Positions 1 to 64,000 of a stretch of DNA of 64,000 bases are shown here, piece after piece (within the stretch, counting starts at the first letter, position 1; the number at the start of each line of letters is the position of its first letter). The notes beneath the pieces were generated by a model. That model made no database searches, was not told the DNA's origin, and worked only from the letters and a program-made list of their open reading frames with translations. Location of the stretch: the NCBI GenBank assembly GCA_964252035.1, contig OZ176200.1, one strand, 5' to 3'. Both the position numbers and the translations under genes were made by a program. Source of the DNA: Podarcis erhardii. Its lineage: Eukaryota.

Positions 1-3000
1 ATTCAAGTGCATTTCAAAATTCTGAACATGCTGTACTTTCTGCTGTCAAGATAGTATTTTGTGAAATTATGGTGAAATGTGGGCAATCCAGTATTTTGCC
101 CCAGCCCCATAATAGGCTCCATGCACTTGTGAGAGCCTATTGGTGATTTACATGTTGATGATTGTAGAGCTTAATCAGATTCTTCTGAGCAAACTTTGTG
201 AAGTCACTGTGAAAGAGATAGATAAGACCAAACATAAAACTGCCCACAGTGTTTGCTTACAGTTCATTGCCATCTAAATGACAGCTTAACTTTGCCAACA
301 TTTGTAAACCACATCTTGATTTTATCGCTCATGTGTCAGTGAGATGAAACACAAGAATAAAGTCAGATTTGTAATTTAAGTGACATTTACCGAACAAGTA
401 TTCTGTTCCAAGGATGAGAGAAATTCCTTTTCCAGCTTTCTTATACAGTATTATCATAGTTTAAGGCTCACATTTAAATAATTAATTTTGGCGTTGTTTT
501 CTTCTTAAGATATGTGTTGAGGCTGTATTTTAAGGCTAGCTTGAAAGTTTGTGCTGAAACATGACATATAACGTTGAAAAAAATAATCAAAGAGCAGGAT
601 TCTGACTAAATGAAGGAACTGGGTTTGCTTATTATGTATGTGGTCGATTCAAATCAAGTCTTTAGAGAACAGGATAGGAAACACATAAAACACATTATTA
701 GGATGTGTTTACTATTGTCATGGTGATGTCTGGTCATTTTATACCCAAAGAAGTGTAGCCCAGTCTTGTACATGTTTACTGAATTCTCCAGGTAGTTGTA
801 GCCCTAACTAGATCTACTCAGAAGTAAATCCCATTGAATTCAGTGGGACCTGATCTCACGTTAACGGGATTAGGATTGCAGTTTTAGTTTTTATAGGACT
901 ACTGCCTTGACATAGTTTTTTTCTTCTTTATCCCTTATCCAATATAATCTGTTCATATGTTGTGATGAATACTTTTTTGCACTCATGGGAACTGTATCAT
1001 TCAAGTGAGTGAAATAATGTGTGAATGAATAACAGCATCTGGGATCTCTAGTACTTTTCAGTTTCTGTGGTTGTCAACAAATGTATGTTGAAGACTATGG
1101 TAGTTACAACAGTTAAGATTCCATTTACAGGAATGTAGCCCCAAAGTAGCTTTAATGGGTTTAAGAATAGGCTTAGTGATAACATCTACAGTCTCTGATA
1201 AATGGATTTGGCCAGAGATCACTACCTGACCTCCAGGTTTAGTAGTCATATGAATTACTACAACTGAAATGGTATAAGAGTATAAGGCAGCAATCCTGTA
1301 ACCATCTCCCTGAGAGTAAGCACTATTGGACTCAATGCAACTTGCTTCTGAGCAGACATATATATATAGAATTGTGCTGTAAAACAAAGTCTGAAAATAA
1401 TTTAGAAAATGCTATTATGCTGCACGTTTTCATAAAAGAAGATATAACAGTTTCAATGCCCTTGAAATTGCATGCCTTTTTGAAAGGGGACCCCCCCCTC
1501 CAAAAAAACACCCACCCACCCACCCAGCAGTTTTCTGTGTTAATTGGCACATCGCCAGTCAAATGGACTGTATAATTTCTAAACAGAAAATGAAGCAGAA
1601 AGGACTCTGTACATATATTAACATCATTTGGTTGAGTTGTGACCCTTAAATTCTTCCTTGGAGCCTATCCCATGTTATTGTCTTGGGTAAACTTTCCAGT
1701 TGCCAACATCTGTCTTCCACACATGCAAATGCTACCAATACTGCTATAAGAAATCCAGTGGATTTCTTTTCTTCCATTAGGTTCCATTAACTTTCTCAGG
1801 TAGCTGCCCAAACCAGAATAAAATGATTTTGCATCACTGTGTCAAAGTTTCTCCAAGAGTGAAGCACCCTAGATTGTGATGGCAGTGATGAAGATGATGA
1901 TAATGGTACAATAATATTCATTATTTGTATAGCACCTACACCTAAGTACAACTGAATGACACTGCTTTCAGATCTTACAGGCTTTCAATCTAAAAAACAT
2001 GGTCAAAGAGAAGGGTGCGAAAAACATAAAAGAATAAGGTGCATCTATTATGCTGTAAGAATAAAGTTTATTTTTTAAAATACAGCTAAAATTGAACTTG
2101 ATAGGTACAAAACATTATCTAAACATTCTGCGATCACAGATGAACTGTGAAAAATTGGGCAAATCTGGGTTTTTGGAATGTCAACATTTGTCAAACATAT
2201 CTTCAATCACATGTGCTCAGTCTCTGTGCAGCATAATGAAGTCAAAGGTTCCCAAGGTGGTAGAATGGATCAGTCAAAATATTAGAATATTGTTTTGAAC
2301 ACCTTCCCCATATAGAGAAAAGAAAAAGAAAAAAAGAACAGCTCACTACAAATAGAAAATTGGCAGAAAGGATAGAGAGCTTTCTGGAACCTTTTCCTTT
2401 TCTTGTCCAGTTTTTCTTTTGCTGGAGGGCTTTTTAATGGATATGTATGTGGATTTAAAAATGGACACCCCCCCCCAATCTAAATTCTACAATCCATTCT
2501 ATTGTGTCAGAACTTTATTATCTCATGTATTGGCCATGCCTTTATGGTGTGTGCATGTATGTATGAATGAGAGAGGTGGGGATAGAAGGTATTGTAATTG
2601 CTCTGGTGATTGACAAAAAATGGAATTTGATACAAACGTAACCCAGGGTTCCCTGACTCTCATAGAAATCTACTGTATATAATGATACAGGAGCCCACTG
2701 ACTGCAAGCTAACTAAGGCTGAAAGCTAAACTCACCTGGAAGTAAACACCATTGATTTCAATAGGGTTTGTTTCTGATCAGACATGGTTAGGCTTGTGCT
2801 GTAAGTCAAACAAGTTATGAAGTTGAGTTCTTTACACATGTGAGCAGGCTCTGTTTTGTGATTTGGAAGGGAGGATTTGTAGTTGGAGCCAGGAATGTAA
2901 GAGACAAAGAGAAGCCCTGTATTTGGCAGAATAGATGAGTGTGAGAATTCCCATTTTCTACATTTGAATAACCCACAGACTGGGGGAAATACAATTTTCC

Positions 3001-3343
3001 GTGGAAGCTGGGAATATCTCCATACTACCTGAATTGCATCAAGTATCCCTTCTCTTTTATGCGTTTGTAGCTGCCACTGAAAATCACCCTTCCCCAGTCT
3101 GAGAAAGTCCTCCTCATAATGATATGCTTTTCTGCTTCTTAGACCAAAAGCCTCATTGTGGTTCTTGTAATGTGTCATTTATTTTATAAATTATGCAATT
3201 TGTGTATTGTTAAAGAAATAATGTTAAACTGAAGTAAAACGGAGGCTAAGTTTCATATTTCAATGAACAAAAATACCCTCCCCATTGGTAGAAAGCTATT
3301 TGGCAATGCCTACCTGTGCCACTCTTCATCCCAATCTCCTATA

Positions 3344-3680
3344 CAGTGGTGCCCCGCAAGACGAATGCCTCGCAAGACGGAAAACCCGCTAGACGAAAGG
3401 GTTTTCCGTTTTGGAGGCACTTCGCAAAACGAATTTCCCTATGGGCTTGCTTCGCAAGATGAAAATGTCTTGCGAGTTCCTGCGGGTTTTTTTCCCTCCC
3501 CCCCTTTTCCTAAGCCGCTTATCAGCTGATCCGCTAAGCCAATAAGGCGCTAAAAGCCGCTAAAAGCCGCTAATAGCGCTAATCCGCTAAGCCATCAATG
3601 GGCTTGCTTCGCAAGACGAAAAAACCGCTAGACGAAGAGACTCGCGGAACGGATTAATTTCGTCTTGCGAGGCACCACTG
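3344..3680. mobile_element. Tc1/mariner (pogo/Tigger-type) MITE
   Basis: TIRs CAGTGGTGCC(C/T)CGCAAGACGAA; TA on both sides; internal gcaagacgaa repeats. Confidence 0.88.
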
Positions 3681-5057
3681 TATATATTTGTAGAAAAATG
3701 TGCAGTTCTTTTCCAAAAGCTTCTAAGAGAACTTTTTATGCACAGTTTTGCAAACCATAAGGAAATTAATAAGAAGCCTGAGATAACTTTTATACTTCTC
3801 AACAATTTAAGTAAGTTCCTGTCACAGCTGCTATAGACACTTATTTCCTGTGTGTGTACATGAGCTTCAGATCACTCTGAACGTATAATGCAGGCTTTGT
3901 TGGAACAGCCCAACTTCATATCTTGATGGCATAAATTGACTTGCACTGTAATTCTTACAGTAATTAAAAGAACAATAAATTTTCAGAGGAACTAAATCTT
4001 CGGTAATACAGGTTTGAAAATGCCAGCCCGACAGTAATTTATTCTTTGATTATACTGGACATAGCACAAATATCACTCGGTTACATAACAGAATTAATTA
4101 AACTAGTTTGATAGGATCTCTACTTTTGGGTGGGTGGGCATGTAGGGGGAACAAAATACATGGGTGGCTATCTTGTTCCTCCTTCCTCCTCTTCTCTTCT
4201 TAGTGTCTGGAACCTGTAGTTTTGACCAGCTGTGGTTAGAACAAACCACAGTTCCTTGAGATTGTACATACCAGAATTTGGGATCAGAGGTTTCTTTTAA
4301 AGTGAAAGCTTTCTCTCTCTCTGTTCTCACTTGCGGAGGAGGAGATGAGAGGGAGAGAATGCAAGGAAAGTAGTAGTAGTAGAGGTACTCATTCACTATC
4401 ATCTTGATATCTGAATCAGGCCTAAGACTCATTGAACCAGGTAGCAGGTACCTGTTAGGATAGCATTCAGATGACCAGTTTATTTTGCATTCATCCTGAT
4501 TGTGTCCACAAAGTTTGCTGGCAGGTAGTATATGATATTGGTTATGATCTGTTTACAGGGAGATAATATGATTTTGCATCAAGCAATTATTGTTGCACAC
4601 TTTCCGGTGCATTTACTCATCACTTTCCTAACATCAAAAAGTCTGTTTCGTTTTGTTTAGAAAAAGAGGGTTTGTTGCACAAGAGCACCAAATTCACTTT
4701 AATTGCACCACCTGAAGGCTCATATGCAATTGAATTTCACCCACAAAATAATTACTGTTTGTAAATGGCCCACACTGTACACATTGCTATGCCAACTCAG
4801 TGTCACAAAATATTGTTTAGCCTTCCATATGCAACACCCTCCCTTAATTGTTTGGAGTTTAATGCATTTCTTTCATATGATTTACCTGTATGCTCAGCAG
4901 CACAGCCTGTTTTAAAATAAACCCTCCTTTATTGAAGTATCTGCTTAAATCATAATGCCTTGCATGACAAAACCCCCAAAAGATTCATTGGATTTGAAAT
5001 CTAATGCCAGTGATTTTAAATATAGGAGGCTCATATACAGAAAGTGTTTATTACAAT

Positions 5058-5361
5058 CCGGGGTCCCCAACCTTTTTGGAGCATGGAGGCACATTTCGAA
5101 ATCCACAAAACCATTGTGGCCCCACCCAAAAATACATATTTCACTGACAATAACCAGTGATACCCAGAACCCCCAGGCAAAACATGCACACCTACCCCAA
5201 AATAAATAGACAAAAAATTAGACAACCCCCAATGAAACAACCATAAAAGGCCAAAACTAATTTTTTTAAAAATGAGAAGGGTCAAGAGGGCTTTGGTGAG
5301 TAGCAGGGATATCTGTTTCTGGGGTGTTGTGGTACTCTCAGGGACATGTTGGGGACCCCAG
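5058..5361. mobile_element. hAT MITE
   Basis: ccggggtccccaac...gttggggaccccag ends; degenerate TSD attacaat/attacatg. Confidence 0.75.
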
Positions 5362-5451
5362 ATTACATGCAATTCATTTTCACTTTCCTCCTCACCAACT
5401 CAGAATTGAAATGCCCAAACCATATGCTGACTTAATCCTAATATGTTTTAG

Positions 5452-5630
5452 TTCCCATAAGTGATGAAGAGGAGGGAGATATGCTCTTTGATAGCATTGC
5501 CAAGTCTGCCATTGATCCCTTCGATACATCTTCTGGATCTGTACAGTTGATTGCCATAAAGCCTGTAGCTTTGCCTCCCGCACACACATCTTCAGACAGG
5601 AATCAGGAAACCGCTGTCCTTAATGGAGAG
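5452..5630 (+). CDS. KIAA1549L: KIAA1549L internal coding exon (first one recognisable in window; (V)PISDEEEGDMLFDS...AVLNGE)
   Basis: Acceptor ttttag|ttccc and donor gag|gtaaga; 179 nt. Translation PFDTSSGSVQLIAIKP matches recalled KIAA1549L. Phase joins the next exon. Upstream exons not found in 1-5451. Confidence 0.88.
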
Positions 5631-5859
5631 GTAAGATTATATCCAATAAAGTTGTGTAATCATTTATGCATTGGCGGGTCTTTAAAGCAGGTGCTCAGAG
5701 GAGCACTTGGCTACCAGATCCGATTGACACTGGTTGGAAAGCTAACCCCTGGTGGGGAATGTTTTGTGACTTGTGGTGTTGACAGGTTGTATGTGGAGCT
5801 GTATAGATTACAGCAGCAAATCATTAGTCCAAAAGAGGCCATAGCTGGCAAATGAGTCA

Positions 5860-6175
5860 GAGTTGGCCACTTGAGTCTCCAGTATACAGGAGTTTCCCAG
5901 TTGTCTTCAAGGGCAGCCCCATGTAAAGCACATTGCAGTAATCCAACTTGGAAGTTGGCAGAGCATAGAGTACCGTGACCATGTCATCTCTGCCCCAAAA
6001 GGACTGCAGCTGGCAAACCAGCCGTAGTTGAGAAAGGCATTTCTAGCCCATAAAGGCCACCTGAGTCTCCAGTGAGTGACAGTGTGGGACCCAGGAGCAC
6101 TCCTAAGTTACAGACTTGGTTCCGTCCAGGGGAGTGTACCCAGTCCAGGACTCCCCGGTCTCCCCATATTTCTTT
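5860..6175 (-). mobile_element. Degenerate L2 RT fragment
   Basis: Reverse complement contains the LDYCN/GLPLK-like block and the LGVLL region; boundaries approximate. Confidence 0.65.
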
Positions 6176-7194
6176 CCACATTCATATTTAAACTGATGTA
6201 TATTTGATATTTGTCAATTGACACTGAAGACCTGCAAGAGGGGAAAATTCCCACTATTTGCACATAATGAAATGGAAAGGGGGCAGCCTTTCCTCATTTT
6301 ATTCAGCGTTCCATACAGCAGGACCTGTTTGTGCAATAAATGCATACTTTACATAAAAGACCTATTTGTTTAAAAACTTACTTCTGATGCAAAGTTGTGG
6401 TTGGAGGGATATAGCCTAAGGTATAGGGCAGGGGTAGCCAACATAGTACCCGCCATCAACCACAGCTAGCATGGTCAACAATCAGGGATGATGGGAGCTG
6501 TAGTTCAGCATCATCTGCAGAGCACTATTTTGTCTATTCTCAGTATAGAGAAAAGGCTAGTTACATCTTCACATTACTGCACATTGTGATAAGAGCCAAT
6601 CCAGATCATGAACTCACATTTTCATTGGCTAAAGTGAATGGTGTTATAAATAAAACAGATTGAAATTCCCCACAGTCAGCTGCCTACTCCCTGCTGTAAA
6701 TCACTGCTCACACATGTGGTCTGCTCATGTTAGTAATGGTAATGAACACAGATGAGTTTGAGGTTCTTCTTCCATAACCTGGAAAAAAACTTGCAATGTA
6801 CGATTTTCCATTATAGGCACTTAGAGCAGTGATCTTGCATGCATTCATTGCTATGACATTTCACTGCCAATGTGAGTAGACTGTTAACATGATTTGCAGA
6901 AGTGAGCTGGGAGTTGAATGTAGTCAGATTTCCTTGTTATTTTGAGATTTGCCTGATGCTGAGGTCTGGCATAGGTAGTTGAGGATAGTGTCCCATTTTT
7001 ATCACCATTGTAAACTATGGATTAGACACTACTGCCTAACTAGGGATAGTTGCCAATTCTACCAAAAAACTTAAATGCCTACTCATACATAATCTATAGG
7101 CTATAAAATAATTGGCCAAAAGTCAACAAGCCTTAATCAGAGGGTTAATCTGAACAAATAGATTTGATTATAATAAGTATTTTTTGTTTGTCAG

Positions 7195-7412
7195 GTTAAC
7201 AAAGCCTTGAAGCAGAAATCTGATATAGAGCACTATCGCAACAAATTACGCCTGAAAGCCAAGCGAAAAGGCTATTATGACTTTCCCCAAGTTGATAATA
7301 ACAAGGGCTTAGCAGACAGAAAAAAGATGTATGAAAAAGCACAAAATGAAATAGATCATATTTTGGATGCTGATACGGATGGATCTTCTCCTTTTGTAGA
7401 ACCCAAAAACAG
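7195..7412 (+). CDS. KIAA1549L: KIAA1549L coding exon (VNKALKQKSDIEHYRNKLRLKAKRKGYYDFP...EPKNR)
   Basis: tttgtcag|gttaac acceptor, cag|gtgagt donor; 218 nt, ends phase 2. EHYRNKLRLKAKRKGYYDFP is the KIAA1549L version of the conserved block. Confidence 0.93.
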
Positions 7413-10400
7413 GTGAGTATTTGGTATATATTTTTGTCATTTCCCTCATCATTTCCACCTCTACCATAAAAAGGCAAGTCGTGAGGAGTAGTGTCAATTG
7501 GCAGAATGGCAGCATGAAGTGACAAGGTTTTTTTGCGCATGAAGAATGTTCCCATATCTGCCATCTTTCCCCTGTTTAGTGATTTGCCATTTCCTTGAGA
7601 TGATTGGTACTTTATTTATGAATGTATTAAGCTGTAATATGATGATAAAAGAGTTGAGAAGCAATATGGCTGTTGGGATAACATTCTCTTTTTTCCTGCC
7701 TATTGATCAGACCTCAGAATTACTATTATCTCTTGACACCAGGAGAGGGATGGTGGTCTGCCTGGAGTGTCCTGTGCTGTGTTGGAAAAATAGACGACAG
7801 TGCAGCAACTTTCAAATGCTAATGTTACAAACTAATGACTTCTCCTTTTTTGCCTATGTTAGCAGTCAAATACTTTTTAGGGACATAATTGTTGTTATAT
7901 GAACGGAGTCATACATTTCTCTGAAAAAGAATGGTCGAGTATATGCTGAACCCTATTTTTATAGAGCAGGGTTTCCAAAATTTGAGTCTCCAGCTGTTTT
8001 GGGACTACAACTCCCATCATCCCTAGCTAGCAGGAACAGGAAACCCTGCTGTGAAGAGCTTTAGATAGGTGATTCTGTGGATTGCATTGCCCCCCCCCCC
8101 ATTTTTTGATGTAATTAATAAATTATTAATTGCTTTTGTATTAAAACACAAGAGGTAATATGTGGCCTCTGTTGGAATTTTCTGTATTTTCTTAATGTTC
8201 CCCATCTGAATTTGTTGCTTTCTTAGTTCAGTATACAGTACTTATTCTTATAAGGACAGATAGTTGTGCTGGTGTCTCTTAGTATTGTAATAAACAAGAA
8301 CCATTAACTTTTATGCTGGCCATTAATTTTTTTATTGCGGCTGTCCTTCATGGGCTTTTGACTGTAAGATAAGCAGAAAGACTCCAGCACATAGAAAGTC
8401 GGAAGTTGTGTGGATGTCATACAGAATGCTCAGTTCTACTATGCAAGGCTTAGAAAGCAAGCAGAAGTGTGTAGAAAGAGCTTTTCTGCTCAAGAGCAAT
8501 AAGAACTGAACTGTTGCTGTATTGTCACCTGTTTTCTCAGACCAAGAGGGATTAGGAACTGTTAAGTGATTTTTCTACCTGGAATTGTTTGCAGTTCTTC
8601 CTCCAGCCCATATAGGTATCCCTCAAACAGTACCTGAGATACAGGGCTCTCTGCTTAGATCTGCCTGCAACGCCTGTGCAGAGAAGTCAAGGGAAATGTA
8701 GCGTATGGTTTCTGGAATATCTTTGGTATATAAAGAATGGTGAGCTCCAACAGCTTTTATGTAAATTGGAGCCTGGCTAAAATTAAATAAAAAAGAAAGT
8801 AAGCGCCAGAGAAACATAATTCTAAGGCCATTCAGGTCAGCAAAGAAGAAAGATTCTTGATTGGTTGGTCTGGTGCCATTGCTGGGACATTAGGGCTTTG
8901 TACAGGTCTCCAGTGGTGGAGGCAAGTGGAATTGTTACATATGCATAGTAGAAGATAAGATAAAGTTTGAATTATACAGTAGCTTCTTCTATTAGCATAG
9001 GCTATCTTAGGAATATAAATGAAGCAGGCAGAAATGTTATATTAATATACACAGTGGAAGTGATATAGCCCTGGAATCATGACTGGAAGGTTAGAAAGTA
9101 TCAAAGGAACAAAAATCCTTAACGCATATTTAGCATGAAGTTTTACTATTGAGCCAGTAAATTTTATTATGTACTCTGGGATTTGCTTGCTGTTGCACAA
9201 TGTAGAAAGAGGCCATGGTGTGTGTGTTCCATGATTTTTAATGTTTTATTTGTTGTTTTAGAGAAATAGTGAAAAAGTTTTTTGTGTGTGTTTGTGGGTA
9301 GGGAATATTCACAAATTCAGACGTTATTCAGGATTGGATGTCATTTTGGGTTAGTAATACCCACCTTTTGCAGAAGGGTATTAAATTACAGGCATTTTAT
9401 CATGTTTAGTTAGTAGAGAAGTTCAGATTTTAATCAATTAGATCTTAAAATTCTGCATATTTGCTCTTTGTAAAACAGTATACAACATCTATAGGTTAAA
9501 TCATAAAGACATTAGGAATATTTTCCTCCGTATTCCTCCTCTGCAGCTACTGTTACTATTCCCTCTTGGCTTGGTACTTCAAAATGTGAAGAAATAAAAC
9601 TGTCACCAAATAAATTATTCACACACTGGCCTTCGCGCATTCATATTTTTGTATAACATCACTCTAAAAACATTTACAAATTATCAGTGGTACTAAATAA
9701 ACTGAGTTGTACATGGACCAGGTCCCCAGCCCTATAGATTCCTCAGAGTATTGTTCGTCACGTAGTCAGTGTTTAAAAATGCTGCAGTTGTATTCCCTGT
9801 CGACAATGACTAACCTATGCTTGTGCCAGTTGTTCATGTTGATACCTCCCTTCTCATTAGTGAATCTTCCTTAAATCAGCTAATTGGCAATCTCAGGGCA
9901 ATTTCACAAAGACTGCTCATTATATGTACTGTTCTTGATTCCCCCCCATCCCCTTCCTTAATAGTTTCACAATTAGGTCAAGGGTGTGAATCTGCCTAAA
10001 ATAATCTGAAAACAGTGTAATCTTTTAATCACAGAAGTGTAGGGCCAGTGTCAGTCCCACCCTGCTGTACCTCGCATAGGGAGGGACATGTTAAGCTGCC
10101 CTGTCCCTGGCTCCAGTAGTTCTTTGGAAAAAGGAGGTGACAGCCTACACAACAGTGCATTCTGACAGCAATTTGCCTTGGGTTTGCAGACAGTTCTGCC
10201 CCCTGGAATTAACTCGCCCCTCTGTCCTCTAACGGTAGCTACAGGGGAACTCTAGAGACCTTATTCCCTTAGGAAAAATTCATACCACCTCCCTGAATTG
10301 CCGCCTTGCCTCCTTCCTTCCATATTTCTAGCCCCTTTCCCTAGAAGATAGAAGATAGAAGTGCAAAACAAATTCTACCCAATTAAGGGATTTGTGGAAG

Positions 10401-10712
10401 CTGGAAGCTCCCTGAAACCCCTTTGCAGAGTGTTGCTATTTCAGGTGGGGTTGATTCACAGACTGGGAAATTCCAGTTGCACAATTAAAGTAGATTTGAG
10501 GTCTTGCTCAACAAACCCAGTTCCTCAGAGGATTGGGCTTTTTTGTTTTTTTAGGAAAGGGAAAGTGATGGGGGAAACGTACTGGAGGAAAATGTAGGAC
10601 AATGCTTGCTTGACACAATTTTGTCTAGCCTCGCTGAAAACATATTGGGGCAGGTCTTCTGGAAGCAACCCTAGAGGTTCCTCCTGTCCCAAGTTTATTA
10701 GCCATTTACTGA

Positions 10713-10930
10713 CCAAGCTGATTCTTGGACAAGGATAGCCTGGCTAAGATGATTAATGCACTAGTAACCTCAAGTCTTGACTATTGTAACACCCTCTATT
10801 TGGGGCTGCCCTTGTGCCTGGTCCAAAAACTCCAGCTGCTACAAAATGCTATGGCTAGATTGTCGATAAGGACAGACTGCCATCAGCACATATCTCAATT
10901 GCTTAAAAGTTTGCGCTCACTGCTTACCGT
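10713..10930 (+). mobile_element. L2 RT fragment
   Basis: ALVTSSLDYCNTLYLGLPL...LQLLQNAMARL. Confidence 0.8.
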
Positions 10931-11580
10931 ATTTTTCGCTCTATAAGACGCACTTCCCCCCTCCACAGTGTATCTTCAGTGTATTATAAAGTTATCCTGT
11001 TGCTTGCCCCCTGAATCTAATTAAATGAATCAGTTTAGGTATAGAGACAAACTTCCTCATTTTCTTCCACTCCCTTGGGTTTGCCTCTGTTTTAGTAGTA
11101 TACCGTTTTAGTAGTGGCTGGTGCCCATTGGAACTGGGAGGGTGAAAGGCAAGGAGACCGGCAATAGGTGACGGCAGAGACAGTGGCAGACAAAGTGAAC
11201 TAATCTGAGGAAAAAGTTGTTGTATTAAACTTGTGATTAGTTGTACTTTTTTACAACCTAGTATTCTGCCTTTCTGTATGCAGATTAATGTTTCAAGGTT
11301 GAGGATTTTGTGGTACTAAATTGTTAAATAAATGACTTTATACATTTGCAATGAATGGATGAAAATTCTAGCATTTCCACATTTTCCTCCCTCACCTCAG
11401 ACCAGTCCCACTAAGATCTCTCTACAGGTCTCATGATACTAAACAAATGTGACAATATGCTAGTTAGGTTATTCTCTTTCTGTTGAAAGCAAAATAATAA
11501 TAATAGTGTTTTGTTCATGCACTAGAGCAGGGAAAAGTAAAGCCCCCCCCCCAAAGGCATTAGGAAATATGATTCTACAG

Positions 11581-11716
11581 CAGGCACCCCCAAACTATGC
11601 CCTCCAGATGTTTTGGGACTACAGTTCCCATCATCTCTGACCACTGGTTCTGTTAGCTAGGGGTGATGGGAGTTGTAGCCCCAAAACATCTGGAGGGCCA
11701 AGTCTGGGGATGCCTG
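11581..11716. mobile_element. Palindromic hAT MITE
   Basis: CAGGCA...TGCCTG ends, internal inverted halves; TSD ttctacag/ttctagag. Confidence 0.82.
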
Positions 11717-12108
11717 TTCTAGAGCCTTCAAGACCCACCAGCATTATAATTTGCACTCATGGTCTATGTAGATGCCCCACTCTGGCCTTCAGACCTGCTG
11801 TTCAGCTACGAAGTAGGTCAGAAACTCTGCCTCCCACTTTTATCTTAGCTTCTGTCTTGCTTATTTTCTGCCCCCAGTGAGTCATCTGATAGATGTTCAT
11901 TGTTAGTCTGGTTTATTGTCAAATTTGTGTCACAGAGAAAAATGGGCACCTTTCCTGCATCCATCATCCGTTTCCACAGCATAGAGCTCTGTCATAGCTA
12001 TGGGACAATTGCTTGATTTCCTTAGAAATAACTGGAGAGCTTCAGATTAAATGATGCTACTTATTGATGTTCTTTATGGACTATGTGTCCTGACGGTATA
12101 GTGATAAC

Positions 12109-12255
12109 CAGTGCCTTTTTTTCTAAAAAAAATGTTTAGGGGTACTCTCATTTTCCTACTCATATTGAAATCTGCAACTCAGTGAGGCAAAACTTAGATT
12201 CACGAAATGTTTAGGGCTATGCCTACCCCTTCGTCCGCACAGAAAAAAAGCACTG
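12109..12255. mobile_element. hAT MITE
   Basis: CAGTGC...GCACTG ends; 8-bp TSD gtgataac/gagataac (7 of 8). Confidence 0.85.
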
Positions 12256-12463
12256 GAGATAACAAGATATGGGAAATTTAGGACTGGTTCTTTTGTGCTA
12301 GATCTGGGGCTGATGGGAGTTGTAGTCCAAAACAGTTGGGGGACACTAGGTTGGTTAAGGCTAGTATGAACTCTGTTACGAACTGTGTTATTAGAAGTGT
12401 ATTGTTTCTTGAATGCTATTTCTTAAAACAAACGTAGCAGTTTTTAAGAAGGTTGACTCTGTA

Positions 12464-12705
12464 CAGTGGTACCTCGGGTTACATACACTTCAGGTTACAG
12501 ATGCTTCAGGTTACAGACTCCGCTAACCCAGAAATATTACCTCAGGTTAAGAACTTTGCTTCAGGATGAGAACAGAAATTGTGCAGCGGTGGCGCAGCAG
12601 CAGCAGGAGGCCCCATGAGCTAAAGTGGTGCTTCAGGTTAAGAACAGTTTCAGGTTAGGAATAGACCGCCAGAACGAATTAAGTACTTAACCCGAGGTAC
12701 CACTG
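12464..12705. mobile_element. Tc1/mariner (Tigger-type) MITE
   Basis: Perfect 18-bp TIR CAGTGGTACCTCGGGTTA / TAACCCGAGGTACCACTG with TA TSD. Confidence 0.9.
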
Positions 12706-13486
12706 TAGAGGATTTTGAAATGCTTACAGTGTGCTAGCAAGGAATCAGTTTGAGTGTGACATGAACTATCCACGAGTCTCTGGCAGGCAGATTGCTTGAG
12801 GAAAAGCCACCACCCAGTTACCCTTTTTGTCCCTTTGTTTGCTAATTTTGCACATCAGGTTTTTTTCATTCACATGCCGTGATCATGTGTCTTTGGGTGA
12901 TCAGACTTCAGTCCAACAATGCAGTTGCTAAGGGTTTGGAATACTGTGCTGAAAAAGGTTGGCACCTAGCTGAATGGTTCGCTAACGTATGTGAGACAGT
13001 ATGAATATGCATTGGATGATTTTCAAGCACATCGGGCAAGTCCATCATTATTGCAGGTTATTATTGATATGGAAATGAATAAAGAAATAACTGGTGTGTA
13101 GTTACATCAGTTTGAAATTGCAGAGTTATACACAAATCTTCACAAAGAAGAAGCATTTCAGTATTTGTTTGGAGTACATTGTCTAATAAATTCTAGTTGT
13201 TTGTTTCCAAGTGCTTCAATCTTTGGTCTTCATTGAAGCAATCAATATATAATTTGACTTGATGACTGCCAATGTGTAACTGAATATGCATGGGTGTGTA
13301 TCTGTGTAACCACTTAGCTTGGAGATGAGTGGGAAATGATGATTTAGAATATTTTTTTCAGAACTCGGAGCATAAAGACTGAACCGACATCCTACTATGG
13401 AAGATGTACCTCTTTACTCTGGCTTTTTACACCTGATGTGTATATTTGTAGGACATGCCTTATTTCTGTAATTTTAAGTTGTTTTA

Positions 13487-13534
<48 letters not shown>

Positions 13535-13905
13535 TTATTATTTATACCCCGCCCATCTGGCTGGGCCTCTCCAGCCACTCTGGGCGGCTTCCATCGAAAG
13601 CAAAAATACAGTAAAATATCACACGTTAAAAACTTCCCTGAACAGGGCTGCCTTAAGATGTCTTCTGAATGTCAGGTAGTTGTTTATCGCTTTGACATCT
13701 GCTGGAAGGGCGTTCCACAGGCCGGGCGCCACTACCGAGAAGGCCCTCTGCCTGGTTCCCTGTAGCTTTGCTTCTCGCAATGAGGGAACCGCCAGAAGGC
13801 CCTCGGTGCTGGACCTCAGCGTCCGGGCAGAATGATGGGGGTGGAGACGCTCCTTCAGGTATACTGGACCGAGGCCGTTTAGGGCTTTAAAGGTCAGCAC
13901 CAGCA
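13535..13905 (-). mobile_element. L2 LINE 3' fragment
   Basis: ORF 13619-13906 LTFKALNGLGPVYLKERL...RAFSVVAPGLWNALP...FRRHLKAALF is an L2 RT C-terminus; (AAT)16 tail at 13487-13534. Confidence 0.85.
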
Positions 13906-13987
13906 AGTGTTCTTAGTCTCATGTTTCAATTATTGCAACCCGCCTTGGGACTTTGGGGTGAAGGGCAGGTAATAAATTGTTGTAGGC

Positions 13988-14034
<47 letters not shown>
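13906..14034 (+). mobile_element. Short L2-like 3' end with (CAA)16 tail
   Basis: cccgccttgggactttggggtgaagggcaggt terminal motif followed by (CAA)16 at 13987-14034. Confidence 0.6.
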
Positions 14035-14035
<1 letters not shown>

Positions 14036-14069
14036 ACTGGCCTCATTTAAATACTTTATTCTTCTGCAG

Positions 14070-14199
14070 GCAACAAATGAAGAACTCTGTTTACCGAAGC
14101 AGGCAGTCTTTGAACAGTCCAAGTCCAGGAGAAACTGAGATGGATCTACTTGTTACACGAGAGAGACAAAGGCGTGGTATCCGCAACAGTGGATATGAT
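14070..14199 (+). CDS. KIAA1549L: KIAA1549L coding exon (QQMKNSVYRSRQSLNSPSPGETEMDLLVTRERQRRGIRNSGYD)
   Basis: ttcttctgcag|g acceptor, gat|gtacgt donor; 130 nt; frame consistent with both neighbours. Confidence 0.92.
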
Positions 14200-14304
14200 G
14201 TACGTGCATGCAAAATTCATTCATTACAAGTTGCATTGGAAGTGTAGCAAACATTAGAACGGTCCTAGCAAAACAATCTACCTAGTGTGAAAGTGCTTAA
14301 TAGC

Positions 14305-14319
14305 CAGTGCTTTTTTTCA

Positions 14320-14350
<31 letters not shown>

Positions 14351-14465
14351 TTTAGGGGTACTCTCATTTTCCTACTCATATTAAAATACTGCCCCTCAAT
14401 GAGGCCAAACTTATATTCACAAAATGTTTAGGGGTATGTGCCCCTCCCCCCCAGAAAAAGCACTG
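14305..14465. mobile_element. hAT MITE, same family as 12109-12255
   Basis: CAGTGCTTTTT...AAAAAGCACTG; perfect 8-bp TSD ttaatagc; shared core tttaggggtactctcattttcctactcatatt. Confidence 0.9.
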
Positions 14466-16813
14466 TTAATAGCTACTTCCATTTTAGCAACAGCTAGAAC
14501 TGATTTTATGCAATTTTGGTCTTCAGGTTTCAGGGTTTTTTTTAATCATATATTCACTTCAGTAGAAGGCATGGGAAAGGCAGTTCCTGAAGTCAAGCTT
14601 GAATAACAGCAGTTCGTTCATTTTAAACATTCACTCAGGCACATGCCCTTTCCCAAAAGCTCAAGGTGCTTACAATCTAAGTAGATTGTTGATCTGACAA
14701 TACAAGGCGGCTCCTTACAATCTTGTCGAGCCTTCCACACATTTTGTTAGTATAAAGGTAAATAACAAAAAGGGAAAAGGAAACTCACAATATTTTATTG
14801 ATTCTGCTGATATGATACAATTCTGCAGTCATACCATATCAACCAAGCTTAGAACAGGCATCTGTATCCTAAAAGCCTCAGCTTTCTTTCGTTATTTAAA
14901 CCACTTTCTAGCACTTATGGTGACAAAAACAGTCTTGGGAAAATATGTCCACCAACAGTGCCCCATCAGAAGAGCTCAGCAGCTGAAGCAAAGCATAAGG
15001 AATCTGATGGTCCTTAAGGTCCTTTGCACCCAAGTTGTTTAGGGCTTTGTGAATTAACACCAGGCCGCATCACAGTCAAGCCCACACTACAGTGTATTCT
15101 GTTGGCTGCAGTACAATGCTTCTTTCAAACCTAATTTCAGTGGTGGGGGAGGCATCCAGGGGACCGTGCAGATCCTGCTACTGTGTGTGTAAGTGCACCT
15201 ATGGGTGCATGGTTGGTGATCCCTGGTCTCGGCCTTTTCAACGGTGGCCTACAGTGCAGCAGTTGCAAGAAAAGAAAAGGGTAAATTCTACGTTAGGGAC
15301 TGAATAAAAGCAGCCCCTGCTGAATGGATACGCTATCTGCCAGATCACAAATATAGAAATCAAGGATTGTAATGCTTATGATGTAATAAATACCCTATCT
15401 ATCCACTGAAATATAGTGTGCTCCTTTGCCAAGGTGAGGGAAACTGTGAAACATCAAAAAATATTCACAAGAGTACGTTTGTGATGGGATTGTCCATGTT
15501 TTGACACTGCCTGTCAGAACAAATAAATCGTAATTTGCTGTGTAACTGGGATTATGGCCTGCTATGCTCTAGTGTGCTTCACTGCAACAGAAATTTAAAG
15601 GGACAGCCTATTTTAAATCTGTTTTTAAATTTAACTGCTTCAGGTGGAAAAGGGGCTTTTAGAAAAATTACTGATAAAATGCTCGATAGAGGCAGCTTTT
15701 CTCTGACTCACTCTTTCCTGGTAGCTGTTTCCCTTTTGTAAAATACTGTTTTGGTATGTTGTTAGCTTCCTTTGGCTTTCCTTTTGGCAACAGAAGCATG
15801 ATACAAAAGTGAAGTGAAACAACTTTGCAGGGGGAGGGGAGGTGTGTGCTTTATTTATTTATGGCTTGCATTTATATACTGCCTTTCTCCTAAGGCAGTT
15901 TACAATTTAAAATATTAATGCAAGCAAATAGTACAAAATGTTTTTAGGCCTACATGAGGAGCAGATGGCAGATGCTATTTGCAGAGCATCTTTTAATATT
16001 TAGTAGTATAAATGGATCCTTGTGCCTAGCTGAAAGACTGCTTGCATGTTTAGCCTATTTACATGTATAAAGTAATTTTCAAGTCCAGTGCTCCCCCACC
16101 AACAGCCTCTGTGCAAGCAACTCCCAGTTCCCCACGTAGGTAACAGAAGTGGCAAACAGGTATTTTGAGTGCAATCCTCCCCACCGACAAATGAGAGTTT
16201 GCCGTATGTTTGTAACTTGCCTAACATAATTTATTAAATATATACATTATCGTCTAATATTGAGCACCTCATAGAAGACTGAATAGAGTGCTGAACTGAG
16301 TTGTCAAATTAAATCACACTGTGGGTGAAAATGATATATATCTTGTTCAGAACTTGCTTATAAAGGACTATGAAACTTTGCAGTCTGTGCTGCAGAGGAG
16401 CTGTGAGAGGACAGAAATAACTTATGTACCAGTGATGGGAAGGGGTCATTCTGACTGAAATGGATCTCTAGAAGTAGAGCTGGAGAGGGAGGGAGAAAGG
16501 CAGGCAAGCACTGGGAGTGTTGGAGTTATTTGCCCCTCTGACTTCATTTATGACATGATTCTACAACCAATTCTCTAGCCATTGATCAGTTGAATAACAC
16601 ATGTGGTAAAGACAACCATTTCATGGTTTCTGAAATAGCTGTCCATTATGGATAGGTGTTGATGGGCCAAATGAGGTTGATAAAGAAAATTTAACACTTT
16701 ATGAAAGTCAAATATAATCACTTCTTATGACCTAGACATAGACAGGATTTTTTACTGAATTAACCCCCCACCCTTTTGCACAGTTGCCCAACATTCTCTA
16801 TTATATCCAACAG

Positions 16814-17164
16814 ACTGAGCCTGAAATGATAGAAGAAACAAATGTTGACCGTGTCAATGAGCCCCGAAATTATAACAGAGCTCATCAAGCAAAAGGCCAT
16901 TCAGAGACATCGACTCTGAGTTCCCAGCCATCCATTGATGAAGTCAGACAACAGATGCACATGCTACTGGAAGAAGCCTTTAGTTTGGCCTCAGCAGGTC
17001 ATGGAGGACAGAGCAGGCAGCAAGATGCTTACAGTTCTACACAGCAGTTGCCATACTCTGAAGTTGTGACCAGTGCTCCTGGTACCATGTCTCGACCCAG
17101 AGGAGGAATACAGTGGGTGCCTACCTATAGACCAGAAGTGTATCAGTACAGTTTGCCAAGGCCT
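16814..17164 (+). CDS. KIAA1549L: KIAA1549L coding exon (TEPEMIEETN...QPSIDEVRQQMHMLLEEAFSLAS...YQYSLPRP)
   Basis: ccaacag|act acceptor, cct|gtaagt donor; 351 nt = 117 codons. An alternative in-frame acceptor lies 30 nt upstream (see findings). Confidence 0.92.
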
Positions 17165-18134
17165 GTAAGTGACCACTTATATGTGTTATACTCAGAACTG
17201 TTGTTGAAATGCCAGAATTTGGACTTTAGGGAGTTTCTCTTCTGGCCATCACATACTTCATGTAGTGGCTCGAAGATTCTGCTGGGCTGTGTGAATGATG
17301 TTCAGTTTTCATCCTCATTATCATCCTCCTCATATTAAATTTCTATACCTCCCTTCATCCAAGGATCACAGGGCAGTTTATAGTATGAAAACACAAAAAT
17401 ACATAACAAAGAAAACAATATCCCCCCACCCCAGTTTAAAAGGCCCTAGATTGTTTAGTCAAAGTACTGGCAGAAGAGAAATGTTCTAGATTAGTTTTGA
17501 GATGAATAACCCAAGTTGGCTTTATCAAATAGAAATTAACTTACTGTACTTAAAATAAGCAGAGTAAGAGCTTGTCCGCATATCTGCTTGTCATGTGGGT
17601 CCGATCTTCCACTTGTCCTGTGCTTTCTAGGCACAGATCTGAGTGGTTTTTCCATTTCTCCCACTGCTTTCCCCAGGAAAAACTGCTGTTTACCTCATAA
17701 TTGGAACAAATGTCAATCTGCAGAAAAACTGATTGATTCTTGTTCTGATTCAATGGCAAGCAGCGGGTCTTCCTGTTGGAAAGCAGAAGGACAAGTGGAA
17801 GTGTGGGAGAGCCCTAAAAGTCAAGTTGGCTTTAAAAAAACCAGCATTTATTAGTGATCTGCTGTGGATATCATGCTAAACAGTAATTTAGCATTATATG
17901 AATGAGCCGCAGCTTGCCTCAGGCGTAGATTCAAAGAGGTGTTTGGAAGCATTCACTGTTTCTGCTTAACTACAGCTTGTTGTGTTGTTTGAACCAACAA
18001 ACTGCGATCAAACTGTGGTTAATATTCACAAGCTAAGTTCAAAATTGCTTTGAATCATAGAATCATAGAATCATAGAGTTGGAAGAGACCACAAGGGCCA
18101 TCGAGTCCAACCCCCTGCCAAGCAGGAAACACCA

Positions 18135-21057
18135 TCAGAGCACTCCTGACATATGGTTGTCAAGCCTCTGCTTAAAGACCTCCAAAGAAGGAGACTCCAC
18201 CACACTCCTTGGCAGCAAATTCCACTGTCGAACAGCTCTTACTGTCAGGAAGTTCTTCCTAATGTTTAGGTGGAATCTTCTTTCTTGTAGTTTGGAACCA
18301 TTGCTCCATGTCCGCTTCTCTGGAGCAGCAGAAAACAACCTTTCTCCCTCCTCTATGTGACATCCTTTTATATATTTGAACATGGCTATCATATCACCCC
18401 TTAACCTCCTCTTCTCCAGGCTAAACATGCCCAGCTCCCTTAGCCGTTCCTCATAAGGCATCGTTTCCAGGCCTTTGACCATTTTGGTTGCCCTCCTCTG
18501 GACACGTTCCAGTTTGTCAGTGTCCTTCTTGAACTGTGGTGCCCAGAACTGGACACAGTACTCCAGGTGAGGTCTGACCAGAGCAGAATACAGTGGCACT
18601 ATTACTTCCCTTGATCTAGATGCTATACTCCTATTGATGCAGCCCAGAATTGCATTGGCTTTTTTAGCTGCCATGTCACACTGTTGGCTCATGTCAAGTT
18701 TGTGGTCAACCAAGACTCCTAGATCCTTTTCACATGTACTGCTCTCAAGCCAGGTGTCACCCATCTTGTATTTGTGCCTCTCATTTTTTTTTGCCCAAGT
18801 GCAATACTTTACATTTCTCCCTGTCAAAATTCATCTTGTTTGTTTTGGCCCAGTTCTCTAATCTGTCAAGGTTGTTTTGAAGTGTGATCCTGTCCTCTGG
18901 GGTGTTAGCCACCCCTCCCAGTTTGGTGTCATCTGCAAATTTGATCAGGATACCCTTGAGTCCATCATCCAAGTCGTTGATAAAGATGTTGAATAAGACC
19001 GGGCCCAAGACAGAACCCTATGGCACCCCACTAGTCACTCTTCTCCAGGATGAAGAGGAACCATTGATGAGCACCCTTTGGGTTCGGTCAGTCAGCCAGT
19101 TACAAATCCACTGAGTGGTAGCATAGTCAAGACCACATTTTACCAGCTTCTTTACAAGAATATCATGGGGCACCTTGTCAAATGCCTTGCTGAAATCAAG
19201 GTAGGCTACATCCACTACGTTCCCTTCATCTACCAGGGTTGTAATTCTGTCAAAAAACGAGATCAAGTTAGTCTGACATGACTTATTTTTCAGAAATCCA
19301 TGCTGACTATTGGTGATCACAGCATTCCTTTCTAGGTGCTCACAGACTGTTTGCTTAATGATCTGCTCCAGAATCTTCCCTGGTATTGATGTCAGACTGA
19401 CTGGGCGGTAATTATTTGGGTCCTCTCTTTTCCCCTTTTTGAAAACAGGGACAACATTTGCCCTCCTCCAGTCTGCCAGGACTTCGCCTGTTCTCCAGGA
19501 ATTCTCAAAGATGACTGCCAGTGGTTCTGAGATCACATCTGCCAGTTCTTTTAATACTCTTGGATGCAGTTCATCTGGCCCTGGAGACTTGAATACATCT
19601 AGACTAGCCAAGTATTCTTGTACTATCTCCTTAGTTATTCTGGGCTGTGTTTCCTCTGCTGAATCATTTGCTCCAAATTCTTCAGGTCGGGCATTGTTTT
19701 CTTTATCGGAGAAGACTGAGGCAAAGAAGGCATTGAGGAGTTCAGCCCTTTCTGTGTCCCCTGTTTGCATTTCACCATCTTCTCCTCTGAGTGACCCCAC
19801 TGTTTCTTTGTTCTTCCTTTTGCTACGAACATACCCATAAAAGCCTTTTTTGTTGCTTTTAACCTCTTTAGCAAGCCTGAGTTCATTCTGTGCTTTAGCT
19901 TTTCTGACTTTGTGTCTACACGTGCTGGCTATTTGTTTGAATTCCTCTTTGGTGGTTTCCTCCCTTTTCCATTTTTTGTACACATCCTTTTTAAATCTTA
20001 ACTCAGTTAAAAGTTCTTTAGATAGCCACCCTGGCTTCTTTAGGCACCTTCCATGTTTCCGTCTCATTGGTATTGCCTGAAGTTGTGCTTTTACTATCTC
20101 CCTCTTAACAAACTCCCAGCCATCATGAACTCCCTTTCCTTTTAGTATTACTGTCCATGGGATCTCACCCAGCACTTCCCTAAGTTTTATGAAGTCGGCT
20201 TTCTTAAAGTCAAGAAATTGAGTCCTAGTATGCTTGGCTGCTCGTTTCCGCTGTATAGTAAACTTCAGAAGAGCATAATCACTCGCGCCTAATGATCCTT
20301 CCACTTCTACCCCACTAACCAGGTCATCAACATTGGTTAGGACCAGATCTAAAATGGCTGTTCCTCTTGTTGCTTCTCCCACTTTCTGGACAATGAAGTT
20401 GTCTGCAAGGCCAGTGAGGAATCTGTCTGACCTTATGCTCTTGGCTGAGTTTGACATCCAACAAATATCCGGGTAATTGAAGTCCCCCATTACTACTATC
20501 TCCCTTCCTTTTGCATGCTTGGCCATCTGTTCCAGGAAGGCATCATCTATGTCCTCCGTTTGGCTTGGGGATCTATAGTAAACTCCCACAATGAGGTCAC
20601 TGTTATTCTTCTCTCCCTTAATTTTGACCCAAATGCTCTCACTTTGGCTTTGAGCTTCTAAATCTTGGATCTCTTCACAGGTATACACATCCCTGACATA
20701 TAACGCCACTCCTCCTCCTTTCTTGTCTGGTCTGTTTCTCTGAAATAGATTGTATCCCTCCATTATTACATTCCAATTGTGGGACTTATCCCACCAGGTT
20801 TCAGTGATGCCTATTATGTCATATTTAGTTTGCTGTACCAAGAGCTCAAGCTCATCTTGTTTATTTCCCATGCTTTGCGCATTAGTGTACAGACATTGAA
20901 GTCCATTGATCATTCTCCCGTGTCTCTTATTTAGGGATTTTTCCCTCCCACCACTAGGTCTGCGTGCTGTTTGCTCCATTTGGTCTATGACATTTGAATG
21001 ATCATCTTCATCAATTGATAGACTCCTACCTTCAGGAGCACTGTCTCCCTCCCCCAC
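18135..21057 (-). pseudogene. CR1 ORF2 (APE endonuclease + RT) with one nonsense codon and one frameshift
   Basis: LYTNAQS, GITETWW and GDFNYPD endonuclease motifs; YRPVSLTS, QHGF, YLDFSKAFD, SGVP*GSVLGP (TAG at 19020-19018 where Q is expected) and KFADD; frameshift at the T-run near 18784-18792; C-terminus in ORF 18135-18827. Confidence 0.92.
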
Positions 21058-21062
21058 ATTAG

Positions 21063-22136
21063 TCAGTTTAAAGCCCTCCTGATGAGGTTTCTGAGATTTT
21101 TGGCAAAAACATTCCTCCCAACCATTGTGAGGTGCAGCCCATCGCTTGCCAGAAGTCCATCTTCAAGAAACTGCAGTCCGTGATCTAAGAATCCAAACCG
21201 TTCTTGTTTACACCATTTGCGAAGCCAGCTGTTCACTTCCACTATTTTTCCCTCTCTCCCTGGGCCACGTCGTTCAACTGGGAGGACAGATGAGATGACA
21301 ATTTGTGCATTTAATTGCTTCAATTTCCTGCCCAGAGCCTCGTAGTCTCTTTTGATCTTCTGGAGGCTATTGCTTGCAGTGTCATTGGTTCCCACATGAA
21401 CCAAGAGGAAGGGGTATTTGTCAGTGGGTTTTATGATTCCTTGCAGTCATTCAGTTACATCTTGGATCTTAGCCCCGGGGAGACAGCACACTTCCCGAGA
21501 CATCTTGTCAGGCCCACAGATCACTGCTTCTGTTCCCCTCAGTAGGGAATCCCCTATCACCACTATACACCTCCTCTTAGGTCTGGTCGGGGTTCTTCCG
21601 TGAGCTGTCCATTCCAAGGTCGCCTGCACATTCCCTGAGGACTGACTTTGCTGCTCGTCTTCATATACCTGATCGACTGTAATGAGGGAGAGATCCTCAA
21701 ATGGAGTCTGCTCTTCGTCTTCCATGCTAGGGGAGAGGACCTCAAAGTGACTGTGTATTTCTAAACAATCAGAGCGAACCCTGGGCCTCCTACTTCTTTG
21801 AGTCACATTTCTCCATATATCTGGCTCCTGTGTTGGTGAACTAGCCTCCTTCTCAGGGGAGTCCCCTGTCTCCTCCTTGGTGGAGACGGTGTGCTCTGTT
21901 GCTTCCAAGAAGAGCTCCAGCTCTCTAATTCTTTGGAGTGTAGCTACATGTTCCTCCAGTTGCTGGACTTTGTCTTCTAAGAGGGCAATCAACATGCAAT
22001 TGCTGCAGGTAAAGCTGCCTGCAACCTTTGGCAAGATGGCAAGCATTGCGCAGGAACCGCAGGCGACTGCAGCTGTTCCCTCACCCTCCATCTTGAGAAC
22101 GTGTCGTTGGGGGTGGCTACAGCGGTCCTCCATCAT
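21063..22136 (-). pseudogene. CR1 ORF1 (zinc finger, coiled coil, SGNH/GDSL esterase), one in-frame TGA at 21449-21447
   Basis: CGSC...CSNC; leucine heptads; VIGDSLLRG, VHVGTND and DGLHL esterase blocks. DVTE*LQGIIKPTDKYPFLLVHVGTND stays in frame across the stop. Confidence 0.9.
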
Positions 22137-25100
22137 AAAAAGCGTGAAGACAGGACAAATAACTGCCCCCCCAAAAAAACCTAGGTCTCCCCCAACAAAT
22201 GTTTGAGACTAGCTCCCCTAAATCTAAAAGATGGATCAAACTGCGTGCGCCGCTATGTGTGCGCCGCTACCCTGCAAGCTCTGATAAGCTCCTCCCACAG
22301 CTAATCACCTGCCTCAACGGAAACCCTGCCCCCTCTGACCTTTGCACAGGGCGAGCAGCTAATTAGCCACAAAGAAACACACAAGAAAACCCTTTTTGCT
22401 CCTTCTTCAGTGCTGCCCTGCAAGCTCTGATAAGCTCCTCCCACCCTGCACCCTGTGTGTTGAGAATGGAGCTTTATTGGCAGTTTTAGATAGATAATTG
22501 CTTCTTGTTATTGTCCTGGCTCCTAAAAATGAGGTTAGTGATGGGCTACAATAAAATGAACATAAGGGAGAAATGCAAAGGTTTTCCAGGTGTTTCCGGT
22601 GGCAAAGTCATTGGATTCCCAGATATGTATTGCCAAATTATATCCAAATAGGAGATGCCTCATGCTAAACCAACACTATGAAGTTTAGACAGGCAAAATC
22701 TATGGTTGGGATATGTTGACAACCCAGGAGAGGAATCTCATATTCCATCTTGGTGCTGCTACATAGTCAGAGTAACAAGATCTTGTGATTAAAGAGCCAC
22801 CTTGAGATTCAGGAGATTTTATTTATTTATGCTGTCCTCCTTCATTCAGAGCACCTGCAATGAAAAGAAGGATCCATAATGTCATGTATACTTAAGAAAG
22901 TTCCCAAGAGACACTGCGAAAACTGTTATCTATGTGCTTCCAGTCTTGTGGGCTAGGTTGTCTGTCACCTACACTTTAAAAAGGGAGACAGGCGTATGAT
23001 TAATCCCGGTCCTTTTCTCAACAGTTAAATAGGAACAAAAATGTTTTTTTTTCTGCCTGAGCTAAATCAATTATGAATCACCTCATTGATATAAAGATAG
23101 GCTATAGCAAACCTGCTGGGGTTGTTCCTGGAAAATGTGACTAAACAGAAGCAGTTGGTGATCTCCAGCCCACCTACACCTTGAATAAGTTGTTCACAAA
23201 GAAAGAAAGAAAGAAAAAACTTTAGAGCTTCCTTCCTTTCCCTGTGTTGATTTCAGAGAATCTAGCCAGCCCAATCTGTTTTATTTACCAAGGCCCAAAG
23301 TACATATTGCTAAAGCTATTTTGGGCACCACCAATTCACAGCTCTCCGTTATGTGTAGTTGGAAAAAATGGTTGCTGTTGATATCATCACAGCAGAAGGC
23401 TTAACCTGATAACATCTCCACCATTATAATTCTTTTTTTTATATATACATATTACTGGGGAGACATGGGGAAAGTGTGGGTTGGCAAATTCCCCAGGAAA
23501 TGTTCCATTTTGGTTAGAGGTGCAATCTCTACCTTTCTCATTCATCTTTCCCTTTGAAGTATTTACTCAGATGAAGCATTTACTCTTGCCTTGGCATGGT
23601 TTAGCGTATCCAGCTAGATAGTTATACTTTACCCACTGCCTGCCACTGTAGAGAGTTACATTGGTCTTTGCAAACATTTCCCAATGATCTTGTATATGTG
23701 TAATATATCCTGATGCAGCCTGGACACTTTCTGTGCCTTCCAACAACCTCTTTCTTGTGGCACTGATTCCAAAGACCATTGGTTTTGGATTCTTTAATAA
23801 TAACTGATCTGTAACAAAACAATATATAAAGACCAACTTTTTTGTGCTAATCTAAGGCAGATATGCTTCTTCCCTGACAAATAATAAGTCCTTAACATAT
23901 CAAGCATTGGCAGAACATCCATTTAAAAATAGGCCAGTGAAATACTGAGTTTACTATGAAATAGAGAACAGTCTGAAATTTGCTTTGTAACCAAGAAAAA
24001 GACCCTAGAGCTAAAGTTGCTGTATCTTACCCTGGTGTAAACAGCTTTACTGTTTTGTAAAAAAGGCATTTCACATTTCATAATAGAAATAAGCATGTCT
24101 GTATGGATAGCTAATAAAGTCCCCAGATTATTCCTCTTATGGTGCAAGAATGAACCCCCCCCCCAGGTTTCATACTCAAAACTGCTAGGATGGGGAGACA
24201 GAAAAACATGGTTATTTTTGATCCATTCATTGAGGTTTATCTGAAAGCTAGTTACATTAAATGCAAAGGTTCATGCTGCTGCTTAACTCTTGGTGGAAGT
24301 TGCCCATGGGCTCAGAAACCTGGGCTCATGGTTTATCTCCCACAGACAAACCATGGTCAATGAGCCAAGTACAAACCATGATCATGCGTTTGGACATAAT
24401 TCCAAGTCTAACTATGGCTTAGCTTTGGCTTGCATGGTGGCAGCAGGACCAGGGGAGAAATGAAGCAAATGCATTCTCAGCTACCTATTCGTCTCTCTCG
24501 GCTCCCTCCCCACACCCTCTCTCTCTGAACTCTCCTAAGTGATAGAGTAGGAAATGTGTTTGAATGCATCCTATCTGAATCTTACAACACCTCCTGTGTC
24601 AAGGTGTCTATTTAGGGTGCCTAGAATGCCATGCTGTTCTCAGTGATGATTTTGATATGTTGGCTATTCTAGGAGAATGAAAAGTAGAGGATGTCAAGGC
24701 AGCATTTCAAACTAGCTGCTAAGCAGATTTGATAACTGTCGCTGTATTCCCAAGTTAACTTGACAATCTCTGTCACAGTGCAAAGGCTGCAAGATTAGTA
24801 TCTCATGCTTTGGGCCATAGGCTGATGGTGACAGTGTCAGGGAGGTGTTTTGACACGCGTGTAACATGGCAAAAATCTCTAATTTTGCTATCTGCCATTT
24901 TCTGTCAAACTCTGTAAATCCTGGGTGACTGATGCAATAGCCTCTAAATTCTGATCCCCAGGATTACTTTACTTTGGTGGTGGTGGTTGTTTTTTGTTTT
25001 TTAAATTGAGTCTTTATGTTGTCATAATAAAGGAACTTGCTTGTTCTTGCCTAGAGGAACATGAAACATATTCCCTGTTAAAAAGGTTGGAAAGAAAAGT

Positions 25101-25425
25101 TAAAACATAAAATGGTTTTCTTGTAGACATTTTTGTTTCCTGTGATAATGTTAGGTGCCTTGAGATATTCCAACATCAAAATATTTTTATTTTTAGTGGG
25201 ACAAAAAACCCATTCTGAATTATCCTTGGGGGAGAATTAAGACAGACAAGAACACTGCAGCGTTGAAATTTTAGGATGCACTAATAATGTTCACTTTGAA
25301 ATAGGCTTGGATTACAGTCTTCTTCCAACATGCTTATGTCATATTTTGGAAAAATGCAATGCAGTATAATTTTTTATGAAAAGTTGAGGATCGTTGAGGA
25401 AATATTTATTTATTTTTCTTAACAG

Positions 25426-25523
25426 GCTTATAGATTTTCTCCACTCCCTGAAATGGTGATGGGTTCTCCACCTCCTCCTGTGCCTCCTAGGACGGGACCT
25501 GTTGCCATCACTTCTCTTAGGAG
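25426..25523 (+). CDS. KIAA1549L: KIAA1549L coding exon (AYRFSPLPEMVMGSPPPPVPPRTGPVAITSLR-R)
   Basis: Found by reading; not in the ORF track. tttcttaacag|gct acceptor, gag|gtacta donor; 98 nt, phase 2. Confidence 0.9.
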
Positions 25524-26857
25524 GTACTATGCTGTTGTTTTTATGTTTTAGTTGAAAATGTTGTATCTCTATCTCAAGAGGGAAGATTGCTTTATAACTG
25601 ATATTGAAAGCCTCTGATGCATTACAGGGCTAGCATTTCTTATACTGTATAGGTATTTGTGAAACTATAATCAAGTAGTGTCATTTCAGAATTTTAGGTT
25701 TTCAAATTGTTTTTAAAAGCAAGCAAGCAAGGAAAAATGTGGGGTATTGTTCAGCTGTAAGCCACTCAGATACCTAATAGTATCTTAAACCATGATTTAA
25801 ATCCTCTATCATAAAGGCATGCCAGATTGGTTGTTCTGTAAAAGAAGTAAATGATTCATAAACCTTCTTGCTTTTCTCTTCTGAGACGACTAGCAGTAAG
25901 CATTGCAAAATATATGGATGACCTTATAAAATTGGTTTTGGCACTCTGAAGACATTTAGAGAGATTGTTGCCATCAAGTTTCTTATCCGCACTTTAAACG
26001 CCTAATAAATATGAATCAGTTTTAACAATGTTTTAGTATTTAGTGCCCAGTTCTCCAGGCACTGCTATTGTACAGTTTCCATTCATTCCAATCTTGTGGA
26101 CATTGCCTTTTAAATTCTGTTTTCTCACAGTCAGCTAGCTCATATCCATGCATTCCTAAGTAGCAGTTGCATAGCTCAGGCTCTTGGTCTATGAAATGCT
26201 GCTTCTACAAAATGACACCTGTTTGCAAAGCCACAACATAGCAGGCATGTTATATTTTACTGTGCATTAGCATAAGAATACAGAAACAGCTGAGCTGTCC
26301 TGATTGGCTGCCAGTGATGTCATAACTGTTTTGCAAAAATATCAGTGGACTGTAAAACACGGGCAGCCATGCTCATCCTTCACTGTCAGAACAAATGTAG
26401 CACTGAGCTACAAAGACTATATAAAAGAAAAAGGATTTTTTTTACTGAAATTACTGTGTTTTTAAACTTACTATATTTTGATTTTTAAAAGAAAATTATC
26501 AGTATAGGCAGGATACAGTAAGTAACCAGGGCTGTTTGTTGTAGCCTCACTACTTTTTATTTATTTTTCTTTTCTAACATATCTTTGTGCTATAACAAAT
26601 CGGGATATGTCTTTGGGATGCAGGCTATAAAATGATGCTTGAAGTAGCGACTCAGCTCTACTGGTATGCACCCATTGTAAACGACTATCAAAGCAAAAAG
26701 CAAAATGCTTTCTCTACCCGCTTTTCACAAAAAGATCCCATACTTCTGTGGCTAAAGCTGTAGTTAACTGGTCTGCTCCAGAGCAAGTAGGTTGTGGATT
26801 GCAACTGATGTGTGCTTGATGTTGGAATGACTGATGTTTCCAATATATATTATACAG

Positions 26858-27006
26858 GTCGACGTCTGATATTGGCAGCAAGACAAGAATATCAGAGTCC
26901 AGTGGAACTGAACAGATTCAGCCGCATGATCATGCCCCTTTTGTCCCAGTATCAAGAGCCCCAGTATCTGTGGCTCCATTGGATCAATCAGCCTTGAATT
27001 ACTCAG
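26858..27006 (+). CDS. KIAA1549L: KIAA1549L coding exon (STSDIGSKTRISESSG...LDQSALNYS-G)
   Basis: tatacag|gtcg acceptor, tcag|gtgaaa donor; 149 nt; phases match both flanking exons. Confidence 0.88.
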
Positions 27007-27724
27007 GTGAAAAACGCATGCGGTACAAACAGAGACCACATCTAAGTCTGTATGGCATAGAGACAAGCGTATGAGATCTTGCAAGCACCTTGTTTAGGAC
27101 TGTGTTAAATGGTTCTCTTGAAGGCTTGATGAGGAGAATTAATAAAAGGATCCCCACACACTCTTTCATTTTATCACATGCAGCATATTTCTAATATGGG
27201 AGAGGAATGGGGAGGAAGGATATGGTCTTTCTGTTTGAAGCACCTGGAATTGGCATCTTTCTAAGACAGGATCTTGGAACCGATGGTGTGTTTTGCTGTA
27301 CAGAAAGCAAATGGCCATGTAACGTAGACCATTTCCCTTGTAATGGCTGCTTACTCTTGAGTGGAATGCACTCTGCATTGACCCAAAGGCCACAAGCTTT
27401 CTTTAGAAAGAGCCTGTTCAGATTACCACTTTCAGCTAAATGTGGTGAAGCCATCCTGAATTGGTGGCAAATGTCATGTGATTGTTTCATTGTGTCTCCA
27501 GCTTGCAAGCTAGCATGTCCTTGCAAACCATTCCAAAATGAATTAGGTGAGGATATCCTGATTCATGACTGACCAGGTTCCCTTTGTGGCAGATCAATTC
27601 AGATTAACTTCACTTCACATTAAATAGGTTGAATATGGTCATAACATGTAGGCGTTTCTTCCGGGAGCTCACTATCAAGTAGATTCTACTTGCAATGAGA
27701 AGCTTCAGAAAAAAAATATATGGA

Positions 27725-27915
27725 CACATGAAGCTGCCTCATGCTGAGTCAGAACATTGGTTCATCTAGTCCAGTATCATCTATTCTCACTGGCCACAGC
27801 TCTCCAGGGTCTCAGACCAGAGGTCTTTCTCAGCACGTGCTAGAGATTCTGGTGACTGAACCTAGGACCTTATACATGCAAAGCATGTTCTATACCATTG
27901 AGCTCTGCCTCCCCG
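27725..27915 (-). mobile_element. tRNA-derived squamate SINE (Squam2-like)
   Basis: aagctgcctcatgctgagtcagaacattggttcatctag...gaacctaggacctt...catgcaaagcatg; degenerate. Confidence 0.6.
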
Positions 27916-28506
27916 ACCCCAATCTCTTTGATTACAAAGAAATTCCAGTCAACTTAGCAAAATCCTTTCTGTATTAAGGAAACACTTCAGACATTATATA
28001 TCTGCTTAGGTACATTTGGACGTCTACAACCTAAATGTTTGTGTAAGACTGTGTGTGAATTAGTTGGGATCATCTTCTATTTCACATTGTAACTTTGAGC
28101 TGCCATTTTGTTAGTGTTCTTGAGTTGACTAAACCAATCATCCAGTTGCTGAAGCCCATATCATCTTGAAAAGGATTCTCCCCCCCCCCCCCCCCGATTG
28201 AACAGAAACCCAGCGCAATGTGTATCAAATACAAAGAATGGAAGGTTGTGTTGCTGGGGGGTAGAAAGGGCATGTGCAAGGAAATTATAAAAGGATCGCT
28301 TGTGTTTCCGGGTTCACAAGAAGGTCTGGAAGAAACAGGTCATTTTTCAGGGGTTTGAAACCTGACAGAACGACATTAAATGATTGGCGTTCACTCAGCC
28401 GCTAGAAATGTGTCAAAGTAAAGGTGAGCAAGGGAAGAGTAACTGTTCTGTCTTTGAGAAAAATGTTGGTGAGGGTAGATTGGGATCGCCTTTTGCTTGC
28501 TAATCC

Positions 28507-28509
28507 TAT

Positions 28510-28548
<39 letters not shown>
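28507..28548. repeat. (TATT)n microsatellite
   Basis: Direct reading. Confidence 0.9.
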
Positions 28549-28553
<5 letters not shown>

Positions 28554-31500
28554 CCTCTTTCCTTTCCTTTCCTTAGTTATTTATTTAAATGCACATACCG
28601 CTTGATTGTAGTAAAATTCCTAAGCGGTTTACAAGAAAAGTAGAGTTGCGATTTTTCTCCTACAAACGTTGTACCATGGATGTTCACCTTGCATTCCCCC
28701 TCCCCCCGGCCCCACCTGCGACGTTTTGGAGTAAGTTGCCATGTGTCTATAAAGAATCCATTCATTGTGGGACGTTAGCTTCTAAATAAGAGGCTAGAAG
28801 CAAGATTTTTCACTTTGCTTCTCACAGAGGGTGGTTGGGGCAAACAGAAGTTGAAAATGAAAAAATGTGTAGGAGAATATGCTGACTCGCTTACTGATTT
28901 GGGGGCATTTTATCTGCAGCTACCCCCCCCCCTTTGGATACTTCCATCTTCTAATCTGTGATACAACATTCAATAGCTGTGTACATGTCATGGCTCCTAC
29001 ATGAGCAACTGTGCTCCTATATCCCTAGATTGAAGTCTCTGTTTTCTATCTTCTGTTGTAACATCTGTCCTTCCAAATTCAAAGCATTGTCTGCTACACT
29101 GCTGGTATACTTTTGTATTTTTAAAATACTGAATAGTGGTAAATGATCAGTAGAATAAAATTGCATTTCCAGTAACTTATGTGAACATAAAGAAGTAAGA
29201 ATCAATAGTGTGTTGCAGTTTTAAAAAAATAAATACTCAAAAGACATTGTTTTCACGATTAAGTTCCCCAAAACTTCACAGTTATTCGAATACATCAGGC
29301 ACTCAATTCCATTGATGAGGTATTCCAGTGCCTCAAATTCCATGAGACACAGAATAGTCTCTTAATATTGAAAACTCTGAAATTTCTGGATGACACTGGG
29401 CTGAATGAGCTGTTGGCGTTGACACAGATGAGTCTGCCTAACTTTTCTGACTCTGAAATCACGAGGTGCTAAGCTATTGCAAGAACATTATATCCACTTT
29501 TCCTACACATGTAAAATAACATCTTTGTAAAAATATAAAATCCCTTAATTTTCTTTGTAAGATAGAAATTTAATAATGTACCAACAGAAAATGCCTTTGT
29601 CTTAAACAACTGCCCCTTACAAAAATCGCAGTTAAGGCCACAGTCCTAAGTTCACTACATGGAAGCAAACTTTTCACTGAAACAAATGGGAATTGCATTG
29701 TATTTATGATTGGGTACTAAACTATGGGTTTTATTTTTTTTGCACCCGGTTGGGGGTGGGGAAAAAGGGCTTGTAGAAATTTCACTATATTGCCTTAGGT
29801 TGTGATCCAGTGGAGCGTTTAAGAGTTTTACTTAATTTTAAGCATGTAAATAGTCCCAGGGGACCGCTCAGCACAGTTTGCATGTTGCCAAGGGGTGTGT
29901 TAGTGCTTGTGTGCTCTTCTGCTCCCAGCTCCCAGTGGTTGACATACAGTAACGCAGTTCATGCTTCTTGGCAGTCTATTGCCACAGACATCTTTTGCCA
30001 GGAGCTGTTTCTGATAAGCGCAGTTTAGCTGAATATTTCTGGAACTGATTGGTAGTAGACTTGTACAAAACTACTAATTATGGGAATGAGAAAAAAATTA
30101 TACTATGGTAACATTTGGTTAGCTAGCACAGTGATTCACACCTACTATTAAAGAGGATGCTGGCATTCAGTTTTCATCTAGGATGCATCTCTTTGTCCCA
30201 ACCTCTGAATGGGCTGCCCTTTCTGCCCCAACCAACTTGCTCCAGATGACATATTCTTCACTGCCTAAAGCCTGGGTGGCTCCACATGGAAAGATTCCTC
30301 TTTCGTACATAGACTTGGGAAGCGCTGTGCTAGCTTTTGTCTGATTTTTGTTTAAAGGGGAAGCAATGTAGAATACTGTAGATACTTGTTTGTTTAAATA
30401 TATTAAATGTTGGTCAGTTTAGAATTTGGGTGCTGGTACTCCAAAAGAGATGGTGTCTGATGCTAAGGTGTCAGCATTTTAGGAAGGTGTAAATTACTAC
30501 TGCCATGGCACATTTATTTACCATCACTAGTTGGCTTGATGCAGAACAAATGTGATGGATACTCTCCTTGTCCAGAAGGCGACTGTTAATGTCATGGGTA
30601 GTAAGAGAGAATGCCAAACTCCCAGTTCTGCTGAGGAAAAGATTGCCTCAATGAGACCTCAAATTTAACTAAGGTGTAGCAATTTTGGTGATTTGTTTTT
30701 TATTCACCTAAAAACGGACTCTCGAACTGAATGATAATTCTATCAAGTTTTTCATTGTATCTAATTTCACAGAATCTCCTTAGGAATAGTTACCAGAAGT
30801 AATATAGACATACTGGAACTACATGACAGAATCTTTGCAAAAAACAACACTTAGCCTGTTTAATTTCTGGGATATAGAATATAATGACCTTCAGAATTTC
30901 TGTGCCAAATCCCATTTTCTCAGTTTTGCTTTATATAAACAAGACAACAGGTTGATCATGCATTCACATGGGCTGGCTTTGGGACCCCAGGATATTTTAT
31001 TAAATGGCTATTTAGAGCATTAATAACATGCTAGCCTTGATTGGCACATACGTCACAGAAAAAAACATCAAAAATAGGAGGAGGATAATGTAGTAATTCA
31101 ATCCTTATTATCATTGGATATTTCTAAACAGAAATTTTATCCCTGGAGTTTAGTTTTGCGGAATATGAAAGGTGAGGTGTAGAGGATAACAGGATTCTTC
31201 TTCCATGTCAATGTATGCATTTTAGACTTGCTGATCCTTTCAAACTTGGATTCAAGGCTTTCATGAGTGTGACTATGTAATTGGGAGACAATGAATTACT
31301 GTCTCAAGATCAGAAAGACCAATCAGAGAATATTGTAGTGAGGAAGCACTCTTTATTGTTAAATATCAAGACAAAGCATGAGCTATGATAAATAAACATT
31401 ATTTATTAAATTTGTATGCTGCCCTACATCTTTAGATCTCAGGGTGGTTCACAGCCTTGGTTCTATGGATCTACTGCTGCTATTTACAGCAGTCAGAGAA

Positions 31501-34500
31501 TTTCATTTGACCAGAGGCCCTCAAATTTTCTTGAAATCAACAAAAACCAAATCAAACCTAAAAACTACCCTTGTGCCTCCTTACATACAACCAAGATAAA
31601 ACAAATATAAGTGGTACAGTTGACAGTCTAGGCTTTTGTAGGTCTTCAGTGTGCTTTGACTACCTCAGAAAAGACAGCCTATGAAAGATAAGTTGCTGGC
31701 TCTGGGCTTCTGGTCCCATCAATACAGTTTAGGTTGGTATGTGGACCGTGTAGCTAAAGAGGGCACACATTAGAATTGGCCTCGGGTTGGGATTGTTTTC
31801 CATCTAGCAGTTTCTCTTCATAGGTAAGCTTTAAGCACCAGTGATTCCAAATGATAGCACAGGACTCCTAAAGCTATTCAGCCAATCGCTTACGTTAAAA
31901 GAAAGCTTCTGTGGCAGCTCTCTAGTATTAAAATCCATATTGCTCACCACCGCTGCCAGCATTAGAAGATTCTCCTGTGGCCACATGGATCTGATTTCCG
32001 TAGCATGCATGACCACCACTCTTCCCTTCTGTAGCAGAAACAGTTCAAAATGTAAAGTCATGTGTGAATGCAAGCTTATTTAATAACTAAGCATGTATAT
32101 TGATGGGTGAGTTCTTTTACAGTTAGGTCCTGATTCTGAAAGGTCATTTATTGTATTTGCATTGGAGCAGCTGCCTCATTTTTATTTTTATTTTTGAACT
32201 TGAGGGCAGGAGGAATGATTTCTGCTGTTCTTCTGCACAAGATCAAAATGGCTGAATGTGTGGAGAAGATGTGGTATTGGTTCTACTTCCCTTTAAAAAA
32301 AAGAAAATAGTCATGGATTAAAGGTGGCATAGGACAAAAAACACACACACATTGGAACACTCTTTTTTATTTAAGATTATTTGATATTTGCATCCTTCTG
32401 GCTCTGGAAGCAGCATATGAGTAATTGTGGCTCCTCAAGAGAAGCTTACAATTGCTCCAGCATAATAGAAGCTCCTCGCTACACTCAGCCTGGGTTTATC
32501 GCAAGTAATCTCTGTGACTCTAAAGCGTGGTGTAAATATACAGCCGTGGTATAAATATTGGTACTGGAAATGGCTTTAAGCACTCAAAGCATTTTCCCAA
32601 TTTGAACTGCTTGTGTTGCATCTGCAGTCATTCCAACCTATGATTCCACGAGACTCTGTTTGTAATTTGATGTCTCTGTTTCTTAATTGTTTTTTTTTAT
32701 TTGCTGTTTTTAGATTGTTGTTGAGTCCCATAAGGATAAATGCACCCAATGCCACTCCCACTCAGGGGTGTATTCATCAGCACAGGAAATATAACCTGAA
32801 ACCTTTTAAATTCAAGTTCAAGGTATCACATTAGGTTCTAGTGACCTGAGTGGATCACATGTCACTAGAGGAACATGACTACATGAAAACATGTGGCTAA
32901 CTTCTAACATCCGCCCCCCCTTCCCCTATAAAGGGTGCTTTGGTTGGTGTCCTTGGTTCCATTCATCTCATGTAACTTCATAAGCAACATTTATGCAATT
33001 TGACAAGCCCATTGTAGACAACGGAGGCTGGAAAACTGCTGTAAACTGAAATTTAAAAAATGGAACTTCATCTTATTAAAATATATTGTTTCTGCTTAAC
33101 ATCCCATGTGTGTGAAGTGTTTTGTTTCAAGTTACTCAGGTGCATTTATCAGTTTAATACACAACCACAAGGAGAGGGTTGGCCTGTTAAGTAGAATGGA
33201 GGCAAAGACCATTCTTCACAACTGATGACAATAATGGAACAGCCTTGTTGGTTTTCAATTAGTATTCATTGACTTGTTGAGTAGCATCCCTGTTTTGTGA
33301 TAGAACTAATTGGGTGTGGGGGGGGGGGACCAAACACATGATTTTAAATTCCACAGAGAACTTTATAGGAACAATATTGGTTTCAGGAAGAGACTGTACC
33401 AGGATGCAGTACGAAAATGAAAGAGAGGCTTGTTTTCTATGTTGATAAAAGCTGTATTGAATACAGATAACACAGAATTAAAAATTACTGAGTTTCTGAC
33501 TCCTGATTGTTGATTTGTCCTTCCCTTAGAATGTATTAATATGCAATGCTTATTCAAATAATTTTGTAATTGGAATATAAATCTTGAATATACTTTCAAC
33601 ATGCCAATTGTGTTATGAATAACACAAGTATTTATTTAGGAGATGGTTGGGTGTTTTTGTGTGCTACATATCAAAAAGAGTTTTAAAATTAACATAGTCC
33701 TGGGAGAGTCCCAGAAAAGAAAGTAATGCCTTTTGTTATTTGTGATTTTGGTTCAAAAAATGGTTACAAGAACTAGTCCAAAGACTTGCTGCACTTAATA
33801 CACATGTTGGCAGCTGATGTGTGCGGCACGTAAGAGAGATGCTTCATTGAACAGAAGATAAAGATGGATTCCTTTTCTAACACTTAGCAACATGTTTCAA
33901 GCTGAAAGCAGTGATGTGTTGCCGGCAGTTTAACAAGTGGCTCCCAGAAGATTCCAGTGAGAGTGAAGATCCATCCATTTGCCAACTGATGAAGATCACC
34001 CTGGTGGGAGCAAAAAACTGTTTATGCAAAAATGCTGCAAAGCATCAGAAAAAAAAAAACATAATGGGTTTATAATCATGTAACAAGATATGTTCATGTA
34101 AAATGATTCAGACATGAAGGAAATGAAGGTTTAAGTGATATTGATTTAAATAGCAGGTAGTTGGTACAACATTATCTGAACCATGTGAAGACCAATCCAC
34201 ACAGCAGCGAAGGAACAAGTCACACCTATATTTTTCTTTATTTCCTCTTTCCCCATAATCCAACAATTGTGCATATGACATATTGTCTAAAAAGAATGAT
34301 GTTCCCTACAGGACTATCTTAGAGATCATATCCCCCCTTGGAATGTACAAAGCACCCTATGCAAACAAATCCATTCACAAAGCAATAACAGTTACAGTGC
34401 TTTCTGGAAGCTCCAAACCCTGCTGTGTAACTGTTCCCTATTCAATAGGACTGTCTTGTCCCAATATCCTAAGAGCATTCTTATCCATTACATTCTGAAA

Positions 34501-35049
34501 TATACTGCTATGCTTGTACTTATTCTCATAAACTGTACAAGAGAAACTACACCATAGAACAATATTATAATCCATATTAAATGTTTATAACAGCACATAC
34601 AGTACTTTACATAGATTCACTAGGCTACTGACCAGCAAAATCATCTCTTCGGCTTTTTTTATTTTCTCTCTGCAGTAGCATAAATCCATGAATGTGCATC
34701 TGCACTGTGCCTATGTTCAATTTTCATACTCGTTTTTTCTACAGACAAGTATGATCACTAGTTGGGTGACCATGGTGTTGGTGTCTCCACTGTGTCAAGA
34801 GCAGTGTCAGTGCTGGGTTGACCTCTTCAAACAGGTATATTCTGTTGTGGGATGTTTCATCCTACAACAGTGGCAACAAGGCACTATGTGCAGATACAAT
34901 AATACATGCTCTTTCTTTGGCAAGGGGCTTCTATTGCCAATGCAAAATGGCACCTTCTAGTTGGAACATCTTGGGTATCCTTTGCAATGTTCCTCTAGGT
35001 CTAGAGCAATGTATTTTGATTGCTAATCATCTTCCCTGTTTCTTGATAG

Positions 35050-35201
35050 GAAGTACAGTTCCTGCAGTGTTTGCCATCCCAGCAGCAAACCGACCCGGGT
35101 TCACAGGCTATTTCATCCCAACACCACCTACTGCATACAGGAACCAAGCTTGGATGTCCTATGCGGCAGAAAATGAATTACCAGGGCAATGGGCAGACTC
35201 G
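35050..35201 (+). CDS. KIAA1549L: KIAA1549L coding exon (STVPAVFAIPAANRPGFTGYFIPTPP...QWADS)
   Basis: ttcttgatag|ga acceptor, tcg|gtaatt donor; 152 nt. Confidence 0.92.
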
Positions 35202-35538
35202 GTAATTTTTCACATTTTCTTTCTATGATTTGTATGTTGAATGCAGATAGTAAGCTTTCTTGGAAGTCCCTTTGGAAAGGGAAATTTCCACATAGACAGT
35301 ACTTTTCATGGGCTACTGCTAGTATTTGTTGCAAAGTTGCAGCTACTGGTTGCCTATTTTGCACTGGCCTAAAGAGAATAGGAAAGATTAAAGAATGATC
35401 TTAGCATGCAACAGTAGTAAATTCTCTTCACTGAAGTCCTTGATTTTGTTTTATACCTCTTTCTGAACTAAAAGCAGCACCTTGCTCTCTACACAGTTGG
35501 TGCAAATTGTCCTGTGTGGCCAAGCAGAGGTTATTTTC

Positions 35539-35710
35539 TAGGAACATTGGAGGCTGCCTTTCCACTGAGCCAGACCATTGCCCCATTCTAGCTCACTATA
35601 CTGACCGTCAGAGGCTATCTGAGTATCTCCCAGACCTACCTGGAGATTGTGGGGATTGAACTTGAGGCCTTCTGTGTGCAAAGCAGATTCTCTACCTGAG
35701 CCATAACCTA
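35539..35710 (-). mobile_element. tRNA-derived squamate SINE (Squam2-like)
   Basis: taggaacat.ggaggctgcct...gagccagaccattg...ggattgaacttgaggccttctgtgtgcaaagcag. Confidence 0.6.
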
Positions 35711-38700
35711 ACTCTCTTAAGAGCTATGAGTGCCATACAAAGAATAAGGCACCAGGGCCTTCAGGACAGGAAATCAATAGGAAAGAGATGACATAGAGCC
35801 ACATCTCATTTGTTATATGGTCTGCTTTGATTTAGCTCATTTGTCAGGAATTCCTCTGAGCTGTTAACCACAGCCTGATATCCACCATACCTTTGAGCCA
35901 AGATGGGACTTGCAGATAATTTCCCAAGCTGTTGGCAGTGGGTGTATGAAGACAGTGCAAACCAGAACGCTAAGGGTGATTTGTGTTAGCAATATGTTGC
36001 TCTCCGCAAAAGATAGCATGCTCTGCATGAGTAAAATGTTCACAGAGTATTCGGTTTCCATCTACATCTCTCCCATCCAAAATTGTTGTCACTGGGGATG
36101 CAGTTGGTAACTCTCTTTTTAAATTCTGGTCTGACAGATTTTTGTTACCAAAGCCATTTTTGTTCAGCTCACCCTGAGTGATAGGCAAAGATACGTTTAA
36201 ATTGACTATAAATTGGGATTTTTCTATTTTGATGTGTTAAGAAGCAATTGCTAAGTGAGATTTAGTTCATTTTGAAGAAAATGGTACTTTCTGTTGAAGG
36301 GAAGAGCTGTACTCCCTGACAAACTCAGAGTGTGACTGGTGAAAGTAAAACTGCTGGGCCTGGTTAACAGGTTTTGGAGTTGTTATCACTGTGAGGAGAA
36401 AACTAAAGATCACGCTACTTTTTTGACTGCTTCATATGGGAGCAGTTTACTTCATACCTATGAAGAAAACCATGTAGTTCCCATACTGGATTCCTGTCAA
36501 GTGTATGACAAAATAGACATTTGCTTGAGACAAGTTTTATGCGATAATTATAGGGTTGGTTTTTTTACCACATAATATGTTTTCTTTTTAGAAACTATGG
36601 GGAACCAAATGAGAGAAGTTGCAGTTTATTTGTGTATTTGAGTTCAAGTTATCTTGAACATCATGAGATAGGCAGGATAGATTTTTTGAAAATAAAATTA
36701 AGAGGGGTCTTGAAGGAAATGGGAAGATTCCAGGAACTTCCACTGCCTAAATGCAGGATTTTCAAGTATTAAAGCAGACAGTTTTTCTAGATTTTTAAAA
36801 AATATCTCCCTTAGTAAAACAGCCATTACATACATTCAAGGGCTTGTGTCTAGTGATAGTACCAGCCTCATGAGAAGATACAAAGAAGCATTTGGTGGAC
36901 AAAACAGTTTGCATTTTTGTGGTACTTACCTCAGAAGTATCATTGTAAAGCACTGTATGGGCTGAAACTGGTGAAATACTGACCTCTAGTGTTTTGTTCT
37001 GAAACCTCTCTTTGTTAAATGTCTCCCATAACACAGTTTTATAAGCAAATGTGCTTTGCTTTGACTGAATTTTATTGTCACTTGCATCTTGGTACTGCAT
37101 AGATTTTAGTTTTATGCCTCACATAGATGAAGATAAGGGCCTTGCGGTTCATAAATACGAGTAAGCAACTGGGTGGCAAAAAGACTCAGCATCTAACAGG
37201 TGTTTTAGAAGTAAATTTATCAAATCTGGACTGTTTCTTTCTAGGTACTGGATATAAGGTGTTGTTATAATGTCTGGGAATATGCTTTTATAAGATATGA
37301 TAGAATATATAGTACTGACAATTTCAAACCTGAGAATCGTTTATTCAGTGATTCAGAGAGTACTTGTCTAATTAAGAGATAGAGCCACATAGAGTGCACA
37401 CAGAATGAAAGATTGTTGGTACAGATTCAGATTGATAAATTCCAGTTTGCAAATTCTGTATAAAACATTATGTTGGCACCTTATAATCAGTACTGTAGAT
37501 TAGATTGCTAGCTTGGCCTGGAACCTTCCAATTTAGACCATTGTAAGATTGCTAAGATTATTTAAATATTATGGAAACACACTGGAGGTATTAAATCACT
37601 CCAGGATTTAATATTTGACAGCCTTGGAGGCAATGAATCAACAGAGTCCAATACTGGATTTGAAACTTCTCTATGCAGTTTAAATTATTGAGAGAAGATA
37701 AATGTGCCTTTACTGTAAATCCATCAGGATCTTTATTGATGGGCAACCCACTACTAGTACACTATGGTTTGGGGAACGATGAGCAATTTGGTGTGTTCCC
37801 ACTCATATTTCTATAAAGCTATTAAAATTGAGAAGTAAACATATTTTTTAAATATTTATACTTTGTCATTCAAGTCATCCAAGAAGAATGATAAAAACAA
37901 ACAAATTAAAGGAATGAATTACAAGTTCAATATCAAAACAGAAATCCACAACAATTAAAATTTAAAATGGCAATAAAGCCACATTGGATCATAAAACTTC
38001 AAAAGCAACAATAAATAGCAATAAAACACTAAAATAGCAGACAGGAGAAAACAATGCCCCTGCTATTAAAAGCTCAGGACAATAAAATGGTTTTGAATGG
38101 GTTCCTCAAAGTGGATAAAGTAGACACAATACCACAGAAAAGCCACTTTTGTCTGCTGATCTCTGGAGTCAGGGGGATCTGGCCTTAGATGGAAGAGTAG
38201 ACCACTTTTCAAATAAAAACATCCTTAAATAAATATATTGAACAACAAAATTAGATAATACACACAAAGAGAAAACAAACATTAACAGCAAAATAATATA
38301 AGTTCAACACCAAGCGCTCTTGATAATAAAGTCAAAAGCAAAATATCCATGCAGGAATGAATGAAAATGATACAAATATAAAATTATAAACGGTGCATAA
38401 TAACACAACTTACATTGCACAACAAAGGAAACAGAAAAGAAGAAAATGCACTTGGCTGTTTATAGATGCCGCCAAATAAAATCACATTTTGAAGGGATTT
38501 GTGACCCATGTGATTGTGAAGTCATATATTTTTAAAAAATTACCCTCCAAATAGAGGTGAAATCAGTGTCATCCCTAGCCACTCAAGTATTAAAAGTCAA
38601 TATCTGTGAGATAGCAATGAACACATCTTTCTTGAACCGGGTATAGTATCCCTGTTTGAGTGCTACCAGAAGATAGAAAAGTAACTCTTTACACCTAAGT

Positions 38701-39550
38701 TTCTCATTACCTTTGTCAAAAATAGAGAAAATACAGGGTTTAGAGTCTAGAATTGCGCTTTCCCCTATAAGTATACTGATTTCTGTAATCGCTTCCAAAA
38801 TTTATGAACTTTGGCAGAATTCCACCATATGTCCCATTAAGATCCCTTCTCCCCACAGCCCTGCCAGTACAAAGGGGGACAATTGTTTTGTTGTCTGAGG
38901 GGGTGGTTTCCATCGTTTTGAAGTAGGAAGTTGGGCAGCTAGTCCTACCCCCCCCCCAAAAAAACCTGGGCCCACAAGTATATGCCAACTACCCCTGGCC
39001 ACAAATACACCTGTGTATAAATGTTCTTGGATAAAAGTGAGTATATATGCTGCCAGTATACCACCACTATTTCTGTATAGCATGTGAATCAGGAATAGCT
39101 GTGTGTGTGTCCTAAGCTGGTGAGCTGGATGAGGTTAATAAACTGTGACTGAATCCAGATAATATGGAGACTCTATGGATGGGCAGTTCCCAGATCTGGG
39201 ATTGGGATCTAGATTGGGTTACACTCCCTCTGAGGAAGCAGGTGCATAGTTTGAAGCTTTCTCCTAGAGTTTTGTATTACATTATGGGCCATTAAAGTTT
39301 TATAAATAAATAATAGTTTGCTACCATGAAATGGTTCTTGGAAATGGAACAGGTTGGGCAACTCACAAAATTGTTGCAAATAATCCATGCAATAATTTCC
39401 ACTCAGAAATTGCTTTTGTAAATACATAGCTATTTTTCTGACTGCGCCCACAAGTAGCCTCTTTCCTCATGCAACTGTTGCACAAATTATGTCTTGTGTT
39501 TAAGAGCAAACCTTAGGGCAATTTATTTGTCTAATTAATATCTTCTTTAG

Positions 39551-39835
39551 GTCCCGCTTCCTGGCTACATAGAAGCTTATTCACGGCCACGCTACCAACA
39601 CAACCACTCTCCTTCAAGACTTCCTCGTCAATACAGTCAACCAGCAAATATGCACTCTGGCCTGGAACAAGTCCCACTGCCGCCTTCTGCTGCTTCTCAA
39701 CAGAGCCTAACAGAAAATTACCCATTGGATAGCCCACTCAACAACCTTTCCACAGCTGCTCTGGTGAAGGCAATAAGAGAAGAAGTTGCTAAGCTAGCCA
39801 AGAAACAAACAGACATGTTTGAATTTCAGGTCTGA
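39551..39835 (+). CDS. KIAA1549L: KIAA1549L terminal coding exon (VPLPGYIEAY...STAALVKAIREEVAKLAKKQTDMFEFQV*)
   Basis: tcttctttag|gtc acceptor; 95 codons including TGA. C-terminus matches recalled KIAA1549L, not paralogue KIAA1549. The eight exons sum to 1562 nt in one continuous frame. Confidence 0.93.
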   Translation, partial: VPLPGYIEAYSRPRYQHNHSPSRLPRQYSQPANMHSGLEQVPLPPSAASQQSLTENYPLDSPLNNLSTAALVKAIREEVAKLAKKQTDMFEFQV

Positions 39836-41688
39836 TGGCTTCTTGCAGTGAAAGTTTGCATCACATCACTTGTAGGCCCTCTAGCTGTTAATTCAGACTT
39901 CTTGTGGCTTGTGCCAAAGCAATGCCATTTTTTTTTTGTATTCTGAAACAATCAACACTGGATTAAAAAGAAAAGTGAGTTAATAGAGCAGTCAGTCTGA
40001 CGATCAGTTCTCTACCTATAAGGCAGGTGTTCCCAGGCTACCGTTGTAAAATATTGATGTATTTATGATATGCAACTGTCTGTCACATACCTCTTGTTCC
40101 ATGAAGCCTTCGTTGTTGGAGACATTATTTCAACCATCTGCCTGTCTAATATTCCATTATGTTAAGAGCTTGGGAAGCACAAATATAGATCATTCTGTAG
40201 CAACTTGTGCATGTAAAAAAAGTAAACTTTTTTTTATTCAGAAAAAAACCATAGTAATAATATGAAAACTAAGGGCCATATATTCATATATTTGTAGTTC
40301 AGCTGATACAGTATCAAAAAGACTGATGTCAACAAAGCAATAGAGCTCAGCTCTGCCTAGAGACCACATTTAAACCATACAAATCTGATGTGAAGAGTCC
40401 TTTGTAAATATCCCAAAAGTCACAATCGTTGCTCATAATCCAAAACCGACAAAGAGGAAAAGAACAGTAAAGAGGCACGCTAGCATAAATGGTGTCTAAA
40501 GAGCTGGTGTAATGTTACTGTTGAGTTGCACAAAATTGTTTTCAATGCTCTGTATCTCTTCACTGTGAAATGGGAAAGAAAACAGAAATGCTCCCTGGAA
40601 CCTCCCAGTGAAAACAAATTCTTTGAATGTGCCCTACATTCAAAAAGGTTTTCATTCTGAACACATGGCGGAACTGGTAAATTTGAGAACCTTGAGTCTG
40701 TCTCAGTCTGGAATAATGAATACACCTGCTTTTTTTATTTTAAAAAGACACAACCCTCTTGTTTCACACAGAGCTCTGTCCTTCTCTTGTAAACAATGAT
40801 GTCCAGTGAAGTGATGCCAGAAGCAGCTTAACAGACTGACTCTGATTACACTCAACCAGTGACTACGCAAACTTAAGGAATCACCATATCTTTGGGGGTT
40901 GACTACAGTCTTTTCTTAAAGTGTAAATAAGTAAACAAATCTATGAGACAAAGCAGTGTTCTGTGAATCAGGGGTGGGAACTTGCAGCCCTCCCAGATGT
41001 TGTTGAATTCTTAACTCCCCTGTCTGCCCCAGCCAGCATAGCCAGTGGTTAGGGAGGATGGGAGCTGCAGTCAAACAGTCTCTGCTGTGCTGCAGGTTCT
41101 CCATCTCTGCTAGGAGGGGCAGTGTGGGAAGTGATGTTTTGCCAAACCCAGGGCTGTAAGTTCTGGAAGTCATTCATTGTTCTATTGCACTGTCATGAAA
41201 ACACAGCCTCAAAATAGCAGAATGAAACTTTGCTGGTTCACCTTGGGCAGCTGCAAAATAAAAATAAAAATGGTGGACTGTTACAAAAAACACAAACATT
41301 TTAGTTCCTTAATTTATAATTTAACTTTAGGGCAAATAGAAATTGCCTATGGGGTATCATACTGCGTGTATTGATGTCTACCAGAGTAAACATTCCCTTG
41401 AGCCTATTAATTTATTCAGCCTCAACTTTGTCCTCCGATCAGCTAATTTTGTCCCCCCCACCCCGGTGAGTTTCTTTGGTCTTTACTACTGCAGAGAAAC
41501 AAACAAAACAAACAAACAAACAAAAACAAACAAACAGAAACAGTTTAAAGTAAAGCACAGAATTTTTAAGCAAACACATTAAATATGAAAAATATATTTC
41601 CAAGTGTGGAGCATGATATATAATAAGTCCTTGCCAAAGGTCCTAGTAATCGCAGAACCTTTTGGTGTCATTGTTTTCTTGTTATTTC

Positions 41689-41740
41689 AATAAATTGCAT
41701 ATAAATAAAATTGTATTTTTGTAATCATCATGTAAATAAA
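41689..41740 (+). terminator. Cluster of three AATAAA polyadenylation signals, candidate 3' end of KIAA1549L (about 1.9-kb 3' UTR)
   Basis: AATAAA at 41689, 41704 and 41735 in an AT-rich stretch downstream of the stop. Usage not shown. Confidence 0.5.
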
Positions 41741-43914
41741 TAGTTAGTGTATATTTATAGAAATGATCAACCTACAAAAGAAATTAAATAACCATAAATT
41801 ACCAGCAAAAATAATTTTAAAATCAACTGAGTGATATATACATAGGCTAGTGAGACAACTGTATTGAAGAACCAAAGAAACTTAGTCACCCATAAGTTTA
41901 AGTCTAATAAAAATGATATTTTAATCTATCAGCCAATCAAAACTAATTGTATCATTGCAATACATTCACATTGTGTGTATTCAATTGTTGTTTGTTCCAA
42001 AAATGTAGTCAACAGTGGGTATGAAAAATAGGGCAACTGAATCCTGATTAATGTAGGTGAATTTCTGACATCACTGTTCCATCTACTTGAAGGAAGGACA
42101 ACTGAATCCTGATTAATGTAGGTGAATTTCTGACACACTGGCTTGATGGTATGTTCCTCTGGTGCTGCTAACACCCTAGGACTTTTCTGCTTCAGCCTCT
42201 CCTGGGAGTGGGTGAGGTGGGCAGCATGAGGTAAGAAGGAACATAATCCCAGATTGAGGGCTGCTTGTTTGGAATTTAATATCAACTATTTAATATTTCA
42301 GTTAAACAGAACTAAACACCTCTGTAGTGGATTCTTAATTTTATTTTGAAAATAGCTCAATTTAGTACTAATCAAATCCTACATTAGGTTTTGAATCATA
42401 CTAATAATTTCAGTTTTACTTAGTTGAGAATGTAAATTTATTTGTTTGAAAACATACTTTAAACTAACCAAATTAGAAGGCTTGTAGGAGTCTTACATTT
42501 TAGAATCTTGAATATCAGCCATGCAAGGTGCTTAAGTATAAATTCCTTCAGGGTTTTAAGCCCTTTGGCCTCTTGTCCTAAATTTAATTTCATTCCTGAG
42601 GCCTCTGCAAGACAGAGATTGAAAAGTGGATTATGTGATAACTTTTTGAAGTCATTATTAAAAAGAAACTAGCTATTCACTTAAATAGTCCTAATCCAGT
42701 ATGGAGCTATACTTACCTAAGTCAATGGGACACATAATTTTGCACTGGTTTCTGGCTAATATATTTTGTCATAGGGAAATACTGATGAATCCTAATTCAT
42801 TCAAGCAATACATATTTTAAATTGTATCATTTACAATTTAATTATCTAAGTAAGTATTTTATAAACCTGCCCTCTGTGCATACTTCGTAGATACAGTTGT
42901 CATAATATCCTTATTCAATAAGCAATTCATTTTGTTGGTAACATGTTTGTGTAATTTGTAGAAGTTGAAAGCAGGATAATTGTTTCAAGACTAAAGGGGA
43001 CGTTGCTGGAAAGAGGATACTCTTAACATACGGTATCTGTGAGCACGATGCAATCATGGAGTCAAAATATGGTGTATAAATAATTTGATATATATTAAAC
43101 GTTTTGTATGGCAATAGTTGCAACACAGTTTTTCAATTAGAGATCATCCCCGTGCAAAGACATTCATATTGCAAGCATAGGCGGCTGCATGTAATACTGT
43201 AGAAAACCTCCTTTGAAAGCATATTTTTCCTTGGGATGTTTTTGAAAATGACTTTTGCTAACCACTAAATGCTTTTACATGCAACTTTATTTACTCCAAA
43301 ATGACTGAATATATTGTTTAAGCAAGATAAGCGTACACAAAACCCCCCTAACTTTATATGCGCAATAACTGTTAATGATAGGTGTCTAAAGGTTGTGAGC
43401 TTTATTGGTTGAAAATTGCTGCATGGCTAAGGGTAGATATATTGACATATTTGAACCAGTGATCTTTTAAGAACTCTGACAGCAATATATGGATTCCATG
43501 CATACTAGAGACATGCTTGCCAGTCAATATAAGTCAGCTACCACTTGAATGGTGCTTCATGTTTGTAACACAAATTCATCTTGGACTCTAAGGCTGTGTA
43601 CACATTGCCATTTATTCTGGCCCCAGTGCACTCCCATTGCTGGTGTTTGAAGCCATGGACACATGACATTAGCCACAATCCATATCTATCCTGGAGTTTG
43701 GTAGTGCTGTTTGGTGCATTTCCCCTGAAACCAGCTTCTGTCCGATTTAAAAACATAAGCTGCATTAAACATTGGCAGGGATGGGGGACGACAAGGTTGA
43801 ACCTCATAACTGCCATAGGGCTGAGCAGGAGTCCTCTAGTGTCACTCTCTGAAAATGGCCGGAAATGCAGGTAGGAGTGGAACCCCTGCATGACTGTGCC
43901 TCCAACTCCAAGCC

Positions 43915-44480
43915 CTCAGTTTATTTTATTTATTAAACTTGTATACCTCCCTTTACTCGCAGTTCTCAGGGCGGTTCACAACTTAAAAGTACAATATAAA
44001 AGCACAAAATACATGATGAAAACAAGAACAAAAAACCCACAAAGCAATACCCCCACCATAAACACATTTGAAAGGGGCAAAGGCCTGGTTGAAGAGGAAC
44101 GGTTTTTGCCTGGCACCTAAATGAATAATGAAGGCACCAGGTGGACCTGCCTGAGGAGAGCATTCCACAGAGAAGCCACTGCAGAAAAGCCCTGTTCTGT
44201 TTTGCCACCCTCCAGACCTCTCATAGGAGAAGCACATGAAGAAGGGCCTTCAATTATGATCTCAGGGTCTGGGTAGGTTTATATGGAGAGAGGCAGTCCT
44301 GAGTTGCTCTAGGAGGATGCCATGGTTGATGATACTGAATGTCACTGTGAGAGAGTATAAACAAGGCCACGTTCTCCAGCTCCAAGTCTCTATCATTATG
44401 AAGATCATCAGCCAAGGTGACAGAAGCCATTTCAGTGCTGAAACAGGTTTGAGGTGGGTTGCGCTGATCTGCTTCCTCCT
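43915..44480 (-). mobile_element. Degenerate L2 3' fragment
   Basis: tttattttatttatt tail, ctcagggcggttcacaac terminal motif, degenerate RT C-terminus. Confidence 0.65.
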
Positions 44481-45794
44481 TTCATGCATGGTCAATACTC
44501 ATTGAATGCCTTGCTTAAGAAGATTTAGGCCACCTATGAATTTTAAATCCCAGCTAAACCAAACACTTCCTTCATAGCAGGCTCACCAATTTTCAGCATT
44601 CCATTCACAGCTAGATGAGTTGGTAATACACAATCTTTAGGAGTTAAGTTTCTCTCTGCTAGCACTGGAATGGAGAAATGACAACACTGAAGAGGTGCCC
44701 AATTTTGCCATGGACTGGTGGGCCACTCGCTATGCCTTGGCAGCCCAGATCTGCCAACCCTTTAGACTATTTCAGCAATGGACAACTTCAGGCTTGTGGG
44801 ATCATTCCACCAACTGGAAATAGGTACAAAATGGTGGCTTATGGGGCAAAACCAGCTACCGACTGCATGCAGTGATTCTGGGTTAACTTACTTAAATGAG
44901 TACAAATCTACATCTGAGTTACTGCAGACCAGGGTTAGATAGCTACACAAAGATCTGGTTAAAGGCAACTAATTTAATACTAATACTTTGCAGATGTAGA
45001 ATATTGAAACTTGGAGAGAAGTAATTAGTACAGCATGGAAACAATTGTACTTGCAGTTTTAAGAAACAGCAAATTATAACAGAATTTATAAAGTTCCATT
45101 TTACAGCTGGGGAACAGCAATGCTCAGAGATGAGGTACATCAGGGTGCTGCATCAGACTACAGGTTTTTGTTGTTGCTCTTGTTGAGCAGATGGGAATCA
45201 GAAATCCTTGCTGACATCTTGAACAGCCGATATACCCTGATTCTTTGCCCAGTCGCCTCTTTGGGGTGTTTATAGGTTTAAGCGTCTCTCCAGAATTTCT
45301 CTTTTACCAGCTGGGCAAGATCTCCTCAGCACTGCTGGCACACCTAGGTTTACTTCAGGACTGCTGATTGATTCTTCACATGCCGTTCACTTTCATAGGA
45401 ATCTCAGCAGCTCTTGGATCTCTTTGGCTGCTCACAGCATCATCTGGTCTGTTCAGCAAACACCCACATATAACCATATTCTGTATAAATCCTCAGTCTG
45501 CAATTTTACCTCAGACAGCAGCATGCGGTCATTGTATTTTCCCCTCACAGTCCCCTTTGCAGGAAATAATACTTTGTCATTTTACAGCCTTACAATACTT
45601 TCAAATATGACATATCCAGGACTATACACCCTGTTGTGTGTGTGTCCTTTCTTTATGAAGTTGTATATGCATTCTTTCTGATGGGGTCACTAGGCTCTCT
45701 GACTATTCTGGCTATTGGACACTCAGGGTCAGTACATGGGAACCTTTTCAGAATCTCAAAGCTACAGAGAACCAAGTGCGTGTTTCAGAGTTTT

Positions 45795-45796
<2 letters not shown>

Positions 45797-45876
<80 letters not shown>
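45797..45876. repeat. Compound microsatellite (CT)26(GT)14
   Basis: Direct reading. Confidence 0.95.
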
Positions 45877-45878
<2 letters not shown>

Positions 45879-48685
45879 CAGCATCTCTGACAGGCTCTTG
45901 CAGAAAATAATTTTGAGCCTTGCAACATAACAAATAGAAATATATGCCTCATGCAGAAGTATTATACATTTATTCTGGTTCCGCTCCCTTGCCTGGGTAC
46001 AATCAAATAACATTCCTTTTCTGAACAGAACACCATACCTACTGAAGTGTACTTCAGGCAGCACAATCAAATCACATACATTTATTATGAAACTACAACA
46101 GCATGGTAATACTAATAAATACTAATAAATCCTTAAGTGCACTTCACTCTGCTCTGAACTTTTTCTGAACTTGAGGATACGTAGCCTGGGACTTTAAGGT
46201 GCCTGGTCTCCAGGATCCCACTATTATTATTTCAGACTTACTTTTAGGCTTGCTTCTCCAAGAGTGCATATAGACTGCTTTCCAAAAAGAATTCAAGCAC
46301 ATTCCCCCCCTCCTGCTTTCAGAACATATTGGGAACTTAGAAGAGATTCCACAATGGATTTTGTCATTGGTCTTCCTTTACCATACTTCTGTTGGATGGG
46401 CTGTTGTCCTTTCTTTTAATCCTTCAAAGAGCTGTTTGTAACGATCATTAATTTCAATCACCAAACCAACCAGAATCCCTTTAAATGCTGCAAAACTGCT
46501 TTTGCGGGGAGGAGTTCATAAGCTCACAAGCACTGGTTAATCTGCCCTGGGCACACGCTTTCACTTATGTAGAAGTGAATTCATAATTTCGTTAAAATTC
46601 ACAGCATGCTCTAGCTGACATAAGTGAATGTATTCCAAAAGAGACAGGGTACACTGGCACACACCAGTTTTTCCTGTCACTATGGAGAGTGAAAGAACAG
46701 CTGCACCTGTTTAACTCTTAAGTTCAGATGGGGAACCTCTGATCTTCCAGATACCTTTGAGCTCCAACTCCTGTCATCCCCAAACAGCTTGGCCACTGGG
46801 AATGATGGGAGTTGTGGTCCAGTAATATCTGGAGGGCCACTGGTTGCTCGTCACTTTTAAACCTTTTGGTTGTAATATATTTATTATTCTCAAATAAATC
46901 AGTGTTATTTCCCCTTTAAATGAAGAGTTAAAGTCACAAGGAAACAGAAGTTCAATTTATCACATGTACTTTCTTAGTGTGAACAGAGGTAGTGTCAAAC
47001 ATAAAGGTGTTTTTTTTTTATAAACTTGATAATCCATACTTCCATTTAAACACACACAGACACAGGTTTATGTTTGGTTTTAGGTTTCATTTAACATGAG
47101 TAGGATCACTAGAACAAACTGATTAGGAAGCTAACATATTTCTCTTGTAACAAAAAAACCCCCTCAAACACTTCCTTGTCTCTGAATGGTTTCTGTATCT
47201 AACTGTTCCCATCGCTGAGAAGCCAAAACAGTGTTGGATTTCTGAAGTGGAAGAATTTGATGCATTCTGGGGAGGGAGGACATGAATATCACTGTAGACA
47301 CTCTGTGCCGGAGGCTATTGTATCTCCACTCTGAGATGTCTGCCAGGGTGATACACTGTAGAGATTTATTTATTTATTTTTTAAAAAAGACTGAATGGTT
47401 AAGAATCCTGAAAAGAAAGCATGCAGAATGTTGCTATTAAAAAAAAAAAGTCTACAAGCTCAATCTTTCTCTAAATGGTGTTTCTCTGATTACACTTTAG
47501 ATAGATGGGTGAATTTAGAAGAATGCATTCCAGGATGAGGATAAATTGTACCTGACAATTACACTCTGACAAGCATAATTGAAAAATGTGGGATAGGAAT
47601 TGGTGCCCTTGTCCCCGGTTGTTATGTGAAATTTTCTCTCTAAAGTAGGGACGGGCAAGAAAGCCTTGGAGGTTCATCTGGGGAATCTCATCAGGCCGCT
47701 AGTATATTTTCTGTTCCTTGTTTTCCTCTGTATTATGCAACCCTGGCTATGCAAGACCTGGCAAAGGGCTCTCCCTCCCTTCACCCCAATTTACATTAGG
47801 CACGCACCCTTGTTTTGCTGCTTTAGGTATCACATAGGACAATGCTATCAGTGGCTGCAATGTGTGTCTCCTCCCTCCATTGTCGGAGGCACTATTCCTT
47901 TGAATACCACTTGCTACGAATCACAGGTAGAAAGAGTGTTGTTGTACTCAGGTCCTGCTTGCAGCCTTCCCGTAATAATCTGCTTGGCTACTGTGAAAAC
48001 AGGGTGCCCTGGGCCTGATTCAGCAGGGCTCTTACGCTCTTACACTAAACACCTTCAAAACAGAAAAGGAAAATATGTTTCAACAACCCTACCTAGACAC
48101 ACAATTTAGTATGGTGTATTTGGATTTTAAATTTTACTTATTTTCCTTGTTGACAATTGTTTTATAACACGTTACAGTGCCTGGAGATTCTTCCTGGTTA
48201 GGTGGTTTATAATTTTTTCTAAGTGAATAATATAGACATATCCTTGGGGTGCAGCTCTCTGAACATAGGCCTCTACTGTGCTCTTTAATTCTCTTCATCT
48301 TCCCAGTGAAGGCAGCAATTAAGGCAACAATGAAGCCCTGCCATTTTCATAGTGGAGACTGCCAACCATTTTCTCTCATGCAAGCTGAGCCACAGACAAC
48401 AGGTGCTTTAAATGCCGCCCTGTGCCTCCTTGTTGTTAACAACAACAACGGGCTTTGTGCGAGTTGCTCAGTTACTCCTACCCTGCTGTGTTTTGGAATG
48501 AGTGGTTTAACTGGATTATAAGAAAGGTGTGTCTGCAGGGCTCTGTTCAGAAGCTCTCAGCTTCATATTAGGGAACAGAGAATATCTGTGTCTTCTTGTC
48601 TCACATGAGAACCAGTCAATAGGAACTAATTTTGCTGGCCTTCTGGTCACTGCTCTTCTTGTGTCCTTATGTGAGGCATCTGCTA

Positions 48686-48690
<5 letters not shown>

Positions 48691-48750
<60 letters not shown>

Positions 48751-48759
48751 TGTGTGTGT
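48691..48759. repeat. Compound microsatellite (TC)21(TG)13
   Basis: Direct reading. Confidence 0.95.
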
Positions 48760-49228
48760 TTCTCAGCAACCCCATCCAGACACACAATTCTAATCCTGTA
48801 TTTGACTCCATTATAAACAGTGGAGTAGCCATTGCCTCTTCATGCCAGAATCCTAGCCTCCATTCCAGAACCTCACTCCACTAATGGTTGGTGTGGTGGA
48901 GATGACGCCACTCTCTTAACTCCCGAGTTTCTGCAGCTTATGTGGACAGGGTGGTGGCAAGGGTTAGAGGTACTTGGATGCACCAGTGAGACTGCTGGAT
49001 TGACTCAGTGAGTCTCCACAGCCCTGACCTTGCCCCTGTCCTTGCCACACCCACATAAATTGCAGCAATGCAGCTGCCAGGAGGGTAGCCCTACCCTGCC
49101 ACACCTGATGCTCCTGGTCAAGGATGCAAAATTTCATGTGCTGAGCACCTGAGGAATGTAGCAAGCTGCCTTCTATCAGGTTAAACTATTTGCCTGCCTA
49201 GCCCAGTATTGTGTACTATCCCAGTATT

Positions 49229-49555
49229 GCCCCATCTGCACTACACATTTAAAGTGGTATCATACCACTTATAATACAAAAGGTTATAGCTTCCCCTAGA
49301 GAATTCTAGGAACTGTAGTTTTTTAAGGCTGCCGAGAGTTGCTAGAACACCCCATTCCCCCCAGACAGCTACAATTCCCAGAATTTTTTGGGAATAGGGG
49401 TTGATTGTTAACCACTCTGGGAATTGTAGCTCTCCAAGGGGAAGAGGGGCCTAATAACAACTCTCAGCACATTTAACTTTGCAGCATTCTTTTGGGGAAA
49501 CTATAACTGTTTAAAGTGGTATGACACTGTTTTACATGTGTAGTGCAAATGGGGC
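49229..49555. mobile_element. TIR MITE (possibly PIF/Harbinger-type)
   Basis: gccccatctgcactacacatttaaa ... tttacatgtgtagtgcaaatggggc inverted ends. Superfamily is a guess. Confidence 0.65.
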
Positions 49556-50732
49556 CCAGCATCTTCAGCAGAGAGATCTTTCCCTGCCAAAGGTTGGTGT
49601 TTAGGATGTTTGTCCTGAGCAGGGCAAGTAATTGGGGAGGAGATGGAAGGAAGAAATGTTCTATATCGTTGTCCTGTAATGCCTCCCCTCCCTTTGGCAA
49701 GCAGTTTTTAAACAACAAAATCCACAGTTGGGCAATACCTTTTATGAGGACCAGCTGAAATTTCACAAAATATTGGCAAGCTCTTGAGTCATGCAGAATT
49801 CTTCACCAAATACAAAGCATGGGATGGGGAGAAGAAGTAAAGTAAAAATATATATATAATAAAAAAATAAAAATAAAGACTAAAAATTAGACCAGATGTT
49901 GCAAGCCATAAGGCCACCTTCTAGACTCAATTCCAAGATGAAGACAGCAGGGTGTAAAACCCTCTGGTACGTATTGCAGCTGTTGGGTTAGATCCTGTCG
50001 TGCAGATCCTCAGGCATGTTAAAACTATTTTCAGTGGCATTTCTGCAGCTGATCAATCCTAAAGTGTCAGATTACAGCTGTTTGGCAGATTGTTTTGTTG
50101 CCAGCAAAAGAGGTGATGTGGAATATAAGCTGTTGATTTGAAATGTTTCATGAATAGAGGAAAAACAGGCCATCTCACCTGGCTAAAAAGTATTGTAAAA
50201 ATTTCCAAATGTATAAATATTGTTGCATACTGCCATCTAGTGGATAAAATACATCTTTAAAAATGAGAATTCTCCATGGCCCCATCGGCACTACCCAAAA
50301 TCTCACTTCCAACGCTGCCTGTTCCTGCATTTTGGGGTGAGGGTTCCCTCATCTGCTCACTTTTCAGATGTCCTGTAGCAAAACCCAACTTTTCTCCCAA
50401 CCCAAAAGTTTTTCTGATATGCTTTCCCCTGAACATGTCTTTGGCATATCACTATGCCTGCCTTGTCTTGTTATTTCCCATGCTTTTTACTCCCCAGAAG
50501 CAGGCCACATTTCCCTCACTCCTGCGTGCCTCAACTTCTTCCTGCTTCCTCTGTTGTTCATTTCTGGCACCCCTCCTTGTGCTGTGGAACTCTTTTACCT
50601 GGGGGGAAGTCCCTTTGCAGTGAATAGGGCTTACTTCTGAGGAGGCAGCAGTGAGTGAGACATGCACCATCTCTGCCATATCACTCACTCCTCTCCCCAC
50701 AACCAACTGCATAGAAATTAGGTGGTTTTTGT

Positions 50733-50951
50733 TTATTATTGCTATTATTGCTTTTAGTGCATTTCTTCTCAAAAGAGCTCACTTCTTCTCCTCTCCATTA
50801 ATACCCTCACAACAATCCTGTGAGGTAGGTTAGGCTGAGAGACAATGACTGGCCCAAAGTCACCCAGTGGGCTTAACAGCCAAGTGGGGATTAGAACACT
50901 GATCTCCCACGTCCAAGTCTAGCACTCTAACCACTACTACACACCAGCTCT
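50733..50951 (-). mobile_element. Older tRNA-derived SINE of similar type
   Basis: Shares ctgtgaggt.ggtt.ggctgagaga...tgactggcccaa.gtcacccag with 58616-58849. Confidence 0.65.
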
Positions 50952-51042
50952 CCAAAGAGGATTTGAATACAGTGGAGAGGATATATAAGACAGGAGGAAC
51001 TGGAGCCTTTTCTTTTATACTTAGAACTGCACTGCATACCAT

Positions 51043-51149
51043 TGAGGGGCAGGTCAGCAATAACTCACAAGGTGCCAGTGAAATTAACTCTTTATTCAAA
51101 GAAACAAAACAGCTCAGGCCTAGTGAGCACAGCAACTCTTCCCAGTAGG
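51043..51149 (-). mobile_element. Older LTR-like remnant, 3' part with AATAAA
   Basis: Continues the interrupted sequence across the TSD; AATAAA at 51096-51091; possible CA end at 51044-51043. Boundary uncertain. Confidence 0.5.
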
Positions 51150-51772
51150 TGTGCTGGACCCGGGGGAAAGGTACCGTGAGCGTAGTCTGAGTCCACACGA
51201 GGAGGGGCGAGGTCCGAGGCGGAGAGCCGGGCGGGGAACAGGAACGCTGGAACAGGAGGCCGAGCAGGGAACAGGAACACCGGAAGGTCAGGAACAGGAG
51301 GCCGAGCAGGGAACAGGAGCACCGGATGGTCAGGAACAGGAGGCCAAGCAGGGATCAGGAACACAGGAAGGTCCAAAGCCAACAACGACGTTGCTCCCGC
51401 AACCTGGGACCGGGCTGCCTGACCTTTATCTTCTTCTAAGGCCGGGGGCGGTCCCGGCCCCCAGAAGCCCCGCCTCTCTTGGCCTTAAGGCGAGCACTCC
51501 TCCTGGGAGACACCAGTTCCCTTCGCCTCTCTGCCCTAAGCCTCTGCAGATCAGGAGAGGCCGAAGGGTTACTGGGCCCCGGGGGAGGCTCACCTGTAGC
51601 CACTGAGTCTTCCAGCACCTCTGGGGCCTGAATGATTTCACCTGGTGCCTGCTCTTGAGTTTCCTCAGCAACTATGCCTTGCCCCAGTTCAGCCGGCCCT
51701 GAAGGCGGGGACTCCTGCGCCGGCTGGGATTCCTCCGGATCACTCTCAGACTCGGAATCCCAGGCCATCACA
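51150..51772 (-). repeat. 3' LTR (623 bp)
   Basis: Copy of the 5' LTR, directly preceded by the PPT; contains the last ~111 codons of pol. Confidence 0.96.
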
Positions 51773-54700
51773 CCATCCCTCCTCCCAGGCCCCCCCCTCA
51801 CTTGAGGGCCCGGACCCGGCTTGCTGGGGTACGCTGCATAAAACTCCCGGATGCAGGCAGGTGCGTGGACGTTGACCGCTGGTTCCCAGGAACGGTCCTC
51901 TGGCCCATACCCCTTCCAGTCAATGAGATACTGCAGCCGTCCCCTGCGGTATCGGGAGTCCAGAATGCGTTCCACCTCGTACTCAGGCTCTCCCTGCACC
52001 AAGACTGGCTGCGGTCGGGGACGGTCCGGGTGGAACTCGTCGGGTGGGGCCACCGGACTCAGAAGGGACCTGTGGAATACCGGGTGAACCTTCAGGTTTG
52101 CTGGCAACCGGAGACGGAATGCCACAGGCGAGACCTGGTCCACGATAGGAAACGGGCCGGTGAACCGGGCGTCCAGCTTCCGCGAAGGTCGAGAAGGGTG
52201 GAGGTGGCGAGTGGAAAGCCATACCAAGTCACCGATGTGAAGTTCCGGCCCCACCTGGCGGTGGCGGTCGGCCTGGACCTTGTACGCCTCCTTGGCCTGG
52301 TGCAGCTGCTCCATCAACAGCTGTTGCTGGGACTGGAGCTCCTGAAGCCACTCTGTCACCGCAGGGACCGTAGATGCCGGCAGCACATCCGGAAACAACC
52401 GTGGATGAAGGCCATAACTGGCTTGGAACGGGGTCTGCTGGGTGGACGCATTCACCGCGTTGTTATAAGCGAACTCCGCCAATGCTAGGTGGTCGACCCA
52501 GTCGTCCTGCTGGTAGCTGCAGTAACACCGGAGGTACTGTTCCAGTACCGCGTTCGCCCGTTCCGTCTGGCCATCAGTCTGTGGGTGGTAAGCAGATGAG
52601 AGACAGACCTCTGTTCCGAGGGCCTGGTGCAAAGCACGCCAAAACCGGGACGTGAACTGAACGCCGCGGTCGGATACTACACGCTCAGGTAGGCCATGCA
52701 GGCGGAAGACATGCTGAAGGTACAGCTGCGCGGTTTCCTTAGCTGAGGGTATGGATGGGCAGGGGGCACAGTGCACCATCTTCGTGAAGTGGTCGGAGAA
52801 AACTAGAAGGCAGGTGCAGCCACGAGACGGGGGTAACTCCACTACAAAGTCTAGAGAAACTGTGTGCCAAGGACGTGGTGGAACCGGCAACGGCTGAAGG
52901 AGGCCGGGGGGTCGCCCGGTAGGCCCCTTGGCCCGCCTGCAGACGTCACAACCAGCGACGTAGCGAGCCACGTCAGCCTTCAAACGGGGCCACCAAAACT
53001 CACGGCTTACCAGATGGGTGGTCCGATACCGCCCAAAGTGCCCCGCCGCTGGAGCGTCATGGGTCATCCGGAGAACCTCAGCCCGCAGCGGCCCTGGTGG
53101 GATGTACAGGCGCCCGTAGTGCAGCAGAAGACCCTGATGCGAGACCAGCCCTGGATACTGAGGGCATGATCCTTCGGCCAGTTCCTGGAGTCGTTCCTGG
53201 GCCCAAGCGTCGACCCGCTGCTGTTCCCGCACCCGAGCCTGCAGTGGCTCGACCTCCTGGGTGGCCAGGAACGCAGCTGGTGGTAGGATCGTGGTGGGTG
53301 CTGCTTGCTGAACCGTGTCTGCGTTGTCTTCAGGTTTCCGGGACAGGGCATCCGCCTTCTGGTTTTGGGAGCTAGGGATGTAGCGGATCCGGAACTGGAA
53401 CCGGGAAAAGAACAACGCCCACCGGATCTGCCTTTGGTTCAGCTTACGGGTGGTCTGGAGGTATTCCAGGTTCCGGTGGTCGGTTCTCACCTCCACCGGG
53501 TGTCTTGCTCCTTCAAGATGGTGGCGCCAAACCTCAAAGGCCACCTTGATGGCCAGCAGTTCCCGCTCCCACACGGTATAGTTACGCTCCGCTGGAAGGA
53601 GCTGGCGGGAATAGAAGGCGCAGGGTAAGAGTGGCGCTTCCGGTCCGTGCTGCTGAGACAAGACGGCACCGAGAGCCGTACTGGAGGCGTCAGTCTCTAC
53701 CACAAAGGGTCGAGAAGGATCCGGATGTTGCAAGATTGGCGCTCTCTGGAAACAGGCCTTCAACCCTTGAAATGCCTCCTCCGCCTCCTTGTCCCAGGAA
53801 AACGGCGTCTTGGGGCGCAGAAGCCGGGTCAACGGGGTGGTGCGGTGAGCATAATCCGCAATGAAGGTCCGGTAATAGTTGGCGAACCCCAGGAAACGCT
53901 GTAGGTCCTTGCGGTTCCGAGGTGCCGCCCATTCTCGAACCGCTGCCACCTTCCCAGGATCCATTTGCACCCCACCTGGTGAGAGTCGATGACCCAGGAA
54001 GTCCACTGACTGCTGATGGAACTCGCACTTGCTGAGCTTTGCATACAGACGATGCTCGCGCAAGCGCTGCAGCACGGTCCGGACATGGCCCTCGTGGCAC
54101 GCCGGGTCACGGGAGTAAACCAGAATGTCATCCAAGTACACCACCACGTACTTGTCTAGCAAGTCCTGGAACACGTGGTTGATGTACCGTTGGAACACAG
54201 CAGGCGCGTTGCACAAACCAAAGGGCATAACCAGGTATTCAAACTGTCCGTACCGGGTCCCGAATGCTGTCTTCCACTCATCCCCGGCGCGGATCCGAAT
54301 CAAATTGTAGGCTCCCCGGAGGTCTAGCTTGGTGAACACCTGCGCCCCTTGCGCCCGCTCCAGTAACTCCGAAATAAGGGGCAAGGGGTACCGGTCCGGG
54401 ATGGTAATTTTGTTCAGGGCCCGGTAATCATGGCAAAGGCGGAGCTCCCCACATTTCTTTTTAACAAAGAGCACTGGCGCAGCAGTGGGCGAGGTAGAGG
54501 GTCTAATGAACCCACGCTCCAGGTTCTTGCGCAAGAAGTCCTGCAAAGCCTCGCGCTCTGGCTCTGTTAACGAGTATAAGCGACTCACCGGTAGAGGCGC
54601 TCCGGGCTGGAGGTCTATGCCGCAGTCAAAGGACCGATGCGGCGGCAGCTGGTCTGCCCCCCGTTCCTCGAACACGTCGTGATAGTCCCGGTACTCAGCG

Positions 54701-55209
54701 GGGAGCGTCGCAGCCGCCTCCTCAGTGGGCGCAGCTGCTAGCATCTCAGTCTCAGCAGGAGAATTGGGGTCTGGGAAGTGTACAGTCCGTTTGACCCAGT
54801 CAATCTGCACATTGTGAGCCTCTAGCCAGTCCATCCCAAGCACTAGGGGAAACCGGGGCATGGAGGCAATATCCAGAGTTCGCATCTCACGGTGCTGCTG
54901 GAGGCACAGGACCAGGGGCTGGGTCTCTTGAGTGACGGCGCCCGAACGCAGTGGCCGTCCGTCGATTGCCTCCACCTGTACCGGTTCTGGCTTGTTCCGA
55001 AGTGGCACCCGATGCTGGGCAGCAAAAGCAGCGTCCATATAAGAGCGGGTTGCCCCTGAATCCACCAGAGCATGGGTAAGAATCCATGGCCCTCCTGGAG
55101 GGTATAGATGTACCGGAACCATAAGGTGTTGTAATTCAATTGGTGCGGCCCCATTCTGTGCTGTTTGGGACCCCCGGTAGCTAGGGCCATCAGCTACTGG
55201 GGTTGGCGG
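51436..55209 (-). CDS. pol: Pol (protease-RT-RNase H-integrase-chromodomain-tail), read by -1 frameshift; predicted Gag-Pol 1551 aa
   Basis: Stop-free frame. ALVDSGA protease; [12 protein letters not shown] and YLDDIL RT; VETDAS and TDHRNL RNase H; HDAPAAGH...CDVC and D-D-E (SLDF, SDRG, TERAN) integrase; GPF motif; chromodomain EYEVERILD...[17 protein letters not shown]. Confidence 0.95.
51773..51786 (-). promoter_or_regulatory. Polypurine tract GGGAGGAGGGATGG
   Basis: Purine-rich run immediately abutting the TG of the 3' LTR. Confidence 0.85.
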
Positions 55210-55215
55210 TTTCCC
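55170..55215 (-). promoter_or_regulatory. -1 programmed ribosomal frameshift signal (G GGA AAC + stem-loop)
   Basis: Slippery heptamer 55215-55209 is in the gag frame (CAG GGA AAC). 6-nt spacer, then CCCCAGTAGCT/AGCTACCGGGG stem. Pol is in the -1 frame. Confidence 0.88.
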
Positions 55216-56090
55216 TGCGGCTGGCGTTTCTCTGGACAAGACCGAGCGAAGTGTCCACTTCCGCCACAGTAAAGACAGAGATTTCCCTCCCGACGCCGCG
55301 CCTTCTCTGCAGGGGAAAGGCGTGGCCGCACTGCCCCGAGCTGCATAGGCTCCTCCGTTAAATCAGTTGTGACCGTGGGGCTGCTGGAAAAAGCTGGTGC
55401 CGTGAACTGGAAGTGTCGGCGACCCCGGGCCTGACGACGATCCTCCAACCGATCGTCTATTTGTAGACACCGTTGAATGAGAGTGTCTAGCGTGGTGGGG
55501 CGTTCCATTGTGGCCAACTGGTCCAGTACCTCATCTGAAAGCCCCTCGAGATACTGGTCCCGCAGTGCCGAATCATTCCAGGTCAAGTCCTGTGCCAGCA
55601 GCCGAAACTCCGTGGTATATGCGGCCACCGTGGACTTGCCCTGTTTCAAACGCCGAATCGCCCGGTTGGCTTGACTCCCTTTCTGGGGATTGCCGAACGC
55701 GGCCTCCAAATGATTGCAAAACCCCGTATAGTCTGCCAGCAAGGGGGAGTCTTGCCTGAGTAGCGGCAACGCCCACTTGGCCGCCTGGTCCTTTAACAAA
55801 CTAATCAAAAAGTGCACCTTGGTGCGGTCGTCAGGAAAGTTCCGGGCTCGCCCCTGAATATACAGCTTGGCCTGGGCCAGGAACATGGGAAAGCTGGCCG
55901 GGGCTCCATCAAATTTCTCAGGCAAAGCCACTGGGTACTTGCCAGGAGCCGGGGCGTCGGCCCCAGGAGCCGGTAGGGCTTCCAAGCGTTGCTGAAGTGC
56001 TACAACCGCGTCACTGAGCTGCTGCACGGTGTGAGTCAAGGTCTGGTTCCTCTGGGCCAAATCCACCAGTGCAGCCGCCTGGTCAGCCAT
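55194..56090 (-). CDS. gag: Gag (298 aa), sushi/PEG10-like capsid with CCHC zinc knuckle
   Basis: gccATGG strong Kozak; N-terminal heptad-like segment; LPEKFDG motif; QxxSxVAAYxxEFRxL / DQYLEGL capsid block; [14 protein letters not shown] (CX2CX4HX4C). Confidence 0.95.
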
Positions 56091-56142
56091 GGCCTCTGGC
56101 TCTTCCCGAACGCACCCCTACGAAGGGGGAGTGCGGGTGTCG

Positions 56143-56152
56143 GCGGGAGCAA
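56143..56152 (-). promoter_or_regulatory. Primer-binding-site position: non-tRNA, putative self-priming sequence TTGCTCCCGC
   Basis: Starts 2 nt inside the 5' LTR boundary; no TGG start; perfectly complementary to GCGGGAGCAA at 56405-56396 in the LTR. Confidence 0.75.
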
Positions 56153-56154
56153 AC

Positions 56155-56777
56155 TGTGCTGGACCCGGGGGAAAGGTACCGTGAGCGTAGTCTGAGTCCA
56201 CACGAGGAGGGGCGAGGTCCGAGGCGGAGAGCCGGGCGGGGAACAGGAACGCTGGAACAGGAGGCCGAGCAGGGAACAGGAACACCGGAAGGTCAGGAAC
56301 AGGAGGCCGAGCAGGGAACAGGAGCACCGGATGGTCAGGAACAGGAGGCCAAGCAGGGATCAGGAACACAGGAAGGTCCAAAGCCAACAACGACGTTGCT
56401 CCCGCAACCTGGGACCGGGCTGCCTGACCTTTATCTTCTTCTAAGGCCGGGGGCGGTCCCGGCCCCCAGAAGCCCCGCCTCTCTTGGCCTTAAGGCGAGC
56501 ACTCCTCCTGGGAGACACCAGTTCCCTTCGCCTCTCTGCCCTAAGCCTCTGCAGATCAGGAGAGGCCGAAGGGTTACTGGGCCCCGGGGGAGGCTCACCT
56601 GTAGCCACTGAGTCTTCCAGCACCTCTGGGGCCTGAATGATTTCACCTGGTGCCTGCTCTTGAGTTTCCTCAGCAACTATGCCTTGCCCCAGTTCAGCCG
56701 GCCCTGAAGGCGGGGACTCCTGCGCCGGCTGGGATTCCTCCGGATCACTCTCAGACTCGGAATCCCAGGCCATCACA
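56155..56777 (-). repeat. 5' LTR (623 bp)
   Basis: Begins TGTGATGG and ends AGCACA on the minus strand. No mismatch to the 3' LTR seen by eye; ORF-track translations are identical at offset 5005. Confidence 0.96.
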
Positions 56778-56782
56778 GTAGG

Positions 56783-57260
56783 TCTTGTCCCAACGCAGCA
56801 GTTGTGAGGACTGAAGGTCCCTGCCTTTCTACAGCTCTCTAAATCTCCTCCTCCTCCAGGTCCTTCCCAAGGAACCTGAGACTTCTCCACCATTACTGTC
56901 TTCATTACTACCACCCTCTTCATACCTCTTTGGGTTCGAGGAAACCAGTAGAGGAGAGGAGCTGGTTGCAGCAGGAGGGGGAGACTCCCTGGCTTCTTCA
57001 GTAGCCTGCCTGAGCTCTGCCTCTTGCCCCCCCCCCCGATTCTGCCTCTGATTCTGGGCTGCTCTCTGCAACAGCCTCTTCCTGCTCACTAAACCCTGTT
57101 ACCTCTTCAGCTTCAGGCACCTCCTCCTCCTCCCAGTCTTCCCCCTCTGACCACTCCTTGTTGTCCCACCATCAGTCCCCTGAGCTCTGAGCCTTCTTCC
57201 CTTGGGGGTTCCCCAGCAGGTGCCTCCCACCATTCCTCTGCGTCCAGCCAGTCCATGACA
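56783..57260 (-). mobile_element. Older LTR-like remnant, 5' part (the Gypsy element is inserted in it)
   Basis: Starts TGTCATGG on the minus strand; purine-rich, frameshifted acidic/Pro-rich coding-like sequence. No matching TSD found. Confidence 0.6.
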
Positions 57261-57533
57261 CTGTCATGAATGGCGCAGTCAGAGATCTGAAACAAACAGG
57301 ATGTTGGTGTTGATGTCAGCAGTACACATTCAGTTATCTGTTGAAAAAATGCAAACTTGAAACTTTGTATTTGAAATGTATATTAGTATTGGGGAAATGT
57401 ACAAAATGCTAATTGAAGAATAAGTTGGAAAATTCCACGTCGGCAGTGTAGGATTAAAAAGGAAGAGTCATTAGAAGCATGCATAATACAAATGAGTCCA
57501 TTAGAAGAAGGTGAGGCTAGACGTAAATAGCCC

Positions 57534-57619
57534 TCATGATGCTGGCAAATGTTTCTTCAGAGTCAGTCCTGTCATAACATCTTGCGTCTTTTCATCTTTC
57601 AGTGCCTTCAGAAGCTTAT
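57534..57619 (-). CDS. C11orf91: C11orf91 orthologue, coding exon 2 ((Y)KLLKALKDEKTQDVMTGLTLKKHLPAS*)
   Basis: Found by reading. Acceptor cctgtttctag|AT completes the split Tyr codon; LKALKDEK matches human TFLKALKDEK; TGA at 57536-57534. Total CDS 507 nt = 168 aa + stop. Confidence 0.88.
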
Positions 57620-57875
57620 CTAGAAACAGGGATGGAACATGACACATGTTAGTCATCAACCACAAAGGCAAATGCGCAGTCCTTTGAGAAAAGAATGTAA
57701 AATCCAAGCACATGACTCCTGATTAATACTGCCCTTTGATGTACTGATATTAAACTACAACCTTCATGGCCCAGTAGGGATTTGGACCTGGATCTCACGG
57801 ATAATAGTCCAGCACTATGTGTAAATATATATAAATATATATAAGAATGTATGGGAATATCATATATTGTGTTTT

Positions 57876-57926
57876 TGTGTGTGTGTGCGCGCACACGCAC
57901 GCACACACACACACACACACACACAC
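57876..57926. repeat. (TG)n(CG)n(CA)n alternating purine-pyrimidine tract in the C11orf91 intron
   Basis: Direct reading; self-complementary arrangement. Confidence 0.9.
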
Positions 57927-58615
57927 TTTTTATGTATCTTTATTGCTCTTTTTTCTCCCCCCTCACCTTTCCTTCTTTTTTCCTGTAACACTTTATTTCT
58001 TTTAATTGAAATCACTTCAATAAAATATAAATATTACTATAAAATAAATAGTCATTATCAGCGGTGCAGCCAGGTAATTTTAGACCCTGGACTTAATGAT
58101 CTTACGGTCTCTCCTACCTGAGATTTTGATGTGTATTATTTCACTTAAAGAAATGCAAACCATCCAGCAGTGGTGGACCTGGGTACATTGGCACCCTGTG
58201 TGAGTGCAAAATTTGCCCCCCCCCATCCTGCACCCTTGAGCTACCTTCTCAAAGGTGGTTAAGGAGATGCCCGGCTTTGGGAAGGAGGCACAAGGCTCTG
58301 ACAGGGTCCTAGTACTTACTTTCAAAAGCTGGGAAACTAGGCTTTGGGTAGGAGAACTTTAGGACCCTGTCAGAGCCCTCACACCTCCTTCCCAAAGCCC
58401 AGCGCCTTTCTTACTTGGCTTTGAAACAGCTTCCCCTCAGCTCAGAGCCCAGGATGTGCACCGCTCACACAGCCCTAAATCTGCCCCTGCATCCTGTGAT
58501 CCCCACAACCACTGCCTCCACAGATAAATACACAGAGTAACCTGATCCTATGCATGTTTATTGCTATATTCCATACAGTGTGCACTCCTTGGTTATACAA
58601 GTATTGGCTCCATTC

Positions 58616-58849
58616 AAGAAGAAGATATCCCGCTTTATCACTACCCGAAGGAGTCTCAAAGCGGCTAACATTCTCCTTTCCCTTCCTCCCCCACAACAAA
58701 CACTCTGTGAGGTGAGTGGGGCTGAGAGACTTCAGAGAAGTATGACTGGCCCAAGGTCACCCAGCAGCTGCATGTGGAGGAGCGGAGACGCGAACCCGGT
58801 TCCCCAGATTACGAGTCCACCGCTCTTCACCACTACACCACACTGGCTC
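58616..58849 (-). mobile_element. tRNA-derived SINE (Squam3/CORE-like)
   Basis: Minus strand gagccagtgtggtgtagtggtgaagagcggtggactcgtaatctggggaaccgggttcgcg has A/B-box-like elements; (CTT)n tail. Confidence 0.75.
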
Positions 58850-59305
58850 ACTGGCAAGAGATTTTATAATGCTTTTTTCTGTTCTACCTTATACCAGTAT
58901 CCACTGAAAGTCATTATCTATCTTCATATTAATTAGTACAGGACATTTGCTGTCTCAAAGTCTTTACAGTCCCTATCTCATTCTTTTGTGTAAGAACCTT
59001 GGTGGATAGACTACATTTTCACACATTTACAGGCTGAGAAACTGTGTCTTAGACTAAAATATTAAAGGATACCCACCAAGTCTTGTAATAAGGATCAATG
59101 ATATATTTCCAAAACTGGGGCAAAGTGTTTGACTGGCTCCATGCTAATATTGCCTCAAATTCTCTCCATCTCTGAGATCCCAGTAAATGTATTTTTTTTT
59201 TAAATGAATTTTATATATTTTAGTACATCAATTATACAACTGTCATCATTTAACTTACACTCTTCAACTTCCACACACATCCCTCTGCTGATCATATATC
59301 TAACC

Positions 59306-59547
59306 CATGGGTAGGCAAACTAAGGCCTGGAGGCCGGATCTGGCCCAATTGCCTTCTAAATCCGGACCACAGATGGTCCGGGAATCAGCATGTTTTTACA
59401 TGAGTAGAATGTCATTTTATTTAAAATGCATCTCTGGGTTATTTGTGAGGCATAGGAATTCGTTCACCTCCCCAATATAGTCCAGCCCCCCACGAGGTCT
59501 GAGGGACAGTGGACTAGATCGCTGCTGAAAAAGTTTGCTGACCCCTG
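59306..59547. mobile_element. hAT (Charlie-like) MITE
   Basis: catgggtaggcaaact...agtttgctgacccctg; perfect TSD atctaacc. Confidence 0.88.
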
Positions 59548-59857
59548 ATCTAACCCCACTTGGAAGTTTATCAGATTGTTATATTTCTTTGCCAAAGTAT
59601 CCCCACGCTTCTTTTATATCCAACTCATCCTGATTTCTTATCTTTGCAGTTAACATTGCTAGCTCAGCGTATTCTATTAGCTTATTCTGCCATTCTACTT
59701 TTGTGGGAATATTTTTGTCTTTCCACCTTTGAGCATAAATTATTCTCGCCACTGTTATTGCATAAAGGAAAAGACTAAATATTTTCTTGGATATTTCCTC
59801 CCTACTATATTTAGTAAATACATCTCTGGTTTCTTGGGAAATGAGATCCTTAACATC

Positions 59858-60186
59858 TAAACCACAGAGCCTAGGGCTTGCTGATCAGAAGGTCGGCGGT
59901 TTGAATCCCCGTGACGCTCCCATTGCTCGGTCCCTGCTTCTGCCAACCTAGCAGTTCAAAAGCACGTCAAAGTGCAAGTAGTTAAATAGGTACCACTCCA
60001 GCAGGAAGGTAAACAGTGTTTCCGTGCGCTGCTCTGGTTCACCAGAAGTGCCTTAGTCATGCTGGCCACATGACCCAGAAGCTGTCCAGTGGCTCCCTCA
60101 GCCAATAAAGTGAGATGAGCGCTGCAACCCCAGAGTCGTCCGCAACTGGACCTAATGGTCAGGGGTCCCTTTACCTTTACCTTTAT
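59858..60186 (+). mobile_element. Sauria SINE (5'-truncated) with (ACCTTT)n tail
   Basis: gatcagaaggtcggcggtttgaatccc box-B-like head remnant, Sauria SINE body, ends ggggtccctttacctttaccttta. Confidence 0.85.
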
Positions 60187-61515
60187 ATCATCTCCTAATA
60201 CTCTTTGGCTTTCTTACAAATCCACCACATGTGTATAAATGTCCCTTCAATCTCTTCACATTGAGATCCCAGTAAATGTCAAACAGGGCCAACACTTCCC
60301 CCACCCGCCAGATCAATTACAGGCCTTCTAGCCTTTAACAAAGTTAAACTAATAATAAACAAATACATTTCAATGGCCATTGGTAGAGAAACTCCACAAA
60401 TGGAATACACTCATTGTCTTTTATTAACGTTCTATGTTATTTCTTAAAGGGAGACACAAACTGTTTTTTTTTTTTAATGGATTGCTTTCTTCTTCCTGCC
60501 CTCTTTTGTTCTGACTGAGTCCTCTCTCTCTCTCTCTCTCTTTTTTATAAAAACTGGGGCTAAATAAAGAAGAGGAAGTAGGTGCTCCGCTTCTGACTGG
60601 GGGATGCTTCCAGATCGTTTACACGGGGCTGTTCCCTGCTTGCATCACTCACCAACCCCATCTACTCCCACCTCCATCCACACCCTTAACCAAAGCCACC
60701 CCTCCCTCCTGCTCTCCCCTTAGATCTCACTAAACCTCTACAGCTCACCTGGGCTGCTTGCTTGCCACAACAAACCATCCACATCTTAATGTTAAAGCCT
60801 TTAAAACTATTTCTTGTGCAAGACCTCCAGGTTGGTATCTGAAATGGTCGTCAATATTTCTGGGGTGAGCCTATTGCTCATTTGCACAAATACCTGGAAG
60901 AGGTTCTAAAATATTTTCTCAGATTAGCAAACCGGACTTTTACAAAATGAAAACTAGTTTTGAAACTGCTACAATCTCTTGGCCAAAACACTCGGATGAT
61001 GCATTAGAAAGTTTGAACTTTTCTCAGGGCATTTAAATGTGTTATTAGAATGACAATAAAAAAATGTCGACATTTAATTGCATCTATAGAAGGTGTCTGT
61101 GTAAAGAGTGACTTGGTATACATTTTTATCAGTGGGTCTTTCAAGTTCTGCTGTAGGTTAGACCAATTTGGAATATCTCTTTACTGATTTATTATAGAAT
61201 GTTAAGGGTGGGGTGGGTGGGATGGAGAAACCCTGTTTGTCACTTCAAAACAACAACAACTTCAGATTAACAAGCTTAAGTACTCTTATGAAAAGAACAA
61301 ATAAGTGACTTTATCTAAGCTTATTGTGTGTGGGGGACCTAAGAAAGAAAAGGGTGTATAATAGTTCAAAATTTGGATTGCAGGGGTAAGATGTCATGTT
61401 CAATGTCCCCAAATCTTTCACGTGTATTACATTTAAGACATTGGGCTGGATGGTTAGGCTACATGTCTGAATCATTATGGTACAAGACCAAGAGAGCCTC
61501 AGGGATATTTGGTGG

Positions 61516-62330
61516 GGAAGAAATATCAACAACCTCAGATATGCAGATGACACAACCTTGATGGCAGAAAGTGAGGAGGAATTAAAGAACCTTTTACTGA
61601 GGATGAAAGAGGAGAGCGCAAAATATGGTTTGAAGCTCAACATCAAAAAAAGGAAGATCATGGCCACTGGTCCCATCACCTCCTGGCAAATAGAAGGGGA
61701 AGAAATGGAGGCAGTGAGAGATTTTACTTTCTTGGACTCCATGATCACTGCAGATGGTGACAACAGCCACGAAATTAAAAGACGCCTGCTTCTTGGGAGA
61801 AAAGCAATGACAAACCTAGACAGCATCTTAAAAAGCAGAGACATCACCTTGCCGACAAAGGTCCGTAAAGTTAAGGCTATGGTTTTCCCAGTAGTGATGT
61901 ATGGAAGTGAGAGCTGGACCATAAAGAAGGCTGATCGTCGAAGAATTGATGCTTTTGAATTATGGTGCTGGAGGAGACTCTTGAGAGTCCCATGGACTGC
62001 AAGAAGATCAAACCTATCCATTCTTAAGGAAATCAGCCCTGAGTGTTCACTGGAAGGACAGATCGTGAAGCTAAGGCTCCAATACTTTGGCCACCTCATG
62101 AGAAGAGAAGACTCCCTGGAAAAGACCCTGATGTTGGGAAAGATGGAGGGCACAAGGAGAAGGGGACAACAGAGGATGAGATGGTTGGACAGTGTTCTCG
62201 AAGCTACCAGCATGAGTTTGGCCAAACTGCGGGAGGCAGTGGAAGACAGGAGTGCCTGGCGTGCTCTGGTCCATGGCGTCATGAAGAGTCGGACATGACT
62301 AAACGACTAAACAACAAAAACAAAAACAAA
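61516..62330 (+). mobile_element. 5'-truncated RTE/Bov-B LINE (RT C-terminal half, CAA-rich tail) in the C11orf91 intron
   Basis: GRNINNLRYADDTTLMAESEEELK...EIKRRLLLGRKAMTNLDSILKSRDITLPTKV...WRALVHGV is diagnostic of Bov-B; tail aacaacaaaaacaaaaacaa. 5' boundary approximate. Confidence 0.93.
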
Positions 62331-62364
62331 GAGGCTTTGGGATCTCTGCCTTTGGATTACTCAC

Positions 62365-62785
62365 ATTGCTGTGGGTCTGAACCATCCCCAGTGAGTGCCA
62401 GCAGCTCCAGCTCCTTCAGGCGGATGCCAAGCTCGCAGATCTCTCCATCTGGCTGTTGCTGCTGATGTGCCCCACTTCCACGCTGGGGTGTGCTGTCAGC
62501 AGCAGGACAGAAGAAGCGCAATGGCTCATAGGGGATGGGGGCCAGACCAGCTGGCCAGGGGGGTGGGCAGCAGCGCTCATTGGCGGGTGGGAGGAGTCCA
62601 AGCCCAGGTGGAGGTCTCTGAGGCCCAGCTGACCCTGCTTCCCCTCCTCGTAGTGGCACAAAGAGCTTCCTCCAAAGGCTGCAATCAGCAAGGGTGGTAC
62701 TCTGTGTGGTTCGGTCATAGAGGGAGGGGAAGTATAGAGGGGGTGGTGGCCGAGGGGGTGGAGGAGGCTGTTGCTGGTGGCTCAT
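62365..62785 (-). CDS. C11orf91: C11orf91 orthologue, coding exon 1 ([10 protein letters not shown]...[11 protein letters not shown]...LWRKLFVPL...IPYEPLRFF...[26 protein letters not shown])
   Basis: Motifs [12 protein letters not shown](R/K)[15 protein letters not shown] and ELELL.TGDG match recalled human C11orf91. Donor t|GTGAGT at 62364; 421 nt, phase 1. Start codon uncertain (see findings). Confidence 0.88.
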
Positions 62786-63475
62786 GAGGCTCCTCCTGAT
62801 GGCTCTGCATCTACTGCCGCCACCATGGAAACAGTGGAATCTGGAAGATTCATGGGTTTTTTAGTGTTCTAAATAGATTAATCCTATACAAGTTGTGCCT
62901 GTCACTTTAAGGAAACAGAAAGTAGACCTTAGAAGGAAATGGCTGGAGAGTTACAAAACTGGAACCTGGTTTTAATGAACTAGAAGAGAGGTGGGAATAG
63001 GTAAATCTGTCAATTTCAGTTTCGCTCAGTTTCTCATTTTTCCAGTCTTAAATCTAGTGCTCTACATTTCCATAGCAGCTTGTGATTTTTTTTTAAGTAC
63101 TCATGGAAAATTATCAGCATTTGAAGTGTGAATTATTTCTCTGAATATACCCAAGCTTGTACACAATTTACACATTTTTGCACAGCAATTTTGCCTAATA
63201 TAATGCATTTCGTATGCTATTTTCATTGATGTATGCATTTTTATGCACACCTTACAGTAGCATATATATTCTTGCACACATTACTTGACTGGAGAACTGC
63301 ATTGCAAAATTTGGAGAAGTGCAAATTTCACAGGATGACTGTGTTTGGGTTCTCATATTGTTTCAAAAAGTGTGAATTAGGTGGATTTGCCTTGAAATGT
63401 GAACTGAATTGAATTCCTCCTCCATTCCTAACCAGGAATGCAGAACCTGTCTAGCAAAGAGAGAGAGCTATAAAG

Positions 63476-63611
63476 GAGGCATAGGCAAACTTGGCCCTCC
63501 AGATGTTTTGGGACTACAACTCACATCATCCTTAGCTAACAGGACCAGTGGTCAGGGATGATGGGAATTGTAGTTTCAAAACATCTGGAGGGCTGAGTTT
63601 GCCTGTGCCTG
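63476..63611. mobile_element. Palindromic hAT MITE, same family as 11581-11716
   Basis: Perfect 8-bp TSD ctataaag at 63468-63475 and 63612-63619. Confidence 0.88.
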
Positions 63612-63656
63612 CTATAAAGGGAATGGGCTTAACATTTCATGAAGTAAAAAACTGTA

Positions 63657-63999
63657 CAGTGGTGCCTCGCAAGACGAAATTAATTCATTCTGCGAGTTTT
63701 TTCGTCTTGCGATTTTTTCGTCTTGCGAAGCACGGACTTTGGAAAAGCTTCAAAAATCACCAAAGTCTTCAAAAACCTCAAAAAAGGCTACCACACCGCG
63801 TGCTATGAGTTGCTCCTCGAAGTGAATGCACGGTTTTAAGAAAAAGGAAACAAACTTGCAAGACAAAGGAAACAAACTTGCAAGACATTTTCGTATTGCG
63901 AAGCAAGCCCATAGGGAAATCTGTCTTGCGAAGCAACTAAAAAAACTCGTTTTGCGAGTTTTTCGTCTTTTGAGGCATTCGTCTTGCGAGGTACCACTG
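63657..63999. mobile_element. Tc1/mariner MITE, same family as 3344-3680
   Basis: TA|CAGTGGTGCCTCGCAAGACGAA ... TTCGTCTTGCGAGGTACCACTG|T; right TA cut by the window edge. Confidence 0.85.
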
Positions 64000-64000
64000 T

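Follow-up and report, generated by a model that had tools for sequence, protein, structure and literature searches.

A young lizard Tf1/sushi chromovirus from a family in which gag and pol were probably fused repeatedly by one-base insertions

The window analysed here, a stretch of 64,000 nucleotides of the Podarcis erhardii genome (contig OZ176200.1), contains an intact LTR retrotransposon on the minus strand, at positions 51150-56777. The 5' LTR (56155-56777, minus strand; 623 bp) and the 3' LTR (51150-51772, minus strand) are bounded by TG...CA and are the same in sequence, matching at 623 of 623 bases. The target-site duplication GTAGG is found on both sides (51145-51149 and 56778-56782), and a polypurine tract (51773-51786, minus strand) adjoins the 3' LTR and falls within the pol frame. 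The gene order is gag, PR-RT-RH-IN, and env is absent, which assigns the element to Ty3/Gypsy (Metaviridae). The ratio of observed to expected CpG is 0.69 in the element, against 0.20 in the left flank and 0.30 in the right flank. An earlier note had reported LTRs without mismatch by eye, a perfect 5-bp duplication, open gag and pol with catalytic motifs, a polypurine tract and undepleted CpGs, and all of these observations held up (gag of 298 codons; pol frame at 55362-51436). A TATA-like GATAAA (56430-56435, minus strand), about 30 nt ahead of the predicted RNA start, may belong to the promoter.

The element is inserted in an older, decayed repeat (56778-57260, minus strand, resuming at about 51045-51149), which is probably itself an LTR judging from its TG start, an AATAAA and a decayed acidic-then-basic frame. 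The nesting looks incidental because only 2 of 70 sibling 5' flanks resemble the repeat, and targeting of such repeats was accordingly rejected as a trait of the family. An empty-site comparison at the left junction with contigs of four runs was uninformative, the flank adjoining the insertion being itself repetitive. The host repeat, the self-priming site, the frameshift cassette and the extension of the pol frame into the LTR are features beyond those given in the earlier note.

The gag gene (55194-56090, minus strand; ATG at 56090) encodes a protein of 298 amino acids with a capsid and a CCHC zinc knuckle. Among solved structures, the best match of the capsid C-terminal domain is PEG10 (E 4.9e-20, compared to 0.056 for Ty3). 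The pol frame (51436-55362, minus strand; 1308 codons from stop to stop) is in the -1 register relative to gag. A predicted -1 frameshift cassette (55147-55215, minus strand) consists of the heptamer G GGA AAC, a 6-nt spacer, an 11-bp stem and a possible second stem that would form a pseudoknot. The heptamer is the same as that of the described PEG10 frameshift signal (PMC2800197), and the cassette has the sequence features of a PEG10-type -1 signal. Judging from these features, Pol is likely made through PEG10-type -1 frameshifting. In sister copies, the junction between the zinc knuckle and the gag stop (55194-55229, minus strand) carries frame-fusing one-base insertions, none of which is present in the copy in the window.

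The pol frame encompasses PR, RT, RNase H, integrase, SH3, a chromodomain and a tail, with motifs that we take to be DSG, YLDD, RNase H, HHCC and D,D35E. PF24626 and PF00385 were detected above the cut-off; the chromodomain (51838-51981, minus strand; PF00385) matches HP1/CBX and is located after the integrase SH3/GPY-F region. The frame then extends 111 codons into the 3' LTR, where U3 encodes an acidic and then basic tail (51436-51768, minus strand) with RRSARL at 51487-51504. The tail shows a dN/dS of 0.38-0.42, an excess of third-position changes (p 0.01-0.03) and an 18-bp indel that preserves the frame, and its layout is the same in a second family as well as in amphisbaenian, viper, cobra and tegu proteins; a Pfam search of the tail gave no match. 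The basic part is conserved also at synonymous sites (dS about 0.06), so the constraint on it may act on promoter DNA. RRSARL agrees with the RRSARLSA-type HMGN consensus (PMC13347269, PMC12480509) at 6 of 8 residues and is retained in Podarcis P0001 and P0070. However, RRSxR was found in 0 of the 26 chromodomain-motif matches screened, which rejects the motif as a clade-wide signal, and the basic patch of the second family differs. The LTR-encoded tail probably belongs to the integrase and may aid nuclear entry or chromatin docking.

The primer-binding site (56143-56152, minus strand) is not a TGG-type tRNA site; its 10 nt are complementary to the element's own LTR, at a predicted self-primer that is the start of R (56396-56405, minus strand). 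In sequence, the site is complementary to the predicted start of the element's own RNA rather than to a tRNA, as in the Tf1/sushi group, and none of 600 control windows attained a 10-nt complement. The exact complement is retained in 66 of 68 copies; in copy L043, both sides of the pairing are altered together, and a distant family has an 11-mer of another sequence, for which a compensatory variant is present. The primer duplex is absent from the minimum-energy global fold of the long leader. From sequence complementarity, the element likely primes reverse transcription by its own RNA.

The genome contains at least 82 near-identical copies of this lacertid Tf1/sushi chromovirus, the one in the window among them, with open frames and LTR divergence near zero; in a survey of LTR pairs, a perfect 5-bp duplication flanks 63 of 68 sibling copies. 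The earlier note's characterization of an intact, very recent, sushi/PEG10-type tetrapod chromovirus is borne out by the anatomy, the PEG10 capsid match and the shared heptamer, but its standout status was overstated, given the hundreds of equally young copies across several families of the same genome. The copy itself is ordinary and of modest interest; the surprise lies in the family. Each sibling has its own LTR haplotype, common to both its LTRs, and 1-9 substitutions separate the two LTRs in 33 of the 68 pairs, so collapse in assembly, the artefact that the earlier note had named, is an unlikely source of LTR identity.

In part of the family, gag is fused to pol by a single inserted base that lies downstream of the zinc-knuckle codons and upstream of the gag stop. 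Among the 82 copies, 27 junctions are one base longer, 55 are of the wild length and 0 are shorter. Six fusing alleles were read from the list (10, 10, 4, 1, 1 and 1 copies), and the number of origins is about six; there is evident recombination between lineages, which can carry alleles from one clade to another and inflate this count. Because 55 of the 82 copies, including that in the window, keep the frameshift, fusion has not swept the subfamily. We compared 71 full-length copies, namely all 27 fused ones, fetched on purpose, and 44 unfused ones. The +1 insertions are restricted to inner positions 925-944, the knuckle ending at 919 and the gag stop lying at 958; of the 219 homopolymer runs counted, the remaining 215 are free of +1 insertions, save for a G8 run next to the purine tract that varies in length both ways. 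Within the fused copies, clades are marked by shared changes that other copies lack (two clades of six copies each, with UFBoot 95 and 98, and nested pairs at 97-99), and one allele is spread over three separate clades. The ratio of synonymous to nonsynonymous changes is 13:4 for those shared only by fused copies and 62:72 for their singletons (Fisher p 0.022), a comparison by which fused lineages appear to depend on proteins that they encode themselves.

In two larger sister lineages, other alleles that fuse the frames have gone to fixation. In one, the allele was counted by hand in 56 of the first 100 of 228 matches; in the other, in which gag is about 19% different in the tree, it is present in 100 of the first 100 of 152 matches, and the stem has decayed as well. 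An older copy, L197, has a sister-type pol, retains the unfused state at the junction and splits off below one of the fused lineages, which makes the loss of frameshifting in that lineage derived; four loci that were not full length (two solo LTRs and two partial ones) were dropped from this tree.

In retroviruses and LTR retrotransposons, the ratio of Gag to Gag-Pol is usually regarded as essential and invariable. The reading we favour, and consider reasonably probable, is that an intact, very young lizard Tf1/sushi chromovirus, likely self-priming and PEG10-type -1 frameshifting, belongs to a family that has repeatedly fused gag and pol by one-base insertions, which were likely favoured. A fused RNA would yield Pol from every round of translation rather than from a minority, and the enzymes would act mainly on that RNA. 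Capsid would come either from cleavage of the copy's own polyprotein, in the manner of single-ORF Tf1, or from frameshifting siblings. The whole of Gag would be preserved only by an insertion in the interval from the end of the zinc knuckle to the gag stop, which would explain why the insertions are confined there.

Selection for fusion is a likelier cause than a slippage hotspot at which the stem would halt reverse transcriptase or RNA polymerase, which would then slip back and add a base, Gag being supplied by siblings so that no advantage is necessary. This alternative is the less probable of the two, with several points in its favour: most fusing alleles extend short homopolymers just upstream of the strong stem, as slippage would, three of the main ones lengthening AAA or GGG runs no more than 30 nt from it; a single allele is found in three separate clades; and copies that share either of the 10-copy alleles are on average no closer together than expected at random (p 0.15 and 0.25), a pattern compatible with many de novo insertions. 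A Ty3 fusion mutant, too, is reportedly limited by capsid supply (so the title of Kirchner 1992). A hotspot, however, does not readily account for the lack of deletions, either in the 82 junctions or in the first 100 of the 228 sister-lineage matches, for the allele that is not a simple run extension, for purifying selection on fused-only branches, or for fixation in the 152-match lineage, with its decayed stem and divergent gag. In addition, no fused frame was seen among 150 rows of a second -1 family (longest, 1422 codons, read by eye).

An effect at the RNA level is improbable as the main cause: losing the early gag stop would protect the RNA against decay elicited by 4 kb of untranslated 3' sequence, and fused RNAs would become over-represented among packaged genomes. 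This reading draws on the general behaviour of nonsense-mediated decay and agrees with the pol end lying, in two families, inside the LTR and close to the 3' terminus of the RNA; alone, it leaves purifying selection on the fused-lineage proteins unexplained, although it could operate together with selection for fusion. Sequencing or assembly error as the source of the insertions and of LTR identity is very improbable, for although long reads typically err at homopolymers and the G8 run varies in both directions, errors would be expected across the 219 runs and not in just four, the insertion alleles co-occur with private substitutions, Podarcis database proteins (gene models) include both fused and unfused junctions, and the LTR haplotypes are locus-specific.

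Returning to selection for fusion, a broader scenario can be put forward tentatively, with less confidence: a PEG10-related family would be switching its expression strategy as fusions are repeatedly selected, multiply as selfish, Pol-rich lineages alongside siblings that still frameshift, and end up fixed in single-ORF families. This would account for the frameshift-less lizard proxy of PEG10; the scenario also includes an HMGN-like, chromatin-docking integrase tail encoded in the LTR. Switches between frameshifting, readthrough and a single ORF are known from comparison of distant elements (PMC10085805, PMC5009743). Here, copies that differ by less than about 1% show the switch several times, and the same genome contains both intermediates and lineages in which it is fixed. 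Sequence and population data on this family can be used to study how an element tolerates or exploits the loss of recoding.

Close relatives are unannotated gene models of Podarcis muralis (UniRef A0A670IJD3 and its cluster), with 97% identity in RT-RH, 86% in the integrase C-terminus with the tail and 88% in gag, and with both fused and unfused junctions; the closest P. muralis tail matches a sister lineage of the P. erhardii genome at 96-98%. In a quick RT-RH tree of 55 rows, with neither a sushi-ichi nor a Tf1 row, the element groups with Podarcis, Anolis and the second family of the same genome (SH-aLRT 96), and this squamate group sits beside amphibian and fish elements (support 83). Domain order, chromodomain and self-priming layout are shared with Tf1/sushi chromoviruses, the GyDB V-clade (sushi-ichi, Amn elements) and Anolis Gypsy. 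Here, frameshifting and fused lineages coexist in one young family, and the pol frame reaches 111 codons into the LTR; neither trait appeared in the papers searched. The literature searched contained no recurrent gag-pol fusion or LTR-coded tail in lizards, an earlier description in Repbase, GyDB, Butler 2001 or the supplements of PMC11011659 being possible. The likeness to plant CRM group A is limited to the LTR-overlapping frame: those elements use a tRNA-Met primer, and an LTR-coded CR motif takes the place of the chromodomain, whereas the lizard element has a true chromodomain ahead of the tail and a self-primer, and membership was rejected.

A -1 frameshift is the usual state of the Tf1/sushi group outside fission yeast (PMC10085805, PMC6317226). 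Tf1 and Tf2 of Schizosaccharomyces pombe are self-priming, and their single gag-pol ORF resembles the fused lineages (PMC10085805). Their host, however, is a distant fungus, and the copy in the window has a -1 overlap instead. Judged by sequence, PEG10, of the group of SIRH/RTL genes, has a capsid C-terminal domain similar to that of the element (E 4.9e-20), and its slippery heptamer is likewise G GGA AAC, with a stem after a short spacer. PEG10, a placental gene of mammals, is single-copy and immobile, without integrase or LTRs. With the capsid match and the heptamer, the element is a candidate relative of the PEG10 ancestor, as the earlier note proposed. Lizard relatives of that ancestor are already published, Gypsy-15_Ano being its proxy (PMC11011659). 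This proxy lacks the frameshift that the copy in the window keeps, and the loss of frameshifting traced here bears on the puzzle stated for the PEG10 ancestor (PMC11011659).

The element at 51150-56777 on the minus strand, delimited by LTRs and a target duplication and containing open frames, carries two LTRs, each with a TG start and a CA end, that are identical at 623/623 bases. GTAGG flanks the copy on either side, and a purine tract adjoins the 3' LTR. The gag gene (298 codons) encodes capsid and zinc-knuckle domains, and pol, whose -1 frame stays open over 1308 codons, encodes protease, RT, RNase H, integrase, SH3 and chromodomain, with the catalytic motifs present. CpG observed/expected reaches 0.69 in the element, compared with 0.20 and 0.30 in its flanks. 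If the substitution rate is taken as 5 to 1 x 10^-9 per site per year, the absence of LTR differences is compatible with an age of less than approximately 0.5-2.4 million years. Thus, the intact, very recent insertion with undepleted CpGs described in the earlier note is borne out, as is its sushi-type chromovirus assignment: by every sequence feature tested, the element belongs to the Tf1/sushi chromoviruses. Collapse of the LTRs during assembly, which that note had raised as a possible source of their identity, is disfavoured because the two LTRs of each copy share locus-specific variants.

The copy is genuine but unremarkable, of a kind already known, and it is not rare. A junction-pattern search of the 1.5 Gb genome yielded at least 82 copies of its subfamily; the 30 compared diverge from the window copy by 0.21-1.1%. 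Among 68 LTR pairs, 35 have no substitution and 21 have one. Two sister lineages, with internal regions 88.8% and 91.9% identical, are equally young, and so is a more distant chromovirus family with a 1376-codon pol, many young copies (L081-L100; G000 rows) and 396-bp LTRs. The closest named proteins come from Podarcis muralis (97% over RT-RH, 88% for gag). In a quick RT-RH tree, the rows of which contained no PEG10, RTL1, sushi-ichi or Tf1, the element groups with Podarcis, Anolis and the distant family (SH-aLRT 96), and amphibian and fish elements adjoin this squamate group (83).

The subfamily has two LTR types with a common U3 and first 18 nt past the predicted RNA start, which differ (~70% identity) in the tandem-repeat R/U5 part (window LTR positions 391-623; loci L038-L043 and others). 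Type B accounts for 53 of 71 copies and type A for 16, with 2 unassigned. The window LTR is type A, and the match of its R/U5 to that of the sister lineages suggests a swap at the R boundary. Tandem elements sharing one LTR occur at L044 (G000:C1:17.13 Mb) and C19:2.85 Mb, with junction matches 5.0-5.1 kb apart; loci L048 and L049 are solo LTRs with intact target duplications. Target duplications are biased at both ends (first base C/G in 33/41, last base G/C in 34/41).

The principal finding, repeated loss of a predicted -1 frameshift, concerns the end of gag, where a G GGA AAC heptamer is followed by a 6-nt spacer, an 11-bp stem and a possible second stem. The window copy retains this cassette. 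However, although the search pattern permitted longer and shorter lengths alike, 27 of the 82 subfamily junctions are one base longer, 55 are of wild length and none is shorter. Six alleles account for these 27 copies (10, 10, 4, 1, 1, 1). Across 71 full-length copies, comprising all 27 fused and 44 unfused ones, every +1 insertion lies at inner positions 925-944, past the end of the zinc knuckle (919) and ahead of the gag stop (958), and places gag and pol in a single frame while leaving Gag whole. No +1 was found in these copies at the remaining 215/219 homopolymer runs counted.

Fused copies have gone on to multiply: there are two clades of six copies each (UFBoot 95 and 98), with private shared changes and nested pairs. 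The frame is open up to the purine tract in 24/27 fused and 34/44 unfused copies. Changes common only to fused copies are 13 synonymous and 4 nonsynonymous, whereas singletons give 62/72 (p 0.022). The same contrast is seen on unfused branches (27/10 against 123/151, p 0.0015). One fusing allele occurs in three separate clades. Two singleton alleles nest within fused clades and might be substitution-derived, so we count four or more origins in the subfamily.

In both sister lineages, different fusing alleles have reached fixation. In the first, these were counted by hand in 56 of the 100 matches listed (of 228), as two alleles one substitution apart and probably of one origin; an older copy that combines sister-type pol with an unfused junction branches off below this lineage. 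In the second, a fusing allele is present in 100/100 matches listed (of 152), and the stem has decayed. Overall, about six origins are indicated, a number subject to recombination, to which the mosaic lineages seen attest. The distant -1 family, taken as a control, has no frame longer than 1422 codons among 150 rows listed, fusion being expected to give ~1650. Podarcis database proteins include both states, although these are gene models, some plainly patched.

We consider it likely, although far from certain, that selection favours fusions. The main rival, a one-directional slippage hotspot ahead of the stem combined with mere tolerance, appears less probable but is a serious contender: most alleles lengthen homopolymer runs, and within-allele distances of the two commonest alleles are no lower than random. 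An RNA-stability advantage of fused RNAs is improbable, and an artefact still more so. The counts are solid; the cause is unproven.

Besides the frameshift cassette, the earlier note leaves three features unmentioned: the primer site, a tail encoded in the 3' LTR, and nesting in an older repeat. The window copy has no tRNA-type primer site. Instead, the ten bases 3' of the 5' LTR pair exactly with LTR positions 373-382, which lie ~30 nt past a TATA-like GATAAA; a ten-base match is reached by 0/600 control windows. The complement is kept in 66/68 copies, and in one copy, L043, both sides are altered together; the distant family has a different 11-mer self-complement with a compensatory variant. 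At L043, these matching changes, in both LTRs (position 374) and in the primer site, form the footprint expected if the site is copied anew from the RNA that primes the element. One-sided changes occur at L133 and L148.

The pol frame crosses the purine tract and runs 111 codons into the 3' LTR, encoding an acidic, then basic tail. Compared with the sister lineages, the tail has a dN/dS of 0.38-0.42, more third-position changes than expected (p 0.01-0.03) and an 18-bp indel. Pol of the distant family extends 289 nt into its own LTR, with the same charge layout, and stops beyond the predicted RNA start; its chromodomain looks degenerate and is followed by a long acidic stretch. The layout recurs in proteins of an amphisbaenian, two vipers, a cobra and a tegu. 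The tail contains RRSARL, 6/8 residues of the HMGN nucleosome-binding consensus as given in PMC13347269 and PMC12480509; the motif is absent from the 26 chromodomain-motif hits screened, and its codons show conservation even at synonymous positions. A nucleosome-docking role is conceivable but doubtful. Given the RRSSAR- or RRSARL-like C-terminal motifs at the purine tract of fungal or unnamed chromovirus Pol proteins (P0035, P0038, P0039, P0056), integrases may more widely terminate in a basic RRS-R. Outside the 219 runs, the G8 stretch preceding the purine tract (inner position 4357, window 51797) varies both ways; 13/71 copies show gains or losses, which alter or cut the tail and may reflect either real slippage or read error.

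The element is nested in an older LTR-like repeat (56778-57260 and 51045-51149), which the flanks of only 2/70 sibling copies resemble. Starting with TGTCATG (TGTGATG in the young LTR) and carrying broken acidic-then-basic coding fragments, this repeat is possibly the LTR of a third family whose U3 encodes a tail. Elsewhere in the window are a fairly young LINE, close to full length and with long open frames (18135-22208, minus strand), presumably CR1-like, and a LINE 3' end (61471-62298, plus strand) that we take to be RTE/BovB-like.

In the proposed cycle, transcription would start from the LTR, the element's own RNA would prime reverse transcription, Gag would be made with a minority of Gag-Pol by -1 frameshifting, and the chromodomain, perhaps with the tail, would guide integration. 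Fused RNAs would yield Pol at each translation and appear to use their own proteins; their capsid could be cut from the polyprotein, as proposed by analogy with Tf1, likewise a single ORF, or be borrowed from siblings.

The self-priming layout is already known in the Tf1/sushi group (PMC10085805 and PMC6317226), and coding sequence entering the 3' LTR is shared with plant CRM elements (PMC3059260 and PMC3605345). Nor is a single ORF in itself a novelty, because several relatives in amphibians and fish consist of one long protein. PMC10085805 and PMC5009743 present frameshift, readthrough and single ORF as features that distinguish one element from another; in a literature search that did not reach key older papers or Repbase, we found neither recurrent gag-pol fusion within a family nor an LTR-coded tail in lizards. 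The cassette resembles the PEG10 signal described in PMC2800197. The relationship to the PEG10 ancestor claimed in the earlier note is real, though already in print: according to PMC11011659, reptile metaviruses remain active, and an Anolis element serves as proxy for that ancestor. The same paper remarks that this proxy has no frameshift, which the ancestor of PEG10 must have had; frequent frameshift loss in squamate lineages would account for the discrepancy.

What the first reader, a model, noticed from the sequence alone, without database searches (positions are those of the whole stretch)
56143..56435. tRNA-independent self-priming signature with an independently predicted TSS
Seen: the PBS position reads gtTTGCTCCCGC, with no TGG to match a tRNA CCA end. 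Its perfect 10-nt complement GCGGGAGCAA is in the LTR at 56405-56396, and a TATA-like GATAAA (56435-56430) begins exactly 30 nt upstream of that G. Established: S. pombe Tf1 primes reverse transcription with the first 11 nt of its own mRNA, released by RNase H; this has been proposed for the Tf1/sushi group. Inference: TSS at 56405 and self-priming in a tetrapod element. As far as I recall this is untested experimentally in vertebrates.
Basis: partly seen in the sequence, partly recalled or inferred. Interest (0 to 1): 0.75.

Follow-up and report, generated by a model that had tools for sequence, protein, structure and literature searches.

The report
Self-priming lizard LTR retrotransposon, intact copy
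An intact, very recently inserted Ty3/gypsy chromovirus in what looks like a lacertid lizard genome carries the sequence signature of Tf1-type self-primed reverse transcription, a mechanism already predicted from sequence for vertebrate Tf1/sushi elements, so it is a clean new example and not a new phenomenon.

Summary
On the minus strand lies a 5,628-bp LTR retrotransposon (51150-56777). Its two 623-bp LTRs are identical, it has a 5-bp target duplication (CCTAC), and gag and pol are open. Two bases after the 5' LTR, TTGCTCCCGC (56152-56143) is the perfect complement of GCGGGAGCAA (56405-56396) in the LTR. The only TATA-like hexamer in the LTR, GATAAA, starts exactly 30 nt upstream of that G.

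On its own the match is only moderately unlikely (P about 0.005). Relatives settle it. Eight of ten related families show the same layout with a different 10-12-nt sequence each: lizard, gecko, snake, frog, carp and two fungus-like contigs. A TATA-like motif lies 29-33 nt upstream in 7 of 8, and a pyrimidine/purine step marks the first paired base in 8 of 8.

Self-priming with a start site at about 56405 is therefore well supported by sequence, but untested experimentally. It is not new: the literature attributes self-priming to Tf1/sushi elements "from yeast and vertebrates" (Butler et al. 2001). The two flanking "pretzel" duplexes of Tf1 could not be shown. No host tRNA set was available to test the tRNA alternative directly.

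The parts
51150..56777 (-). Complete LTR retrotransposon, 5,628 bp
   Evidence: Identical 623-bp LTRs flank gag and pol. Pfam domains are in Ty3/gypsy order.
56778..56782 (-). Target-site duplication CCTAC, 5' side
51145..51149 (-). Target-site duplication CCTAC, 3' side
56155..56777 (-). 5' LTR (TGTGATGG...CCAGCACA). Inferred split: U3 56777-56406, R+U5 56405-56155
   Evidence: Exact 623-nt repeat. The U3/R border is inferred from the primer site.
51150..51772 (-). 3' LTR, 100% identical to the 5' LTR
56430..56435 (-). GATAAA, TATA-like motif 30 nt upstream of the predicted start; the only such hexamer in the LTR
   Evidence: Conserved at -31 in the Podarcis lilfordi copy.
56396..56405 (-). 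Predicted self-primer GCGGGAGCAA, taken as the first 10 nt of the transcript. Predicted start site is G at 56405, with T at -1
   Evidence: Perfect complement of the PBS. The position is supported by the TATA spacing and the Y/R step in relatives.
56153..56154 (-). 2-nt spacer GT between the LTR end (CA) and the PBS
   Evidence: Relatives have 1-2-nt spacers.
56143..56152 (-). Primer-binding site TTGCTCCCGC; no TGG
51391..51400 (-). Copy of the primer sequence in the 3' LTR, at the predicted start of the 3' R
55194..56090 (-). gag, 298 aa: DUF4939 (RTL/LDOC), Retrotrans_gag, Ty3_capsid, CCHC knuckle
55209..55215 (-). Slippery heptamer G_GGA_AAC in the gag phase, inside the gag/pol overlap. pol is in the -1 frame
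   Evidence: Same heptamer as PEG10. A hairpin lies 6 nt downstream but is not significant.
51436..55239 (-). pol ORF, 1,267 codons: protease, RT, RNase H, integrase, SH3_Tf2-1, chromodomain. It reads through the polypurine tract and 336 nt of the 3' LTR
51773..51799 (-). Polypurine-rich tract GAGGGGGGGGCCTGGGAGGAGGGATGG abutting the 3' LTR; the likely plus-strand primer
   Evidence: Function inferred from position and composition.
56254..56378 (-). Three tandem copies of a 42-nt unit inside the predicted R/U5

Best explanation
This is a young, apparently intact Ty3/gypsy chromovirus of the vertebrate sushi-like lineage. It most likely starts reverse transcription the way Tf1 of fission yeast does.

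Proposed mechanism, step by step:
1. RNA polymerase II starts at G 56405, 30 nt downstream of GATAAA.
2. The first 10 nt of the transcript (GCGGGAGCAA) fold back and pair with TTGCTCCCGC, which lies 2 nt past U5.
3. The element's RNase H cuts after about nt 10.
4. The freed 3'-OH is extended through U5 and R, giving a minus-strand strong-stop DNA of about 243 nt (56153 to 56395).
5. This DNA then jumps to the 3' R.

What is shown: the element's structure, the complementarity, its recurrence with different sequences in relatives, and the promoter-like context.

What is inferred: the start site, the cleavage and the priming. Perfect pairing in every family is what this mechanism predicts if the primer is copied during plus-strand synthesis and so resets the PBS each cycle. 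That last point is inference from the standard retroviral scheme.
For: Structure.

Complement in this element: P = 0.004-0.006 against shuffles.

The same layout (LTR...CA, 1-2-nt spacer, 10-12-nt PBS complementary to one LTR site) with unrelated sequences in:
- Gekko japonicus, GTGCTGGCAA
- a Logan contig in the squamate clade, GAGGCAAACAA
- Ahaetulla prasina, GTCTTGGACAAA
- Xenopus tropicalis, GCTCGGACATT
- Cirrhinus mrigala, GCGAAGTTTT
- two fungus-like contigs, ACTCTTGTCAA and ATTCCGGTTCAA

Per-family shuffle P values are 0.0002-0.008. Fisher's combined P for six families is 6e-13.

Window versus Gekko share the following CGTCGTT but differ at four primer positions, each matched by a change in the PBS.

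A TATA-like motif lies at -29 to -33 in 7 of 8 families (P 2e-11), and Y/R at -1/+1 in 8 of 8 (P 6e-6).

A 90%-identical Podarcis lilfordi copy, whose LTR has diverged by 13%, keeps the primer, PBS and GATAAA intact.

Two relatives without the signature show that the search does not always find a match. One of them (Ranitomeya) falls in the outgroup clade and has a TGG-type site.

The literature describes exactly this mechanism for Tf1 and predicts it for Tf1/sushi elements, including vertebrate ones.
Against: There are no transcript or cDNA data, so the start site and the priming are unobserved.

The minimum-energy fold of 56405-56120 is no more stable than shuffles (z = +1.6) and pairs only 5 of the 10 primer bases with the PBS.

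The two flanking duplexes that Tf1 needs (the 'pretzel') were not detectable above shuffles (P 0.27 and 0.82). The two candidates I saw by eye are broken by uncompensated changes in the P. lilfordi copy.

GATAAA is a weak TATA variant, and the carp family has no TATA at all.

For three families (L002, L005, L009) the LTR end was set from the match itself. Only the window, Gekko and Xenopus among the six combined are fully independent tests. By my own hand calculation from the values, Fisher's combined P for those three is about 1e-6.

No poly(A) signal is visible in R-U5, so R cannot be delimited.

The host tRNA set could not be examined.
Confidence: 0.82

Rival explanations
1. The complementarity is real and selected but serves another purpose, such as a long-range 5'-leader helix for packaging, dimerisation or translational control. 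Under this reading priming uses some other primer.
For: Pairing alone does not show cleavage or extension. No priming data exist, and the Tf1-style flanking duplexes were not found.
Against: The 3' arm always sits exactly where a PBS must sit, 1-2 nt after the LTR's CA. The 5' arm always sits where a start site is expected, with TATA at about -30 and a Y/R step. No other PBS candidate (TGG...) is present. A purely structural helix would not need to begin at the first transcribed base.
Confidence: 0.08
2. Priming uses a host tRNA fragment (internal or half-tRNA, as in copia-like elements) or another small host RNA. Under this reading the LTR match is incidental.
For: Half-tRNA priming exists in other LTR elements. 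I had no host tRNA set to rule out a match: ARAGORN found no tRNA genes in the window or in three fetched loci.
Against: There is no TGG. The eight families have eight different PBS sequences, each matched by its own LTR. A tRNA model does not explain this.
Confidence: 0.05
3. The 10-nt complement is a chance match.
For: For this element alone P is only about 0.005. A first-stage reader scanning many features could meet such a match by chance.
Against: The match recurs in 8 of 10 families with different sequences, with promoter context at the same offset. It is conserved in a diverged P. lilfordi copy.
Confidence: 0.02

Closest known systems
Tf1 / Tf2 of Schizosaccharomyces pombe (self-primed Ty3/gypsy chromoviruses)
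   Same: The PBS is complementary to the first bases of the element's own transcript and not to a tRNA. The PBS lies just past an LTR that ends in CA. A TATA box lies upstream of the primer start. The integrase carries a chromodomain.
   Different: Here gag and pol are separated by a -1 frameshift, whereas Tf1 has a single ORF (text). The three-duplex 'pretzel' required in Tf1 could not be demonstrated. The host is a vertebrate. Nothing here has been tested at the bench.
Vertebrate Tf1/sushi group: sushi-ichi of pufferfish, Amn elements; 'V-clade' of the Fungi/Vertebrates chromovirus cluster (Butler et al. 2001; Llorens et al. 2009)
   Same: It is a vertebrate chromovirus whose gag is related to the sushi-derived RTL/LDOC/PEG10 family. 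Self-priming is predicted from sequence.
   Different: This is a squamate family, closest to Podarcis (92% pol identity to P. muralis; a 90%-identical DNA copy in P. lilfordi). I had no reference sequence of sushi-ichi or the Amn elements, so its placement beside them is indirect.
PEG10 (mammalian gene domesticated from a sushi-like element)
   Same: The gag family is the same (PF16297), and the same G_GGA_AAC -1 frameshift heptamer lies at the gag/pol junction.
   Different: PEG10 has no LTRs, PBS or integrase and does not transpose. The element here has all of these parts.

Membership tests
Ty3/gypsy (Metaviridae) LTR retrotransposon | Two LTRs with TG..CA ends and a short target-site duplication | tested here: met
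   623-bp identical LTRs, TGTG...CACA, 5-bp CCTAC duplication.
Ty3/gypsy (Metaviridae) LTR retrotransposon | Domain order gag, protease, RT, RNase H, integrase | tested here: met
   Pfam positions along pol. The best solved relative is Ty3 Gag-Pol, E = 1e-139.
Chromovirus | [quoted passage not shown] | tested here: met
   PF00385 at pol residues 1087-1134, after rve and SH3_Tf2-1.
Tf1/sushi group | The sequence just after the 5' LTR is complementary to a site inside the LTR and not to a tRNA 3' end | tested here: met
   10 of 10 perfect complement, P about 0.005 alone. It recurs in 8 of 10 related families.
Tf1/sushi group | [quoted passage not shown] | not testable with these tools
   Indirect support only: TATA-like motif at -30, Y/R at -1/+1, and the same in relatives. 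No transcript data were available.
Tf1/sushi group | Three-duplex 'pretzel': two further helices between PBS-adjacent sequence and LTR sequence downstream of the primer | tested here: inconclusive
   Duplex energies are no better than shuffles. Candidate helices are broken without compensation in the P. lilfordi copy. The published Tf1 structure itself was not available to me as a template.
Tf1/sushi group | RT/integrase phylogeny groups it with Tf1 and sushi-ichi | not tested
   No reference sequences of Tf1 or sushi-ichi came from any tool. Indirect support: it nests in a cluster mixing vertebrate and fungal chromoviruses (FastTree), and gag matches the sushi-derived RTL/LDOC family.
Tf1/sushi group | RNase H cleavage releases the primer, which is then extended | not testable with these tools
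   This is a biochemical step.
tRNA-primed LTR elements | PBS begins TGG and complements the 3' end of a tRNA | tested here: not met
   The post-LTR sequence is GTTTGCTCCCGCCGAC, with no TGG. Internal tRNA fragments could not be checked because no host tRNA set was available.

The most novel reading that the evidence does not exclude
This squamate family may use a pared-down version of self-priming. It has a 10-bp primer/PBS helix without the two flanking 'pretzel' helices that Tf1 requires, an LTR with no recognisable poly(A) signal, and a U3 that is almost entirely pol coding sequence ending 5 nt before the TATA-like motif. With identical LTRs and open reading frames, this copy could be a currently active vertebrate element on which self-priming could be tested for the first time outside fungi.
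Probability: 0.2. Interest if true: 0.5.

Novelty: new member of a known kind. Interest (0 to 1): 0.3.

Why it matters
Self-primed reverse transcription has been demonstrated only in fission-yeast elements. For vertebrates it rests on sequence inspection from 2001. This window offers an intact copy with identical LTRs from a lizard. The comparative data collected here (eight families, all with promoter context at the primer start) are a cleaner statistical case for the prediction than a single element gives. A tRNA-independent PBS would also mean that host defences based on 3'-tRNA fragments could not target this lineage through its PBS; that last point is my inference. None of this changes the accepted picture; it makes it testable in a tetrapod.

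Tried and rejected
- Minimum-energy fold of the predicted 5' leader: no more stable than shuffles (z = +1.6), and the primer helix forms only partly. The region is pyrimidine-rich and poorly self-complementary, so global folding says little.
- 'Pretzel' flanking helices: the RNAduplex-versus-shuffle test on five families was not significant. The TGGACC/GGTCCA and GTCG/CGAC candidates seen by eye were rejected because the P. lilfordi copy changes them without compensation.
- tRNA alternative: ARAGORN found no tRNA genes in the window or in three loci, so no host tRNA comparison was possible.
- Transcript-end evidence: an exact look-up of the window's gag found nothing. The Logan contigs of relatives are circularly permuted assemblies, so their ends say nothing about start sites.
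- The Pleurodeles locus returned no DNA.
- Two key Levin-lab papers were not held.
- An IQ-TREE run did not finish. The FastTree result is used only for coarse grouping.
- Batrachochytrium (LTRs 94% identical) and Ranitomeya elements show no complement of 7 nt or more at the PBS position. I kept them as negative examples.
No fetched locus looked human.

Full report
**What is there.** The finding lies in the 5' end of an LTR retrotransposon on the minus strand, 51150-56777 (5,628 bp). The two LTRs are 623 bp and identical base for base (56777..56155 and 51772..51150). They begin TGTG and end CACA, and are flanked by a 5-bp direct duplication, CCTAC. The window holds no other copy.

Inside are two reading frames:
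- a 298-aa gag (56090-55197), matching DUF4939/RTL-LDOC, Retrotrans_gag, Ty3_capsid and a CCHC knuckle;
- a 1,267-codon pol frame (55239-51439) with protease, RT, RNase H, integrase zinc-binding domain, integrase core, SH3_Tf2-1 and a chromodomain.

pol is in the -1 frame relative to gag. The closest solved structure is Ty3 Gag-Pol. The closest database protein is from Podarcis muralis (92% identity), and a 90%-identical DNA copy lies in Podarcis lilfordi. The window is therefore most likely from a lacertid lizard. Identical LTRs, an intact target duplication and open frames mark a very recent insertion.

**Checking the observation.**
- The LTR ends ...CCAGCACA at 56155.
- GT follows, then TTGCTCCCGC at 56152-56143.
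- The complement GCGGGAGCAA is at 56405-56396.
- GATAAA is at 56435-56430, 30 nt upstream of the G.

The helix is exactly 10 bp; the flanking bases do not pair. The LTR boundary comes from the LTR-LTR comparison, not from the match. Against dinucleotide shuffles of the LTR, a complement of 10 nt or more to sequence starting within a few bases of the LTR end has P = 0.004-0.006. GATAAA is the only TATA-like or poly(A)-like hexamer in the whole LTR. Only 1.5% of LTR positions have such a motif 26-34 nt upstream. Taken alone this is suggestive, not decisive.

**Comparative test.** I fetched DNA around pol or gag relatives and found LTR ends by self-comparison wherever both LTRs were present. The same layout appears in each family below: LTR ending in CA, a 1-2-nt spacer, then a 10-12-nt stretch perfectly complementary to one site in the LTR. 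The sequence differs every time.

| Family | Primer (LTR site) |
|---|---|
| Window | GCGGGAGCAA |
| Gekko japonicus | GTGCTGGCAA |
| Logan contig in the squamate clade (L002) | GAGGCAAACAA |
| Ahaetulla prasina (snake) | GTCTTGGACAAA |
| Xenopus tropicalis | GCTCGGACATT |
| Cirrhinus mrigala (carp) | GCGAAGTTTT |
| Contig grouping with fungal elements (L005) | ACTCTTGTCAA |
| Contig grouping with fungal elements (L009) | ATTCCGGTTCAA |

- Per-family shuffle P values are 0.0002-0.008.
- Fisher's combined P over six families is 6e-13.
- Of those six, only the window, Gekko and Xenopus had LTR ends fixed independently of the match. For those three the combined P is still about 1e-6 (my hand calculation from the values).
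- Window and Gekko share the sequence that follows the primer (CGTCGTT) but differ at four primer positions, each matched by the complementary change in the PBS.
- The P. lilfordi copy has an LTR 13% diverged from the window's and keeps a 33-nt block around the primer, the PBS and GATAAA unchanged.
- Two relatives lack the signature. One is a Batrachochytrium element with 94%-identical LTRs. The other is a Ranitomeya element, which has a TGG-type site and falls in the outgroup clade of the tree. So the search does not find a match in every element.

**Is the LTR site the start of the transcript?** This cannot be observed here, but two independent sequence features point to it.
- A TATA-like motif begins 29-33 nt upstream of the first paired base in 7 of 8 families. 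Given how rare the motif is in each LTR, P is about 2e-11.
- The -1/+1 bases are pyrimidine/purine, the usual Pol II initiator step (established knowledge), in 8 of 8 families. The product of the background frequencies is 6e-6.

The carp family is TATA-less. I therefore put the start at 56405 +/- 1 with about 70% confidence.

**Mechanism.** The best reading is Tf1-type self-priming. As summarised in papers read here, in Tf1 the first bases of the mRNA pair with the PBS. In the Tf1 model (titles of Levin 1996 and Lin and Levin 1997, cited) RNase H releases the primer, and reverse transcription starts from it. Transferred to this element:
- the primer is nt 1-10;
- minus-strand strong-stop DNA would run from 56153 to 56395 (243 nt);
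- it would then transfer to the 3' R, whose start is at 51400.

The plus-strand primer is presumably the purine-rich run abutting the 3' LTR (51799-51773).

Three things do not fit the Tf1 template neatly.
- The global fold of the leader is not unusually stable.
- The two extra helices of the Tf1 "pretzel" were not detectable, and my candidate helices fail in the P. lilfordi copy.
- R-U5 is A-poor (8% A) and has no poly(A) hexamer, so the end of R is unknown.

**Rivals.**
- A structural helix with a role other than priming cannot be excluded without biochemistry. It does not explain why one arm sits exactly at the PBS position and the other exactly at a promoter-defined start.
- Priming by a tRNA fragment could not be tested directly, because no tRNA genes turned up in any sequence held. 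There is no TGG, and eight different PBS sequences each matched by their own LTR argue against it.
- Pure chance is excluded by the recurrence across families.

**Comparison with what is known.**
- Neumann et al. [quoted passage not shown] 2001, Lin and Levin 1997 and Atwood-Moore et al. 2006.
- Guo et al. 2015 say the mechanism is implicated "from fungi to vertebrates".

Membership in the Tf1/sushi group is supported by the chromodomain, the gag family, the signature itself and the coarse tree. I had no Tf1 or sushi-ichi reference sequences, so that defining feature is untested.

**Verdict.** This is a new member of a known kind. Interest is modest. The value lies in an intact tetrapod copy suitable for a first experimental test, and in the comparative statistics.

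Noticed in passing
window 55209-55215 (minus strand), gag/pol overlap 55197-55239: An in-phase slippery heptamer G_GGA_AAC lies just before the gag stop. It is the same heptamer used for -1 frameshifting in mammalian PEG10. A hairpin starts 6 nt downstream but is no more stable than shuffles.
   Followed up: partly
window 51436-51772 (3' LTR) = 56441-56777 (5' LTR): The pol frame reads through the polypurine tract and 336 nt of U3, adding 112 residues (an acidic stretch, then a basic one). It stops at TAG only 5 nt before the GATAAA motif, so nearly all of U3 is also coding. The P. lilfordi copy differs there by an 18-nt in-frame indel.
   Followed up: partly
window 56155-56405: The predicted R-U5 is 8% A and pyrimidine-rich, with no AATAAA-type hexamer. 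The same holds for the Gekko and Xenopus relatives. Where transcripts end in the 3' LTR, and hence the length of R, is unexplained.
   Followed up: partly
window 56254-56378: Three tandem copies of a 42-nt unit (91% matches) lie inside the predicted R/U5. They are also present in the P. lilfordi copy.
   Followed up: no
L012:2687-8489 (Ranitomeya imitator): A related chromovirus in a separate amphibian clade (with Ambystoma and Dendrobates proteins). It has no LTR complement and has TGGAGGCCCAAAG 4 nt after the LTR, which looks like an ordinary tRNA-type PBS. The matching tRNA was not identified.
   Followed up: partly
L004:5578-6000, L005:3906-4328, L007:4992-5414: The fungus-like family carries an extra conserved 140-aa ORF with no Pfam match, between the end of pol and the predicted transcription start.
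   Followed up: no
L005, L006, L007 (each 5,843 nt): These Logan contigs have the same length but are circularly permuted (pol, LTR, gag). They are collapsed assemblies through a single LTR, so their ends carry no information on transcript ends.
   Followed up: yes
window 18001-22000: This stretch has markedly negative GC skew (-0.15 to -0.17) and AT skew (-0.17 to -0.21) compared with the rest of the window. It was not examined.
   Followed up: no
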